Shown: positions 1-64,000 of the stretch, piece after piece
Layout of the letters: each line of letters begins with the position of its first letter
Numbering within the stretch: the first letter of the stretch is position 1
Virus record (IMG/VR): IMGVR_UViG_3300028833_000071
Origin: a virus
Taxonomy: Duplodnaviria > Caudoviricetes
DNA length: 64,000 bases
Strand: one strand, 5' to 3'
Made by a program: the position numbers and the translations under genes
The notes under the pieces: generated by a model
Seen by the model: only the letters and a program-made list of their open reading frames with translations
Told to the model about the DNA's origin: nothing
Databases searched by the model: none

Positions 1-1
1 A

Positions 2-259
2 TTTTCAGCCGATTGGTGTCAGCCGTGTAAACTATTAGGCCAACGTTTGCAAAATCTTGATAACGAGAAGATTGGTAATGTGCTGTTTGGTGAGGTTGAA
101 ATCAGTGAAAATGAAGATTGTGAACAATTGGCTGAAATGTATGGCGTATCAAATATTCCATGTATGGCTTATTTCAAGAACAAAGAAATCGTTGATGTCA
201 GTACAGGTCTTGTGTCATTGGATGATGTATATAATCGTGTTAATAAATTGATTGGATAA
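2..259 (+). CDS. Thioredoxin (5'-truncated by window edge)
   Basis: Frame from position 2 reads FSADWCQPCK (WCxxC) and later YGVSNIP (cis-Pro motif). Confidence 0.9.
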   Translation, partial: FSADWCQPCKLLGQRLQNLDNEKIGNVLFGEVEISENEDCEQLAEMYGVSNIPCMAYFKNKEIVDVSTGLVSLDDVYNRVNKLIG

Positions 260-465
260 TGGTCTGGGTAATTGGAATTATTAAATTTTTATGCTCTGCA
301 ATCGCTTTATTTTGCACATGTGCATTTATATTAAGTTGTATAACAAGCGTAATAAACCCCAATTTTAAAATCGAAAAAGACAAGGTTGTTGATGGTAGTG
401 ATAATGTAAGATATATTTTGGTTATCATATTATCAATAATGTGGGGTGTTGTAATTGCATTGTAA
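259..465 (+). CDS. Small membrane protein
   Basis: Two hydrophobic segments; overlaps upstream stop. Confidence 0.65.
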   Translation: MVWVIGIIKFLCSAIALFCTCAFILSCITSVINPNFKIEKDKVVDGSDNVRYILVIILSIMWGVVIAL

Positions 466-466
466 C

Positions 467-748
467 ATGGAAAATGATAAAGAAAATGTTGAGTGGATGG
501 ATGAAAAAGTAACCAAAATAAAGGGGCATAATTTCTTTTATAAGGTTGTATGCTTTTTCTTGGGCCGATGGTGGAAAAAATTAACATATAAAGATTTATT
601 CCTATTATACTATGGCGTAAATAGAAAATCCATGGGTGAACATAACTCAAGAAAAAAAGCATTGCAATCAATACTTAAAATATATAAGCAAAATAATGGT
701 GATTACCCCCAAATGGTTTCGGAAAATAATAATGAGGAAAATGTTTAG
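467..748 (+). CDS. Hypothetical protein
   Basis: ATG at 467 follows previous stop; ends TAG in frame with next gene. Confidence 0.6.
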   Translation: MENDKENVEWMDEKVTKIKGHNFFYKVVCFFLGRWWKKLTYKDLFLLYYGVNRKSMGEHNSRKKALQSILKIYKQNNGDYPQMVSENNNEENV

Positions 749-751
749 ACT

Positions 752-1507
752 ATGATGAACGGTGATGATTACAGGCATTTTGTCTGTATAGCAGCAGGTG
801 ATAATTCATCAGAATTAATGGAATATTATAACAAAAACAGAAAAGTTGAGCCCTATGTGGTTTATAGGTATGCAGACGCTGAAAAATTAAGGCAGGAATA
901 TATTGCAAATTATCAAGCCATGTTAGAAAAAACAGATAATGAAACTGAGAAAGAATATATTAATAATAGCATTCTGGATTTAAAGGAAATGTCAAACGAT
1001 GATTTCTATTATGATATAACAGAAGATATGACAATTGACCCAAAAACAGGAAATGCAATATCTGATGTAAACAAAGACGGCAAATTTACATATTGCAATA
1101 TCGGTAAAATTTTTAGCGTACCTTTTTTAACAAAAGACGGTAGGGAAATATTTTCAGCCAAAAAAGGTGATATTGATTGGGAAAAAATTCATTTGGCAAA
1201 CGGATACATTTATGAAAGAGCATGGGATATGGTGATGAATGATTCAAAACCCCAAAATGAAGAAGAACAGAAAATTTTTGATAATATGGCTGACAAAAAA
1301 GCCTATTTCAAAAAATTTGAAACAAAAGAAAACTATGTAACGAGTAATACGGCTTTTTGGGGCTATGCTTTTGTGTCAGATAAAACAGGATGGGTTGAAG
1401 CAAGTGAGTGCGAGGACCAATTTTCATGGATGGCAAATTATTATGATGTTTTTATTCGTAATTTAAGTGATGATACATTACTAACAATATATGAATGTGT
1501 TAGATAA
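752..1507 (+). CDS. Hypothetical phage protein
   Basis: 251-aa ORF in operon. Confidence 0.75.
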   Translation: MMNGDDYRHFVCIAAGDNSSELMEYYNKNRKVEPYVVYRYADAEKLRQEYIANYQAMLEKTDNETEKEYINNSILDLKEMSNDDFYYDITEDMTIDPKTGNAISDVNKDGKFTYCNIGKIFSVPFLTKDGREIFSAKKGDIDWEKIHLANGYIYERAWDMVMNDSKPQNEEEQKIFDNMADKKAYFKKFETKENYVTSNTAFWGYAFVSDKTGWVEASECEDQFSWMANYYDVFIRNLSDDTLLTIYECVR

Positions 1508-1508
1508 G

Positions 1509-1534
1509 AAAAGGGAGTATTTAACTCCCTTTTT
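1509..1534. terminator. Bidirectional intrinsic terminator
   Basis: AAAAGGGAG-tatttaa-CTCCCTTTTT between convergent genes. Confidence 0.85.
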
Positions 1535-2996
1535 AAATATCCCATGTTCCACAATTAATATATAAGTCTTCGAAATCAAGTTGATTTTCAATAATTTTAA
1601 CGCCACTTTCATTACCTTCAACGATACCATTAATTGCTTTTTTAGAAATTGAGCATAATTCATTATTCTTAATTGTCCATAATATATAGTAATCTTCAAT
1701 ACCTTGATTGTAATTTCTTATAATTATTGAATCACCATCAACAAGTTCTTTTCTAATCCATTCATTGCCGTCCCATTCATTTATATAGAATTTAATTTCT
1801 TTTTCAGGACTTTCTTCAAATGGTTCAGAAATTGTATAATTTTTACGTCTACTGGAAGTATCCTCTTTACGTAAGCCTGGTATTACATCTTCGCCTACGG
1901 CTAAATTAGTTAACATCCAAACTTTATTACCGAATATTTTTGTCGTATAATCAGTTCCTAAAATGTTTTCAATAGGATTAAAATTATCATTATAATCTTT
2001 TACTAATCTTATTGAATAAAATTGATTTGATTCTTGTAATTTTTGTGCAACGCCATTTTTATTGTATGAAAAGTATTTTATATATTGAGAATCAGGTGTT
2101 TTTTCAGTAGAAGTCCAAAAATAAGCCTCTTCATTTCGTCTACGTATAAAGTAACTATTGCCACTTCTTAAATAATAGCCACATGGAAGTACATTAAAAT
2201 CGACTTCATCAAAACCGCAAGTGCCGTCTTCTGTTATTGCATTATCATTATAAAGCCAATATTGTTCTGATTTTAATATTTGGCCGGCAGAATATCCTAA
2301 AAATTCATTAAGTTCGTCAGAATCATGGTTTTTATGTTCTTCAGTTTCAAAACTATTTAACAAGGTATCCCATTCTTCTTTTGTTGGAATGTGCCATTCG
2401 CTTTCAATCTCAGACAAATAAGTCTTTATTGGTTTAATTGCGGCGAATTGGTATAAATTACCAGTAAATTCGCCAATAGGAGGCGGCAATGTTTCTTCTA
2501 CTTTAGTTAAAGCTCTATATCCAATTTGAGGATTAATAGGGAGTTCACCACCTTCTGTCAAATCCAAATAATCATCCGCAGGGGCATAAACGCCTGTTTT
2601 TTCTGTATTATTCAAGCCCAAAGGATTATTTATTGTGCCATCACCTTTAAGCGTATTATCAGTATATAAAGATGTTGTAAATCCTGAAACAGTTGTTTGT
2701 TCTCCATCGGGATATGTAATTGTGATTTCACCATTTGAAGGGTCATATTCAAATTTTAATGTATCGGGATTTGTTAAATTTAAATTTATAATAAAATCTT
2801 CACCATTTAAGCGTTTTAAAATCAATTTATTGCCTTCCAAGTCAAAAGAAAGAATATCATAGCCTCTAAGTGTATTAAAGTTTAAATCAATTTCTTTGGC
2901 TTTTAAAGCACAATTTTTATTTATATCACCTGGATATATTATACTTTCAGGCAAATCATAATAAGTTACACCGCTTGTTAATATTGTTGTATTCAT
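1533..2996 (-). CDS. Probable virion protein with FISUMP/Fib_succ_major-like (C-lectin fold) domain
   Basis: WHIPTKEEWDTL, FNVLPCGY, AYFWTST, SIRLVKD, VWMLTNL motifs; TLKGDGT..NPL repeat-like segment. Confidence 0.65.
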   Translation of the reverse strand: MNTTILTSGVTYYDLPESIIYPGDINKNCALKAKEIDLNFNTLRGYDILSFDLEGNKLILKRLNGEDFIINLNLTNPDTLKFEYDPSNGEITITYPDGEQTTVSGFTTSLYTDNTLKGDGTINNPLGLNNTEKTGVYAPADDYLDLTEGGELPINPQIGYRALTKVEETLPPPIGEFTGNLYQFAAIKPIKTYLSEIESEWHIPTKEEWDTLLNSFETEEHKNHDSDELNEFLGYSAGQILKSEQYWLYNDNAITEDGTCGFDEVDFNVLPCGYYLRSGNSYFIRRRNEEAYFWTSTEKTPDSQYIKYFSYNKNGVAQKLQESNQFYSIRLVKDYNDNFNPIENILGTDYTTKIFGNKVWMLTNLAVGEDVIPGLRKEDTSSRRKNYTISEPFEESPEKEIKFYINEWDGNEWIRKELVDGDSIIIRNYNQGIEDYYILWTIKNNELCSISKKAINGIVEGNESGVKIIENQLDFEDLYINCGTWDI

Positions 2997-3012
2997 GTTT
3001 GTTATTCTTTAT

Positions 3013-4587
3013 TTATGATAAATAGTTTTTTATTGCACAATAATTAATAACTCCTGAGTATATTTTAAATGATTTAATATCACCGATAAATGTTCCACAA
3101 AAATCTTGTTCAATAGGCCATGGATTTCTTACTTCAGGTCCTTCAAGTGAGAATAAATACTCTAATAAGCCGATAGAACCACCGCCGAGAGATATGTTAT
3201 ATGGAACACCTTCTTGCTTTTGACTGATTTCATCAAGTTCTTTAAATGAAAGCGCATTGAGTTCTCTGCTTATGAATTTCAAAAAGCCGTTGACATATAT
3301 CATTATTCTCATTTTTCTTGTTCTGTTGTCGCATTTGTTATCGGTTGGGTTTATAATTAAGAATCTAACATTGATTGAATTCCATTCATTGTCTTTTATC
3401 ATTCCTGGTTTGGAATACTCTTCAATTACACTATAATGGTTTTCGGCATCACAGTCCAATACGCCATATTTATATCCTATGGCACCTTCAGGTGTTACCC
3501 TTAAAGCAAAAACATTGTTTTTAACATCTTTCAATATGTTATTAACGATTTCTTCCATGATTTCTTCTTCGGTTTTACCCTCCAGTTCATCTATGTTTTC
3601 AATTAATTCGTCAATATTATTAATTGTAAAACCTGTTTCGGTCCTGTTAAGCCATGGAAAATAATTAATATTTTTTCTCTTTTTCCCCTTAACTCGTATT
3701 CTTGTACCTTCAATCCAATTATTAACAGTAAAGCCTGTTTTGGTACGGTTAAACATTAGAAACTTATTATCTGAATCATTGATAATATATTCCGTTTGCT
3801 CATCTATTGGATTACCATCAGAGTCGGTATATGGCGGGGTTATTGTAGAACAACTTTCAGCATCATTGTTGTAATAGCCATCGTCAAAATAATTTTCATC
3901 TTTAGGCGGTAATGGTAAAGTTTCTTCGCCTGAGTATAACTTCCAAAATTTATTTTCAGCTCTTGTACCGAGATAGAAGAAAATACCTGAGTTATCTGTA
4001 TGTGTATTGTTTACCGAGTTTTCAGCAATTTCATAATCACTTCTTGGCCTTAAATCAAAATGCAAAACAATATCATTGACAATCTTATCAGGAAATACTT
4101 GATAATCATATCCATGAAGTTTGAAAAAGCCTTGATAAAAGCCACCTTTAAATGACATATATTTCTTATCACCATCAGTAACTAATTCAGTATCATAAGA
4201 ATATAGCTTAGTATTGCTTTCAATCGGCGATAAAAACATTCTTGTATCACCTGATTCAATTTTATATGTTGATTTAAGAAATATATTGAGAAAATCATCA
4301 TCTGTTATGCGGTCCTTGTCAAAATGAATAAAACCATTATCAATGCCCGTCATACCAATATTATTCATTTCAACACCATTGTTTGTTGAACCACTCCACT
4401 CTATAGATGAATACCATTTACCATCATCAAATGAAAAGTCGGAAAAATCGGCAATTACCATGTCATTTAAATCCCCACTACACCCACAAAATGTCTCACC
4501 TTTGTAAATCATAAAATCATAATAATGCTGATTGTATAACTTAGAGTCTAATTGCTTGTCATATTTATTTTTAATGTTTTGATGCAT
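3013..4587 (-). CDS. Probable structural protein with C-terminal LamG/concanavalin-like segment
   Basis: 524 aa; IMIYVNG..ISLGGG..FIGDIKSFKIY pattern; upstream ACTATTTAT. Confidence 0.5.
   Translation of the reverse strand: MHQNIKNKYDKQLDSKLYNQHYYDFMIYKGETFCGCSGDLNDMVIADFSDFSFDDGKWYSSIEWSGSTNNGVEMNNIGMTGIDNGFIHFDKDRITDDDFLNIFLKSTYKIESGDTRMFLSPIESNTKLYSYDTELVTDGDKKYMSFKGGFYQGFFKLHGYDYQVFPDKIVNDIVLHFDLRPRSDYEIAENSVNNTHTDNSGIFFYLGTRAENKFWKLYSGEETLPLPPKDENYFDDGYYNNDAESCSTITPPYTDSDGNPIDEQTEYIINDSDNKFLMFNRTKTGFTVNNWIEGTRIRVKGKKRKNINYFPWLNRTETGFTINNIDELIENIDELEGKTEEEIMEEIVNNILKDVKNNVFALRVTPEGAIGYKYGVLDCDAENHYSVIEEYSKPGMIKDNEWNSINVRFLIINPTDNKCDNRTRKMRIMIYVNGFLKFISRELNALSFKELDEISQKQEGVPYNISLGGGSIGLLEYLFSLEGPEVRNPWPIEQDFCGTFIGDIKSFKIYSGVINYCAIKNYLS
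3018..3026 (-). promoter_or_regulatory. ACTATTTAT putative late promoter
   Basis: Same motif on the minus strand at 4619, 5315, 12608, 24936, 27430 and on plus at 36285, each just upstream of a co-oriented gene. Confidence 0.65.
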
Positions 4588-4618
4588 TACCGTATTTAAA
4601 TTAAAAATTATTCCATTT

Positions 4619-4627
4619 ATAAATAGT
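4619..4627 (-). promoter_or_regulatory. ACTATTTAT putative late promoter
   Basis: About 30 nt upstream of 3013..4587. Confidence 0.65.
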
Positions 4628-4679
4628 TTGGCTAATGCTTTTGTTTGAGCAATTCTATATCACTTAACATAAAAAAAGA

Positions 4680-4703
4680 AAAGCGTCCCAATCGGAACGC
4701 TTT
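4680..4703 (-). terminator. Intrinsic terminator
   Basis: AAAGCGT(C/T)C hairpin with T-run on minus strand downstream of 4772..5314. Confidence 0.65.
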
Positions 4704-4771
4704 CAGCGTATGTTTGAAACTTCAATCGGCTTGGTCAAACCGAATAGGGTGTTTGTGTTGTGCAGAGCGGC

Positions 4772-5314
4772 TTAAATACCCATATCCATAAGCTCACGGT
4801 TTGCACTTCCTTTACGATGTAAAAGACGAGAATCTGCTTGCTTTCCGTATTTTGCAGCCTCTTTTTGGCGTTTCCATTGTTTATCAAATTTCTGTTTTAG
4901 TAATGTGAATGGGTCGTCTACATCAACATCCTGTACATATTGTTTTGCTTTTTTACGATAATCTTGAGTAAAATCAACGGAACTATCTTTAGGATGTCTA
5001 ATTTCATATTCTTTTTCGAGAATCGAAAATCTATTAGATATGGCGTTGTAAATTTTAGTCCACGCATATTTGTCATAACCATATGAAGCTTCTAAGTCAG
5101 AAAACCAACCCATACCACTGTCGCCAAATTCACATATTTCTGCATCGTAATCGCCATTTATAATTTGAGAGCAAAAATTATCTATGTGATTGTATTTGTT
5201 TTCTCTCAGCACTTTTTTCACAGATTCATTGACGATTTGGTGTAATTGGCTTTCTGTAAGTCTAATAACTTGTTTTCTATTCATATTTTGAATTTTATTC
5301 ATCTTATTTTTCAT
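4772..5314 (-). CDS. Protein with N-terminal LTE-helix tag (putative head-packaged protein)
   Basis: QVIRLTESQLHQIVNESVKKVLRE; ATG directly follows ACTATTTAT (5315-5323). Confidence 0.65.
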   Translation of the reverse strand: MKNKMNKIQNMNRKQVIRLTESQLHQIVNESVKKVLRENKYNHIDNFCSQIINGDYDAEICEFGDSGMGWFSDLEASYGYDKYAWTKIYNAISNRFSILEKEYEIRHPKDSSVDFTQDYRKKAKQYVQDVDVDDPFTLLKQKFDKQWKRQKEAAKYGKQADSRLLHRKGSANRELMDMGI

Positions 5315-5386
5315 ATAAATAGTATGAAGTTTTGAATTTTTCAGATTTTTTTCGTATATTAAAAAAGGACATTTAAAAATTAAGCG

Positions 5387-5980
5387 ATGTTTAAAAATTT
5401 GACTATTGGTATTGATGTTGACGGAGTTTTGAGGGATAATCTTCAAATCATGGTTGACTTGTATAACAAGGAGTTTAATAGTTCTATGACTGTTGACGAT
5501 ATAAAAGATTATCGGACAGAGGTAACATTTCCATCCATAGAAACAACCACAGGAAAAACAGCAAGCGAATGGTTTTTTCAGGACCATTCCAAAGAAATAT
5601 TCTTAAATGCAAGCCCATTTCCAAATGTAGCTGATGATATTAAGAAACTTAGAGAATATGCAAATGTTATTATTATAACATATCAAAAATCGTTTAAAAA
5701 CAAGATGGAAACTCTATGTTGGCTTGAAAACAACGGGATAGAATATGACGGGATTATGTTTATAAAAGATAAAACAAGACTGTTGTGTGATTATTTGATT
5801 GACGACAATGATTGGAATTTTATTGATTCCAATGCTACACACGCTATTTTAATTAATGCGCCATATAATAAAAACAAAACCGTTATAAATATGCTTAAAA
5901 ATAGCGGTTGTGACGATATGAAAAGATATGATAGTTTTCACGAATTTGTTAATGATTTCTGCGAAGCACAAAAAATTTAA
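5387..5980 (+). CDS. HAD-family 5'(3')-deoxyribonucleotidase (NT5C-like)
   Basis: IGIDVDGVL motif I, LIDD motif, APYN. Confidence 0.85.
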   Translation: MFKNLTIGIDVDGVLRDNLQIMVDLYNKEFNSSMTVDDIKDYRTEVTFPSIETTTGKTASEWFFQDHSKEIFLNASPFPNVADDIKKLREYANVIIITYQKSFKNKMETLCWLENNGIEYDGIMFIKDKTRLLCDYLIDDNDWNFIDSNATHAILINAPYNKNKTVINMLKNSGCDDMKRYDSFHEFVNDFCEAQKI

Positions 5981-5985
5981 AAACA

Positions 5986-6945
5986 ATGGAAAACAATAAG
6001 TTAAGACAAAGATTCGTTAAGGATTATAATCTACCCATCAATGTATTTGATGAAAAAATTTTCAATTATTATTCAAATCTTTATGATTTTTTCCCAAAAG
6101 ATAAATGGGAGAATTTAAAAACAATGATTGACGAGAAATATGATGGCAATGTTGAGAAGTGGCTTGAATATTGCGCTTCAGTAAGAGATAATGCCATTTA
6201 TGGGGTTATTGAAACAGATAAGTATAAGGAGTTTAATAATTGTGATTTATCTCAATATAAAGTATCTTCTGTTGTTGGTGAGCATAGTTGTTATACCAAT
6301 GAGACTGATGGTTGTCTTTTTGTTTCAATTGATTTAAAGAAAGCAAATTTTCAGGCATTGAAGTATGTTGGTGTGCTTGATGATGAAGATTATGACCATT
6401 TTATTGAAAAGTATGATGGTGATGATTATATAAAGGGAAGCAAATACCTAAGACAGGTTATATTTGGCAAGATGAATCCTGGCCGAACTATAACAGTTGA
6501 AAAATATATAATGGGAAAGATAATGCCAATTGCTGATGAAATATTACCATTTGACTTTAAATTATATTTATATTCCCAAAATAGTGATGAACTTGTATAT
6601 AAGCAGTCTGATACATGGATATATCCCGATAAACTAAAAGAATTTTGTGAAAAAATTGAGGAAAGAGTTTTAAATGAACTTAACATTGAAGTTCGTGCTG
6701 AATACATTAAGGTTACAAAATTACCAATAGTTAATATAAATGGTAATAATGTTGATGCATTTGTCCGTGAGAATTTAATTACCAATGAGAAAGTTCTCAA
6801 AAAGGCTTCAACAACATTTTATCCACAGATATATAAATTATGGAAAAATCTTGCAATTGAGGATAATGACCTTATATTTTACTTTGAAGACCAATTAGCA
6901 CATTTTAATAATAAATTAATAAAAATCAATAATGGAAACAAATAA
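5986..6945 (+). CDS. Conserved phage protein with polymerase-palm-like motifs
   Basis: FVSIDLKKANFQAL and QNSDELV. Confidence 0.45.
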   Translation: MENNKLRQRFVKDYNLPINVFDEKIFNYYSNLYDFFPKDKWENLKTMIDEKYDGNVEKWLEYCASVRDNAIYGVIETDKYKEFNNCDLSQYKVSSVVGEHSCYTNETDGCLFVSIDLKKANFQALKYVGVLDDEDYDHFIEKYDGDDYIKGSKYLRQVIFGKMNPGRTITVEKYIMGKIMPIADEILPFDFKLYLYSQNSDELVYKQSDTWIYPDKLKEFCEKIEERVLNELNIEVRAEYIKVTKLPIVNINGNNVDAFVRENLITNEKVLKKASTTFYPQIYKLWKNLAIEDNDLIFYFEDQLAHFNNKLIKINNGNK

Positions 6946-7220
6946 TGACATAATAAAAAACGATGAAGGAAATAGGATTACTTGACGATTTATTTTTTGT
7001 TTATGGTGAAAAAGGTTTTAAATATAAGCATTGTCGTACACCAAGAATGTATACTTATATTGAAGTTAATTTTATAAAACAGCAAAATTTTTTTTCTAAA
7101 TTTCAAAATCCATGTAGACGCGACAAGACAAAAGTTAATTTGGTGATTGCAAAACAAAAAATTTAAAAAAATTGTATATTTAAGAAAAAAAATGTATATT
7201 AGTATAAAAAATAATTATTT

Positions 7221-8336
7221 ATGTTTAACGAATTCAAAATTTTTAAAAACATTAATCTACCATTTGACAAATCAAGCACATATGGTGATGTCGATGGTAT
7301 CTCATTACAAAATTTGTTTTATGCAAGGAATGGATGTTTTCCTGGGTGCTATCTGTTTGATTATGATTCAAGAACCAATGGTGATTATAAATTTAACACC
7401 AAGGAAATAGCGAAATATCTCTTGGAAAATACACCAAAAGATGAGGACATGGAATTTATTCCTTATTTTACTAATATTCTTGGCAGTAAAGATGATAAGA
7501 CAAATTTCGGTTTTTGCATTATACTTAACAAAAGTAATTTGTATGCAAGATTTGAAACTTCGGTGACTGAATCTTATATTTTGTTTGATAACAAGCATAT
7601 TGACGAGCTAAATAGTTTTGTTGAACACATTTTGCAGTTTTATATTGCTCCTGAGGAAGAGGAAAATAACATTTGGCGTTTGTGTCAAAGTTCTTCCGGA
7701 TTTTATCTTGACAAGGGAAAAGTTAAGGTATATCAGAACTTCGATATACATAAGTTATATAATGACGGTTTTGAGACCGAAGATGAAAAAATCAGCAAGT
7801 TTATTGCAGAAGACGATAAATCGGGCCTTGTTATTCTTCATGGAGAAAAGGGTACGGGCAAAACCTCTTATATTAAACATCTTGTCAACTCTTATCCTAA
7901 TAGGAAGTTCGTCTATGTACCTGCACATATGATTAATATTTTGAGTGAACCTGCATTTGGCTCATTCCTTATAACATTAAATAACCATGTTATTGTGCTT
8001 GAGGATTGTGAAAACGCCATAAGAGATAGACGTGCAAGTGGTTCAGCATCAGCAGTTTCCTTGCTGCTTAATATGACAGATGGATTGCTTTCTGATGACC
8101 TTGGAATTAAATTTATATGCACTTTCAATGAAGATATGAAAAATATAGACCCAGCACTTTTAAGAAAGGGTAGATTGATGGCTAAATATGAGTTTAAGGA
8201 ATTGGCTATTGATAAATCAGAAGCACTTCTTAGAGAGCGTGGTATCGAAACCAAACTTAATAAGCCCATTACACTTGCGGAAATATTCCATTATGGTGAG
8301 ACTGATTATGAAACTTCTAAAAAACCACTTATTTAA
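7221..8336 (+). CDS. AAA+ ATPase
   Basis: Walker A GEKGTGKT, Walker B IVLEDCE, SRH IDPALLRKGR. Confidence 0.9.
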   Translation: MFNEFKIFKNINLPFDKSSTYGDVDGISLQNLFYARNGCFPGCYLFDYDSRTNGDYKFNTKEIAKYLLENTPKDEDMEFIPYFTNILGSKDDKTNFGFCIILNKSNLYARFETSVTESYILFDNKHIDELNSFVEHILQFYIAPEEEENNIWRLCQSSSGFYLDKGKVKVYQNFDIHKLYNDGFETEDEKISKFIAEDDKSGLVILHGEKGTGKTSYIKHLVNSYPNRKFVYVPAHMINILSEPAFGSFLITLNNHVIVLEDCENAIRDRRASGSASAVSLLLNMTDGLLSDDLGIKFICTFNEDMKNIDPALLRKGRLMAKYEFKELAIDKSEALLRERGIETKLNKPITLAEIFHYGETDYETSKKPLI

Positions 8337-8339
8337 TAT

Positions 8340-8558
8340 ATGGCAAAGAAAGATTTAATTGTAGAAGAAGGTGTTGTCGTACAGGCACTTCCAAATGCAA
8401 TGTTTAAAGTTGAACTCGACAGTGCTGAAATAACACTTTTATGTGTTATCAGTGGAAAAATTAGACAAAATTATATCCGAATATTGGAAGGTGATAGGGT
8501 CCGTGTTGAAATTTCTCCTTATGACCTTACAAGAGGACGTATAGTAGCAAGATTATAA
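8340..8558 (+). CDS. infA: Translation initiation factor IF-1
   Basis: [58 protein letters not shown]. Confidence 0.97.
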
Positions 8559-8578
8559 TTTTAAAAAAAGTATAAAAT

Positions 8579-8965
8579 ATGTTAGAAAGTTTATTGAAAT
8601 TATTTGAAAGGCACCAAAGTATGCCTGATGGTTACGATGAGCAATTTGAAGATGATTTGGCTTCCGTATTTGGATTAAAGCCAATCCAGTTCTATATGCC
8701 ATCAACAATTGGAGATTATAGTTTTAAAACTAAAGATGATGGCTATGAATTCTCAATGGCTGTCGGTTTAAAGGCTACCTCTGATAATGTCAAGATTGAC
8801 CTTGATAAGAATAACAATCTTAGTGTTAAATATTCATTCAAGGATGACAATTCAGAACATATCACAAGTATAAAAAGAACGCTTCCGAAGGATGCTGACC
8901 TTGATACTCTTGATGCGGAAATTAGGCACGGACAGTTGATTATTACAGTTAAACGCAATGCTTAA
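8579..8965 (+). CDS. Small heat-shock protein (Hsp20/alpha-crystallin)
   Basis: KRTLPKDADLDTLDAEIRHGQLIITV C-terminal signature. Confidence 0.75.
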   Translation: MLESLLKLFERHQSMPDGYDEQFEDDLASVFGLKPIQFYMPSTIGDYSFKTKDDGYEFSMAVGLKATSDNVKIDLDKNNNLSVKYSFKDDNSEHITSIKRTLPKDADLDTLDAEIRHGQLIITVKRNA

Positions 8966-8970
8966 AAATG

Positions 8971-9004
8971 AAAAAGGGTGGCGAAATCGTCACCCTTTAT
9001 TTTT
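8971..9004. terminator. Bidirectional intrinsic terminator
   Basis: AAAAAGGGTGGCGA-aa-TCGTCACCCTTT between convergent genes. Confidence 0.85.
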
Positions 9005-9023
9005 GACAATCTATTAGGTTTTA

Positions 9024-9824
9024 TTAATAAAGTTCTATAACGACACTTCCATTACTTGTGTCGGCTTCTATAAATGTTCGTTCACTTTCAAGCGCTTGGG
9101 CTAACATTCTAACATTGATATAATTTTCAATTGTTTCTTTTGGCGCATTTTCAATATCACCATACATTTGGTTAATTATTTCTTCACCAAGGGCTTCGTC
9201 ATCATCTTCATCAACGCCAAATTCTTGATAAATACTTTCAGAGTCTTCATTATATGGGCCATCCCATGAACATTCACGCCCAAATCTTTCATAATCAAAA
9301 TAGTATTCAAGATTACTAAAGCTTTCAGGCCCTGATTCGTCAAGATATTGATATACAACATCTTCAACACTATCACAATTATAATGGACGGTATAATCTT
9401 GATTATTTAATATATTCATTGCTTCATTTGCATCGTCACAATAATCCGCAATGGCTTCTTTTATAGAATAATCTTCATCTATATTGATAAAATCCCAAAG
9501 TTCGTCTGAAATATAACTTTCACTAATAAATCCTTCAGGGATATTTTCCCAGTCTTGGAACATTAATTCGGCATCTCTTTCATCTGCATGAAGCGTTTCT
9601 CTACAATATTCAAGAAATTCTTCTCTTGAGTCAAAATTATCAAGATTAACCCATTCGCCTTTTAATGAACCTGAATTATACTTTCCATAAGTACCCACAT
9701 ATACAGCAGGACTATCATTTGAAGCCCTATATTGTTCTTTCAATATTTTAACGGCACGTTTTACCATGTACCTTATGTCTTGCTCTGTGATTTGCATTTT
9801 ATTGTTTTTCATTTTATATTGCAT
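9024..9824 (-). CDS. ardA: ArdA-family antirestriction DNA mimic with N-terminal helix tag
   Basis: AVYVGTYGKYNSGSLKGEW, ELMFQDWENIP, YFDYERFGRE; very acidic. Confidence 0.88.
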   Translation of the reverse strand: MQYKMKNNKMQITEQDIRYMVKRAVKILKEQYRASNDSPAVYVGTYGKYNSGSLKGEWVNLDNFDSREEFLEYCRETLHADERDAELMFQDWENIPEGFISESYISDELWDFINIDEDYSIKEAIADYCDDANEAMNILNNQDYTVHYNCDSVEDVVYQYLDESGPESFSNLEYYFDYERFGRECSWDGPYNEDSESIYQEFGVDEDDDEALGEEIINQMYGDIENAPKETIENYINVRMLAQALESERTFIEADTSNGSVVIELY

Positions 9825-10512
9825 TTAAATAATTTATTATTCCATCGACATGGGTCTTGATTACCATTTTACGGCCCTCATCCGAAAGTATGTATTTTAA
9901 ATCTTCAATATTGTCATAGAAGAAATTTTCTGTTAATACAGCGGGGCAATTTGTGTTCTTTAAAATATAAAAATCGCTTTCCCAATCTTTATCACCATCG
10001 GATTTGTCGGTCCTTATTTTTAACCCCTTAAAGTTCTTTTCGGCTTCAGCATATAAATATTCAGCCAATTTATCGCTTTTTGTTGTGCCTTTTGTTGTAT
10101 ATGCAGACCATCCTCTTGCGTCTTTCCATTCGCTTCCACTACCAGCAGCATTGGAATGTACTGAAACTAAGATAACCTTATCTTTACCGACTTGGGAACA
10201 CATTTTGTTTACACGGTTCACACGTTCTTTTAATGAGATATCGTTATCTTCAGTTACAAGTAATCTGACATCATAACCCATTCCTTTTAGGCTATTATAA
10301 ATCTCATTGGCTATTTCTCTATTCCATTTGTATTCATAAAAATCCAATTCAGGTTTTATTCCTTTTGATGAATAAGGACTTCTTTTACCTGGGGTATCAT
10401 TTCCATGACCATTGTCTATATATATAACAGTTTCAGGTATATTGTTTGTGCTTTCAGGCATAATTTCATTGTTATTATCATTATTTTCTAAAGTGTTATC
10501 TTCTTCTTGCAT
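9814..10512 (-). CDS. N-acetylmuramoyl-L-alanine amidase (Amidase_3), endolysin-like
   Basis: IDNGHG, E..WN, VSVHSNA, PAVLTENFF. Confidence 0.92.
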   Translation of the reverse strand: MQEEDNTLENNDNNNEIMPESTNNIPETVIYIDNGHGNDTPGKRSPYSSKGIKPELDFYEYKWNREIANEIYNSLKGMGYDVRLLVTEDNDISLKERVNRVNKMCSQVGKDKVILVSVHSNAAGSGSEWKDARGWSAYTTKGTTKSDKLAEYLYAEAEKNFKGLKIRTDKSDGDKDWESDFYILKNTNCPAVLTENFFYDNIEDLKYILSDEGRKMVIKTHVDGIINYLNAI

Positions 10513-10596
10513 ATTGTCAACATTTTCCTTTTGAATTTTTTTTTTAAAAAGATTAATTATATTTTCAAGTATTTTTTTTATTTTTAATTTTAATTA

Positions 10597-11142
10597 TCAT
10601 TTTATCTTTCTTGAATTTTCTTTAATTAGTCTAACAGCCTTTTTAACCATATCATAAATATCATTTTCAGTTAAATGAATTTTTTTATTTTCATATAAGT
10701 CATCATCATCACGGTCATAAGGGTCAAAATCATAGTCACTATTATACTCATCACGTTCACCAGCAAGAAATTCCAAGTCAAAATCCATTAAATCTGCTAT
10801 TTCACCATAAGTCTTACCATCAATTTTATTTATTATGTCTTCATATATTATGTCTTCATAAGGGCCATCCTCATTTACAACAGAAATCTTTGTTATTTCG
10901 AAATCAAAATCACTATCATCCAACTCAAATTCAGCCGGATAAGCGTAATCATTTGAACTATAATTGCCTCGTCTTGTACAATACCAACTTGGACATTCAG
11001 TTACCTTATATTCAACATAATATGTATGCAATTTACCTTGAGCTTCTATGCAACCTTCAGTATTACTAATACCGCGATTCTCTTTGGAATTTCTTAATGC
11101 TTCCTTTAAATCTTGTATTATATTTTCAAGTGTTTCTTTCAT
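10597..11142 (-). CDS. Acidic protein with C-terminal LTE-helix tag
   Basis: KKIHLTENDIYDMVKKAVRLIKE. Confidence 0.65.
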   Translation of the reverse strand: MKETLENIIQDLKEALRNSKENRGISNTEGCIEAQGKLHTYYVEYKVTECPSWYCTRRGNYSSNDYAYPAEFELDDSDFDFEITKISVVNEDGPYEDIIYEDIINKIDGKTYGEIADLMDFDLEFLAGERDEYNSDYDFDPYDRDDDDLYENKKIHLTENDIYDMVKKAVRLIKENSRKIK

Positions 11143-11161
11143 TGTTTTTTATTTTAATTTG

Positions 11162-12580
11162 TTATTTTATTGGTGAAGTCATATAATATTGATAATGATA
11201 CCATCCGTTAAGTAAGTTTATTGCGTCCTGTTGAACCATACTATTTGTTGACACTTTTAATGTTAAAGTACCGGTGTAGTTCATAGTAAAAATTACAGTT
11301 GTATCTGCTGAAGAATTGGCTGGTACACTAACAGTTTTAATAAGAGTATTATTACCATATATATTAACATCTACATCAGAATTTTGGCTATTTGTAAGAG
11401 TTGGTAGATGAAGCCCATATGTATTGACACTTTTAAAATTGTCTATACTAGCGAAATCTTTGGTGGATGAATTAATACTTACAGCAGAACAGTAGTAAGT
11501 TGGTTCTTGTATTTTTCCAATTTCAGGGTCATTAAATTCATATTTATATCCTGGCCTTATTGCTTTTGTGTTGTTAAATGTTAATATTTTATATTTTTTT
11601 TCAGTTAAAAAGCCACCTGAATCGTTAATTATACAAGGTGCCATTTGTCTTGTATTACCACTTAAGAGCAAATAAGGATTTAAATTTGTATAATAATCAC
11701 TATTTACTGCCGGAATCATACTGGAAGTTAAAGAATGGTTTATACTGTTATAAGTTCTTGCTGCAACTGTTTCAGCATCAGTTTCGCCTGTTGTAGCATT
11801 TACAACTAGTGGGGTATTAAAAGTTGCAGTAAAGCCCTGTGTTGCTCCGTTAAAAAAACCTTTTCTCTGTAAGGTTCCTGTGACAGTAGTTGAAGTATTA
11901 GAACTTGTAGAAAGGCAAATAAATCCGTCAGTGCCGGTATATAAGGTTTTTGGTTTACTTCCTTCTAATTGTGGAAAAATTGTTGTTTGATTATCTATTG
12001 CAACTTTTACGCCTTGTATTGGTTGACCATCATATACAACTTTTACACTTATTTCATTTTCTCGCACAAAATTATTGGTGTTAGTAATACCTATTCCTGA
12101 GCATACTTGGTTATAATCCTTAACACATGCAGATTCACTTGTATATGATTGGCCCCAAAGAGTAATCCAAGTCTCAAGGGAAGTATGTGTTGTTGTAGAT
12201 AAGACAATTGGAATATAGCCCACAATACTTTGGCTTGAAAGATTACCGACTTGTGGCGTTGATGCAGTATAACGTGCTTTATAATATAAATTAATTTTAG
12301 AAGCGCCACTAAGATTACGTAATTTAATTACATTATCTGCTACACTTTGAAATACGCTTGCATAACTATCAGCCATATTTCCCGAAAAACTACGATTCCT
12401 ATCAAAGTAACCATGTAATGAATTTAATGCATATGTATATCCGCCACCAGACCATCCCCAATTTACATTATTTATGTCAGACGGGTCAAATGTCCCTTCG
12501 GTAGTTGTGTTTGAATATGCATTGCTATAATATCCATAATTACGTAATTCAGCCGCTAACCAATAATAATAAGTAGCCAT
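11162..12580 (-). CDS. Ser/Thr/Asn-rich beta protein, probable virion/tail component
   Basis: 473 aa; GQPIQGVKV..TGTDG Ig-like segment; ACTATTTAT at 12608-12616. Confidence 0.55.
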   Translation of the reverse strand: MATYYYWLAAELRNYGYYSNAYSNTTTEGTFDPSDINNVNWGWSGGGYTYALNSLHGYFDRNRSFSGNMADSYASVFQSVADNVIKLRNLSGASKINLYYKARYTASTPQVGNLSSQSIVGYIPIVLSTTTHTSLETWITLWGQSYTSESACVKDYNQVCSGIGITNTNNFVRENEISVKVVYDGQPIQGVKVAIDNQTTIFPQLEGSKPKTLYTGTDGFICLSTSSNTSTTVTGTLQRKGFFNGATQGFTATFNTPLVVNATTGETDAETVAARTYNSINHSLTSSMIPAVNSDYYTNLNPYLLLSGNTRQMAPCIINDSGGFLTEKKYKILTFNNTKAIRPGYKYEFNDPEIGKIQEPTYYCSAVSINSSTKDFASIDNFKSVNTYGLHLPTLTNSQNSDVDVNIYGNNTLIKTVSVPANSSADTTVIFTMNYTGTLTLKVSTNSMVQQDAINLLNGWYHYQYYMTSPIK

Positions 12581-12660
12581 ATTAAAATCTTTTATCTTTA
12601 TTTCTTTATAAATAGTTACGACATTGAAAATTAACAATAAAATAAGTGTTTTCTTTTTTC

Positions 12661-12682
12661 TTTGGCATAATTTTTGTATATT
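12661..12682 (+). promoter_or_regulatory. sigma54-like -24/-12 motif fused to TTGTATATT
   Basis: TTTGGCATA-ATTT-TTGTATATT; one of 13 intergenic copies. Confidence 0.7.
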
Positions 12683-12712
12683 AAGTTCATGGAAATTTAA
12701 AAACTTGGAAAA

Positions 12713-14029
12713 ATGGAAATTAAGACTTATTACGACATTTTAACTTATTTAAAAGAAGTTATCAAAGGTACTGAATATGAGGGCCATGTATTTTCTGTTG
12801 GAGGCTGTGAGCGAGATAAGCATCTTGGTTCAGATACCATCAAGGATATTGATATTGTTGTTGACCTTATGGATGGTGGAATTCGTTTCGCAAAGTGGCT
12901 TGAATCTAACGGACACACTAAAGGTTCCGTAGTTGTGTACGAGAACTTTGGCACAGCCATGTTCAAACTCAAGGAATTTCCTGACGAGGAAATTGAAACC
13001 GTACACACAAGAAAGGAAACCTACAGGGACAAGAACAGCCGTAACCCTGAGACTGCATTCGGAACAATCAATGACGATTGTTTCCGTAGGGACTTTACCA
13101 TCAACTCATTATACCACAACATTTCAAAGGATGAAGACCTTGACTTGACTGGTAGAGGCTTTGATGACCTTGAAAAAGGACTTATCTACACTTGCTCTTC
13201 TCCTGATTTAATCTTCACCGAGGACCCATTAAGGCAATTAAGAGCCGCAAGGTTTTCTGCAAAACTTGGTTTCCTTATTGATAATGATGTTTTTGAATCA
13301 ATGAAAAGGAACATTGAACGCCTTAAAATCATTTCTCAGGAACGAATCACCGATGAATTCAATAAGATTCTGATGTCTGGCCATCCATATATTGGATTGA
13401 GCTATCTTAATGACATTGGCTTTTTCGATACTATTACCCCGTACCTGTTCACTTATGAAAACGGAGAAAGAAATGAGGCCGCAAAGGAAGGTGCATTTGA
13501 ATCTGTATTGGAGATTGTTGAAAAATACAACTACGACCTTGAAACCGTTCTTGGTGCATTTGTCCAGAATTGGTATTGTGAAAGTAAGCAGAGAAATAAG
13601 TTCCTAAAGGAATTCAAGTACTCAAACGATACTATTAACAAAGTAAACTTCTATGCAATGAAAGCATTTCCTCTTGAACTTGCTTGTAAGTGGAAACTTG
13701 GAAGCAAAATCCGTGAGATTGCTTATGAATGCAACACGATTGAAGATTTCAGCCACATTGTTGCAATTGCAAAATCATTCCCAAGACTAAAAGACGGAAT
13801 CTGTGTATTTAATTTTCTCAAAACAATTGATATTGATGAAATGATTGGGTATAAACTCCCCGTCAATGGTGACGATATTATGGAAATTCGTGGCATAGGC
13901 CCATGTAAAGAAGTAAAAACAATAATTGACCATTTGCTCGAATGCGCATTCATGAATCCAAAAATCACAAGAGACGAATGCGTTGAAATAATAAAAAATG
14001 TTAAACTAAAAAATATTGTAGTAAAATGA
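12713..14029 (+). CDS. cca: CCA-adding tRNA nucleotidyltransferase (class II)
   Basis: VGGCERD, DIDIVV, RRDFTINSL, EDPLRQLRAARF, SQERITDEF. Confidence 0.88.
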   Translation: MEIKTYYDILTYLKEVIKGTEYEGHVFSVGGCERDKHLGSDTIKDIDIVVDLMDGGIRFAKWLESNGHTKGSVVVYENFGTAMFKLKEFPDEEIETVHTRKETYRDKNSRNPETAFGTINDDCFRRDFTINSLYHNISKDEDLDLTGRGFDDLEKGLIYTCSSPDLIFTEDPLRQLRAARFSAKLGFLIDNDVFESMKRNIERLKIISQERITDEFNKILMSGHPYIGLSYLNDIGFFDTITPYLFTYENGERNEAAKEGAFESVLEIVEKYNYDLETVLGAFVQNWYCESKQRNKFLKEFKYSNDTINKVNFYAMKAFPLELACKWKLGSKIREIAYECNTIEDFSHIVAIAKSFPRLKDGICVFNFLKTIDIDEMIGYKLPVNGDDIMEIRGIGPCKEVKTIIDHLLECAFMNPKITRDECVEIIKNVKLKNIVVK

Positions 14030-14601
14030 GCGGAAAAGATGTTTTGACCCTTTTATTGTGTTCATTCGGGTATGATAGAAACATAAAAATCGAAGTGACA
14101 AATGTTGGCTATAGCGAGCCAATGTATGATGTATATGCTGAAAATAAAGATGGTGATGTATATGAGCAAATTGATAGTGAGGGGCTTATGTTTCATATAT
14201 ACGAAATCATTTCATATATGACAGAATATAATAAGTACATAAACGGTCCGTCAGAAAAAACTAAAAATTTTGATTTAAACAATTTGCATTTTGAAAGCAA
14301 ATGGTGGGGTGTTGCGCCAAAGCACATACTTAATGCGGAGACAAGAGAAAAAATAATAAAGGAAAATGACGAAAGGGATGAAAGAATAAAGCAAGAAATC
14401 GAAAGAATGAAACCATTTGATAAATGGGTCGAAGAGCATAATCCATGCAATTCTTGCACAGAAAAAGTTCCTTTGACATCACTTCCTTCAGGATGGCATC
14501 ACGATTGTGAAATATGTTATAATGGAAGATGCCCAAAAATGAGACATTTTTTGGATGTGGAGTATAAAGAAGAACTTAAAAAATATAGAGATGGAAAATA
14601 A
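14026..14601 (+). CDS. Hypothetical protein with C-terminal Cys cluster
   Basis: Coupled start; CxxC..CxxC. Confidence 0.65.
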   Translation: MSGKDVLTLLLCSFGYDRNIKIEVTNVGYSEPMYDVYAENKDGDVYEQIDSEGLMFHIYEIISYMTEYNKYINGPSEKTKNFDLNNLHFESKWWGVAPKHILNAETREKIIKENDERDERIKQEIERMKPFDKWVEEHNPCNSCTEKVPLTSLPSGWHHDCEICYNGRCPKMRHFLDVEYKEELKKYRDGK

Positions 14602-15415
14602 TTTTAAGTTCACGGAAGAGTATATCCAAAAGAAACTTGACGGATTCTTTGCTGATAGCACAAAGAAATATGTCATCGAAAATCTTTATGTTTTTAGTTG
14701 GGAATCCGACAAGCTGATTGAAACAAGGTCTGGACTTATATATGAATTTGAGATTAAGATAAGCAGGTCAGATTTCAAGAATGACTTCAAGAAAAAGGAC
14801 AGACATATCATACTTGAGGGCGGACAAACACATTTGCCAATATTTGAAACTTTAAATCCGATATACCAGAAAATGTACGAAAAGAATTATTTGGTCAGTA
14901 ATTTCAAAAAGCCTAATTACTTTTATTATGCGGTTCCTGAGGGCCTTATCACAGTAGATGAAGTACCTGAATACGCTGGCTTGATATATATTATTCCTGA
15001 TGACGGAGAATACCACTTTACATGGTTTCGGATTGCCAAGCAAGCGCCTAAATTGCACAATGTAAAATATTCAGACGATGACCTTAATCTTGGAGAAAAG
15101 TTCTATTACAATATGCTGTCATGGAAAGATAAGTTCCGTCAGGAAAGGGAAAAACAACTTCTTGCCGAAGGTGCTGACCAAAAAATGACATATGCTGAAT
15201 TGCTTGACAAATACAACAAATCAAAAAGAGAAATAAATGGCTACAAGGCCCTTATTAATCAATTAGACGAGCAAAAGAAACTCCATTTCGAGAATGAATT
15301 GAATGATAGGGAAATCATAAAAGCCTATAGAAAAAAAGTTAATGATTTTGACAAAAGTTTTAATCCCTTTGATTTTGAAAATAAAATAATTGAAGAATAT
15401 GAAAATTTGGCATAA
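14591..15415 (+). CDS. PD-(D/E)XK nuclease-like protein (MmcB-like)
   Basis: WESD..IYEFEIKISRSDFKND, PNYFYYAVP. Confidence 0.7.
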   Translation: MENNFKFTEEYIQKKLDGFFADSTKKYVIENLYVFSWESDKLIETRSGLIYEFEIKISRSDFKNDFKKKDRHIILEGGQTHLPIFETLNPIYQKMYEKNYLVSNFKKPNYFYYAVPEGLITVDEVPEYAGLIYIIPDDGEYHFTWFRIAKQAPKLHNVKYSDDDLNLGEKFYYNMLSWKDKFRQEREKQLLAEGADQKMTYAELLDKYNKSKREINGYKALINQLDEQKKLHFENELNDREIIKAYRKKVNDFDKSFNPFDFENKIIEEYENLA

Positions 15416-15427
15416 TTTTTGTATATT
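15406..15427 (+). promoter_or_regulatory. sigma54-like motif fused to TTGTATATT
   Basis: TTTGGCATAATTTTTGTATATT, identical to 12661. Confidence 0.7.
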
Positions 15428-15461
15428 ATAAAATAGAAATAAATTAAAAAAAAATTAAATT

Positions 15462-16286
15462 ATGGATTATCATTATACAGATATTTTTGAAATTGATGGG
15501 CAACTGATTGTTGCTGAAACGATTGAAGAGGCAATAAAATTGGCTTATGCTTTTAATGTATTGAATGATGGTTATGAGGTTACAAATATCAGACGTATAA
15601 CGGCTGATTATCCACATACATATTATGCAATTGAAGAAGAAAAGGAAAATTGTCCGGGTTTAGGAATAGGAATCTCATCTCATGAATATGTTGACCTTGG
15701 ATTGCCAAGTGGTACACTGTGGGCTACTTGCAATATAGGTGCTGAAAACCCCGAAGATGCTGGCTTGTACTTCCAATGGGGTGACACTCAAGGATATACC
15801 GCTGCACAAGTAGGTACTGACAAGGTATTTGATTGTGTACACTACAAATACAGCAACGCTGATGGCTCTGAAATGACCAAATACAATTCAACTGATGGCA
15901 AGACAGTCCTTGATAACGAGGATGACGCAGCCTATGTTAATTGGGGTAGTGATTGGAAGATGCCTACATTGGCTGATATAGAGGAATTGACTGCCAATAC
16001 CACTCACGAAGTCGTTACTGTCAACGGTGTATCTGGTATGAGTTTCACTAGTAAAAACGGTAATGGTAATAGTATTTTTGTTCCTTTTGCTGGCTGTGCT
16101 GGTGAGAATGATGTTCTTTATGTTGAAAAGATAAGAGTATGCTATTATTGGTCAAGTTCACTCAATAGTGAGTATAATAGTTTTGCTCATAAACTTTATG
16201 TTAAAAATAATGGGAACGTCTATATCCGCAGCGAGAATCGTTGTGTCGGCTTCCCTGTGCGTCCTGTGCGTGTTCAGAACCAATAA
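15462..16286 (+). CDS. Bacteroidetes-type C-lectin-fold protein (DUF1566/FISUMP-like)
   Basis: HEYVDLGLPSGTLWATCNIGA, WKMPT, YYWSSS, GFPVRPV. Confidence 0.75.
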   Translation: MDYHYTDIFEIDGQLIVAETIEEAIKLAYAFNVLNDGYEVTNIRRITADYPHTYYAIEEEKENCPGLGIGISSHEYVDLGLPSGTLWATCNIGAENPEDAGLYFQWGDTQGYTAAQVGTDKVFDCVHYKYSNADGSEMTKYNSTDGKTVLDNEDDAAYVNWGSDWKMPTLADIEELTANTTHEVVTVNGVSGMSFTSKNGNGNSIFVPFAGCAGENDVLYVEKIRVCYYWSSSLNSEYNSFAHKLYVKNNGNVYIRSENRCVGFPVRPVRVQNQ

Positions 16287-16329
16287 TAATCAAAAACAAA
16301 ATTAAAACTATATATAAAAAATTATCGTT

Positions 16330-16605
16330 ATGAAAAAAGAGTATAGTGTAAAAAGTGACCGTTATGGGCACACACATCATTTTGTTTTAACAACAAAGCC
16401 TAATTACATATTCAAACCAGCAGAATCATGGATGCCAATCTATATAACTACCGACTCTGCAACAAAAAAAATATTAGCCGTAGATACTGAAGGTGGCCCA
16501 TATTTGACTGTTGGATGGAGTAATGATGAAATTGAAATCAAAGAAATATACGAAGTTGGCACAAAGATATTTTTCATATTAGAAGAGAAAAAAGATGAAG
16601 AATAG
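16330..16605 (+). CDS. Hypothetical protein
   Basis: ORF in operon. Confidence 0.65.
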   Translation: MKKEYSVKSDRYGHTHHFVLTTKPNYIFKPAESWMPIYITTDSATKKILAVDTEGGPYLTVGWSNDEIEIKEIYEVGTKIFFILEEKKDEE

Positions 16606-17095
16606 TTTTATTGTTTATGATAAGCATGTGGCTTTTTGGGGTTCTGAGTTTTCAAATTTTTACCCATGCAAATTCACTTATTTGGGTAAAGAGTTTAAAT
16701 CTTCTGAGCAGGCTTTTATGTATGAGAAAGCATTGTTTTTCAAGGATAATAAAACAGCCGAATTAATACTTAATGCCAATACACCAAAAGAAGCCAAAGC
16801 ACTTGGAAGACAAGTTGCAAATTATGATGATGAAATATGGGCTGAAGCCCGTGAAGACATTATGTATAATGTGGTTTTGGCAAAATTTACACAAAATTCA
16901 GAATTGGGAAAATTAATAACAAAAGCAGATTTATCAGATAAGACTTTTGTTGAAGGAAGCTATTATGATGGTATATGGGGTGTTAAAATGGATTATAGGA
17001 ATCCTGATATTGATAATGAAGAAAATTGGAAAGGCCAAAATCTTTTGGGCAAAGTACTTAACAGAGTTAGAGAATTCATAATCAGATGCTTATAG
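16595..17095 (+). CDS. NADAR/YbiA family N-glycosidase
   Basis: FSNFY, SSEQAFMYEKA, AKFTQN, IWG, GQNLLGKVL. Confidence 0.92.
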   Translation: MKNSFIVYDKHVAFWGSEFSNFYPCKFTYLGKEFKSSEQAFMYEKALFFKDNKTAELILNANTPKEAKALGRQVANYDDEIWAEAREDIMYNVVLAKFTQNSELGKLITKADLSDKTFVEGSYYDGIWGVKMDYRNPDIDNEENWKGQNLLGKVLNRVREFIIRCL

Positions 17096-17115
17096 GAATA
17101 AATTTATAAAATATA

Positions 17116-17550
17116 ATGGATAAAACAAAAAACATAATGAAGTACGACGAATACATGGACAAAGAGTGCATTCCGATTTGCGATGCATTGAACGAGTTGC
17201 CTGGTGTGACCACATTCGAATCATGTTGTGGTCATCTTCAAAGACGATATGTTGTGTATCTTTATACCGACAACCCATATTCGATGGCTGTAATCGCAAG
17301 AGCATTGGACAGAAGATACCTTCCCGCAAAATCTACATGGAAAGTGACAATCGAAACAATTGATGTTGAAAGGATTCCACAGTTCTGCATCGGTATATAT
17401 TCTGAAGAACCATTCAAAGATTATGATACAATGATGCATGATGTAAACGAGGTTGTTGAATCAATAAATTATTGGAGACAACCTGAATTTTATGACTATT
17501 TCAAGTTCACTAAATACAATAAAGATGTAAGTGAATCTTTGTGCCAATAA
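17116..17550 (+). CDS. Hypothetical protein, near-identical paralog of 54066..54473
   Basis: Shared TFESCCGH..VVYLYTDNPYSMAVIARALDRRYLP. Confidence 0.75.
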   Translation: MDKTKNIMKYDEYMDKECIPICDALNELPGVTTFESCCGHLQRRYVVYLYTDNPYSMAVIARALDRRYLPAKSTWKVTIETIDVERIPQFCIGIYSEEPFKDYDTMMHDVNEVVESINYWRQPEFYDYFKFTKYNKDVSESLCQ

Positions 17551-17563
17551 GTATATAATTACC
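17540..17563 (-). mobile_element. Solo transposon terminal inverted repeat
   Basis: Reverse complement GGTAATTATATACTTATTGGCACA, followed by A8; matches TIRs at 36227 and 37489. Confidence 0.75.
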
Positions 17564-17571
17564 AAAAAAAA

Positions 17572-17640
17572 TTGTATATTTAGAATAGAGCAATTCATCC
17601 CCACCTGAAGGAAGGGGACTTCTTGCTTGATTAATTAAAA
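17572..17640 (-). mobile_element. IS200/IS605 left-end remnant with outward TTGTATATT promoter
   Basis: TTGTATATTTAG.ATAGAGCAATTCATCCC hairpin..TTCTTGCT matches 25002-25059. Confidence 0.8.
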
Positions 17641-17667
17641 CAAATATAATTTTAAAAAATTAAATAA

Positions 17668-18402
17668 ATGAATGAAAAACAAAAAAATATGGAGGAATTT
17701 TGTCAGAGGGAAAAAGGTACTAAGATAAAGACTTTTTTCACCTCTGACCTGTAGCTACATTTCAGTCATTCTTCCATCTTATATTTCCATCCAGAAAGAA
17801 GAGAAGCCTGTGGTATTACATTAGAAGAGTTGCGACAGGATAAAGATGCAGCAATTGAAAAACACGATGAATGGTTAATTCAATTATGGAATAATACTGT
17901 TAAAAAATGTGACAACATCTATATTCTTGGTGATTTTTGCCTTGGTAACAAAGAGCGTACCGAACAAATTCTTAAAAGATTAAAGGGTAATAAATACCTT
18001 ATCAGAGGAAACCATGACAAAAGTTGTAATGGTCTTGAAAATTATTTCAAATGGGTCGGTGATATTAAAGAGGTTAAATTTACCAATAATCAATATAAAT
18101 TTATTGACCCAAATGAGACCTTCTGTGTTGAAATATGCCATTATCCATTATTAACTTGGAATAGAAGACCACATGGTACTGTACACCTCCATGGGCATTG
18201 CCATGGTACTATCGAAGATTTTAATACAAATTCAAAGGAATTAAGGCTTGATGTTGGCCTTGATACCAAAATTGCCAATTATAATTTAATTGATTTGGAA
18301 ACAATTTATAAATATTTTATCGAAATTCGCAATAAATCAGGCGTTTCAACATTCAATGATTATAACGAATGGCTTATGAAAGAACAAGGCTTTAGAATGT
18401 GA
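17668..18402 (+). CDS. Calcineurin-like metallophosphoesterase interrupted by in-frame TAG (17752-17754)
   Basis: FFTSDL*LHFSH, ILGD, RGNHD, CHYP, HLHGHCH all in one frame. Confidence 0.85.
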
Positions 18403-18455
18403 TTTTTTGAAAAATTAAAATTATTTTTGTATATTTAAATTATAATTTTAATAAA

Positions 18456-18836
18456 ATGAAAAGAGGCAAGGCATATTATTTAATAAAAGAGTGCTTCGAT
18501 GAGGTAAAAAAACAAATACCGAATATCGAACTTGACCAATATAGGGATGGTGGTTCTCTTGCGATAACAATACCCACTGACACATATGATAACATTGTTA
18601 TGCTTGCACCAATTAGAAATGTGAAATTTAATGATAGAAACGAACATTTTATTGAATATGTGGTCACATTAAAAGAAGGGTGTACAAAGTTCGAAGACTT
18701 TTATAATAAAGAAAATACATTGGAAAGTGTTATGCTTGAAGATAGGCCTTATATGTTACCAAATCATAAATTTGACCAAAATAAATTAAAATCTGAAATC
18801 ATAAAAATTTTAAAAAATAGATTAAAAATAAATTAA
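18456..18836 (+). CDS. Hypothetical protein
   Basis: Follows TTGTATATT at 18427. Confidence 0.65.
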   Translation: MKRGKAYYLIKECFDEVKKQIPNIELDQYRDGGSLAITIPTDTYDNIVMLAPIRNVKFNDRNEHFIEYVVTLKEGCTKFEDFYNKENTLESVMLEDRPYMLPNHKFDQNKLKSEIIKILKNRLKIN

Positions 18837-18978
18837 AATTATGACACTTGATGAATTAATAACACATTTAACAAATCTTAGCCAAGCAGATTATGATAAT
18901 TATGAAGTTAATATCACTGAGATAAATATTGATGTTAATAATGAGAAAATAATAATCAGTTAAAAAAAAAAATAGTAT

Positions 18979-19350
18979 ATGAACATTTATTATTTGGGAT
19001 TTAAGTTTAAGGCTGATGTAATCGTATTAAAGGTCACAGCCAATCAATTGGCCAATGAATTGTTGGGCAATGCCGATAATATAATGGATTTGAAATGGAA
19101 CCATGAACACAAAGATACTGAATTTGGAATAAGTGAACAAGGGTATACCAATCATTTTTATATTGATGGAGAACGATATGTCGTTGAATTTTCAGATGAC
19201 CCACATTTCTTGAATTTGTATGAATATCATAAGGAAGACGATGGAACATGGTATGGTGAAAATAGAGTTGCTGAAAATATTCCATGGATTTGCCTCAAAA
19301 TAGAAGACGAAAACGGTAATGAAATTTATAATTTAAATAATGAAATATAA
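18979..19350 (+). CDS. Hypothetical protein, paralog of 19902..20279
   Basis: Shared KVTANQL..ELLGN..DDPHF..GNEIYNLNNEI. Confidence 0.75.
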   Translation: MNIYYLGFKFKADVIVLKVTANQLANELLGNADNIMDLKWNHEHKDTEFGISEQGYTNHFYIDGERYVVEFSDDPHFLNLYEYHKEDDGTWYGENRVAENIPWICLKIEDENGNEIYNLNNEI

Positions 19351-19352
19351 TT

Positions 19353-19637
19353 ATGATATATCCATTAACAAAAGAACATCTTACTAAAGACGATATTAAG
19401 GTTGTTAAACACCTAAATGCTATTAATAATCTTTTTAAAAAGGGTGACTTAACCGTATCATCTTTATTTGCTGATACTGGTTCATTAAAATTGTTAAAAA
19501 CTATAGATGGTATTGATTATGAAGTTGAATCTTATTGTCATATTATTTGTGATGGTGGTGACCCTGATTCGTCTGGATTTTTTGGTATACATTCTCAAGA
19601 AGAATTGGAAAATTTATACGAAGAAGAAAATGTTTAA
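19353..19637 (+). CDS. Hypothetical protein
   Basis: ORF in operon. Confidence 0.6.
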   Translation: MIYPLTKEHLTKDDIKVVKHLNAINNLFKKGDLTVSSLFADTGSLKLLKTIDGIDYEVESYCHIICDGGDPDSSGFFGIHSQEELENLYEEENV

Positions 19638-19671
19638 AATAAAAAAAAAAGAAAAATGTTTGTAATTTAAT

Positions 19672-19881
19672 ATGGATACAGTAAAGGTTTATATTCAGCA
19701 TTACCAATGTGGTCTTAGCGGCGAACTTATAGATTGCAGACATTATAAAGGAGAATGCAGGGAATGTTCAAACCATCATAAGAGTTTTGTCGAAGAAAAA
19801 AATGTGACAAAAGATGAACTTTTAGAATTAATAAATAACGCATCAGATTGGTATGATGTTTTAGAAAAATATGAAAAATAA
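19672..19881 (+). CDS. Small Cys-rich hypothetical protein
   Basis: ORF in operon. Confidence 0.55.
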   Translation: MDTVKVYIQHYQCGLSGELIDCRHYKGECRECSNHHKSFVEEKNVTKDELLELINNASDWYDVLEKYEK

Positions 19882-19901
19882 AAAGGTATTATTATAAATT
19901 A

Positions 19902-20279
19902 ATGAATGTTTATTATTTAGCGTTTAGATATGAAAAAGACGTAAATGTTGTAAAAGTTACTGCAAATCAATTGGGTAATGAATTATTAGGCAATACTGAT
20001 GATATTTTTGCCTTAAAATGGGATAAAGAACGTGAAGAAGACGAATTTGGTATTAGTGACCAAGGATTTACAAAACATTTATGGTTTGATGGTAAAGATT
20101 ATGTAATAGAGTTTGCTGATGACCCTCATTTCTTCAATATTTATGAATACGCTAAAGACGAAGAAGAGCCAAATAAATGGTATGGCGAACATATAGTAGC
20201 AAGAAACATTCCTTGGGTCTGTATTAAAATTGAAGATGAGGACGGAAATGAAATTTATAATTTGAATAATGAAATTTAA
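19902..20279 (+). CDS. Hypothetical protein, paralog of 18979..19350
   Basis: Colinear similarity. Confidence 0.75.
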   Translation: MNVYYLAFRYEKDVNVVKVTANQLGNELLGNTDDIFALKWDKEREEDEFGISDQGFTKHLWFDGKDYVIEFADDPHFFNIYEYAKDEEEPNKWYGEHIVARNIPWVCIKIEDEDGNEIYNLNNEI

Positions 20280-21045
20280 AATGGAAAAAAGCATAAAAGT
20301 ATTAATCATTCCTGATGTTCACGGAAGGGAATTTTGGCGTGAGCCGGTAAAAGAGATTTTAGAAAATACAGATGCGAGAATCGTTTTCTTAGGCGATTAC
20401 CTTGACCCTTATCCGTGGGACTTTGACCATAATCATTACCAACAACAAGCAATTGATGTTTTTAATGAAATAATCAATTTGAAAAAAGAAAACAAAGACA
20501 GAATTACTTTATTGCTTGGTAATCATGATATGGGATATAGATTCGGCCTTGATATATGTGATTGCCGTACTGACTATTATAATTTTGAAAAGATTAGGAA
20601 TACATTTATTGAGAATAAGGATTTGTTCCAACTTGCAGATGAAGAATACATTGAAGATAAGCACTATATTTTTAGTCATGCAGGAATACACAAAGGATAT
20701 GTGAAATATGCATTTCCCGATGAGTTTGATTCCATAACCGAAGAAAATGTTGTTGATTATTTTAATAATGCCTATTTTACTGAAGACCCTAAAGTCATTA
20801 ATTCACTTGGAATGTATGATGCTTATAGAGGATATGGAGCATATGATTATGGCTCTCTTGTATGGGCTGATATTCATAGCTGGCTTCATAGACTTTCAGA
20901 CGAAGAGGAATATGATGTATATCAAATATTTGGGCATACTCAAATGGAACACGGAAGTGGTGGTTTTTTTGCAAATACATTTGCTTGTTTAGATAGTGCT
21001 GAAGCATTTATAATTAATGATTTAGGAAAAATTGAACAATTTTAA
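20269..21045 (+). CDS. Calcineurin-like metallophosphoesterase
   Basis: PDVHG, LGDYLD, GNHD, SHAG, FGHT. Confidence 0.9.
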   Translation: MKFKMEKSIKVLIIPDVHGREFWREPVKEILENTDARIVFLGDYLDPYPWDFDHNHYQQQAIDVFNEIINLKKENKDRITLLLGNHDMGYRFGLDICDCRTDYYNFEKIRNTFIENKDLFQLADEEYIEDKHYIFSHAGIHKGYVKYAFPDEFDSITEENVVDYFNNAYFTEDPKVINSLGMYDAYRGYGAYDYGSLVWADIHSWLHRLSDEEEYDVYQIFGHTQMEHGSGGFFANTFACLDSAEAFIINDLGKIEQF

Positions 21046-21118
21046 AAATAAAATTTGTATATTTTAATTGAAGATAATTTTAAAAAAGAAAGATAAAACA
21101 TTAAATAAAGATTAGAAT

Positions 21119-21397
21119 ATGATTTGGATTAGACTTATTTTAACACTTGTCATCATGTTAATGGCAATTTACTATGTAATGCTTTTATTTCAATGTGTAA
21201 CAGATTGGTTCAAATTCACCAATAGGAAAATAACATTTAAGAGATGTTTGATACCTTTTTATTATTGGATTGCACCAATTAATGAAGGAAAAAAGAACAA
21301 ACCTGTTTCGGACTATGCTGATGAAGAAAGTCATGAAACTGAAACACGTGAAAAGAATATTAAAGAAAAAACTTCGTTTAAAAAAACTAAAAAATAA
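21119..21397 (+). CDS. Small membrane protein upstream of SPFH gene
   Basis: N-terminal TM helix. Confidence 0.65.
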   Translation: MIWIRLILTLVIMLMAIYYVMLLFQCVTDWFKFTNRKITFKRCLIPFYYWIAPINEGKKNKPVSDYADEESHETETREKNIKEKTSFKKTKK

Positions 21398-21426
21398 ATT
21401 TATTATTAATTAAAAATTAAAAAAAC

Positions 21427-21753
21427 ATGTTTAAAAATTCAAAAGAAGATGGCCCAATGACCATCAGTAAAAAAGTTATCATTGGTATTGTTAGTGTTGC
21501 AATCGCAATAATTATGATTTGTATTTGCGGTTCGCTTTTTGAAGATGCCGACAAATCAAAGAACTATGTATGCCAAATGCCTATTACAGGTGAGTACCAT
21601 GTATGGACCGAAGGCGGTTTGCAAATGCAAATGTTTGGTAATGTAGAGTCCTATAGCAAGACTTCTCAAGTTGAGTTTACAGGTATTGAGAAAAATGAAT
21701 TTGGCTATGTTGCTGTAGGAAAGAACCCAGCTGCTTCAGTCACGTTTAATGAT
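21427..21753 (+). CDS. SPFH/band-7 family membrane protein, exon 1
   Basis: TM helix; ends VTFND, in frame with exon 2 after intron removal. Confidence 0.8.
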
Positions 21754-22132
21754 AAAAAATTCTAAAATATTTTCCGTGTCATATTGATTTTTTGTTAATG
21801 TCGTGCTATTTATAAATAAAGATTCAACAATTTTTTTACAAAGAAAATATGACAAATATTTAGAATATTGTCGTCTTTACGAGAAATCATAAAGATTATC
21901 ACAGGGCAATATCGGTGAAGTTAGAAATGATAATACCGAGATAAACAACAAGATTGCGAAAGGCTTGTTGTCATCGTAACGAGTAGGAACTGAATAAATA
22001 TAATGTTCCCAAGAGTGTCCTGCCCTTAACACATAATGGTGAAGGTGAAAATGTACTCTGGACTATGCTAAAGAATAATCGGATAAAAAAGGCATAGATT
22101 TATGGGATAAAGAGCCCATAAGGTAACAAACG
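21754..22132 (+). ncRNA. Group I self-splicing intron, ORF-less (379 nt)
   Basis: Exon ends U, intron ends G. P1: ATGAT/GTCAT(21778). P10: TCCGT/ATGGA. P3: CAGGGCA/TGTCCTG. P7: CCAAGAGT/ACTCTGG. P9 hairpins present. Confidence 0.88.
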
Positions 22133-23035
22133 AATGGACGTGGTATGATAGTTGGCTCATTCCGTGTAGTTTTGCCGACAGACAAACAAAACATGGAAAA
22201 GATTCAGAGAGATTTCGGTTCAGAAGAGGCTTTGATTAACAACATCGTTAGACCTACACTTTATAAAGTTGTAACAGCGTGTGGCCCTCTTATGTCATCA
22301 CTGCAATCAGTATCTGAAACTCGTACAGACCTTATTGATTATATTACAGACCAATTGAATAACGGTGTGTACAAGACAAAGGCCGTTAAGACAGAGGTGC
22401 TTAACGAGATTACAGGTGAAAAGGAAATGAGAACCACTGCTCAAATTATAGAGGATAGTTTGGCACCTCGTGGTTATAAGAGACAAGAGGTTTCACCCTT
22501 TAGCCAATATGGTATTACTTGTGGTTTGGTGTCAATTACTGATATTAAGTATGATGCTGCAACACAAGACCAAATTGATGCTCAAAAGCAAGCTAATTTG
22601 GCTGTTATAACTTCAAAAACAAGGTCAATAGAAGCAATGCAAAAGACCATCCAAATTGCTGAGGAAGGTAAGGCAGCAACAGAAAAGGCTAAGTGGGAAC
22701 AAGAGCGTATAAAGATTGTCGAAGTCACTAAGGCTGAACAGGAACGAGAGGTTTCACGACTTGCAGCAGAAAAGGCCGAGTTCGATAAGAAACGAGTTAT
22801 TGCTGAAGGTGAGGCTAAGGCCGCAGCAAATAGAGCACTTGTTGCAGCAGGTCTTACTCCTATTGAAAAGGCAACAATTGAAAAGGAAACCAAGATTGGT
22901 GTTGCACAGGCTTTGAAAGATATTAGACTTCCAAAGATTGTTATGACAGGCAATAATGGCGGTGGTGGAAATACAGCATTTGATGCCATGGGCCTGAAAG
23001 CAATGACAGAACTTGTGGATAAAATGTCGGAGTAA
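22133..23035 (+). CDS. SPFH/band-7 family protein, exon 2
   Basis: NGRGMIVGSFRV; Ala/Glu/Lys coiled coil; LPKIVM..GGG tail. Confidence 0.8.
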   Translation, partial: NGRGMIVGSFRVVLPTDKQNMEKIQRDFGSEEALINNIVRPTLYKVVTACGPLMSSLQSVSETRTDLIDYITDQLNNGVYKTKAVKTEVLNEITGEKEMRTTAQIIEDSLAPRGYKRQEVSPFSQYGITCGLVSITDIKYDAATQDQIDAQKQANLAVITSKTRSIEAMQKTIQIAEEGKAATEKAKWEQERIKIVEVTKAEQEREVSRLAAEKAEFDKKRVIAEGEAKAAANRALVAAGLTPIEKATIEKETKIGVAQALKDIRLPKIVMTGNNGGGGNTAFDAMGLKAMTELVDKMSE

Positions 23036-23062
23036 ATAAAATTACTTTAATCAAAAATATGT

Positions 23063-23091
23063 GGGGCAATTATTAAAATTGTCCCTTTTTT
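23063..23091 (+). terminator. Intrinsic terminator
   Basis: GGGGCAATT..AATTGTCCC + T6. Confidence 0.75.
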
Positions 23092-23135
23092 GTTTTTAAA
23101 AAATAATTTTGTATATTTGTAATAAAAAACAGAAC

Positions 23136-23630
23136 ATGGAACCAAACATTAGTGAAGACATGATAAACGAGTTGCATCAGTTGACTGGCGCAGGCATGAT
23201 GCGGTGCAAGGAGTCACTATCTGCACTTGTAGAAGCGTTAAAGGCAAACATAAATAGACCGAGAAAAACGGACGTAGGATATAAAATTAAAATTGATTTT
23301 GAAGAATATCCTTTAAGGAAACCGCCAATAACACAGGCAGCGCCCAGCTTTATTAGATTTATTGGGGTGTGTGGTGATGAATTGCAACCATCATGCAAAC
23401 GAGAATGCACTTATTTTTCGTGCGATTACGAGTTTGGAGAACTTCCAGAGACTCTTAATAAAGTATATAATGCGTATCAAAAAGAAAATTTTAAGACATT
23501 TTCTGAACGAAATGATGATGTACTTACAGAATTAACAAGACAAATGTTTAAAGAGTTTGATGATTTCCTTAAGAAAGAATTTGGCAAAAAATTCGTTCAT
23601 ACGGAATATTTTACGACAACTTTTTCATAA
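23136..23630 (+). CDS. Protein with EF-Ts N-terminal (UBA-like) domain
   Basis: ISEDMINELHQLTGAGMMRCKESL resembles EF-Ts VKELRERTGAGMMDCKKAL. Confidence 0.65.
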   Translation: MEPNISEDMINELHQLTGAGMMRCKESLSALVEALKANINRPRKTDVGYKIKIDFEEYPLRKPPITQAAPSFIRFIGVCGDELQPSCKRECTYFSCDYEFGELPETLNKVYNAYQKENFKTFSERNDDVLTELTRQMFKEFDDFLKKEFGKKFVHTEYFTTTFS

Positions 23631-23640
23631 AAAAGTAAAG

Positions 23641-23661
23641 TTTGGCACAGTTTTTGTATAA
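23641..23661 (+). promoter_or_regulatory. sigma54-like promoter interrupted by IS insertion; also the TnpB guide-encoding flank
   Basis: TTTGGCACAGTTTTTGTATAA abuts IS right end. Confidence 0.7.
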
Positions 23662-25067
23662 CTGACATACTCCCACGATTGAAATCGTGGGGTTCTTAAT
23701 TTCTTAAGAACCTGTATTTATCAACAAGTTATTCTTGTTGACCACGCTTGACACATCAAGTGGCGCTGTCAGCAGCGCAAGGTGATTTTGTTCATATCGC
23801 TTCAATATGTTAATCGCAGCGTTTAAATCACGGTCTATTACTATGGAATCGGAAATCTGTACCGTCCTGTCGGACAGTCCAACCCTTTCCTCAAACAATT
23901 TGCCGGTCAGACAGTTTTGTTGTGTTGTCCATTTCTCGTTAATGGAAATAAGTTCAGTATTGCTGTTCTGACATTTGTATGACAAATATTCCATAAATGT
24001 GGCTATTGATGATTCACTGAAGTTGCGAGAATTCTTCGTTAACTTGTTGCTTCTCTTCTCCATCAGTGTCTTCACACTCAAGTCACCAACTACAATTGTC
24101 TTGTAGTTCATATTCACCAATTTCTTGCTCTGAATATGCAGAGTCTGTTTTATCTGTGCATTTTTCCTTTTATACAGTTTGTTCTTCACCTTCTTTAACT
24201 TGCAGTGACGGCTGCTGCCCTTTGTGCATTTATCCATTTTGGACTGAACTGACGATATCTGCTTGCGGAAATACTTGTTTATCCTTCTTGCTTTGTTCGG
24301 TATCGTGACAACATTGCCCAAATTATCGACACAGTTGCACAGGTTTTTAATGCCAAGGTCAATCGCAAGTACCTTGTTTTCAGTTGTCAACACCTCTTCT
24401 TCGTCAACATGGTTTGCTACACCTAAGTCAAGCAGATATTTTCCGTTGACCATCTTCAGTTTGACTTCCTTGACAGTTAAAGACTTGTAGTCAATATTCG
24501 GGATACCTTTATAAGTTACGGCAATACCATTTACTTTCAATGTGGTGTTATTTATGAATTTCCATCCCGATTGGTTGTACACAACAGTGTGAAATTTGTC
24601 AACATCGTTGATTTTATGGGGCGGTTTCGCTGTATGGTCTTTTTTAACCAAAGTGAAAAAAGACTTGTATGAGGAATAGATTTCCTTGGCAACCCTTTGG
24701 CTTGCCTTGGAGTTAAGGCAAGTTAAAAAGGGATTTTCTTTTCTGAGGAAGGTTATATCTCTGTCAAGGTCAAATTCGGTTTTTATCTTTCCTGTTGTTT
24801 CATAGGTTTGGTTTTCGATGTCGATAAGCAGGTTATACAAAAGGTTCCTTGCAAGGGACAGGTTTTTCAGTTCCTGCTCCTGCTGACCATTCGGGAAAAG
24901 TCTTAATGTATATGTCCTGTACTGTATCATCACTTATAAATAGTATAATTATTAAAAAAAGTCAAGAAATTAATAAAAAATTTTATTTATTTAATAAAAA
25001 AATTGTATATTTAGGATAGAGCAATTCATCCCACGACTAAAGTGGTGGGCTTTCTTGCTCGTTTATC
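23662..25067 (-). mobile_element. IS200/IS605-family element, tnpB only (IS1341-like)
   Basis: IS608-like ends on minus strand. LE: TTAC|14 nt-AAAG-hairpin. RE: GAAC-hairpin-AGTATGTCAG. Confidence 0.88.
23704..24933 (-). CDS. tnpB: TnpB RNA-guided endonuclease
   Basis: YTLRLFPN..Q N-terminus, LAIDLG, IVVGDL, INEKWTTQ, DRDLNAAINIL. Confidence 0.93.
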   Translation of the reverse strand: MMIQYRTYTLRLFPNGQQEQELKNLSLARNLLYNLLIDIENQTYETTGKIKTEFDLDRDITFLRKENPFLTCLNSKASQRVAKEIYSSYKSFFTLVKKDHTAKPPHKINDVDKFHTVVYNQSGWKFINNTTLKVNGIAVTYKGIPNIDYKSLTVKEVKLKMVNGKYLLDLGVANHVDEEEVLTTENKVLAIDLGIKNLCNCVDNLGNVVTIPNKARRINKYFRKQISSVQSKMDKCTKGSSRHCKLKKVKNKLYKRKNAQIKQTLHIQSKKLVNMNYKTIVVGDLSVKTLMEKRSNKLTKNSRNFSESSIATFMEYLSYKCQNSNTELISINEKWTTQQNCLTGKLFEERVGLSDRTVQISDSIVIDRDLNAAINILKRYEQNHLALLTAPLDVSSVVNKNNLLINTGS

Positions 25068-25103
25068 GTAAAAGAAATAGAAATTAATTAAAATTTAAAA
25101 AAC

Positions 25104-26612
25104 ATGAATAAAAGATTCGTATTAAGCAAAGAAAGTAACCCAAACTACCTTTGCAGTATTTGTAGACTTGGTGAAACATTCCCAATTGAGGGCGCTGATA
25201 AACTTGTTAAGACCGTGGTAAACGGTTATGATATTGTTATTGGCAAGGATTACAAGGAGGGGGATATTGTAGTTTATTTCCCCGTTGAAACCGCTATTAG
25301 CGAGATGTATCTTTCAGCAAACAATTTGTTTGAGCGTTCAGAATTTGAGCGTAATGCAAATGCTGACTCTGTAAAGGAATACCTTATTGAATTGGAGAAT
25401 GCTGATAATGAGAATGACACACAAAAGGCTGAAGAGTTGTCAGCTAAGATTAAATCAATGTGTGGATTTTTCAATAAACATGGACGTGTTCGTATTTTGA
25501 AACTTCGTGGACAATATTCCATGGGATTTATTGCAGGTGTTGATTCACTTGTTAACTATGACCCGACATTGAAAGATACTGATTGGGAGAGTCTTGTGGG
25601 AACACAATTTGACTATATTGATGACAAGGAGTTCTGCCATAAGTATATACCAATGATTAATGGAAGACGAGGACAAAATCAAAACCATGATTCAAAGGGC
25701 AAATCAATATGGAAGTGGAGAATGAGAAAATTGAAGAAATTCAATAGACTTGTTGATGGACAATTTGAATTTCATTATTCTACTAAAATGCTTCCAGAGC
25801 ATATTAATGAGTTCAAGCCTGATGATATTGTTGCCATAAGCACTAAAATTCATGGAACGAGTGTGATATTGTCTAACATCCTTGTTAATAGGAAACTTTC
25901 AATTTGGGAGAAAATCAAAAAGTTCTTTGGTTTTAAAGTACCTATGACTGAATATGGTAACATATATTCTTCAAGAAGTGTTATCAAGAATCAATACTTG
26001 GATAAAGATAGACGTGGTTTCTATGGCGTTGATATATGGGGTTGTGTAAACAGAGATTTTTCACCTTATCTATCTGAAGGTATGACCGTATATGGCGAAA
26101 TTGCAGGTTATCTTGAGAATTCAACTAAAATGATTCAAAAGCAGCACGATTATGGCTGCAAACCTGGCCATTGGAAATTTATGCCATATCGAATTACCGA
26201 GACTGATGTTGATGGTAATAAGAAAGAGTGGGAACTTGCAGAAGTTGATGCATGGACACATAAACTTGTCGAAGAGCACCCTGAACTTGCCGATAAGACC
26301 CTTTTCTTGGATATTATCTATCAAGGCCGTTTCGGTGATATGTACCCTGATGTTCCAGAAGATGAAAATTGGAACAAGAATATTCTTGCAAGAATGAAGG
26401 GTGATAGGGAACTTATCCTTATGGAGGAAGATGAACCTATGTGCAAAAACAAAGTTCCTCGTGAGGGTGTTGTTGTCAGACTTGTAAATGACCAATTTGC
26501 AAGGGCATGGAAATTAAAGAGTGCAAGACATTATTCACTAGAAGCTAAACAGCACGATAATGGTGAGGTTGATATGGAAGAGGCTGATTCCTCACAAGAA
26601 GAGAATGCTTAA
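25104..26612 (+). CDS. ATP-dependent RNA ligase (DRB0094/Rnl2-like with N-terminal OB domain)
   Basis: PIEGADKL, TKIHGTS (KxxG), YGEIAG, REGVVVR, WKLKS. Confidence 0.85.
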   Translation: MNKRFVLSKESNPNYLCSICRLGETFPIEGADKLVKTVVNGYDIVIGKDYKEGDIVVYFPVETAISEMYLSANNLFERSEFERNANADSVKEYLIELENADNENDTQKAEELSAKIKSMCGFFNKHGRVRILKLRGQYSMGFIAGVDSLVNYDPTLKDTDWESLVGTQFDYIDDKEFCHKYIPMINGRRGQNQNHDSKGKSIWKWRMRKLKKFNRLVDGQFEFHYSTKMLPEHINEFKPDDIVAISTKIHGTSVILSNILVNRKLSIWEKIKKFFGFKVPMTEYGNIYSSRSVIKNQYLDKDRRGFYGVDIWGCVNRDFSPYLSEGMTVYGEIAGYLENSTKMIQKQHDYGCKPGHWKFMPYRITETDVDGNKKEWELAEVDAWTHKLVEEHPELADKTLFLDIIYQGRFGDMYPDVPEDENWNKNILARMKGDRELILMEEDEPMCKNKVPREGVVVRLVNDQFARAWKLKSARHYSLEAKQHDNGEVDMEEADSSQEENA

Positions 26613-26619
26613 AAGGCAT

Positions 26620-26651
26620 AAAAAAAGGCTCTGAGTAACTCAGGGCCTTTT
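26620..26651. terminator. Bidirectional intrinsic terminator
   Basis: A7-GGCTCTGAG-taa-CTCAGGGCC-TTTT between convergent genes. Confidence 0.85.
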
Positions 26652-26657
26652 CTGTTT

Positions 26658-27413
26658 TCATAATGGTTTATATTCAAAATTTCGAACCTTAAATGGTGTA
26701 TAAAGTTCATTTGGCACTTTAGATGGGTCAGCCACATAAATATCAATTATAGCATCCATTAAATATCCGTGTTCAGGCGTTCTAAGATTTTCCGTTAACA
26801 TATGGGCATATTTTTTACCCACAGTACGATTTACTTTTCCATTGGCCTTGAATGTAATCTTATCAGGCTCCCAAATGCACTCATATTTAATCCAATTTTC
26901 AGTGGGGTCTAGTTTTTGTTTACAATAAGGAATATTTTTTGATTTAATATTCCTATGTATTAAATCCTCATCATTATAATGGACATTTGATGTTGTCAGC
27001 CATGATGGATTTATCCATGGGAATTCTTTTGTGAATATTTCCCAATAGTCTTTATTCTTTGACCATGCTTCACATATATCAATTTCAGGTGGCCAATTGC
27101 CATCGCCGCTTAACCAAAATGAAGCGCCTACATTTAATCCTTTAGGCATTAATGCTTCTACAGAGAAAGTGCCATAATCAAATGAGGTTAATGACCTTAT
27201 AAGACCTCTTTCTAATGAAGGATGATAAATTTTTCCATCCCAATATTTAACATCTTTGGGATTTGGCCTATAATACATTGAAATTTCATTGTTTTCGTTT
27301 ATTTTAACGACATCAGGTGTGTCACTAAGCCAATAATAAGGCTCGTCAGGATGTATTATCCTACCACCTTCCATTTTGCAGTCCCAATCATAACCGCACC
27401 AATTTATTACCAT
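26658..27413 (-). CDS. Glycoside hydrolase family 16
   Basis: FDYGTF, SFWL, WPPEIDICE (ExDxxE); ACTATTTAT at 27430-27438. Confidence 0.85.
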   Translation of the reverse strand: MVINWCGYDWDCKMEGGRIIHPDEPYYWLSDTPDVVKINENNEISMYYRPNPKDVKYWDGKIYHPSLERGLIRSLTSFDYGTFSVEALMPKGLNVGASFWLSGDGNWPPEIDICEAWSKNKDYWEIFTKEFPWINPSWLTTSNVHYNDEDLIHRNIKSKNIPYCKQKLDPTENWIKYECIWEPDKITFKANGKVNRTVGKKYAHMLTENLRTPEHGYLMDAIIDIYVADPSKVPNELYTPFKVRNFEYKPL

Positions 27414-27471
27414 AACATTTAATTTTATAATAAATAGTTTTTAAAAAAACTTTTTTGTATATTTGAATTAG

Positions 27472-27488
27472 TTTGGCATAGAATTTGA
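27472..27488 (+). promoter_or_regulatory. sigma54-like motif
   Basis: TTTGGCATA-GAAT-TTGA. Confidence 0.6.
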
Positions 27489-27515
27489 TGAAGAAAATAT
27501 ATAAATAATTAAAAC

Positions 27516-27686
27516 ATGAAAATCACGAAAGAAGAGTATAACTATTTTTGGACATGGATGGAAATACCATTGAAGGATGTACCTAATGATGCATTACTTT
27601 GGTGTTATAAACAGGATAAGCAAAATTCAATAATGTCAAAGTCCATTTGGAAAAGTGAAATAGATAGAAGAGGTTTAACAGTTTAA
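27516..27686 (+). CDS. Small hypothetical protein (56 aa, below ORF-track cutoff)
   Basis: MKITKEEYNYFWTW..; fills gap after promoter motifs. Confidence 0.55.
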   Translation: MKITKEEYNYFWTWMEIPLKDVPNDALLWCYKQDKQNSIMSKSIWKSEIDRRGLTV

Positions 27687-27697
27687 AATAATAAAAT

Positions 27698-29401
27698 ATG
27701 GCACAAAATATTAATAGACTAGAAGTTTTTAAAGCGATACAAACAATTTCCAATTACATTAAAAATGACGGAAAAAAATCAAAAAAAGTTAAAGAAGCAT
27801 TTCAATTGCTGTCTGATTTTTTTAATATAAATAATGAAAAAGAGATAAGTATATTGTCGGTAATTTATTATGATTTTATGAGCACTGATTTTGGGCGATA
27901 TTGCTCAAAGGACTATATATCTTTCCATTCACTATTAGAAGGTTTCGGTAAAAAGGACATTATTGGCTTATTTGAAATGCAGGCTGAAATTGATGATTTA
28001 TGTGCAAGACGGCTTATTTTTATTTATCCCATAAGAAAATATATAAAAAGTACATTTAAAAATTATTATCGGATATATCTTAAAGAAAAATCATTTTCTT
28101 CTTTTATAAATGATGACGAAAATAATATTTTTTTTGCTACTCTTCAAGATGATGAATTAATGGATTTGGGCGATTTTATTAAGGATTATGTATCAGTAAG
28201 TGATGATTCTTATTTTCTTTATTATAAAGATTGTTTAAAGGCTTGTTTTCCAGAAAATAAAGTTGCCTCGAAAATAATTGATTATATTAATAATAATGAT
28301 TTTTTAGTCCTTAGATGTCTTAAAAGATTAAGTGATGGCATTTATAACAACAATATAATGAAATTTAAATTATCTGATATATTAGGACAATATTATTGTA
28401 ATGCCGAAATAAGAAGATGTTTAAACAATTTAAAAAAAAGCAAAGGTAAATCACCATTAGAAACTTGTGGCTTATTCAATATAACAAAGGCCTCTCAAAT
28501 AGATAAAATAGAAATTTCTCTTCAGCCATGGGCGATAAAGGAATTATTTGGCATTGATGAAGAAATGCAAGCCAATCAGGAAATCAATGGTCCTGTTTCT
28601 TATATCAGCAATAGGAAGATTAAGAAAAAGGAACTCTTTTATAATAAAGAAAACGATAAAGACATTCAAAGATTATTTGAATTATTGGATGATAAGAACT
28701 ATAAAAAAGTAACAAAAAGATTAAATGACAAAGGTTATAAAAAGGGGCTAACATTAATACTACATGGTGGTCCTGGTACAGGCAAGACTGAAACTGTTTT
28801 ACAATTGGCCAAAAAGACAAATCGAGATATATTGAAACTTAATATTGACGAAATACGCTCGTGTTGGGTAGGCGAAAGTGAGAAGAATATGAAAAATGTC
28901 TTTGATATGTACAGAGAGTACATGGAAAAGGCAAAAAAGACCCCTATATTATTCTTAAATGAGGCTGATGCTATTATTTCAAAACGTACTGATATTGGTA
29001 CAAATGCAAGTGTTGATAAGATGGAAAATTCCCTTCAAAACATTTTATTGGATGAATTAGAAAATTTCGAGGGGATTCTTATTGCAACGACAAATCTAAT
29101 TAACAATATTGATAATGCTTTTGACCGTAGGTTTTTGTTCAAAGTTAAATTAGACAAACCTTCAATCGAAGTCAAAGAAAAAATTTGGAAATCAAAATTA
29201 AGTGATGTATCTGATGGTATAATAAAAGATATTGCGGTTAAATTTGATTTTTCAGGCGGACAAATAGACAACATTGTTAAAAAGATAAATATTGACAATA
29301 TTCTTTGGGGAAACAAGCCTAACAAGGAAATGCTTGAAGATTTCTGTTCTAAGGAATTGTTGATTGATACGAAAACAAAACCAATTGGTTTTCAAAAATA
29401 A
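27698..29401 (+). CDS. AAA+ ATPase with long N-terminal domain
   Basis: GGPGTGKT, LFLNEAD, ATTN, AFDRRF. Confidence 0.9.
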   Translation: MAQNINRLEVFKAIQTISNYIKNDGKKSKKVKEAFQLLSDFFNINNEKEISILSVIYYDFMSTDFGRYCSKDYISFHSLLEGFGKKDIIGLFEMQAEIDDLCARRLIFIYPIRKYIKSTFKNYYRIYLKEKSFSSFINDDENNIFFATLQDDELMDLGDFIKDYVSVSDDSYFLYYKDCLKACFPENKVASKIIDYINNNDFLVLRCLKRLSDGIYNNNIMKFKLSDILGQYYCNAEIRRCLNNLKKSKGKSPLETCGLFNITKASQIDKIEISLQPWAIKELFGIDEEMQANQEINGPVSYISNRKIKKKELFYNKENDKDIQRLFELLDDKNYKKVTKRLNDKGYKKGLTLILHGGPGTGKTETVLQLAKKTNRDILKLNIDEIRSCWVGESEKNMKNVFDMYREYMEKAKKTPILFLNEADAIISKRTDIGTNASVDKMENSLQNILLDELENFEGILIATTNLINNIDNAFDRRFLFKVKLDKPSIEVKEKIWKSKLSDVSDGIIKDIAVKFDFSGGQIDNIVKKINIDNILWGNKPNKEMLEDFCSKELLIDTKTKPIGFQK

Positions 29402-29429
29402 GAGTGAACAAATTTAAATTAATAAAAAT

Positions 29430-29867
29430 ATGGAATACAAAGGAAAACATATTGAAGATGTTAAATATATCACTATTGAAGAAGACCCGATTTTTGAATA
29501 TGATTCAAATTATGTTGATTTTGATTTGCAAGATTTAGAAAACCTTGCTGAACATTATAAGAAAAAGGAAAAAGAATTAAAAGAATTAGGCATTGATTTT
29601 AAAAATCTAAGGATTGTGTTTTGGGCACAAGATTATGATTATAATTCAAATGGTCCTGATGAATATGAGCAAGCAAAAATCTATTTTTCCTATGAAAGAA
29701 AAGAAGCCGAAACTGAGACTAAAAAAAGAATCCTAAATGAGAAGGAATTAATTGATTTTAAAATCGAAGAAGAAAAACATTTGGCAGAAGCAAAGGCTTG
29801 TATTAAACAATATGAAATAGAAAAAGCAATAAAATTGCTTGAAGAACATGGCTATAAAATCTTTTAA
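29430..29867 (+). CDS. Hypothetical protein
   Basis: ORF in operon. Confidence 0.65.
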   Translation: MEYKGKHIEDVKYITIEEDPIFEYDSNYVDFDLQDLENLAEHYKKKEKELKELGIDFKNLRIVFWAQDYDYNSNGPDEYEQAKIYFSYERKEAETETKKRILNEKELIDFKIEEEKHLAEAKACIKQYEIEKAIKLLEEHGYKIF

Positions 29868-29905
29868 AATTATTTTTTGTATATTTAAAATAAAAATATA
29901 ATATT

Positions 29906-30346
29906 ATGAAAAAGTTTATATTTATGACTCACTTTATGTTTTTTATGTTTATGCTTACTTCATGCATAACAGATGATGTTGTGGTATATAGAGAGGTGCC
30001 GACAAGGACTTATATAACCACACCGTATTATTACCCATATACCTATCACAATGTGCCAAGGTATTATTACAAGCCTTATGGATGGAATTATAATTATCAT
30101 CGTCCAAGACCATATGTATCACCAAGACCACATTATAATCATAATAATCAGCCTAATGGTCCTGGACATCATAACCCAGGTCATAATAATTCAGGCCATC
30201 ATTATAATAATACGCCTAATAACCATGGGCACAATAATGGCCATAATTCACAGGCTGTAGTTAGGCCTAATAGCAATAATAGACCAGGTTCAATGAGTGG
30301 CACTAATAGACCCACAACAAATCAAGGGCCAAGAGGAAGGAGATAA
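29906..30346 (+). CDS. Lipoprotein with Tyr/Pro/Asn/His-rich disordered tail
   Basis: MKK-hydrophobic-LTSC lipobox. Confidence 0.65.
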   Translation: MKKFIFMTHFMFFMFMLTSCITDDVVVYREVPTRTYITTPYYYPYTYHNVPRYYYKPYGWNYNYHRPRPYVSPRPHYNHNNQPNGPGHHNPGHNNSGHHYNNTPNNHGHNNGHNSQAVVRPNSNNRPGSMSGTNRPTTNQGPRGRR

Positions 30347-30349
30347 AAC

Positions 30350-30703
30350 ATGGAGATTGTGTTAACAGTTTTTATTATAGTAGTTTCATTTGTCTGTTTT
30401 GGATATCTTTTCTATGAAATGTTTCTGTTCGATAAACCGACTGTATTATTTCAAAACAAATATAAAAAATTTGAAACCGGTTTGATTTTAAAATATTATA
30501 GTAGCTGTTATCACGGGAAATTTAAGCAATACAAGATAATTGGGACTTATGAAATTTTAGACCGAGATGGTAAATATCTATGGATGAAGAGTTTAAAAAC
30601 GGGTAAAGAAGTTGAGACTAACTTATATCTTGACATTGAATTTGAAACAATGTCTCTTGAAACAAAAGATGGTATAATAATAAAAAAATATAATTTTGAT
30701 TAA
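30350..30703 (+). CDS. Membrane-anchored hypothetical protein
   Basis: N-terminal TM helix. Confidence 0.6.
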   Translation: MEIVLTVFIIVVSFVCFGYLFYEMFLFDKPTVLFQNKYKKFETGLILKYYSSCYHGKFKQYKIIGTYEILDRDGKYLWMKSLKTGKEVETNLYLDIEFETMSLETKDGIIIKKYNFD

Positions 30704-30705
30704 TT

Positions 30706-31002
30706 ATGACTTATAGACAACTTATTGAAACACTTGAAATTGTGGCCAAATATGATGGTGGCCTTGATAAAGAATGTTATAAAATGTGGGCTGAACACGA
30801 TGAACATGGAATTACATTTGATTCAAAATGGGAGGTTTCAGCCGAAGACATTAGAAAATTAGCAGCAATGAATTGGGGACTTGGTTGTGATGGCGACTAT
30901 GATGAAGAGACAGATGTACAATGGGAAAACTATGATAAACTTAGCGATGAAGAACTGATTAAACTTTTCAAAGAATATAATGGCATTTATACATATGAAT
31001 AA
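30706..31002 (+). CDS. Hypothetical protein
   Basis: ORF in operon (AEHD motif). Confidence 0.65.
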   Translation: MTYRQLIETLEIVAKYDGGLDKECYKMWAEHDEHGITFDSKWEVSAEDIRKLAAMNWGLGCDGDYDEETDVQWENYDKLSDEELIKLFKEYNGIYTYE

Positions 31003-31012
31003 AATTTGAATC

Positions 31013-31387
31013 ATGAAAGACCTAAAAGAGCCAATAGAATTATTTGGATATGAGTGTGGTAAAGGGTGGTTTCCTTATATTAAGGAGGCACAGGATTTAA
31101 TGGATGAGTACAACAAAGAACATCCTGACGAAGAAGAGGTGAAGTTTACACAGGTAAAAGAAAAATTCGGTACATTATGTTTATACTTAAACAGATATCC
31201 TGATGATTTTAGCGATAAAATATGGGAAATCGAGAAGAAAAGTTATGATACATGTGAATTTTGTGGTGCAAAGGGTGCTACTAATAAAGCAACACACGGA
31301 TGGTATATGACATTATGTGATAAATGCCGTCAGGAAGAAATTGTAAATTACAATAAAAGGTTTAATATTGATAACAATGGAAAATAA
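31013..31387 (+). CDS. Conserved phage protein with Zn-ribbon
   Basis: ECGKGW, QVKEKFGTL, CEFCG..GW..TLC. Confidence 0.75.
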   Translation: MKDLKEPIELFGYECGKGWFPYIKEAQDLMDEYNKEHPDEEEVKFTQVKEKFGTLCLYLNRYPDDFSDKIWEIEKKSYDTCEFCGAKGATNKATHGWYMTLCDKCRQEEIVNYNKRFNIDNNGK

Positions 31388-32483
31388 AATATGTGTCTAT
31401 GCTATTTGCAAAAATGAATCAAAGTTTGTTGAGCAATGGTATAAGAGTATGTCAGAAGCTGATAGCATTGTTGTTCTTGACACAGGTTCAACCGATGATA
31501 CTGTTGAAAAATTAAAAAAATTAGGTGTTAAAGTTGAACAAAAAATAATTGAACCGTGGGGATTTGGCGATGCAAGAAACGAATCAATGAAACTTATTCC
31601 TGACGACTGTAACATATTGGTTTGTACTGATTTAGATGAATATTTTGAAGAAGGATGGGCAAAACCATTGAGGGAAAAATGGGTCGAAGGCGTACATAAC
31701 AGATGTGTTTATACATATTATATACGACCAGACCATTTTATTTATTATGATAAAATCCATGGCCGTAATTATTATTGGAAATACCCGATACACGAAATGC
31801 TTTGCTGTGATAAAAGTGTTGGCTTAACGACTTTATATTTGCAAAATGAGATTGTTTTACACCACGATAGAGATGCTTCAAAAAGCAGAGAAAGTTATCT
31901 TAGATTGCTTGAACGTAGGGTTAAAGAAAATGAAAATGATTTTATTGGGATAATTTATCTTGTTGGTGAATATCAAGCAGTTGGAAGACACGAAGATGTT
32001 TTGTCCCTATTGGAAACAGTTGACCTTGATAAATGTGATAATGACCTTTATAGACTATCCATCGCAAAAATAAAAGCAGAAACATTATTACATTTTGGGC
32101 GTACAAAAGATTGTATTGGATGGATTAATTATTGTATGCGTATTAATAAATCATACCGAGAATTATATTATCTTTTGGCTAAATGTTTTGAGGAAAATAA
32201 TGACCTTATGTATTATACATTATTAAAAGGTATAGAAAATTCCACATATCATCAGGATTGGTTTGAGAAGGAATATTTGTGGAAAGGTGGTATGTACTAT
32301 GATTTATTGTCTTTAACTGCATATTATTCTGGGCATATAGCTGAAAGTTTGATTTATGCAGGAATGGCTTTAAAAATTGAACCTAATAATGATAGATATA
32401 AGCAAAATATCAATTCAATAATTAATAATTTAAGTGAAGAAGAAATAATAAAATATAGGCAAAATATCAAAGATGGAAAATAA
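31377..32483 (+). CDS. GT2 glycosyltransferase with TPR-like C-terminus
   Basis: ICKNE, DTGSTD, ARN, DLDE. Confidence 0.88.
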   Translation: MENKICVYAICKNESKFVEQWYKSMSEADSIVVLDTGSTDDTVEKLKKLGVKVEQKIIEPWGFGDARNESMKLIPDDCNILVCTDLDEYFEEGWAKPLREKWVEGVHNRCVYTYYIRPDHFIYYDKIHGRNYYWKYPIHEMLCCDKSVGLTTLYLQNEIVLHHDRDASKSRESYLRLLERRVKENENDFIGIIYLVGEYQAVGRHEDVLSLLETVDLDKCDNDLYRLSIAKIKAETLLHFGRTKDCIGWINYCMRINKSYRELYYLLAKCFEENNDLMYYTLLKGIENSTYHQDWFEKEYLWKGGMYYDLLSLTAYYSGHIAESLIYAGMALKIEPNNDRYKQNINSIINNLSEEEIIKYRQNIKDGK

Positions 32484-33612
32484 AATATGCGTTTATGCTA
32501 TTTGTAAAAACGAGTCACAATTCGTTGAGAAATGGGCCAAAAGTATGTTAGAGGCCGATAGCGTTGTTGTTCTTGATACAGGTTCAACTGATGATACAGT
32601 TGAAAGATTGAAAAGTTTTGGTATAACTGTTGAACAGAAAATAATTGAACCATGGCGTTTTGATGTGGCAAGAAATGAATCAATGAAACTAATACCCGAT
32701 GATTGCAACATATTAGTTTGCACTGATTTAGACGAAATATTAGAGCCAGGATGGGCTAAAGTTCTTAGGGAAAGATGGATTGACGGCGTTCATAAAAGAT
32801 GTTGGTATAAATATGTTTGGAGCCATATGCCCGATGGAAGTAATGGTAGAATATTTTGGTATAATAAAATCCATGTTAAAGGTTATGAATGGCAATATCC
32901 TGTTCATGAATTATTGACTCTTATACCAGGTTATGAGAAAAAAGTTGACGGGCTTAAAGACTTATATATTGATGAAGACGGTTTTAAACTCCATCATTAT
33001 CCTGCACCCAAGACAAGCAGAAGTACTTATTTACCGCTTTTAGAATTAAGAGTTAAAGAATACCCATTGGATGTTTCAGGATGGCATTATTTAACACATC
33101 AATATTTTTATGAGGCCAAATATGAAAATTGTATTGAATGCGGTAAGAAAACGCTCGAATTATTTGATAAAGAATTAACTCCAATTGACAAGTCCAATCT
33201 GTGTTTATTTATCGGTTATTCATATAAAGCATTGAAGCTATATGAAGAGGCTTTGCAATGGTTTTATAAAGGTATTACCGAAGATAAAACTTATATAGAA
33301 AATTATCTTGAAGTCGCTGATTTATATTTATTTAGTATTGATAAAAAAGATAAATACGATTTAGCATATAATATATTGAAAAAATGTTTTAAAAACAGTT
33401 ATAGGCATTACTCTTGGCTGGAAAAAGATGACTCATTTACTTATAGGCCGTATGATTTATTATCAATTGCTGCATATTATTCAGGCAAAAAGCAAGAATC
33501 ATTATATTATGCATTCTTGGCAAGAGAAAATAATAAAGCAGATAAACGTCTTGAAGATAATGTTAATATTATTATGGAAAATTTGGGGAAAAATAATAAT
33601 TTTATTTTATAA
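32473..33612 (+). CDS. GT2 glycosyltransferase with TPR-like C-terminus (tandem paralog)
   Basis: Same motifs; N-terminal about 100 aa nearly identical to upstream gene. Confidence 0.88.
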   Translation: MENKICVYAICKNESQFVEKWAKSMLEADSVVVLDTGSTDDTVERLKSFGITVEQKIIEPWRFDVARNESMKLIPDDCNILVCTDLDEILEPGWAKVLRERWIDGVHKRCWYKYVWSHMPDGSNGRIFWYNKIHVKGYEWQYPVHELLTLIPGYEKKVDGLKDLYIDEDGFKLHHYPAPKTSRSTYLPLLELRVKEYPLDVSGWHYLTHQYFYEAKYENCIECGKKTLELFDKELTPIDKSNLCLFIGYSYKALKLYEEALQWFYKGITEDKTYIENYLEVADLYLFSIDKKDKYDLAYNILKKCFKNSYRHYSWLEKDDSFTYRPYDLLSIAAYYSGKKQESLYYAFLARENNKADKRLEDNVNIIMENLGKNNNFIL

Positions 33613-33614
33613 TC

Positions 33615-34220
33615 ATGGAAACACAAAATAAGGCATTAGAAGGCTATATTAACCATTCAGGTGGCGCAATTGGCGCTGATTTTTATTGGGGTGAAACAGG
33701 TGCTAAATACGGTGTTGTTTCAAATCATTACTATCATGGAGAAAAAACACCTTATGGCAATTGTGAAATATCTGACGAGGTTTATGATGAGGGCCGATAT
33801 GAAGTGGCAAAAGCAGCTAATTATAATTATGGCTACAAATATAAAACGATGAAAAACAATCTTCTCATCAGAAATTGGGCACAAGTTAAATATTCTGATG
33901 CTATATTTGCAATCGGCCATTTAGCAAAACCAGGCGAGAAACTATTCCCAAATCAAAAAGAAGACACAAGAGTTGCCACAAATGCTGCGGTTCAAGGCGG
34001 AACTGGCTATGCTGTCGCAATGGCTATACTTAATAATAAGCCTGTCTATGTGTTTGATATGGAAAGAAATCAATGGTTTAGTTGTATTAACAATAAATGG
34101 GAGAAGACTGATACCCCAATATTAACCAAAAATTTTGCGGGTATTGGGTCACGAAATATTAATGATAATGGTATAAAAGCAATCGAAGAAGTTTATTTAA
34201 AAACAATTAATAATGGCTAA
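33615..34220 (+). CDS. SLOG-superfamily protein (DprA/Smf-like)
   Basis: HSGGAIGAD, RN, GGTGYAV, KPVYVF, FAGIGSR. Confidence 0.75.
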   Translation: METQNKALEGYINHSGGAIGADFYWGETGAKYGVVSNHYYHGEKTPYGNCEISDEVYDEGRYEVAKAANYNYGYKYKTMKNNLLIRNWAQVKYSDAIFAIGHLAKPGEKLFPNQKEDTRVATNAAVQGGTGYAVAMAILNNKPVYVFDMERNQWFSCINNKWEKTDTPILTKNFAGIGSRNINDNGIKAIEEVYLKTINNG

Positions 34221-34437
34221 AATACATATTTTTGACAATGATTTGGGTAAAGAAACATATTGTTTTGAAACACAATGCCCATTACCAATCAAAGTATTAT
34301 TCGTTAAAGATAGAATAACAAAGCAAAAGTATTTGATGGAAAGGACAGAAGATGAAGACCCTTTTACTGGTCATCACTTTTTGCATCCTTGTAATTATAA
34401 TCAATATGATAATGTCGAAGTAAAAATTGAAGAATAA
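34213..34437 (+). CDS. Hypothetical protein
   Basis: Coupled ORF. Confidence 0.55.
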   Translation: MAKIHIFDNDLGKETYCFETQCPLPIKVLFVKDRITKQKYLMERTEDEDPFTGHHFLHPCNYNQYDNVEVKIEE

Positions 34438-35092
34438 GATGGAAACAAACAAATTAAATGTAGCCGAATTAAAGACTAATGCCAAGACTGAAGAAAAACT
34501 TACAACTGAAGACTTCAAGGGCTTTATTAGCGGCGTTAAACAAGCGATGGAACTTAAAATAGAAGAATCCGTGGTATTTACAAATGCCAATGGAAAAATA
34601 CAATATCCTAATTTCTATAAAGTTATTGAAGAAAGAATGACACCAACAGGTAGAATTGAATATTGGACTTTACCATTATATGAACCAATAACAGAGGACG
34701 AAATTAATGGTAAACATTTATTTCAGGCTAAAGAAACCAGAACAGAAAAAATGTTAAAAAAGTTTAATTTAAATTCAGATAAAAAAGAAGAAAATTATAT
34801 TCATCTTTTCTTGGATTTAGAAACAGCAATGTCTTATGTTGAGAAACAGTTCAAGGGTTATCAATATACAAGGCCCGTAATTTATGAATGTGAATGTATG
34901 ACACCTGAGATTATAATTAACCCTGATAACACTGTTAAATGTGAAGCGATTAAGTTTATAAGACCTATTTCCCAATTTGTTAATTTTAAAAATTTTGAGT
35001 ATATTAAAATGGTATTGCCTGAAAAAAAGAAGTCATATGGAATACAGTATGATGAAAGCCAAATAAATGGTGATACAGACTATGTTGAATAA
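34427..35092 (+). CDS. Hypothetical protein
   Basis: ORF in operon. Confidence 0.65.
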   Translation: MKNKMETNKLNVAELKTNAKTEEKLTTEDFKGFISGVKQAMELKIEESVVFTNANGKIQYPNFYKVIEERMTPTGRIEYWTLPLYEPITEDEINGKHLFQAKETRTEKMLKKFNLNSDKKEENYIHLFLDLETAMSYVEKQFKGYQYTRPVIYECECMTPEIIINPDNTVKCEAIKFIRPISQFVNFKNFEYIKMVLPEKKKSYGIQYDESQINGDTDYVE

Positions 35093-35107
35093 TTAAAATC
35101 TTAAATT

Positions 35108-35680
35108 ATGTACGAAATAGAAGTTGAAAACAAAAATTTGATAATAACAGACCCATGTTATTTGGACAATGTTCTTGACAAGAATGATTTAACTCTTGCT
35201 CTCATGGATTATTGGGAAAAATTCATTGGAGGAATACGAGGGGATAATTATAGTTCAAAATTACAAAAATTTGGGTTCACAAATAATATATGCTGTAGTA
35301 CTTTATATGGTGATTGGTCTTGTACTGCATTTCATGTTAAAATTGACCCAAGAGAAATAAATACAGTTAAAGAGCTTGACAAGTTTGATAACTTAAAGGA
35401 AAGTATAGATAAATACCATATTGGAAAATTATGTGCTGACGCTGGTATGGTGTGTGTTGTAGATGCTGATGATGTTAAAAAGTTTAACCCACATTTTTTT
35501 GAATGGGCAATTTTTCATCAACATTGTGTAACAGCAATACCAAATTTTACTGGCACAATCGGTATTCATGATATTGACCCAAAATATGAAGATATGCCAC
35601 ATTATAGAATTAGAACCATATATGGCATTAGTAGTGTGAAAAAGAATGATAATTTCTTTATATATCAAACAGGCCTATGA
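35108..35680 (+). CDS. Conserved hypothetical protein
   Basis: IITDPCY, TLYGDWSC, CADAGMVCV motifs. Confidence 0.7.
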   Translation: MYEIEVENKNLIITDPCYLDNVLDKNDLTLALMDYWEKFIGGIRGDNYSSKLQKFGFTNNICCSTLYGDWSCTAFHVKIDPREINTVKELDKFDNLKESIDKYHIGKLCADAGMVCVVDADDVKKFNPHFFEWAIFHQHCVTAIPNFTGTIGIHDIDPKYEDMPHYRIRTIYGISSVKKNDNFFIYQTGL

Positions 35681-35931
35681 GCGTTTTTAAAAGTTGGGTA
35701 ATAGAATGCTATTGTTGTGGTGATATACGATTTAGCACTACATTTAACGGGCTTTGTAAATATCATACTGTTTATAAGAAAAAAAGTATAAACCCGCTTG
35801 CAGACGAACTGGCGGGTTTTGACAAAATGCCCAAATATATCGGTTTTTGCAACGATGAATGTGCTGATAAATATTTCACTGAAATTGAACCAAGAGATAA
35901 AGCATTTTACAAGAAAATCATAAAACAATGA
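35677..35931 (+). CDS. Small Cys-rich protein
   Basis: Coupled ORF. Confidence 0.55.
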   Translation: MSVFKSWVIECYCCGDIRFSTTFNGLCKYHTVYKKKSINPLADELAGFDKMPKYIGFCNDECADKYFTEIEPRDKAFYKKIIKQ

Positions 35932-36212
35932 TTAACGAAGAAAAAATATTAGGAAAACTAATAACAGAGGAATTAGGCGTTTTAGATGAAGTTGGTAATT
36001 GGACTAATAAAATTGCAAATGATTTTATTTTAAATTGCCCTAAGGAAACCCAAGAAATTGCTGAACATATATATTTTAAATCATCAAAATGGCTTAAAAG
36101 AATTGTATCAATGTCATTGAAATCTTGTAGGAGACAATTAAGCCGTGCCATTGCAAAAGTCAGAAAAGATTATGATTATACCCATGGCGGAAATACTTCG
36201 GTTACAGTTTAA
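35928..36212 (+). CDS. Hypothetical protein
   Basis: Coupled ORF. Confidence 0.55.
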   Translation: MINEEKILGKLITEELGVLDEVGNWTNKIANDFILNCPKETQEIAEHIYFKSSKWLKRIVSMSLKSCRRQLSRAIAKVRKDYDYTHGGNTSVTV

Positions 36213-36293
36213 TAAATAAAAAAAAAGGGAACTATATACTTGATGGCACAGGATTTTGAACAATAGGAAAATATTTGTGGTATAACTATTTAT

Positions 36294-36587
36294 GATTCGG
36301 CTGCGGGAAAACCCACTTCTTTAGATGTGGGATGAAAGCAGCCTTAACAAAATATTTTGTTTTTTCAAATATTTTTAGTATATTTGTACAGAAGTTCCGA
36401 GTTAGGGATAGTACTAACTACCACCAAGGGGTTTGCCTTGCAGAGATGGAAATGCATCTCAAAAAAATGGGGACAGAGAAGGACTATCTCTGTGTGGAGT
36501 TAAAGTAAGTGGTTGCACTATGCTTCCCCAAGCACTTCGGTGCTATGCTCCCAAGAACCCCACTATTTCAATAGTGGGAGTAGTCAG
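36294..36587 (+). mobile_element. Non-autonomous IS605-type element encoding only an omegaRNA-like RNA
   Basis: TTAT|14 nt-AAAA-hairpin LE; GAAC-hairpin-AGTAGTCAG RE; removal restores ACTATTTAT-AAGG. Confidence 0.8.
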
Positions 36588-36607
36588 AAGGAAACAGATG
36601 TTATGAA
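36392..36607 (+). ncRNA. Stand-alone TnpB omegaRNA-like RNA plus flanking guide
   Basis: Homologous to 61895-62062 with compensatory changes; GACTAT/GTAGTC pseudoknot potential; promoter motif at 36377. Confidence 0.7.
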
Positions 36608-37478
36608 ACAAGAAATAATAAAACTAAATAAAAATAATTTAGTAAATATTGTATGCAAAAGTATAAGACAAATCATTAATGAATCAAATTGTTTGAAATA
36701 TAATATTGACATTTCTAAAATTGACATTGGAGATTTAAAAAAGGCTTATAAAGATTTTAGACTTGTACCAACACAAGCGTGTTTTGATGATGTATTATAT
36801 AGGCCAACAACAATCAAAGAAGCTTTTGGTGATATTTTGCAACCAGACGATGTTGTTAACAAAATAATCAATAAATATGGCATACCATCAAGTTGTGTTC
36901 TTAAAAGAGAAGCTTACAATAAAATCTACATATATGTTGTCACGGCAGTAATTGGGATTAATGATAAACTTATAGAAAATGATATGTCAAAGATGGGTTA
37001 TTATTTGGGATTCAAAGGAAATATTCAGGATGTAGGTGGAATGCAATTTCAAACGCTTCAATTTGAACCATCAAGTCAATTACAGGATGATGAAACAGAA
37101 AACATAAAGTCAGCTTATAATATATTATATCATTGGACACCATCTTATTCATTAGATGGAATTATGCAAAATGGTTTAATACCAAGCAGTAAAAACAAAG
37201 TGTTTAATTATCCACCGAGAACATATTTAATGAAAGGAGATTGTAGTGATAGATATATATTAGGGTTGGGACAATCTTTATGCTCTTCAAATGATAACCC
37301 CAATAATAATGGTGAATATGCCTTGTTAGCAATAAATATTGAGAATATTGATGACGACATTAGATTCTATTACGATTCAAATAGTGAAATGGGAATATAT
37401 ACAGAGCAACCAATAGCCAAAGATAGAATTAAAATAATGAATACAGTGCAATTTGTAAAAAACATTAAAAATCAATAA
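36603..37478 (+). CDS. Helix-tagged protein with ADP-ribosyltransferase-like C-terminal domain
   Basis: N-terminal IIKLNKNNLVNIVCKSIRQIINES; LYHWT..IMQNGL..RTYL..YYD..IYT pattern. Confidence 0.6.
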   Translation: MKQEIIKLNKNNLVNIVCKSIRQIINESNCLKYNIDISKIDIGDLKKAYKDFRLVPTQACFDDVLYRPTTIKEAFGDILQPDDVVNKIINKYGIPSSCVLKREAYNKIYIYVVTAVIGINDKLIENDMSKMGYYLGFKGNIQDVGGMQFQTLQFEPSSQLQDDETENIKSAYNILYHWTPSYSLDGIMQNGLIPSSKNKVFNYPPRTYLMKGDCSDRYILGLGQSLCSSNDNPNNNGEYALLAINIENIDDDIRFYYDSNSEMGIYTEQPIAKDRIKIMNTVQFVKNIKNQ

Positions 37479-37645
37479 TTATATTATTTGTGCCGTTAGG
37501 TATATAATTGCCAAAAAAAAAACATAGAACATGTTCACAGAACTTTGTCAAAATTATCTCACTCAAGATAAGTGTAAATGTGGCTATTGCCAATGTTTTG
37601 GAGAAAAATGCCCTAATTATAATACCTTTTTAAATATTCAAGAAA

Positions 37646-38011
37646 ATGCAGATTGTCAATTATACAACATGGAAAAAGAAAAATAATCCCGAAATCCATA
37701 GCGTTAGAGATGGTGTTAAAGGGTGGGCCGTGCAAACAGTAGCCCCAACAATAGAATATTATGGTTGGAAACAGTGCATTTTCGATAGTTACTATAGAGT
37801 CTGGGATGGAACAAAGCCTAAAGACCACACAATACAATTATTAAAAGAAACTTGGGGGGACAATTGGTTAATTGGCAAAAAATTTGTATATTATGAGTAT
37901 CACGGTACTAACGGATACATGGATTGTATGTATGTATGGTATAAAGATGAAACTGAACCTGATTTAGATTTAGAATATTGGAAAAATAAATATAAAAATG
38001 AATTGGATTAA
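37646..38011 (+). CDS. Hypothetical protein
   Basis: ORF. Confidence 0.6.
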   Translation: MQIVNYTTWKKKNNPEIHSVRDGVKGWAVQTVAPTIEYYGWKQCIFDSYYRVWDGTKPKDHTIQLLKETWGDNWLIGKKFVYYEYHGTNGYMDCMYVWYKDETEPDLDLEYWKNKYKNELD

Positions 38012-38110
38012 ATTTTTTGAATTATGTTTTGTGGCTGATGCCTTTTGCAGATGGGCCCTTATTAACACTGAACTTTTAATAGAGTATATTAACCCTTTAA
38101 TTTATACACT

Positions 38111-38473
38111 ATGAAAAAAGTAATTAGAAAAACAGGCGAAATCATTGATGTAATTGCCTATAGTGGTGATGTGGAAAGAAGTGACCACGACAGCATTAGT
38201 TATGTCAATAAATTCGGTGAGGAAATACAAGAAAAATTAAATTATTATTGGGATTTAGCTGATTTAGAGAAAACAGATGAAGGCAAAGGTTATTGGGAAG
38301 ATTTTAGAAACAAAGCAGCATTGGCTATCTTTTGCTCAAAACTTCTTAATCCAAATAATAAGAAAAATGATGTTTGCGAAAGTACAGCATTATCAATACA
38401 TTATGCTGATTATTTGATAAAAAAACTTATTGAAAGTGCTAAATCAAAAGAAATTTTTGAAAAAAAAGAGTAA
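38111..38473 (+). CDS. Hypothetical protein
   Basis: YWEDFRNKAALA..ADYLIKKL small phage module. Confidence 0.65.
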   Translation: MKKVIRKTGEIIDVIAYSGDVERSDHDSISYVNKFGEEIQEKLNYYWDLADLEKTDEGKGYWEDFRNKAALAIFCSKLLNPNNKKNDVCESTALSIHYADYLIKKLIESAKSKEIFEKKE

Positions 38474-38488
38474 TTTATAAATTTTGGC

Positions 38489-38830
38489 ATGGTTTTTGGT
38501 AAAGAAAAGTATAAAAAAAATCTGAAAATGTTGGGATTTATAGAAAAAATAAAAAAACGTAAAGAATTCAATGCGGAAAACTGTCGTAAAAAACAACAAG
38601 TCATCGAAGACATTGATTTTTTGCAAAAAATAGATGACATAAAAGGAAGAATTGAATATGTTGTTGGTAATTCAACAAAAGAACACGCTGTAATCTATTG
38701 TATCAATCCTTCAAAGTATGATATGTATGTCAGAATTGCTGATTATTTTGAAAAAAAAGGTTTTATTACTATTATAACTGAAATTCAAGGACTTAGAGAT
38801 AAATATTTAATAATTAGTTGGGGGGAATAA
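38489..38830 (+). CDS. Hypothetical protein (true start probably near 38528)
   Basis: sigma54-like motif at 38483-38499 overlaps the listed start. Confidence 0.55.
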   Translation: MVFGKEKYKKNLKMLGFIEKIKKRKEFNAENCRKKQQVIEDIDFLQKIDDIKGRIEYVVGNSTKEHAVIYCINPSKYDMYVRIADYFEKKGFITIITEIQGLRDKYLIISWGE

Positions 38831-38834
38831 TAAT

Positions 38835-39206
38835 ATGCAATTATTTTTGTTACTTTATTTCATTAGTCTTGTTTTGGATTTTTCATTCCAAACGCCTTTT
38901 ATGTCAGAGCACAAATCTAAAAATGATTATGTACTTTTTGTCCATTGTGCCATATGGGGACTTGGTATATGGTTTGCATTGATACCTTTTGGTATGTTTG
39001 CATGGTGGAAATTAATAATGCTGGTCGGTGGCCATTTTCTTATCGACAGGTGGAAATGCCGTGAACATTATAAGTTATGGCCCATGAAAAAAACTTCTTT
39101 GCCTTATGGCGAAGGTTTTAAAAAAGAACCAATGATTTCTGATTGGATGTCATTATATATTGACCAAACATTGCATGTTATACAAATTTTATTATGCTTA
39201 ATATAA
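38835..39206 (+). CDS. DUF3307-like membrane protein
   Basis: DFSFQT, H..IW, HFLID..K, DQTLH. Confidence 0.75.
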   Translation: MQLFLLLYFISLVLDFSFQTPFMSEHKSKNDYVLFVHCAIWGLGIWFALIPFGMFAWWKLIMLVGGHFLIDRWKCREHYKLWPMKKTSLPYGEGFKKEPMISDWMSLYIDQTLHVIQILLCLI

Positions 39207-39230
39207 CAATGGTTTGAATTAACTGAATAA

Positions 39231-39247
39231 TTTGGCACGGTTTTTGT
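39231..39247 (+). promoter_or_regulatory. sigma54-like motif
   Basis: TTTGGCACG-GTTT-TTGT. Confidence 0.7.
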
Positions 39248-39262
39248 AATAACCATTTTGAA

Positions 39263-39312
39263 GTGAACTACCCCTCCCTAAAGTGAGGGGCTTCTTGCTT
39301 GATTAATTAAAA
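39263..39312 (-). mobile_element. Single-hairpin IS605-end mini-element
   Basis: GTGAACTACCCC hairpin GGGG + CTTCTTGCTTGATTAATTAAAA (tail identical to 17619-17640). Confidence 0.7.
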
Positions 39313-39323
39313 ATTAAATTAAA

Positions 39324-39656
39324 ATGACAAAAGCACAAATTGAAACTCTTTTGAGCGAAAAATCTAATGAGTTCAACAACAAAGTGTATGAACTAAAAAA
39401 GAATTATCAAGAATAAAGACAAAAATTATTGAATGAGTATGCTATTGAGTATTCAGAATTTAAAATTGGTGACATTCTTCAATGTAGTGATGTTTACATT
39501 AAAGTCGAAAAAATTTTAGGCGGTTATGACAATCATCAAGACTTATATTATCCAATATATGTTGGCCCTCAATTGACAAAGCGGCTTAAACCCAAAAAAG
39601 ATGGTTCCGCATTTACATTCTTTGGTTATGGTAGAGAAATAATTAAAATTAAATAA
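39324..39656 (+). pseudogene. Hypothetical gene with in-frame TAA at 39414-39416
   Basis: MTKAQIETLL..NYQE*RQKLLNEYA in one frame. Confidence 0.65.
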
Positions 39657-39658
39657 CA

Positions 39659-39916
39659 ATGACACAATTAGAAAGAGAATATTTCAGCACATTTACGCTT
39701 GAACGCCTTAAAGCCTTTTATAATGTGCTATCAAACAAAAAAGCCAACTTTTCAACAGAATATGATTGGCACAATGATTGCGTTGTACATAATGGATGGA
39801 GTTATGTAACAAGAAAATGGCTTAGACCCGGTGGAAAAGTGATTGAAATTAAAATCAATAAACGCAAAGTCCGTAATGCAATTAAAGAGCGTGAAATGCA
39901 ATTTGAAAACAAATAA
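39659..39916 (+). CDS. Hypothetical protein
   Basis: ORF in operon. Confidence 0.6.
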   Translation: MTQLEREYFSTFTLERLKAFYNVLSNKKANFSTEYDWHNDCVVHNGWSYVTRKWLRPGGKVIEIKINKRKVRNAIKEREMQFENK

Positions 39917-39931
39917 TTAAATTTAAATACA

Positions 39932-40744
39932 ATGTTTGATATTTTTGGAATCAGGGCCTATTTTAAGGCAAAAAAAGAAGCTAAAGAAGCTGAAAAACTT
40001 GCTATTGTACAAGAGCAAAAAAGAAAGTACCAAGAGCGCAAGAAAAAGATTAATGATTATCTTGAGGCTTATTATGAGGAAGAAGAGAAAAAATGCCGTG
40101 AAAAACGCAAAAAGGCAAAAAAAAATGCTGATACATTAAATTCTATTTGTCCTAAATGTTATTCAAAGAATATAATTCAAACTATTGTAAGGCAAAAAGG
40201 TGAATTACATGGCACGAATTATTCGTCAAGTTCAATTGACAATTCATTATTTGGCTTTTCTACTTATAGTTCAAGTCACGGAAAGATTGATGGCAATCTT
40301 GATACATATCCAATTAATAAGTGTAAGGATTGTGGCCATGAGTGGAATGTGGCAGTGCCTGAAAAAGTAGAGGAAAACGATATCTATCGTCCTTATTCTT
40401 CTTATATACCTGAATATTTGTACTATCGAATTGAGGAATATCTTGATATGACATATAATCCATATGATGAGAAAGAAGAATTTAATTCGTTGGAAGACAA
40501 ACAAAAATCATATTGTGAAAAGATGTCAAAATCTGGGCTTGTTGAATATTATCGAACTATCCCAAGATATATGGTTGAATATGCTCTCCATGAAGCTTTC
40601 GTTAGTAGCCCATATATAATTGAGGATTTACGAAAAATCTATAACTACCATAAGGATGATGACAAATATTCCTATACAATGTCTGATGAACTTTGGGAAA
40701 TTGTTAAAAAAATACTAAATTGGAAAGGAGAAGAAACAATATGA
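39932..40744 (+). CDS. Zn-ribbon-containing hypothetical protein
   Basis: CPKC..CKDCGHEW. Confidence 0.7.
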   Translation: MFDIFGIRAYFKAKKEAKEAEKLAIVQEQKRKYQERKKKINDYLEAYYEEEEKKCREKRKKAKKNADTLNSICPKCYSKNIIQTIVRQKGELHGTNYSSSSIDNSLFGFSTYSSSHGKIDGNLDTYPINKCKDCGHEWNVAVPEKVEENDIYRPYSSYIPEYLYYRIEEYLDMTYNPYDEKEEFNSLEDKQKSYCEKMSKSGLVEYYRTIPRYMVEYALHEAFVSSPYIIEDLRKIYNYHKDDDKYSYTMSDELWEIVKKILNWKGEETI

Positions 40745-40886
40745 AAACACAACAAGAAAAAGTAATGGAGTGGCTAAAAAAACACGAAATAGGTGGTTCT
40801 CAGGCATGGTGGGATGGCGAGATTTATTACTCCCTTACAGTGAAACAAATCATTAGTATCGCCAAATTTATTAAAAAGAAGGAAAT

Positions 40887-41525
40887 ATGAAAATATCTGA
40901 TTATTTAAAAAATGCCCCTTATGGCTTGGAATTATATTCAATATTACATGGATATGTGTACTTTGAAGAAGTATTTGATGATGTGGGAAAAAGAGATTTT
41001 ATTAAATGCCATACTAACAGTTATAAAACCATTGAATTTGATTCTGAAGGAAAATTATATCCCAGCGGAGAATGTGTACTATTCCCCGAAAAAAATGTTA
41101 CATGGGAAGACGAATGGCAAATTGTAATGTCAAAATCGCCTAAAAAAACTGTTGTAAAAGATTTAAATGGTGATTATTTTGTTTTTGATGGAGATAGATG
41201 GTTTCCTGAAAATCCATCTGAACCATTTTCAACAATTCGCTTTCATAAATTTCTATATGAAGATGCTGAATTTGCTTCAGAAGAAGACAGCAAAATTTTC
41301 TTTAAAAATCTTGAGGAAAACGGCTATTATTGGGATAATGCAAAACAAACCGTAGTAGCAAAAAACAAGAGTATGAATACAATTGATAGACTTAAAAGGT
41401 TGCAAAAAGAGATTGAAGGTTATTATAAACATTTGGAAAATTACACTTATAGCCCATATGAAAGGGTGAAAGAATTCTCCGAAACACTTAAAAAGATTAT
41501 TGAAGACTCTGAAAATTCAAATTAA
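40887..41525 (+). CDS. Hypothetical protein (Bacteroidetes phage type)
   Basis: LYS..HG..FDSEG..ECVLFP. Confidence 0.7.
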   Translation: MKISDYLKNAPYGLELYSILHGYVYFEEVFDDVGKRDFIKCHTNSYKTIEFDSEGKLYPSGECVLFPEKNVTWEDEWQIVMSKSPKKTVVKDLNGDYFVFDGDRWFPENPSEPFSTIRFHKFLYEDAEFASEEDSKIFFKNLEENGYYWDNAKQTVVAKNKSMNTIDRLKRLQKEIEGYYKHLENYTYSPYERVKEFSETLKKIIEDSENSN

Positions 41526-41554
41526 TTTTTGTATATTTAATTAAACTTAATAAA

Positions 41555-41827
41555 ATGACTGATTTAGAATTTGCATTAAAACACACAAGAAAGGCTTCTT
41601 ATGGTAAAGGTGTATTTCCTGATGTTATACCATTGGATTTTGGTATGGATTTTCACCTTGAAACAAAACCTGAACTTTACCCTGAAATACCTGAAAAACG
41701 CACTGTTAGACTGATTATTGAAACATTTCAAGGGTATTGTCCTGGTGCAGTACATTATTATGGCAAATTAGAGGCTGACGGTATTAGTATTATAAAAGAA
41801 GAAACTGATAATAATAAAAAAGAATGA
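41555..41827 (+). CDS. Hypothetical protein, possibly truncated
   Basis: Follows TTGTATATT at 41529. Confidence 0.55.
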   Translation: MTDLEFALKHTRKASYGKGVFPDVIPLDFGMDFHLETKPELYPEIPEKRTVRLIIETFQGYCPGAVHYYGKLEADGISIIKEETDNNKKE

Positions 41828-41830
41828 GGC

Positions 41831-42352
41831 ATGTATACTTATAAGAAAAAATCTGATTTAACTGCAATTGATTATGACATATATCGTAATTATAAATTAT
41901 GTATGGTGGAGTATTATAATTATGAAACGGATGAAGATAGATATATTGACAAAGGTTTTTTTACTTTAAATGATAAAGAACAAGAATGTGGGCAATATTT
42001 GTATCTGTACTTTACATCATTAGACTTAAAAAAACAATGGGGTGATGATTGGGACGATGTACCATATGAATTTAATGCAGGACACCCATATGACCATGAC
42101 GAAAATCAAAATGAAATCGAAATTTTAGTAATAATGGTGCCTAAAGATGGTGTTTCAAATCCTGAATTGCCAAATGATATGTTTTATGGACCTGGCGGAA
42201 CTTGTATATCAATGGCTCAAGTAAATAGCAAATGCTGTGCATGGATTTATATATTTGGGTCAGATAAAAAATGTGACGGTATATCAATACTGGCCGGAGA
42301 TAATCCATCTGAAGTAATAAGAAAACTTAAAATAGGAAATGTGATACTTTAA
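41831..42352 (+). CDS. Conserved phage protein
   Basis: QWGDDWDDVPYEFNAGHPY motif. Confidence 0.7.
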   Translation: MYTYKKKSDLTAIDYDIYRNYKLCMVEYYNYETDEDRYIDKGFFTLNDKEQECGQYLYLYFTSLDLKKQWGDDWDDVPYEFNAGHPYDHDENQNEIEILVIMVPKDGVSNPELPNDMFYGPGGTCISMAQVNSKCCAWIYIFGSDKKCDGISILAGDNPSEVIRKLKIGNVIL

Positions 42353-42424
42353 ATTATTTAAAAATAGATTTTTAGGAGAGCCATGGAAAAAGAAATTTTA
42401 ATTGAATTATCATAATTTAAAAAG

Positions 42425-42441
42425 TTTGGCACAGTTTTTGA
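42425..42441 (+). promoter_or_regulatory. sigma54-like motif
   Basis: TTTGGCACA-GTTT-TTGA. Confidence 0.7.
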
Positions 42442-42492
42442 TAAAGGTGAAAATAGAAATTAAAATTTAGATACATAACAAAAAGAGATTAT

Positions 42493-43029
42493 ATGATTGT
42501 TATTCATATTGACAATGGTTCATCTGATGCTGCAATTCTCTCAAGAATTTATGAGGGACTTGAAAATACAACTGTTTATTACAACAGAAACAAGAGTAAT
42601 ATCAAGAGGCTTCTTAGAATAACAGGCAATGAACCAGTTATGTTGTTGGGTCATGGTAATCCAAATGGTTTGTTTAATATAAGTCAAAATGGTTTTGCTG
42701 TTGGAAGTAATCATATAGAATGGCTTAGAAACAGACCGGTAATTGGTATATTTTGTTATGCTTCAGAATTTGCTGACAAGTATAATTTACACGGTTTTTT
42801 TACTTCTATGTTTATTTCAAATATGCAAGAAGCTATAATGGAACAGAGAGACCAAAATGCCACTGATGAAATAATAGCGGGCCAAACAAAATTATTTTGT
42901 GATAGAATTCGTGAATTAATCATTAACAATACACCTATGTCACAATGGGTTGAAATATTGCAGGGACAAGCCGATTTATCAATACCATTTGTAAGGTTTA
43001 ATTATGAAGCAATGACTTATTTTGAATAA
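42493..43029 (+). CDS. Caspase/gingipain-fold (His-Cys dyad) peptidase-like protein
   Basis: LLGHG and IFCYA motifs. Confidence 0.5.
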   Translation: MIVIHIDNGSSDAAILSRIYEGLENTTVYYNRNKSNIKRLLRITGNEPVMLLGHGNPNGLFNISQNGFAVGSNHIEWLRNRPVIGIFCYASEFADKYNLHGFFTSMFISNMQEAIMEQRDQNATDEIIAGQTKLFCDRIRELIINNTPMSQWVEILQGQADLSIPFVRFNYEAMTYFE

Positions 43030-43050
43030 TATATAAAAATAATAAATGAG

Positions 43051-43644
43051 ATGGAAGAGAAAGATTACAAGATGTCTGACAATCAATTAGCAGCAGAACT
43101 TGCAGAAAAGTTGTATGAGAACTTTTTCAACGAGTTGATGACTGCACTCGAAAATTCAGTAAAGAATTTTGAAAGTGCAATGTGGTCAACTTGTGATGGA
43201 AATGCAATCTCATACTACCAAGGAAAAATACACGCCTTTAAAGAAATATCAAAAAGACTTGTTAAAGAATATAATCTTGTATTAACTAATGAGTTAAAAT
43301 ATAACGGTAATTGTGAGAGAATATTACAGGAAATAAAAAATAGAAAAAATTTAGAAGTAGACTGTTTAATACCGTTTTATAAGTATCGTGGTTCTCGTTT
43401 TTATGATGTAGCAATGAGATTTAGAGGTAAACTTGCAGACCTCCTTGAAGCATTTTCATCAAAGGCATTTTTACTCGGTTTAAAACTTGGAAAGAGTGGA
43501 AAACCAGGCAAATTTAACCCAGTTACCTTCGAGCAACTCTGTGACGAAAAATTTATTGGTCAAGAATTTATGGATGCTGTGAGATATATGGAAGACTCGG
43601 AGTACAGGAAAGAGGTTGATGCAAAAAAATTATTGAAAGATTGA
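43051..43644 (+). CDS. Hypothetical protein
   Basis: ORF. Confidence 0.65.
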   Translation: MEEKDYKMSDNQLAAELAEKLYENFFNELMTALENSVKNFESAMWSTCDGNAISYYQGKIHAFKEISKRLVKEYNLVLTNELKYNGNCERILQEIKNRKNLEVDCLIPFYKYRGSRFYDVAMRFRGKLADLLEAFSSKAFLLGLKLGKSGKPGKFNPVTFEQLCDEKFIGQEFMDAVRYMEDSEYRKEVDAKKLLKD

Positions 43645-43698
43645 GAAAAAATAGTATCATTTCAAATGACGGAAGAATAATTTTAAAAAACAAATACT

Positions 43699-44121
43699 AT
43701 GCAGATAAACGAAATAAACAAACAGTTGTATGAGTCCGCTTTCATACAGAATGGAGAATATGGTTATCACGAGAACAGTTGGAAGCCATCCATCGATGAA
43801 CGTGAAATAGACACTATGTGTGAAGGTGATGACGGTAATTATATTCCGGCAACACCTCTCGGATACAGAGACTATGCAGAGTCAAGACTTATTGCCCTTA
43901 AAAACATTCTCGACCAAGTTCCTTGTGTTGATTTGACAAATGACAGACTTCACAATTTGAAGAGAGAAGACAACACCATCAAACAATATGACAAAATCAA
44001 GGCAGACAAAGGTGATTTCGTTGTTGTCGGTGATGACGAAAATATGTTCTACGTTGTTGGTGGAGACAACCATCTCTATTATGTGGAATATGTGAAAGAG
44101 GGTGTTACAGTAATAAGTTAA
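43699..44121 (+). CDS. Hypothetical protein
   Basis: ORF inside repeat-flanked insert. Confidence 0.65.
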   Translation: MQINEINKQLYESAFIQNGEYGYHENSWKPSIDEREIDTMCEGDDGNYIPATPLGYRDYAESRLIALKNILDQVPCVDLTNDRLHNLKREDNTIKQYDKIKADKGDFVVVGDDENMFYVVGGDNHLYYVEYVKEGVTVIS

Positions 44122-44125
44122 GGTT

Positions 44126-44488
44126 ATGACAATAGACATTGACTACGGAAGAGATACTTTGTTTGATATAGAATATTATCAGGCAAAGGATGAAACAAAG
44201 AAAGAAAAAGACTGTTGGTATTCCGAAATCGATTGTGTTGTATGTGTGAAAGGAATAACACATTTCCTAAAAGACAAATTGAACGACCCGACTTTCAATG
44301 TCGAGGAGTTCATCAACGATTCTGAAAAAATACAAGAAATTCGTGGGTGGCTTTGGGAGACACACGATAACAAACTGTGTGATTTGGATACAAGTTCACA
44401 AAGACACTATCACGTATTCAAACCAGAACTTGATGAAATCGTTAAGAGTTATTGTAGGAAATATGGATTTTCAATCAATATCGACTAA
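44126..44488 (+). CDS. Hypothetical protein
   Basis: ORF inside repeat-flanked insert. Confidence 0.65.
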   Translation: MTIDIDYGRDTLFDIEYYQAKDETKKEKDCWYSEIDCVVCVKGITHFLKDKLNDPTFNVEEFINDSEKIQEIRGWLWETHDNKLCDLDTSSQRHYHVFKPELDEIVKSYCRKYGFSINID

Positions 44489-44489
44489 T

Positions 44490-44627
44490 ATGTGTGACAA
44501 AGATTTCGTTGGTTTCGAAACAGCAAAACTCCTGAAGGAAAAGGGGTTTGATGGACATACCTATGCTTACTATGAAGACGAAGATAATCCCAATATTAGT
44601 CTTTACGCCGGTAAGGCTATAAAATAG
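44490..44627 (+). pseudogene. Truncated member of the FETAKLLKEKGF family
   Basis: N-terminus like 51046 and 59451; cut by the direct repeat. Confidence 0.65.
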
Positions 44628-44638
44628 TATCATTTCAA

Positions 44639-44932
44639 ATGACGGAAGAATTCATAGAAAAATTTTGTATAATTATGGAAATAGAAATGGTAGAAGGCTG
44701 TATGTGTGACAGTTTGACAATAGATGGTGTTGAAGAAATAAATCTGACAGACGAACAGCGTCAAAAATATATTGAAGAAATATGTGAAGGTCTTAAAAAA
44801 GTAATAACCCCAAGAGATTTGAATTATCTTTTACAGCATATTACTTACAATTACGGAAAATCGGAACGCTTATATGATGAACCATGTAGTTGTTGCGGTG
44901 ATTATATATATAGCTATAAACTTAAACTTTAA
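44639..44932 (+). CDS. Hypothetical protein
   Basis: Start lies within repeat; CSCCGD. Confidence 0.6.
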   Translation: MTEEFIEKFCIIMEIEMVEGCMCDSLTIDGVEEINLTDEQRQKYIEEICEGLKKVITPRDLNYLLQHITYNYGKSERLYDEPCSCCGDYIYSYKLKL

Positions 44933-44936
44933 TACA

Positions 44937-45203
44937 ATGACGCAAGAAGAATTAAAATTTAATAATGCCAAAATCAAAGAGGCAAATCTTTTACAGGCAG
45001 AGATTGAAGACCTTGATACTATTTTGTGTAAAATTAAAAGTAGATGGCCAATTTTAGATGTTCGTATATTAATGGATAAATTAGGTTTTAAAATAAATTG
45101 TTCATCTGAAACTTACATTGTTTCAAAGGAACAAGAAAAAGATTTGGTAGAACTGTTGGAAAAGTGGTTAGAAAAAGATAAGCAAAAGTTTTCAAAATTA
45201 TGA
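44937..45203 (+). CDS. Hypothetical protein
   Basis: ORF in operon. Confidence 0.55.
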   Translation: MTQEELKFNNAKIKEANLLQAEIEDLDTILCKIKSRWPILDVRILMDKLGFKINCSSETYIVSKEQEKDLVELLEKWLEKDKQKFSKL

Positions 45204-45262
45204 AAAAGATAATGTTTAATGAGGTTTGGAAAGACATCGATGGAAATTAAAATAAAAAGAAT

Positions 45263-45859
45263 ATGACTAAAAAAATAATGTTTTCAGATAGATTTGGCCT
45301 TACCGCTGCCGTGCTGAGTGGAAAAAAGACCATGACGAGAAGAGTAATTACCAATAAAAATGCACTTGATTCATTATATGAGCAAGAATATATGAAACAA
45401 TTGTGCATAGATTATTCATTTCTAGAAAAATATTCACGTTATCAAATCGGGGAAGTGATTGCTATTGCACAGTCTTATAAAGATTTGGGTTTTAGCGGTA
45501 ATGAAGTATATAGAGACCCTAAGACAAATGAAAGCAAAGGTAATTTATTAAATTCTCCTGCATGGAATAACAAGATGTTTGTAAGAGCAGAAGCCTGTAA
45601 ACATCATATCCGCATTACCAATATACGAATAGAACGTTTACAAGATATTACTGACGAAGATTGTTTGAGAGAAGGTATTTTAAAGCGCGAAATTCGACCT
45701 TTTAATACAATAGAGATTAAATACCAAGTACCTCTAACCACCATTTATAAAGATACACCACGCGAGGCTTTTGCTAATTTAATTGATAAAGTTTCTAAAA
45801 AAGGTACATGGAACTCTAATTCATTCGTTTTTGTTTATGAATTTGAATTAGTTGACTAA
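45263..45859 (+). CDS. ASCH/PUA-like phage protein
   Basis: AVLSGKKTMTRR, IERLQDITDEDCLREG, FVFVYEFEL. Confidence 0.75.
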   Translation: MTKKIMFSDRFGLTAAVLSGKKTMTRRVITNKNALDSLYEQEYMKQLCIDYSFLEKYSRYQIGEVIAIAQSYKDLGFSGNEVYRDPKTNESKGNLLNSPAWNNKMFVRAEACKHHIRITNIRIERLQDITDEDCLREGILKREIRPFNTIEIKYQVPLTTIYKDTPREAFANLIDKVSKKGTWNSNSFVFVYEFELVD

Positions 45860-45880
45860 TTTTTTCTCCCCATTTTATAG

Positions 45881-45897
45881 TTTGGCACGGTTTTTGA
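45881..45897 (+). promoter_or_regulatory. sigma54-like motif
   Basis: TTTGGCACG-GTTT-TTGA; identical copies at 46319, 49124, 50996. Confidence 0.75.
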
Positions 45898-45930
45898 TAA
45901 GATAAAAAAGTAACATTAAAAATTTAAATT

Positions 45931-46173
45931 ATGAACTACGTAATTGAACTTACTTGGAAAGATGATGAAGGCTATGAGTGCAAAGAGTACTTCAATAGTG
46001 TATATGCCGATGATTTTGGTATTCTCAGAGTAACAACTACACCCAATCCTTTGGACGCTAAAATGTTCGTTTTAGTTGAGCCTGAAAACAGAAATTCCAT
46101 TCTGTTGGCCATCAAAAACGTAATGAAACATGCCAAAATAAACGTGAAGAAATTGAACTACAGTCTTGAATAA
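45931..46173 (+). CDS. Hypothetical protein
   Basis: Directly behind sigma54-like motif. Confidence 0.65.
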   Translation: MNYVIELTWKDDEGYECKEYFNSVYADDFGILRVTTTPNPLDAKMFVLVEPENRNSILLAIKNVMKHAKINVKKLNYSLE

Positions 46174-46369
46174 TTGCGAAGAATATCCCGACTGTGAAGG
46201 GCCTTGTGATAAGCCTAACATGTTCACTGATGACGGTAGAATAAATAAAATGCTCAGAGAAGCCTATATTAAAGGCGCTAAGGAGTTTTGTTCCAAAATA
46301 TGAGCACAAATGTTTAAATTTGGCACGGTTTTTGATAAGGAGAATTTAAAAATAATTAAAATTTAAATT

Positions 46370-46573
46370 ATGAATAGCAACAATTCAAACACCCCAAAGT
46401 GGGTAAAGGTAAGCAAGGGTGAAACTTTCACCGAAGATGTTCTTTTTGCAACAAAGGAAGACCTGGAAAAAGGCCGTTTCTGCAACATTATCCACTCTAA
46501 AGGATGTAAAGCCCAAGAAGATGGTTATTATCTAAAATATGAATCATTAGTCAACCTCCCAATTGAACAATAA
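46370..46573 (+). CDS. Hypothetical protein
   Basis: Directly behind sigma54-like motif 46319. Confidence 0.65.
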   Translation: MNSNNSNTPKWVKVSKGETFTEDVLFATKEDLEKGRFCNIIHSKGCKAQEDGYYLKYESLVNLPIEQ

Positions 46574-46584
46574 AATTAAGAATT

Positions 46585-47205
46585 ATGCCTACAGGATTAA
46601 CTTCAAAAATTTATGAAGGCGAAGATACTTCTATAAGGGGATTCGCCTTGCAATGTGTAAGACAACTTGGTTATGGGTATTATGCGTCAAACTACGGAGA
46701 AAATGCACTTCCTTTAGACAAAGCCCCTGATATTAAGCCGAGTAACTACCATAAAGAAGAACTTGAAAAAGCAAACAAGGAACTTGAAGATTTTATGAAT
46801 CTTCAAAAGGACCCTGATGCTTTGCGTAAAAAGTATGAAAAATATTTAAAACAAATCAATGAAGATAAAGAAGAATCAAGAAAGCATAAAGAAAAAATAA
46901 AAGAAAACTATTTGTCGGTTCTTGATAAAGTAGAAAAATGGGATGCTCCAAGCGAATTTGACTCTTTGGTAAAGTTGATGAAAGACCAACTTAACGACTG
47001 CATTAAGTATGATTGCACAACATATGACTATGACAAGAAAGAACTATCAATTGAAGAATGGGCTGAGTCTGAAATCAGTTCAATTAAGTGGCGTATTGAA
47101 TACCATAAAAAAGAATATGAATTAGAAGTCAAACATGTAAAAGAATGTAACGAATATATCCATAAATTGTATGAAGAATTAGATAAAATTGAACCATTGA
47201 AATAA
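46585..47205 (+). CDS. Conserved phage coiled-coil protein
   Basis: MPTGLT..F...C..LG N-terminus. Confidence 0.7.
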   Translation: MPTGLTSKIYEGEDTSIRGFALQCVRQLGYGYYASNYGENALPLDKAPDIKPSNYHKEELEKANKELEDFMNLQKDPDALRKKYEKYLKQINEDKEESRKHKEKIKENYLSVLDKVEKWDAPSEFDSLVKLMKDQLNDCIKYDCTTYDYDKKELSIEEWAESEISSIKWRIEYHKKEYELEVKHVKECNEYIHKLYEELDKIEPLK

Positions 47206-47216
47206 TATATCGAAAT

Positions 47217-47483
47217 ATGAAAAAACTTAATATTCTTAAAAACGGATTTGGTAAAGTTGGCGAAAAATTTTACAATAAATTTACCAATTTCTTGTCTAAT
47301 GGAGGTGGCTATTCACTGTTCGTTATTGCTTTGGTTGGAATAGCACTGGCAATAATTGCTCATTATGGATTGCTTGGATTTAACATTTGGTGGTTCATCT
47401 TCTTTGAACTTCCGTTGTACATCTTTTGTACATGGGCTCTTTGGAAAGCTTACTTAATTTATTTATCGGACAAATTGTTGTAA
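47217..47483 (+). CDS. Membrane protein
   Basis: Two TM segments. Confidence 0.6.
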   Translation: MKKLNILKNGFGKVGEKFYNKFTNFLSNGGGYSLFVIALVGIALAIIAHYGLLGFNIWWFIFFELPLYIFCTWALWKAYLIYLSDKLL

Positions 47484-47496
47484 AATTTAAAAACTT

Positions 47497-47856
47497 ATGA
47501 AAAGCATAGAAATTGACATTAATCAAGACAAGATGGAATACAATGGCGTTGAATATGATTTGAGCTTCGCCATTAAAAAAGATAAAAAGACCATCTTTAA
47601 CGAAGCCATGAGTTCCCATGGTGATACTTTTGAAAAAGAGTATGACAAGGATACGTTCAGAACCGACAAGGTTAGAATCTATGTATCGGAAAGTGGAGAA
47701 TTGTTGTTTGGAATGATAATCTATAAGATTGATTATAAAGACCATAAAAATGGCCGTTATGCTTGCGGTAATTATTACCCATTCTATGAAGCAAAAGACG
47801 GTAAAGGAAAGAGTTTCATGGAATCACATTCATATCAAGGAAGTATTTGTTGGTAA
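47497..47856 (+). CDS. Hypothetical protein
   Basis: ORF. Confidence 0.6.
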   Translation: MKSIEIDINQDKMEYNGVEYDLSFAIKKDKKTIFNEAMSSHGDTFEKEYDKDTFRTDKVRIYVSESGELLFGMIIYKIDYKDHKNGRYACGNYYPFYEAKDGKGKSFMESHSYQGSICW

Positions 47857-47911
47857 TTGGATTTTTGGCATGATTTTTGTATATTTATAGTAAACCTCAA
47901 AAATTTGAATT

Positions 47912-48745
47912 ATGACAAAAGAAGAAATTATCAACAATTTATTTGAAGATTTTACTTGTAAGTTTTGGAAATTGCTAAAGGAAGAAAATCTTGAAGTTAC
48001 TGAAGTAACAAATGATGACATTAAGAACATCTTAGTTGAATTTTTCAACAAAGAAACACTTACACAGGCTGAAAGTTATTTTAGTGATGCGTTAGAGAAT
48101 TATATTGATGGAAGTTACGATAAAGTCAATGGCGAGCTTACCTATGAAGAAAAACAAAAGACACCCGAAAACGACATTGAATATGTTTGGTATAAATGCC
48201 GTATGGAACTTGAAATGGCTGAGAAATGGGTTGAAGCAAACGGTAAGGCCCATACTGACGAAGAGGCTGCAATAATTGCTGCCGACAAATGGTGTGAACT
48301 TCTTTTCGGTTGGCACTTACAAGACAATGGAGCTATTAACGAAGACCATCCTGGCGGCTTTACTGCCTGTGCTTTTGCAACTGTTCTTGCTGATGATGCT
48401 AAACAAGAAATTACCGAGGAAATGAAGCAAAAAGCACATGAACTGTTTAAGCAATACTATTTAAAATTTATTCATTTCAGTAATACTTTTGATTTGAGAG
48501 ATATAGAATGGCTTAGAACAACCTTTAAAAGTAGTGACGAAAAGAAATTCAATTGGGAACATGGATTTAACTATAACATGTATTGTGACTATGACCCAAG
48601 TTGGGCCTTATACACTATCCTTTACAATGCAGGTATTCCAGAAAAGAACATTGATTGTATCTGCCCATGGAAAACAGGAATTTCAATTAGAACCGTTGAC
48701 AACTCAGTTAGGTATCATACTTATCAACATGTAACTGACCTATGA
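47912..48745 (+). CDS. Hypothetical protein, paralog of 57314..58159
   Basis: Shared DKWCELLFGWHLQDNGA, MYCDY.P, CPWKTGISI; sigma54-like motif at 47864. Confidence 0.75.
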   Translation: MTKEEIINNLFEDFTCKFWKLLKEENLEVTEVTNDDIKNILVEFFNKETLTQAESYFSDALENYIDGSYDKVNGELTYEEKQKTPENDIEYVWYKCRMELEMAEKWVEANGKAHTDEEAAIIAADKWCELLFGWHLQDNGAINEDHPGGFTACAFATVLADDAKQEITEEMKQKAHELFKQYYLKFIHFSNTFDLRDIEWLRTTFKSSDEKKFNWEHGFNYNMYCDYDPSWALYTILYNAGIPEKNIDCICPWKTGISIRTVDNSVRYHTYQHVTDL

Positions 48746-48975
48746 AAAAGATTTTTTGTGTTGAAAGATGGCTTAACGAAACAAAACCATCAAGAGACGG
48801 ATGGTTCTACGGAAACGAATGGTGGAAAATCGGTAAGCTTTCATTCATTGAGGAATATGAAGACGAAGAATGTTTCAAAGAAACACTTACAAGAATGATT
48901 GACAGGGGCGAAATAGTAAGTAGAGTGTTTATCAAAATTGAACCTGATAATTATAAACCAAGAATAACACTTTAA
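48742..48975 (+). CDS. Hypothetical protein
   Basis: Coupled ORF. Confidence 0.55.
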   Translation: MKKIFCVERWLNETKPSRDGWFYGNEWWKIGKLSFIEEYEDEECFKETLTRMIDRGEIVSRVFIKIEPDNYKPRITL

Positions 48976-49175
48976 TCCATTTAATACTAATATAGCAATG
49001 AGTATGTTTTCAACATTGCTTGCACTTCAAACATTATATTTGATTGACAAGCACAAAAAAGAAGAAGAGGAAGAAGACAACAAAGAAAAAGACGATGATG
49101 ATTTTTTCTAATCCATAAAAAAGTTTGGCACGGTTTTTGATGTATATTGTTGTGTAAATTTTAATTTATCATATT

Positions 49176-49433
49176 ATGATTACAAGAGAAGAAGCAAGAC
49201 AAAAAGCAATTGAAAGTATCAACGACATCATCAGAAAAGAGGGCGGTGATGCCATAATGATGAAATCCCCAAGAATGGGAAAATGTTCATGGACCAACAA
49301 CGAGGTCAAACAAGCCATCCTTGACGATAGAAACCTGCTTGAATACGATGGTACTGAAGTCAAAGGAACCAACCCCGTTGACATGTACTACGATTATATG
49401 AAGTATGCCGAAGAACATCACCTTAATAATTAA
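49176..49433 (+). CDS. Hypothetical protein
   Basis: Behind sigma54-like motif 49124. Confidence 0.65.
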   Translation: MITREEARQKAIESINDIIRKEGGDAIMMKSPRMGKCSWTNNEVKQAILDDRNLLEYDGTEVKGTNPVDMYYDYMKYAEEHHLNN

Positions 49434-49437
49434 TTCC

Positions 49438-49854
49438 ATGAATAAAGACAACCTTAAAATTCAACTTAGAGCAGTGCCATTTGGAAATTACAGCAGAGCA
49501 CTCGAATATCGCATAGACCCCGAACAAGAACTTACCTACGAAAAAGAACCATCAAACTTCTTTGAACGTATCCTGAAGAAATTGGGGCTTAAACTCATCA
49601 GAACATACAACACAAGTTGGAAACAACCAAGAAAGTTCTCCAACCCATTAACCATGGAACTGTACGATTTCTATGATGATTTTAATTGGGGACCTATATG
49701 GTGCGATAACCAAGACAGCCTTGACTACTACAAAAGAATGTTCAAGACATATAAAGACCTCCAAGATTACCTTACGGAAGTCAATACCAAAGGATATGAA
49801 GAATGGAAAAAGGCAAGAACCGAATATTTGAACAAACATAAAACATTATATTAA
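49438..49854 (+). CDS. Hypothetical protein
   Basis: ORF in operon. Confidence 0.65.
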   Translation: MNKDNLKIQLRAVPFGNYSRALEYRIDPEQELTYEKEPSNFFERILKKLGLKLIRTYNTSWKQPRKFSNPLTMELYDFYDDFNWGPIWCDNQDSLDYYKRMFKTYKDLQDYLTEVNTKGYEEWKKARTEYLNKHKTLY

Positions 49855-49880
49855 CCATGTACATTTACAGAGACTGAAGT

Positions 49881-50339
49881 ATGAAAAACAATGAAAAGAA
49901 AATAACACCGTTAAGCAAGTTTCCAACAGAAGCGTTGGTTATGAACTATCGTAGGCATAGGGTATGCAGAACAAGAATGCCTTGGCTGTCATATAGAACC
50001 TACAATAAGATTACTTGTAATTACGATTATTGGGTTCCTGTTGAAGGCAAACTCGAAACCGATAAAGGTACTTTTGATTGCATCATATCATACAAAAAAG
50101 TGTCACTACAAGAGTTAAGAGACAATTTTACCGAAATCAAAGGCGACATTTGGAAAGTAAGCAATAACGGATGGTTCTCTTTTACAGATGAGTTAGAGTT
50201 CAATTTTAATGGAATGTATTGGAGAGGCACTATTGATGAAATTAAATCAGAACTGGCCAAACGACCCCATGTACCACTGAAAGGTAAAAAAGACTTCAGA
50301 CGATGGAAAATGAAATATAAAAAGTCATTAAAAAATTGA
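49881..50339 (+). CDS. Hypothetical protein
   Basis: ORF in operon. Confidence 0.65.
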   Translation: MKNNEKKITPLSKFPTEALVMNYRRHRVCRTRMPWLSYRTYNKITCNYDYWVPVEGKLETDKGTFDCIISYKKVSLQELRDNFTEIKGDIWKVSNNGWFSFTDELEFNFNGMYWRGTIDEIKSELAKRPHVPLKGKKDFRRWKMKYKKSLKN

Positions 50340-50343
50340 AATT

Positions 50344-50611
50344 ATGGGACAAAAAAAATATAAAGTAGGCGATACTTTCAAGCCTAAAAGAAGTAGAGTT
50401 GAATATACCGTTGTAGCAACTTTCCGAGGTGAGCTTTATCGCAAGAAACGATTACACATCGTATTGGAACGAGACAGGTGAAAAGACCTATGGCCGATTA
50501 AGAATTGAACAACTTGAAAAGGTTCTTAGCTCAGTGTTCCTCAAGGACACCCATATCAATCTCGAAGAAACACCTGAGTTGTACGGACTTACAATCAATG
50601 AAAATTATTAA
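50344..50611 (+). pseudogene. Probable frameshifted small gene
   Basis: MGQKKYKVGDTF..VVAT continues as EVSFIARND in the +1 frame at ACTTTCCGAG. Confidence 0.5.
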
Positions 50612-50613
50612 TT

Positions 50614-50889
50614 ATGAATTCACAAGAAAAATACGAAATAGACTGTGTTCTTCCAGAACTTGAAAAATTGAATGACTTTTTTAAGTATTCAATAACTGAG
50701 AAACTTCCGAATGCAACACATGGGTCATTTGGGCAGACAAGTACGTTTTTTGGTAATGTTATACAATATTGCCGTTTCAACATACCTGCATCAGCAATGA
50801 AACTTATATATGACCACAACAAAGAATCCATTGAATATAAAATAGAAGAATTGAGAGAATTGAAGAAAAAAAACGAAGAAACTAAATAA
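50614..50889 (+). CDS. Hypothetical protein
   Basis: ORF. Confidence 0.6.
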   Translation: MNSQEKYEIDCVLPELEKLNDFFKYSITEKLPNATHGSFGQTSTFFGNVIQYCRFNIPASAMKLIYDHNKESIEYKIEELRELKKKNEETK

Positions 50890-50907
50890 CTAACATTGGG
50901 GTGTGGT

Positions 50908-50967
50908 CTGACATACTCCCACGATTGAAATCGTGGGGTTCTTAACTTTTTTAAGAACTTGTATTTG
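50908..50967 (-). mobile_element. Solo right end of the tnpB element
   Basis: CTGACATACTCCCACGATTGAAATCGTGGGGTTCTTAA identical to 23662-23699, similarity continues about 20 nt. Confidence 0.85.
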
Positions 50968-51045
50968 TAAAAAATGGTTTGAGATACTTGAATAGTTTGG
51001 CACGGTTTTTGATAGGCTAAAAGTAGAATATTAAAAATTAAAATT

Positions 51046-51432
51046 ATGGAAGAAGCATTTGTAAAATTTGAAACGGCATTGTTGTTAAAAAGTAAGGGTT
51101 TTAACTGGCCAGTACAAAGGTTTTATGACAAAAATGGAAACATTTGTGCAAAATATTGTGATTATAGTGATGGAAAAGGTTGGGATTCGTTCATAAAATG
51201 TCCAACTCAGGAAATGGTCATGGATTGGTTTCGTACCAACTACAAAATTCATATTTCACCTTACTATACAAGTATTGGTTGGTATTATGAAATTTTTAAT
51301 TTGAACTGTTGCGACATCACTGGCTGTGAACCGTTTTATAGAGTTGGCATTCCTTCAAAGGAACTAACAAAAGAAACTTGTAAAGAAGCCATTGAAGAAG
51401 CTATTAAACATACGCTTGAACATTTAATTTAA
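51046..51432 (+). CDS. Phage protein, FETAxLLKxKGF family
   Basis: Paralog of 59451..59909. Confidence 0.7.
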   Translation: MEEAFVKFETALLLKSKGFNWPVQRFYDKNGNICAKYCDYSDGKGWDSFIKCPTQEMVMDWFRTNYKIHISPYYTSIGWYYEIFNLNCCDITGCEPFYRVGIPSKELTKETCKEAIEEAIKHTLEHLI

Positions 51433-51475
51433 CGGAACTGCACAAAATTAAATATAAATAATTAAAATTTGAATT

Positions 51476-52084
51476 ATGGTTACACTTGAAAACGTAAGAG
51501 AGCTTAACGATTTGCACAATCTACCAAAATACATTCTTGTCAATAAGAATATCCTGTTGGATTATAGATTAACTGATGCTCTTAAAGCGACAGAGAAAAA
51601 TCCAAGAAACCGTACATATGACTTTGATGTTTTTCTGCCAAAGTACGGAATTAACCTACAGCGTCCTTATGTGTGGGAACATTACCAACAGAGTGAGTTT
51701 ATTTTCTCTATTCTGTTCGAGAAGCCACTTGAGCCCGTTGTAATCGTTCAACACGCGTTTAACTACGATGTCAGAAGCGAAAGCATCAACTATGTTATTG
51801 ATGGTAAACAACGTCTTATGACTATTCAGAAATTCCTTAGAAATGAATTCTCAATCAATATCAATGGACAAGACTGCTATTTCAAGGATTTTGATGATAA
51901 ACTTCAACGGTTCTTTGAAACAAGGGCAAATAGTATGACCGCATTGGTTTATTATTCATATCCTGACATTCCTGTTACTGACGATATGAAGATTTACCTG
52001 TTTAATTTCTACAATTTCTCAGGTACACCACAAACCGAAGAACATAAAAACAAATTACAATCATTGTTAAATTCTAAAATTTAA
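51476..52084 (+). CDS. DUF262/ParB-like domain protein
   Basis: LQRPYVW, FIFSIL, VIDGKQRL. Confidence 0.8.
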   Translation: MVTLENVRELNDLHNLPKYILVNKNILLDYRLTDALKATEKNPRNRTYDFDVFLPKYGINLQRPYVWEHYQQSEFIFSILFEKPLEPVVIVQHAFNYDVRSESINYVIDGKQRLMTIQKFLRNEFSININGQDCYFKDFDDKLQRFFETRANSMTALVYYSYPDIPVTDDMKIYLFNFYNFSGTPQTEEHKNKLQSLLNSKI

Positions 52085-52265
52085 ATTAAAATGGAGACAA
52101 TTACTTTTAAAGAAGATTATGAAAGTATAAAATTAATCACAAATTATGGTGAATATGTGATTGTTCAAGAACCTGATGGTTTAAAAATTGTTGAAATTTC
52201 CAATAACTCTGTTATTTCAATAATGCCAAGAACAGCAAATAGTATAACAATTAAAAAAATATAGC

Positions 52266-52532
52266 ATGGAAAAATACATTGTTAAAATACCAAAAGTTGG
52301 TACTTTAATTGATAATGGCATAGGCGATTGTTATCTGTCTAAATGGCAGCAAGACTTAATGATTGAAAGTGCTAAACAACAATGGGAAGAAACTATACAA
52401 TGTCCCAAAACACTTATTAGTGAATTTAAGTGTGACAATAATCATATACCACCATGTTATATTGACTATCATCTCATTGATAATCCATATTATGGATGGA
52501 AGAAAGAACAACTTAAAATTATTATTGGTTAA
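52266..52532 (+). CDS. Hypothetical protein
   Basis: ORF. Confidence 0.5.
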   Translation: MEKYIVKIPKVGTLIDNGIGDCYLSKWQQDLMIESAKQQWEETIQCPKTLISEFKCDNNHIPPCYIDYHLIDNPYYGWKKEQLKIIIG

Positions 52533-52547
52533 TATAAAATTTTAAAC

Positions 52548-53009
52548 ATGGAAAATGATACTCAGATAACCGAATTGGCAAAAAAATTCATGGATGAAAT
52601 TCTGTATGATTGTTTTTTTGTTAATAAATACACCCCATTTGTTGAAAAAACGCATTATGGGCCATGGCTTAATAAATTAGAAGAAACATTAAAGCCATTA
52701 GTTGAAACATTAGGTATTGATTTTTTTGACGATGAAGTAATTGCTACTTTTTCGTGGGGTCATGAGATGGCTTGCCGAAAATATATTAGACAACATGAAT
52801 GCTTACGAGCATTAGCCAATGTTTTAAATGATTATTTTATTTATTTATGCAGCTTACCAGCATCTTCAGAAAATGAAAATTATAATCAAGATAAAAAACT
52901 TTTAATGGATTATACCGAATGGCTTAATAAAAGAGGTTTTTTTAACGATAATCTTCAATGTGACTTTGTGCATCAAATTGATACTTTTTTAAAACAATTT
53001 GCAGAATAA
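52548..53009 (+). CDS. Hypothetical protein
   Basis: ORF. Confidence 0.65.
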   Translation: MENDTQITELAKKFMDEILYDCFFVNKYTPFVEKTHYGPWLNKLEETLKPLVETLGIDFFDDEVIATFSWGHEMACRKYIRQHECLRALANVLNDYFIYLCSLPASSENENYNQDKKLLMDYTEWLNKRGFFNDNLQCDFVHQIDTFLKQFAE

Positions 53010-53016
53010 TTGAAAT

Positions 53017-53038
53017 TTTGGCATAGTTTTTGTATATT
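53017..53038 (+). promoter_or_regulatory. sigma54-like motif fused to TTGTATATT
   Basis: TTTGGCATA-GTTT-TTGTATATT. Confidence 0.7.
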
Positions 53039-53066
53039 AGAAATTAGAATTTAAAAATGTATATTT

Positions 53067-53276
53067 ATGAAAGAGTTTAAACATTTGTACAATTTTGGTG
53101 ATTTAGTAAAAATACAATTAAAAAAATCAACTCGTATAGGAATAATAGTCGGAATTGTTTTTTCCGCTAAGGAAGATGGTTATGAACCTGTATACAAATG
53201 CCATTCAGAAGACGACCAATTGGCATTTTATTTTAAAGATGTTAAAGAAGACCAAATAATTGAAAAACTTAATTAA
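53067..53276 (+). CDS. Small SH3/KOW-like protein
   Basis: YNFGDLV..GIIVGI. Confidence 0.55.
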   Translation: MKEFKHLYNFGDLVKIQLKKSTRIGIIVGIVFSAKEDGYEPVYKCHSEDDQLAFYFKDVKEDQIIEKLN

Positions 53277-53277
53277 C

Positions 53278-54006
53278 ATGAAACCATTTGATTTACAAGA
53301 ATACCTTGAGAATAAGGAACATAAGATTGCCACTAGAGACGGAAGACCTGTAAGAATTATATGTACCGATAGCCCCATACCTGATTATCCAATTGTTGGT
53401 TTTATTGGTGAAGAGTTATGTATATGGACACTTTATGGCCATTATTTTTGTAATACATTAAATAGTGAAAGCGATAAAGACCTTTTCTTTGTTGAAGATG
53501 AATATAAACTTTTACCTGAATGGACTCTTGAGGCTATAAGAGTTGCAATCAATAACCCTAATATACCATATGAGAGTAGAAAGATTTACTCCGAAAAAGT
53601 TCTTCCATTTGTGGAGTCTTTGTTATCTAATTCAACTGATAGTAAATCTGAAAATATTACAAAAATTGATGATGAATTGAAATTAATGATAGCAGACATC
53701 AAAAATGGTGATTTTGTTAAAGATGATTTTGAATTTTGGTATGCAAGACTTTTAGAATGTGCTAATAAAGACGAATGGGAGAATGGCCATGATGTTGGTT
53801 TTGAGGAAGGTAAAAATACAATTTTAAAGAATATACCAGAATGGAAATACAACAAAAACGGTGCTTTTGGCGTTGGTGGGTCAGTGCAGGACCTTTATTT
53901 AATCAGAACAAGTCCTGGATATTATTACTTATCATCCTGTGTAGGCCCTGATACAACTTACATTGAACTCGAAGAAATTGAAAAACTATTAAATAGAAAT
54001 AAATAA
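53278..54006 (+). CDS. Mosaic hypothetical protein
   Basis: MKPFDL..TRDGRPVRIICTD module. Confidence 0.7.
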   Translation: MKPFDLQEYLENKEHKIATRDGRPVRIICTDSPIPDYPIVGFIGEELCIWTLYGHYFCNTLNSESDKDLFFVEDEYKLLPEWTLEAIRVAINNPNIPYESRKIYSEKVLPFVESLLSNSTDSKSENITKIDDELKLMIADIKNGDFVKDDFEFWYARLLECANKDEWENGHDVGFEEGKNTILKNIPEWKYNKNGAFGVGGSVQDLYLIRTSPGYYYLSSCVGPDTTYIELEEIEKLLNRNK

Positions 54007-54065
54007 AACAAATTAGTGTGTAATTATAAAATTCAAAAATAAATGAAAAATTTAACAATTTGTGA

Positions 54066-54473
54066 GTGACTATGAAATACGATGAATATATGGATAAAGA
54101 ATGCATTCATGTCTGTGATGCATTGAATGAACTTCCAGATGTAAGAACATTCGAGTCTTGTTGCGGTCATCTGAAAAGAAGATATGTTGTGTATCTTTAC
54201 ACAGACAACCCATATTCAATGGCTGTCATTGCAAGAGCTTTAGATAGAAGGTATCTGCCAACAAAATTACGTTGGGAAACAACGATTGAAACAATAGATG
54301 TGGAGAGAACGCCGCAGTTCTGTATTGGCATATATTCGGAAGATACATTTGAAGATTATGAGACGATGATGCATGATGTCAATGAAGTGACTGATTCAAT
54401 AAGATATTGGGCACAACCAGAGTTTTATGAACACTTCAAGTTCAACAAGTACAATAAAAAAGATAAAGCATAA
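54066..54473 (+). CDS. Paralog of 17116..17550
   Basis: Near-identical sequence. Confidence 0.75.
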   Translation: MTMKYDEYMDKECIHVCDALNELPDVRTFESCCGHLKRRYVVYLYTDNPYSMAVIARALDRRYLPTKLRWETTIETIDVERTPQFCIGIYSEDTFEDYETMMHDVNEVTDSIRYWAQPEFYEHFKFNKYNKKDKA

Positions 54474-54477
54474 AAAA

Positions 54478-54654
54478 ATGAAATTCTATCATGGCACATC
54501 TATAGAAAACTATATTACTATCCAGAAAGAAGGTATGCTTTATGGAAGACGAGTTGGCATTAACGGCAAAGAGATTAATAGATGCACCTATCTTACTACA
54601 GATATTGATTCAGATGATTTGTCTTATGCTTTAACCAAAACAATGGAGGAATAA
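54478..54654 (+). pseudogene. Truncated ART/Tpt1-like domain
   Basis: FYHGTS..IQKEG..YLT, only 58 aa. Confidence 0.55.
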
Positions 54655-54657
54655 AAT

Positions 54658-54861
54658 ATGAGAGAATTAGGCTTATTTATGTTAGGAGCATTTCTTAGCA
54701 TATGCTTTGGAACACTTTTTTATGCATTAATTAATTTACATAATCCTTCTCCGATTGATTATGCCAATGAATTTATAAATTCAACAGAATACACAATAGA
54801 TACCACTATGATGATTCATAATAACGATACAATGTATTACTATAAATTTGTTAAGATATGA
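54658..54861 (+). CDS. Small membrane protein
   Basis: TM helix. Confidence 0.55.
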   Translation: MRELGLFMLGAFLSICFGTLFYALINLHNPSPIDYANEFINSTEYTIDTTMMIHNNDTMYYYKFVKI

Positions 54862-55551
54862 TAGTACTTTATGTGTTTTTAATATTATTAGGGACAATAG
54901 TATATTTATTTGGAATGTTTTACACGTTGGAAACAATGAGTGATAAGGATATTAAATCCGGTGCCATAGTGGTATTGTTTACTATGTTGCCCGTGTTTAA
55001 CATCATTTATCCATTTATATATGGAAACGAAATAAAAGAAGATTTTAAAAAAATGTTTAAAAAATGATGATGATATTTTTGTCAATAGTATTACTTGTTC
55101 TATATTTTATATTTGTTGTTTGGACCGCAAGTATATTGGTGGACTTGGAGGTTTCCGATTTTGTCTTGGTATTGTTCTCAATAATACCAATATTCAATGC
55201 CATTTATCCTTTTGCTGTTTTAGGCCGTGAAGGGTTAAAAGATTTATTTAAAACTATTAAAAATGATATATTAACCGTAATAATTAAAACTATTAAAAAT
55301 GATATATTAACCGTAATAAAAAGTTTAAAGAAATGACAGCAGATTTTATATTTTTATTGATTCTATTGATATTTGGTGTGGCAATATACATGGTCGGACT
55401 ACTTTCTACTTTGGACACAATATATGCAAAAAATGTCACATCATTTTTTGTTGCAATGATGTTCGCGGCGATTCCTGTGTTTAACATAGTGTATCCGCTT
55501 ATATACGGAATTGAATTAAAAGAAGAAATTAAAAAAGTATTCAAGAAATGA
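54858..55551 (+). other. Three tandem paralogous small membrane proteins (54858..55067, 55064..55336, 55333..55551)
   Basis: Shared P(V/I)FN.(I/V)YP motif; 36-bp tandem duplication near 55249-55319. Confidence 0.7.
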
Positions 55552-56261
55552 CGGACAAAGAAAAATTACAAAAAATTAAACATGAACTTGAAGTGAGATT
55601 GGATGTTCTTCTTGAAAGAAGACAAGATTTAAGCATAAATCAAGATTTTCTAACGGGTTCTATTGATGCCTATGAAGCATTGCTTAGATTCTTAAATTCA
55701 CTTTTATATGAACCCAAATTCAAAGTGGGTGATAAATTAATTAGCACCAAAAACCCTCATTTAACTTACGATGTATTAGAAGTTGGTCATGTCAATGTAT
55801 TAGGTAATATCGAATATAAAGTAGAAATATTTGAAGATGGCAAATCTGGTATTCAATTTGCGAATACCTTTGAGGAACATAATATTCAATTAATAGAATG
55901 CAAAAAGATTGATAAATGGGCCCAACTCATATCAGAACATAATTTTGACTTGGAAGAAGAAATCAAGAAATGGATAAGACATTACATAAATGTTTTGGAT
56001 AATAATTTAACGATTGATTTAAGGGATATTGATGTGGTAGCTCGGCACTTCGCTAAATGGCAGAAAAAGAAAGACCAAGAGGAAATGCTGAAAGGTGCTG
56101 TTCTTGAAACAAAAGTAATGATGGATTGTGATGGTGATGGAATTGATACGCCTTATGAAGAATGGCTTACATTGGAAAACACTGAGATACCGTTTATTCC
56201 AAATAACTTTGGATTAAAAGAAGGGGATAAAGTAAAAATCATAATAGTAAAGGAGGATTAA
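55548..56261 (+). CDS. Mosaic hypothetical protein
   Basis: MTDKEKLQ start shared with 56265; PKFKVGD module. Confidence 0.7.
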   Translation: MTDKEKLQKIKHELEVRLDVLLERRQDLSINQDFLTGSIDAYEALLRFLNSLLYEPKFKVGDKLISTKNPHLTYDVLEVGHVNVLGNIEYKVEIFEDGKSGIQFANTFEEHNIQLIECKKIDKWAQLISEHNFDLEEEIKKWIRHYINVLDNNLTIDLRDIDVVARHFAKWQKKKDQEEMLKGAVLETKVMMDCDGDGIDTPYEEWLTLENTEIPFIPNNFGLKEGDKVKIIIVKED

Positions 56262-56264
56262 ACT

Positions 56265-56645
56265 ATGACGGACAAAGAAAAATTACAAGCAATCAAAGAA
56301 GAAATTGAAAAAGAGATTGAAAAAGGAAATCTGAAATGCCAGCAATCTCAGAAAAATTATGACTATGAAAGTTATGTAGCTTGGTCGGAACATATTGCCA
56401 CTTGCGGCAAGATGTTGATTTTCATCAACTCACTTACAGAAGAACCCGCAAGTGAAGATTTAAAAGAAAAAGCAAACGATAAAGAAAACACAAGTTTTTA
56501 TACGGTTTCAAATATTGAAACTTCCCATGAGCCAACAGAGCGGTCTAATGATGAAATACTTAGAATCTTCAATAAAAGAAGACCTTACTGCCCCTCGGAC
56601 TTTAAGAAGCAGCATTTTATTGAAAAATTACCAAAAGATATATAA
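56265..56645 (+). CDS. Hypothetical protein
   Basis: MTDKEKLQ start. Confidence 0.65.
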   Translation: MTDKEKLQAIKEEIEKEIEKGNLKCQQSQKNYDYESYVAWSEHIATCGKMLIFINSLTEEPASEDLKEKANDKENTSFYTVSNIETSHEPTERSNDEILRIFNKRRPYCPSDFKKQHFIEKLPKDI

Positions 56646-56657
56646 AAAAACTAAATT

Positions 56658-56933
56658 ATAGGAAAAAGAACAATTAAAATAAATGAGGAAGACATAAGAA
56701 ATATTGTTGCAGAAAGAAAGGAATTAATTTCTGAAATGGCAACTTTAAGAATGAAAGATAGTAATTTGCCAATGGATGTATGGCTTGATGAAGGTGCAAC
56801 TTATGTTGGTCACGCACCAAGACTTAAATTTAGAGCAAGCAATGGCCAAAGAACTACAAGAGAATTTTCATCCATGTTGCTAACAAATCCACCAAATATG
56901 ATAATTGACACAACCACCTCTAAACAATCTTGA
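56658..56933 (+). pseudogene. Decayed helix-tagged gene next to a TIR
   Basis: ATA (for ATG) GKRTIKINEEDIRNIVAE..LISE in frame with MATLRMKDSNLP; ends early. Confidence 0.6.
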
Positions 56934-56956
56934 CATATTTTTGCAGGTGGTTTTAT

Positions 56957-56980
56957 TGTGCCATCAAATATATAATCTCC
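56957..56980 (-). mobile_element. Solo TIR
   Basis: Reverse complement GGAGATTATATATTTGATGGCACA followed by A-run. Confidence 0.7.
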
Positions 56981-56999
56981 AAAAATAAACTTTTAAACG

Positions 57000-57308
57000 A
57001 TGGAAAACATTTATATAGACCCCTTATCCTCAGATGCACATAATCCAATACAAAATTATGATACTTTAATTGAAAGAATGTGCTCCGTTCTTGAATATGA
57101 AGATAAAAAACGAGAAGAATCCCGAAAAAGAAAGCAAAATAACATAAAGGCTTTTAAAGAAATAGAGGAAAAACTATCTTGCCCGCCATCCAAAGCATTT
57201 GAATATTTTGCCCTGAAAGCCATAAATGATATACCATTCGGCTCAACAGAATATGATAACATTGTTAATGATTTAACAGAAGAAGAAAGAAATTTATTAA
57301 AATTATAA
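57000..57308 (+). CDS. Hypothetical protein
   Basis: ORF. Confidence 0.6.
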   Translation: MENIYIDPLSSDAHNPIQNYDTLIERMCSVLEYEDKKREESRKRKQNNIKAFKEIEEKLSCPPSKAFEYFALKAINDIPFGSTEYDNIVNDLTEEERNLLKL

Positions 57309-57313
57309 TTACA

Positions 57314-58159
57314 ATGGAAAAACTGATACAAAACACGATTGAAGATTTCCTTGCAGATTTTCATAATCTGGAAATAGAAAATGACATTAAAATCAATGAA
57401 CTTAATAATGATATTATTAAGGAAATTTTAATTGAATTCTTTAATAAGAAAACATTTTCAGAAGCGGATGAATACTATTATCAATCATTAGATGATTATG
57501 TGACGGGTAAAAATGAGCATATCAATTGGAATCTTGATAGAAAAGAAGTTGAGCAAACAATTGAATATAAGAGATGGAAAAGATACAGCACAATTTCAAG
57601 AATTTGGTATGTATGCCGTAGGAATAATAATCTATCACAATGTTGGACTAAAATAAATGGCAAAACGCATACAGATGAAGAAGCGGCTAAAATAGCATCT
57701 GACAAATGGTGTGAATTGCTATTTGGATGGCATCTTCAAGACAATGGGGCCCTGAATGAAACACATGGTGGCGGCTTTCCTGCTTGTGCTCTTGGAACAA
57801 TCCTTGCCGAGGAATCTAAAAAAAATATAACCGAGGATATGAAACAAAAAGCCCATGAACTTCTTCAAGAATACTATAAAAGATTAATCCACTACAGTAA
57901 TACAGGAGATTATAAAGACATTGAATGGCTTAAAACAACCCTGAAACCAATAAAGGAAGAATATGATTGGAAATTTGGATTTGACGACGATATGTATTGT
58001 GACTATAATCCATGTTGGGCCCTCTACATAATCCTCGAAAATGCAGGAATACCCGAAAGAGTTATTGACAATATCTGTCCATGGAAAACGGGAATATCCA
58101 TAAGAATTGACGATAATGCTGTTATGTATAATACATATCAATCTCGTAAAGAATTATGA
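57314..58159 (+). CDS. Paralog of 47912..48745
   Basis: Colinear similarity. Confidence 0.75.
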   Translation: MEKLIQNTIEDFLADFHNLEIENDIKINELNNDIIKEILIEFFNKKTFSEADEYYYQSLDDYVTGKNEHINWNLDRKEVEQTIEYKRWKRYSTISRIWYVCRRNNNLSQCWTKINGKTHTDEEAAKIASDKWCELLFGWHLQDNGALNETHGGGFPACALGTILAEESKKNITEDMKQKAHELLQEYYKRLIHYSNTGDYKDIEWLKTTLKPIKEEYDWKFGFDDDMYCDYNPCWALYIILENAGIPERVIDNICPWKTGISIRIDDNAVMYNTYQSRKEL

Positions 58160-58238
58160 TTAACGTTTAATAATATATTCTATATCTAAATAATTAAAAT
58201 ATTTTTTGTATATTTTATCTAAACAAATAATTTAAATT

Positions 58239-58691
58239 ATGAAAATAACTACTTGCGCATTGGTAATAATTAACAAGGACGGTGATATACTCGCTTGCCA
58301 TGGATATGGAAAACCAAAAGAAAACGGTTACGATTTTCCTAAAGGCTGTTATGACGAAAATACAGATAAAGACCACCTTTCAACAGCCCTCAGAGAACTT
58401 AAAGAAGAAACCGGCATAATATTAAATCCATGTAATGATAATATATCAATAATAGACGCAGGTATACACCCTCATACCAAGCATAAAGATATACATATAT
58501 TCATTTACAAAACAGATACCTTTCCCGATATTAATGCCCTTAAATGTACTTCCTTCTTCATAGATAAACACGGAAACCAAAAACCTGAAATGGATTACTT
58601 CTCCATCATACATAAACAAGATAGAAATAAATATTTCTACCATGTACTACAAAATAAATTTCAACTAATTGATAACTTAAACGAAAAATAA
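58239..58691 (+). CDS. Nudix hydrolase
   Basis: FPKG..TALRELKEETG Nudix box. Confidence 0.9.
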   Translation: MKITTCALVIINKDGDILACHGYGKPKENGYDFPKGCYDENTDKDHLSTALRELKEETGIILNPCNDNISIIDAGIHPHTKHKDIHIFIYKTDTFPDINALKCTSFFIDKHGNQKPEMDYFSIIHKQDRNKYFYHVLQNKFQLIDNLNEK

Positions 58692-58844
58692 CAATGAATA
58701 TACTTGTAACATTTTTAACACTATTTTTTGTACAAATAATAATCGGAATGATTGCAGTCATTAATGATGATTCTGATTCTATAGATGATGATTATTATTG
58801 GAAAAATTAAGAAAACTTTATACTTGATAATACAAAAATAATTT

Positions 58845-59042
58845 ATGACAGTCGAAAAAGAAAGATACAATAGAGAAACATACGGAACTGAATATCCAGT
58901 TTGCGGAAATTGCGAGCATATCAGAGAGATTGCTGGAAAACTTATGTGTGAGAAATATTTGGATTTCAGAGATTTTAATGATGTGAAATGTACTGAGTAT
59001 ATATTTTCACAGCACATGAAACTTATGAATATTAAACATTAG
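58845..59042 (+). CDS. Small Cys-rich protein
   Basis: CGNC..C..C. Confidence 0.55.
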   Translation: MTVEKERYNRETYGTEYPVCGNCEHIREIAGKLMCEKYLDFRDFNDVKCTEYIFSQHMKLMNIKH

Positions 59043-59047
59043 TAATT

Positions 59048-59425
59048 ATGACTCAAAAAGAAAAAAAAGAGCTTTTAACAAAAGACCTTGGTGGACGTTT
59101 GCTTTATGGAGTTATTTGTAAAACTTCTATAGGTGATTATAAACTTTTGGGTATTGATGATGACCTTATTCATCTAGATGCCCCTGTATATGAAGTAGGG
59201 GACGATTATTTTCATTTTTATGAAGATATTAAGCCATATCTCCGTCCGATGACTTCAATGACTGATGAAGAGTTTAAGACATATAAATATTTCTTCGATG
59301 AAGATGGATTATTTGATTGTTCTGTTGATGTATATGTCGATTGGCTCCTTTCTTGTCATTTCGATTTTCGTGGACTGATTAAGAGAGGTCTTGCTATAGA
59401 AGCGCCTGAAGATATGTATATTTAA
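59048..59425 (+). CDS. Conserved Bacteroidetes-phage protein
   Basis: IKPYLRPMTSMT..HFDFRGLI..GLA. Confidence 0.7.
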   Translation: MTQKEKKELLTKDLGGRLLYGVICKTSIGDYKLLGIDDDLIHLDAPVYEVGDDYFHFYEDIKPYLRPMTSMTDEEFKTYKYFFDEDGLFDCSVDVYVDWLLSCHFDFRGLIKRGLAIEAPEDMYI

Positions 59426-59450
59426 AAATCGTATTTAAATATAAAAAAAG

Positions 59451-59909
59451 ATGATTACAGAAGATTATGTTAGTTTTGAAGTTGCCAAACTTCTAAAAGA
59501 AAAAGGGTTTGGAGAAAAGTTTGATGAGTTTTGTCCTTATAGTTATTCTACTATTCTCCCTAATTCTCCTTATTTTGGAGAAACTGATTTGAGAAAAGGA
59601 AGTTTAGAACATCAAATTTATGCTCCAACGCTTCAAATGGCAATGAAGTGGTTGAGGGAAATGCATAATATTGTTATAGAAATCAACATGGATGATTATA
59701 TGATAACAACTGATGGCAAATTAAAAGTTACATATAGTTACACAATTTGGACTTTTATTAAACATCTTCGACATCTTGAAGAAAATGGTCTTCTTACAGA
59801 TGCAAGGTATGACGATAGAGCATTTTGGCAAGAAAATGTAAAAGTTGGGCAATCTTATGAACAAGCTGTCAAGGCAGCGATTGAATATTGTTTAACCAAT
59901 TTAATATAA
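59451..59909 (+). CDS. Phage protein, FEVAKLLKEKGF family
   Basis: APTLQMAMKWLRE. Confidence 0.7.
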   Translation: MITEDYVSFEVAKLLKEKGFGEKFDEFCPYSYSTILPNSPYFGETDLRKGSLEHQIYAPTLQMAMKWLREMHNIVIEINMDDYMITTDGKLKVTYSYTIWTFIKHLRHLEENGLLTDARYDDRAFWQENVKVGQSYEQAVKAAIEYCLTNLI

Positions 59910-59917
59910 ATATAACT

Positions 59918-61420
59918 ATGGATTACAAAGAAAAATACGAAAAATTAGAAAAGTTTATCAAGGACTTATATCCTTTTATGTCAGACTACTACAAAGAAAA
60001 GACAGAAGGAATGATTCCAGAACTCAAAGAGAGCAATGATGAGTTGATAATAAAAGATATTATAAGTTATTTAAAGTATAAACACTCCGACCCGGATGTG
60101 GCTTATCGTAAATATGACAAGTGGATTGCGTGGCTCGAAAAGCAAGGTAAAGAAACAAGTTGGAACCCCTCTTATGAGGATATATTTCCTAATACAGAAG
60201 ATGGCGTAAGACGTAGAAGTACAATACAGGTGCTTGAATATGCAAGAAGTCTTGATGCTTATAATCAATATGGCAAAGAAAGTATTGACAAGGATATTGC
60301 TTGGCTTGAAAAGCAAGGTGAATCAAAGGAAAAACCAACAAAAAGACAAGTGTGGGATTATTGCAATAAAATATCACACGAGTGGTGGCAGATAACTATG
60401 GATAAATGGAACACTCTTACTGATGAAGATAAAAACAAATATAATCAATTTATCGGTTTTAATGATTTTAGTGATACGTTAATGAACATCACAGCAGGTG
60501 CATTGTTTCAATTAATAGACACAGGTAAATTGGAATATGAAGAAGGAAGTTTACTGCTTGAAAAACCAGATGATACACCAAAGCACGTTGAATTTATGAC
60601 TGTTCCAGAAAAAAGTCAACGCGAACAAAAGCCTACTTGTTTATCAGACAACTTGGTGCACAACGTTAAATTTGCATTTCCATTTAAAGCTAAAGTAAAA
60701 TCGAATGGCAAAATTGTTACAATTCTTAATGGACAGTTAAGTATGGATTGTAAAGAATGGATAAAATACCAATCTGACGTAGAAGATGGATATACAGTTT
60801 ATGCGCCTGAGGAATTAGTTAATATTGAGCAGAAGCCTGCCGATAAAGTTAAACCAAAGTTCAAGGTTGGTGATTGGGTTGTTGAAAATATCACAAATGG
60901 CATTTTTGTTGGAAAAATTACTTCTATTAACACGTATTTTTATGGAGTAGACGGATTAGACGGAAACTGGTATCACATTGATTTATTCGAGGAACAGCAG
61001 ATGCATCTCTGGACCATCGAAGATGCAAAAGATGGTGATATACTTAGTAAAGATAGTATTCCATTCATTTTTAAAAGCCGGGATAATAATTGTATAGCGT
61101 ATTGTGGTATTACAGATTTCGGATTATTTAAAGTTGTTGAAGATGGCTTTTCTTGGTGTAATGATATTAATGTTACTCCAGCAACCAAAAAACAACGTGG
61201 CCTGTTATTTCAAAAGATGAAAGAAGCGGGGTATGGCTGGGATGCTGAGAAGAAAGAGCTAAAGGAGATTGAACCAAAGTTGACAGAGTTTGAGAAAGAA
61301 GTTGCAGAAGCATACGAATGGGCTAAAACAACTGAAAGAGAAGATTTCGTAAATGAGTTTGCCCCTAAATTTCTCGACTTGGCAAGAAAGGAAATTGAAA
61401 AACTATTAAATAGAAAATAA
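59918..61420 (+). CDS. Modular mosaic protein
   Basis: Repeated IAWLEKQG, PKFKVGDW, HLWTIEDAKDGDIL modules. Confidence 0.7.
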   Translation: MDYKEKYEKLEKFIKDLYPFMSDYYKEKTEGMIPELKESNDELIIKDIISYLKYKHSDPDVAYRKYDKWIAWLEKQGKETSWNPSYEDIFPNTEDGVRRRSTIQVLEYARSLDAYNQYGKESIDKDIAWLEKQGESKEKPTKRQVWDYCNKISHEWWQITMDKWNTLTDEDKNKYNQFIGFNDFSDTLMNITAGALFQLIDTGKLEYEEGSLLLEKPDDTPKHVEFMTVPEKSQREQKPTCLSDNLVHNVKFAFPFKAKVKSNGKIVTILNGQLSMDCKEWIKYQSDVEDGYTVYAPEELVNIEQKPADKVKPKFKVGDWVVENITNGIFVGKITSINTYFYGVDGLDGNWYHIDLFEEQQMHLWTIEDAKDGDILSKDSIPFIFKSRDNNCIAYCGITDFGLFKVVEDGFSWCNDINVTPATKKQRGLLFQKMKEAGYGWDAEKKELKEIEPKLTEFEKEVAEAYEWAKTTEREDFVNEFAPKFLDLARKEIEKLLNRK

Positions 61421-61439
61421 AGAAAATAAATTACAAATC

Positions 61440-61841
61440 ATGGAAAAAATATATATTTTAGAAGAAGAAAATTTACAAGAAAATTCTTGTTCAAATGTGG
61501 GTGATAAAATGAATTTTGTTAATCAATACATACATATACAAGAACTGAATGCACAAAAACGATTGATTGATAGTATTCTTGAAGATTATAAAAAGGAAGT
61601 TGTACGAATAATGACAAGTGAAGATTCTATGACAACTGAAGATTATCATTATCTTTTTACACTTAAGGAAGTTAAAAATTATCTATTAAGAGAGCGGCTT
61701 TCGATAAACAACTCTCTTTCGGAATGGAATACATTTGATAAATGTACATTAAACCAAATCATTGATTATATTAACTCATTCAAAAACGATTCTATAATTC
61801 AATGCGAAGAGAAAAGTCTCAAACCACAATTAAACCTTTAA
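61440..61841 (+). CDS. Hypothetical protein
   Basis: ORF. Confidence 0.55.
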   Translation: MEKIYILEEENLQENSCSNVGDKMNFVNQYIHIQELNAQKRLIDSILEDYKKEVVRIMTSEDSMTTEDYHYLFTLKEVKNYLLRERLSINNSLSEWNTFDKCTLNQIIDYINSFKNDSIIQCEEKSLKPQLNL

Positions 61842-62082
61842 CAAAATATTTTGTTTTTGGGGAATATTTTTGTATATTAATGGTAGAAAATCAAAGTTCC
61901 GGGTTGGGGACAGTACCAACTGCCAAGGTGGGGCTTGCCACCATTGGGACAGGGGTGGACTACTCCTGTGTGGAGTTAAAGTAAACGAATGGGCTATGCT
62001 TCCCAAAAGCACAATGTGCTTGCTCCCAAGGACCCCACGATTTTAACTGTGGGAGTAGTCAGGGCCAATATCTTGACCCACA
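61838..62082 (+). ncRNA. Second stand-alone omegaRNA-like locus (promoter, scaffold, RE, guide), no left end
   Basis: TTAACAAAATATTTTGTTTTT + TTGTATATT, scaffold homologous to 36392-36587, ends GGGAGTAGTCAG at 62062. Confidence 0.7.
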
Positions 62083-62157
62083 AATAGAACTATGAATATG
62101 TTTAGAATGCCTTTCAAGACAAAACAAATTAGTGTGTAATTATAAAATTCAAAAATA

Positions 62158-62391
62158 ATGACAAGAGAAGAATTGATTTATTTAGGGGCAGTACAAATAT
62201 ATGCCGCATTTGAATCCAATCCGCCAAAAGTAGGCGGAGAACCTTTACCAACAAGAGGATTAGTAGAGGAAGAAGCACTTGAAATTGCTGCTGATATGTA
62301 TGGAAGACTTCCGAAATATGTAAAGTATGCAAAGAAACAATACAAAAAAGAGAAAGAATATCATCAAATAACTGATGAAGAAATAGCATAA
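62158..62391 (+). CDS. Hypothetical protein
   Basis: ORF. Confidence 0.6.
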   Translation: MTREELIYLGAVQIYAAFESNPPKVGGEPLPTRGLVEEEALEIAADMYGRLPKYVKYAKKQYKKEKEYHQITDEEIA

Positions 62392-62436
62392 GCGTTATCT
62401 TTAATTGAACGAATAGAGAACTTATAATAAGTTGTT

Positions 62437-62460
62437 TGTGTCAACAAGTATATAATTACC
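62437..62460 (-). mobile_element. Solo TIR
   Basis: Reverse complement GGTAATTATATACTTGTTGACACA followed by A7. Confidence 0.75.
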
Positions 62461-62474
62461 AAAAAAATTAATTT

Positions 62475-62990
62475 ATGGAAGATTATAAGCAAAAATATAA
62501 TGAATTAGTTGAGGGTTTTAAAACAATATTAAATACAAATGATGCCAAAACTAATGGCGTAATACCTGTTGATGATATTAAAAAACTCGTACCAGAATTA
62601 AAAGAACATGAAAGAGAAGCCATAACAAAGTTTTTAATAAATTATAATAATGGCTATTGTAAGAAACCAAAAGAAGAAACAATAGACACATGGCTTAAAT
62701 GGCTTGATAAACAAAAAGAGGCTACTTGTGTCGCTGATATCATAGACCGTCTTACAGAAAAAGAACAAGAAATTTTGTTTAAAGAGTTAGAGATACAGAA
62801 AGAGTTCAATACTGATAGATGGAGTGAAGAGGATAATAGAATGCTTGAGGCATCTATACTTTTTGTAGAACGTAGTCTATATTCTTATTGTGGAGATACA
62901 CTAAGAGGTGAGATAAGCAGAACTGATGTACAAAAATGGCTTAAATCTCTCAAAGACCGTGTACAACTACAACCAACAATGTGGTGGTAA
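62475..62990 (+). CDS. Modular phage protein related to 59918..61420
   Basis: MEDYKQKY, LVPELKE, WSEED..WLKSLKDRV. Confidence 0.7.
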   Translation: MEDYKQKYNELVEGFKTILNTNDAKTNGVIPVDDIKKLVPELKEHEREAITKFLINYNNGYCKKPKEETIDTWLKWLDKQKEATCVADIIDRLTEKEQEILFKELEIQKEFNTDRWSEEDNRMLEASILFVERSLYSYCGDTLRGEISRTDVQKWLKSLKDRVQLQPTMWW

Positions 62991-63299
62991 ATATTCTGCT
63001 AAGAAAAATGGATGCGCCACTTACCAAAAGATTATGCAAATGGCTAAATGGAAAGACGAACAAACAGGAGTACTTAACGGTCAAATAGAAGCATTAAAGA
63101 AGCAGTTGAAAAAATCACAAGATGCTAATGTATTTTATTTCGACAAAGCTAATATGGCAGAAAGTAAAATTAAACAGATTGTTAATTATGCCGATGCAAT
63201 GTATGATGCAACCTTTAATCTTGACTTAGTAGGTAGTGGTGAAAAATTACATAAGGCAATGGAAGATTATAAAAATTTCAAATTCAAAGAGATAACACA

Positions 63300-63884
63300 A
63301 TGAAAAGAGTATTTAAATTCAGGGGCAAATCATTATATGACAACGAATGGGTATATGGCAATCTTCAAATAGTTGGTGATTATGATTCACAAGCATATAT
63401 AAATCCGTATAATGACTATGATAAATTTATTGAGGTAGATAAAAATACTGTTGGACAAGCAACTGGGTTATTTGATATTAATGGCAATGAATTTTATGAA
63501 GACCATATAGTAAAAACAGCATTTAGTGATAAACCTTTCGGTGTTATAACATGGCATTCAAATGGCTATTTCTTTATCGACTGCAATTTTGGCCAATATC
63601 CGTTAAGTTCTAATGGATATAGACCACTTGGTGAAATGCTTTCTGAGAAAATTGACGGGAAAAAAATTGATATTGAAATAATTGGAAATATCCATGATAA
63701 TTCAGAATTATTAAATATCCATGATAATTCAGAATTATTAAAAGAATATCTTTGGGAACAATGGAAATTTTGTAACCATCCAAAATACTATCAATATTTT
63801 GATGAATGGTATAGTAATATTACCGACATACAGAAAATGTATTTCAAATGTTGGTCTGAAGGAAAAAAAACACCATATTGTTAA
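63300..63884 (+). CDS. YopX family protein with C-terminal extension
   Basis: FKFRGK, WVYG, TVGQATGLFD.NG.E.YE, EIIGNIHDN duplicated as a 27-bp tandem repeat. Confidence 0.85.
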   Translation: MKRVFKFRGKSLYDNEWVYGNLQIVGDYDSQAYINPYNDYDKFIEVDKNTVGQATGLFDINGNEFYEDHIVKTAFSDKPFGVITWHSNGYFFIDCNFGQYPLSSNGYRPLGEMLSEKIDGKKIDIEIIGNIHDNSELLNIHDNSELLKEYLWEQWKFCNHPKYYQYFDEWYSNITDIQKMYFKCWSEGKKTPYC

Positions 63885-64000
63885 ATTAAATTTTTAATCT
63901 TATGAAAAAAATACTTTTTATTTTAATTTTATTCTTTATGGCTTCTTGTACTATTAATACCATAGAGGATAAAACCGATAGTTATATAAAGTCTCGTTTC

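Follow-up and report, generated by a model that had tools for sequence, protein, structure and literature searches.

The window, i.e. the whole stretch of 64,000 nucleotides (64 kb) that was analysed, is part of a large AT-rich phage encoding an RNA ligase, a CCA/poly(A) polymerase-type enzyme and an AAA ATPase, and it harbors one tnpB gene and zero tRNA genes. It carries two copies of a non-coding unit derived from an insertion sequence, referred to here as copy A and copy B, of which the second is the subject of this analysis. The features on which the argument is built are the following:

61440-61841 (+): upstream gene, encoding a protein of 133 aa of no family; its stop codon overlaps the very start of the RNA unit and marks the left junction of copy B
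61838-61895 (+): predicted promoter block of copy B, from an IS605 left-end-proximal promoter, aligning with 36344-36391 of copy A
61896-61945 (+): 5' domain of the RNA, of the short type common to copy A and loci L006 and L210
61946-62062 (+): omegaRNA core, 117 nt, scoring 131.6 bits with covariance model R1
62063-62082 (+): presumed guide, the 16-20 nt that follow the right end; homology among copies stops at 62062
36294-36587 (+): copy A, a complete protein-less mini-element with left-end hairpin, promoter, short 5' domain, core and right end
23662-25067 (-): local tnpB-only IS605-type element, with tnpB at 23704-24933 (Pfam OrfB_IS605, TNB and HTH)
50908-50972 (-): solo right end of the local-tnpB type, a covariance model match of 24.4 bits

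Copy B spans 61838-62062 and its homologue is the stretch 36344-36587 of copy A, a relationship first noticed in the initial annotation and confirmed here by an alignment with 78% identity overall and about 90% across the last 117 nt, which compose the core. The similarity stops exactly after ...GTAGTCAG, at 36587 in copy A and 62062 in copy B, the final base of an IS200/IS605 right end, and every copy compared loses homology just past ...AGTAGTCAG (62062 in copy B). Copy A sits directly after TTAT (36290-36293), which is the end of a ACTATTTAT motif (36285-36293); its left-end hairpin starts at 36294 and is followed by the promoter, the RNA, whose short 5' domain carries one additional hairpin, and the right end. 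No protein-coding gene lies within the RNA of copy B, which is crossed by a 60-aa frame alone and whose tnpB-homologous part is broken by stops. Rfam, used with gathering and with permissive thresholds, yielded nothing relevant for this RNA, and blastn against the INPHARED phages gave no match.

The covariance model R1 was built from five copies of the core, and public collections were scanned for the terminal hairpin together with the right end. This right-end motif was found at 17 viral loci and at more than 120 genome loci, in Lachnospiraceae, Catenibacterium, Lysinibacillus, Bacteroidales and archaea. R1 matches 14 of the loci with the motif at 64-97 bits, and in 7 loci (64-90 bits) the match overlaps the last codons of an ORF of 375-397 aa carrying CxxC pairs and an NRDLNAA motif, which Pfam assigns to TnpB (OrfB_IS605, TNB and HTH domains). 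In one of the elements, L025, a gene for an IS200-type Y1 transposase (TnpA, by Pfam) lies immediately upstream of tnpB, and the element starts with TTAT, a left-end hairpin resembling that of copy A and the same promoter. The scaffold is likewise present at the 3' end of a 384-aa tnpB in complete IS605 elements (Y1 tnpA plus tnpB) of other rumen phage contigs and of Bacteroidales genomes. The left end of copy A and that of the tnpB element in L068 share 87% identity, and 9 further mini-elements from rumen metagenomes show the copy A layout with TTAT 5' of the left end. Since the scaffold overlaps tnpB 3' ends, and the parent elements share left-end hairpin, promoter and TTAT, the RNA can be considered a real TnpB omegaRNA, and the comparison with L025 indicates that copies A and B derive from a tnpA-tnpB IS605 element whose omegaRNA is the core. 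The earlier assignment as a TnpB omegaRNA is thus borne out by homologous scaffolds at the 3' ends of intact tnpB genes. Judged by homology and predicted structure, the core of copy B is a well preserved omegaRNA of this IS605 lineage, whose TAM appears to be TTAT.

The lack of an Rfam family and the position of the unit between two co-oriented genes would also suit some other structured RNA, for example a cis-regulatory leader or a phage small RNA, merely resembling an omegaRNA. However, the homology to tnpB 3' ends covers the whole length of the core, the right end is the one common to the more than 120 genome loci, and copy A has the matching left end and TAM, all of which make this explanation highly improbable.

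Concerning the region 5' of the RNA, the block of copy B displays a -33 TTTG (61850-61853), a 19-nt spacer and a -7 box TATATTAA (61873-61880), and we take it to be a promoter by the Bacteroidota consensus, its promoter function being predicted. It matches at 80% (E 4e-7) the promoter upstream of tnpB in L018, an element of a 392-kb phage, and the same promoter occurs in the complete IS605 of L025. A scan for sigma-70 promoters and terminators found no terminator after the guide of copy B and is uninformative for a Bacteroidota-type promoter such as the one predicted here. Promoter block (as predicted) and core both align with copy A, in support of the earlier description of a stand-alone unit that keeps promoter and scaffold. 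The left-end hairpin, also in agreement with that description, is missing: the 60 nt preceding the promoter block match the left end of copy A no more closely than shuffled sequences do, and no CCCAC..GTGGG hairpin is present within 1.5 kb upstream. A degenerate left end in 61778-61837 was considered and rejected, as its alignment is at the level of shuffles and the stretch is conserved C-terminal coding sequence of the upstream gene.

Homologues of this upstream gene, at 61-74% identity and in one case, a copy belonging to the same phage lineage, at 99%, terminate in ...KPRLK*; the gene in the window ends in ...KPQLNL*, with its stop codon within the promoter block. In two relatives (L220 and L221) other genes come immediately after this gene and no RNA unit is present, and the downstream DNA is not alignable. 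The simplest history compatible with these gene ends would be that a full mini-element inserted downstream of the gene at 61440-61841, and that a deletion then took the left end and the last codon or codons of the gene. Having its left end deleted, copy B would no longer be movable by a TnpA transposase. As a separate observation, positions 23089-23119 (+), upstream of the gene at 23109-23630, show the layout TTTG / 19 nt / TATATTTG found in the mini-element promoter, suggesting that this promoter type is also used by the phage itself.

The short 5' domain folds into two hairpins, P1 (61902-61907 with 61916-61921) and P2 (61927-61931 with 61938-61942), and both helices show compensatory changes among copies A and B, L006 and L210. 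The core is composed of the pseudoknot-loop hairpin (61949-61969), a three-way region (in copy B with the additional hairpin that only stand-alone copies have), the right-end hairpin (62033-62053) and the terminal AGTAGTCAG (62054-62062). The four helix pairs that had been read from the two copies are present and complementary in both A and B, with compensatory differences between them. The apical loop GGACTA(C/T) is in both copies complementary to the terminal TAGTC beside the guide, as had been proposed for a loop GACTA(T/C).

To these two copies, a structure alignment adds further members of the family up to a total of 25, with 13 stand-alone and 12 tnpB-type rows; 7 of the latter overlap a long tnpB ORF and in the other 5 tnpB is broken or absent. 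Standard pairs fill 97.5% of the pair cells and 17 of the 41 pairs show both-sided changes, in an alignment that was fitted to the model, which favours structure; a MAFFT alignment gives the same compensations. This level of covariation was reached in none of 500 shuffles, and slid controls were 35-52% paired. The pseudoknot (5 bp) is 96% paired across the family, with wobble-compatible changes only and zero double-sided changes, and on these alignments is best described as conserved rather than proven by covariation. The extra hairpin is found in all 13 stand-alone copies and in no tnpB-linked copy, and it covaries, hence the RNA seems to have been under selection after the loss of tnpB. The 5' domains of stand-alone copies fall into one short type (A, B, L006 and L210) and two long types, and none of the types shows significant similarity to tnpB coding sequence, for which reason a derivation from that sequence was rejected. 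Such RNA-only features of the stand-alone copies suggest that the tnpB-less lineage has evolved as RNA for some time.

A side observation concerns the long-type 5' domain (L009:1330-1360, L007 and L002), which opens with about 25-33 nt that are the reverse complement of part of the omegaRNA core; compared with the core of L025, the reverse complement is 91% identical over 33 nt (E 2e-7). The stretch could pair with the scaffold and so mask it, or it could be the relic of an inverted duplication.

As to the protein partner, no cognate 384-aa TnpB is encoded in the 64-kb window, in line with the unseen effector of the initial annotation. The single tnpB of the window lies 37 kb from copy B and its product shares no more than 24% identity with the cognate 384-aa family, i.e. 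it belongs to a different TnpB family. The scaffold had been described as unlike the 3' region of this local gene, which holds for most of the element, unrelated to A and B, and fails for its last ~36 nt (minus strand, 23662-23697; right-end hairpin and terminal bases), which are near-identical to those of both copies; this shared part is the hairpin that a TnpA would recognise. The neighbours of copy B (61440-61841 and 62158-62391) match no Pfam or PHROG family, and neither a TnpB nor a TldR gene is adjacent. A 392-kb phage (G408) encodes a cognate TnpB, as do smaller viral contigs and Bacteroidales MAGs. The phage contigs G001, G003 and G409 carry stand-alone copies and lack the cognate TnpB; G003 and G409 are complete according to CheckV.

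Two observations on TnpB diversity are added here. The 392-kb phage (IMGVR_UViG_3300038345_000251; 48990-51521, 318538-319638 and 385807-386880) encodes four TnpB paralogues, two of them adjacent, and one of its TnpBs is 88% identical to the cognate family and has the same left-end promoter as A and B. In the local TnpB (23704-24933, minus strand), the last 60 residues contain DRDLNAA and no cysteine pairs, the cognate 384-aa family having CxxC...CxxC.

The reading that we prefer, and consider probable, is that copy B is an immobilised, probably still foldable, selfish guide that depends on a nuclease in trans; it ranks as the most likely of the readings, an inert relic being second and domestication by the phage third. 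Its ancestor would have been an IS605 mini-element devoid of tnpA and tnpB, like copy A, consisting of a left end, its own left-end promoter, a non-coding 5' domain, an omegaRNA core and a right end, and the later deletion would have removed the left-end hairpin together with the end of the upstream gene. Copy B would probably still be transcribed, either from the retained promoter or by read-through, and fold. To act, it would have to be loaded into a cognate TnpB of the 384-aa type supplied in trans, from elsewhere in the phage genome, from a co-infecting phage or from the Bacteroidales host, and the resulting complex would cut DNA that carries the TAM, TTAT, followed by the 16-20 nt now located to the right of 62062. 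Such a target is the allele without the insertion, so repair by recombination would transfer a copy of the unit to rival genomes, and copy B would behave as a selfish homing guide, not as a tool evolved for the phage.

The guide function of 62063-62082 is presumed from the known TnpB mechanism, and the guides of A and B differ, as had been pointed out before. Targets were sought as exact or near-exact matches only. The first 18 nt of guide B have 4 exact matches in IMG/VR, approximately the number expected by chance, in GC-rich unrelated contexts and none with TTAT; TTAT plus the first 12 nt gives 4 matches in 401 Bacteroidales genomes versus 2 for the reversed control, none of which extends beyond 12 nt; and in the window the guide has no second site besides itself. 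The search for TAM-flanked targets suggested in the initial annotation has thus returned, for IMG/VR, the 401 genomes and the window, no TTAT-flanked target beyond chance. An empty allele with TTAT plus guide B was not found in the collections searched: the close relatives L209 and L222 carry the unit, and the IMG/VR relatives of the flanking 510-aa gene, with at most 51% identity, are too distant for an orthologous empty site. For copy A, the predicted empty site (TTTAT plus guide) has 8 chance matches in IMG/VR, with no flanking homology.

The missing target, as well as the absence of a cognate TnpB from the window, would fit with copy B being an inert relic, i.e. a young pseudo-element that lost its function after the left-end deletion and has not yet decayed. 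Copy B has mismatches in 3 of its 41 pairs, the family maximum among the 25 sequences (tied with L020), whereas copy A has 0, and the -7 box of copy B differs from the one in copies with a left end. Moreover, other copies form a graded series of left truncations, in which L006 lacks the promoter, L008 lacks half of the 5' domain and L010 has 40 nt remaining, and the solo right end at 50908-50972 indicates that this phage has truncated IS605 remnants at other sites as well. Nevertheless, the three mismatches are located at hairpin tips, leaving the main helices, the pseudoknot and the terminal bases intact; the same lineage is represented in two further metagenome assemblies (L209 and L222), which have kept the unit with two SNPs, both outside helices; and sensitive covariance model searches of four phage records revealed more intact than decayed stand-alone copies. 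We regard the relic as unlikely on balance, yet as the second most likely reading, and with its mismatches and altered -7 box copy B may already be inert.

Domestication was the interpretation of the initial annotation, which saw in copy B a domesticated guide and in the dispersed copies a distributed guide array; in its present form, a dispersed set of left-end-less omegaRNAs would program the phage's own, or a borrowed, TnpB against rival phages or the host. At least 4 different phage contigs do carry left-end-less copies whose scaffold is intact, in two cases in tRNA arrays, and structure is maintained over 9-15% core divergence. In the core tree, four left-end-less copies from four phage contigs cluster with weak support (58/77), a grouping that is not predicted by a purely accidental origin; clustering of the left-end-less label as low as that observed was reached in 2 of 500 shuffles, in a test inflated by near-copies among the left-end-bearing rows. 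Against this, the guides of the left-end-less copies have nothing in common, guide B has neither a TTAT-flanked match in IMG/VR nor matches above control level in the Bacteroidales genomes, and no nuclease or nuclease-dead TnpB lies beside copy B. The left breakpoints differ between the left-end-less copies which, together with the solo right end, is the pattern expected from independent deletions, and the pattern searches favoured intact cores. With copy A being a protein-less IS605 mini-element, and copy B a left-end-deleted version of it whose helices are the most eroded of the family, the proposal of a domesticated guide or guide array finds no support here and is, in our judgment, improbable.

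A related and equally speculative scenario, to which we give slightly less credence still, is that large phages retain left-end-less omegaRNAs (copy B and the relatives that weakly cluster with it, from three more rumen phage contigs and in two cases within tRNA arrays) as guides with no effector of their own, which capture the TnpB of the Bacteroidales host or of a co-infecting phage and cut rival genomes without the insert. If true, it would amount to RNA-guided marker exclusion by a guide-only hyperparasite of TnpB.

Concerning known systems, Altae-Tran and coworkers are said to have noted stand-alone omegaRNAs for OMEGA systems in 2021, and these are among the closest known counterparts of copies A and B. 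The preferred reading of copy B as a selfish trans-acting guide has a precedent in the PATE elements, which often encode omegaRNAs needing TnpB in trans (Meers et al., 10.1101/2023.03.14.532601). Like A and B, these protein-less IS200/IS605 elements of Geobacillus stearothermophilus have no protein gene, an IS605 right end, an omegaRNA scaffold and a guide derived from the flank, and they need TnpB in trans; the likeness is greatest for copy A, which would also need TnpA and has a matching left end and TAM. Gene-less guide RNAs are thus already described, and copy B is an ordinary derivative of the described class. It differs from PATEs in having a right end only, and so in not being transposable, and the A/B lineage as a whole differs in carrying the left-end promoter of its parent, in a 5' domain unlike tnpB coding sequence, in the extra hairpin absent from tnpB-linked scaffolds, and in residing in large rumen phages, several of which lack the cognate TnpB on the same contig.

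The ISDra2-type omegaRNA (reRNA) of IS605/IS1341-type elements (Karvelis et al. 2021, PMC8612924; cryo-EM, PMC10097598) shares with copy B a scaffold that stops at the right end and is directly followed by the guide, a pseudoknot between an upstream loop and guide-adjacent bases, and homologous copies that overlap the 3' end of tnpB. In contrast, no tnpB overlaps or adjoins copy B, whose scaffold has a non-coding, lineage-specific 5' half, and the TAM of its lineage appears to be TTAT instead of TTGAT. Guide RNAs of TldRs, the nuclease-dead TnpB-derived transcription factors (Wiegand et al., 10.1101/2023.11.30.569447), resemble copy B as TnpB-type guide RNAs that have lost transposon ends and for which a fixed target is possible. 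Yet copy B has no TldR or TnpB adjacent, no promoter-proximal target was identified for it, and it has lost one end only, through what looks like a deletion that damaged the neighbouring gene.

The locus shows which parts of an RNA-guided transposon can persist in a phage: nuclease, transposase and left end are gone, the predicted promoter and a well-folded scaffold remain, and the retained guide-RNA scaffold has gained RNA-only features. If active with a nuclease in trans, units of this kind would be the smallest known selfish genetic drive as well as a route of phage competition. Natural omegaRNA scaffolds freed from coding constraint are also useful for guide-RNA engineering.

A few further observations were made on the surroundings of related elements. 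In the jumbo-phage contigs G001 (L001:5385-5502) and G002 (L002/L007), a tRNA array has a left-end-less omegaRNA within it or at its head, beside tRNA-like fragments that include T-arm sequences; G002 additionally has half a tRNA abutted by a decayed tnpB right end of the type local to our window. These tRNA-array neighbours (L001/L002) had suggested a tmRNA, a tRNA or an intron as candidates for the RNA, which were set aside because ARAGORN makes no prediction at the RNA, whose identity became clear from its link to tnpB.

Within the window, the bases just beyond the right end (23662) of the local tnpB element, i.e. its guide, are a copy of a motif with the minus-strand consensus CAAAAACYGTGCCAAA (TTTGGCAC-type on the plus strand). 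Copies of this motif are found on the minus strand at 23642-23661, 39231-39246 and 50995-51012, and it recurs beside the solo right end at 50908-50972 and beside a left-end-like hairpin at 39271-39300, which places IS605 remnants next to several copies of one promoter-like motif. Finally, a 38-nt exact repeat (62121-62158 and 54005-54042) is found directly upstream of two small genes, and a 33-nt repeat of 94% identity (62435-62467 and 17538-17570) contains GTATATAATTACC; both are probably recurring phage promoters.
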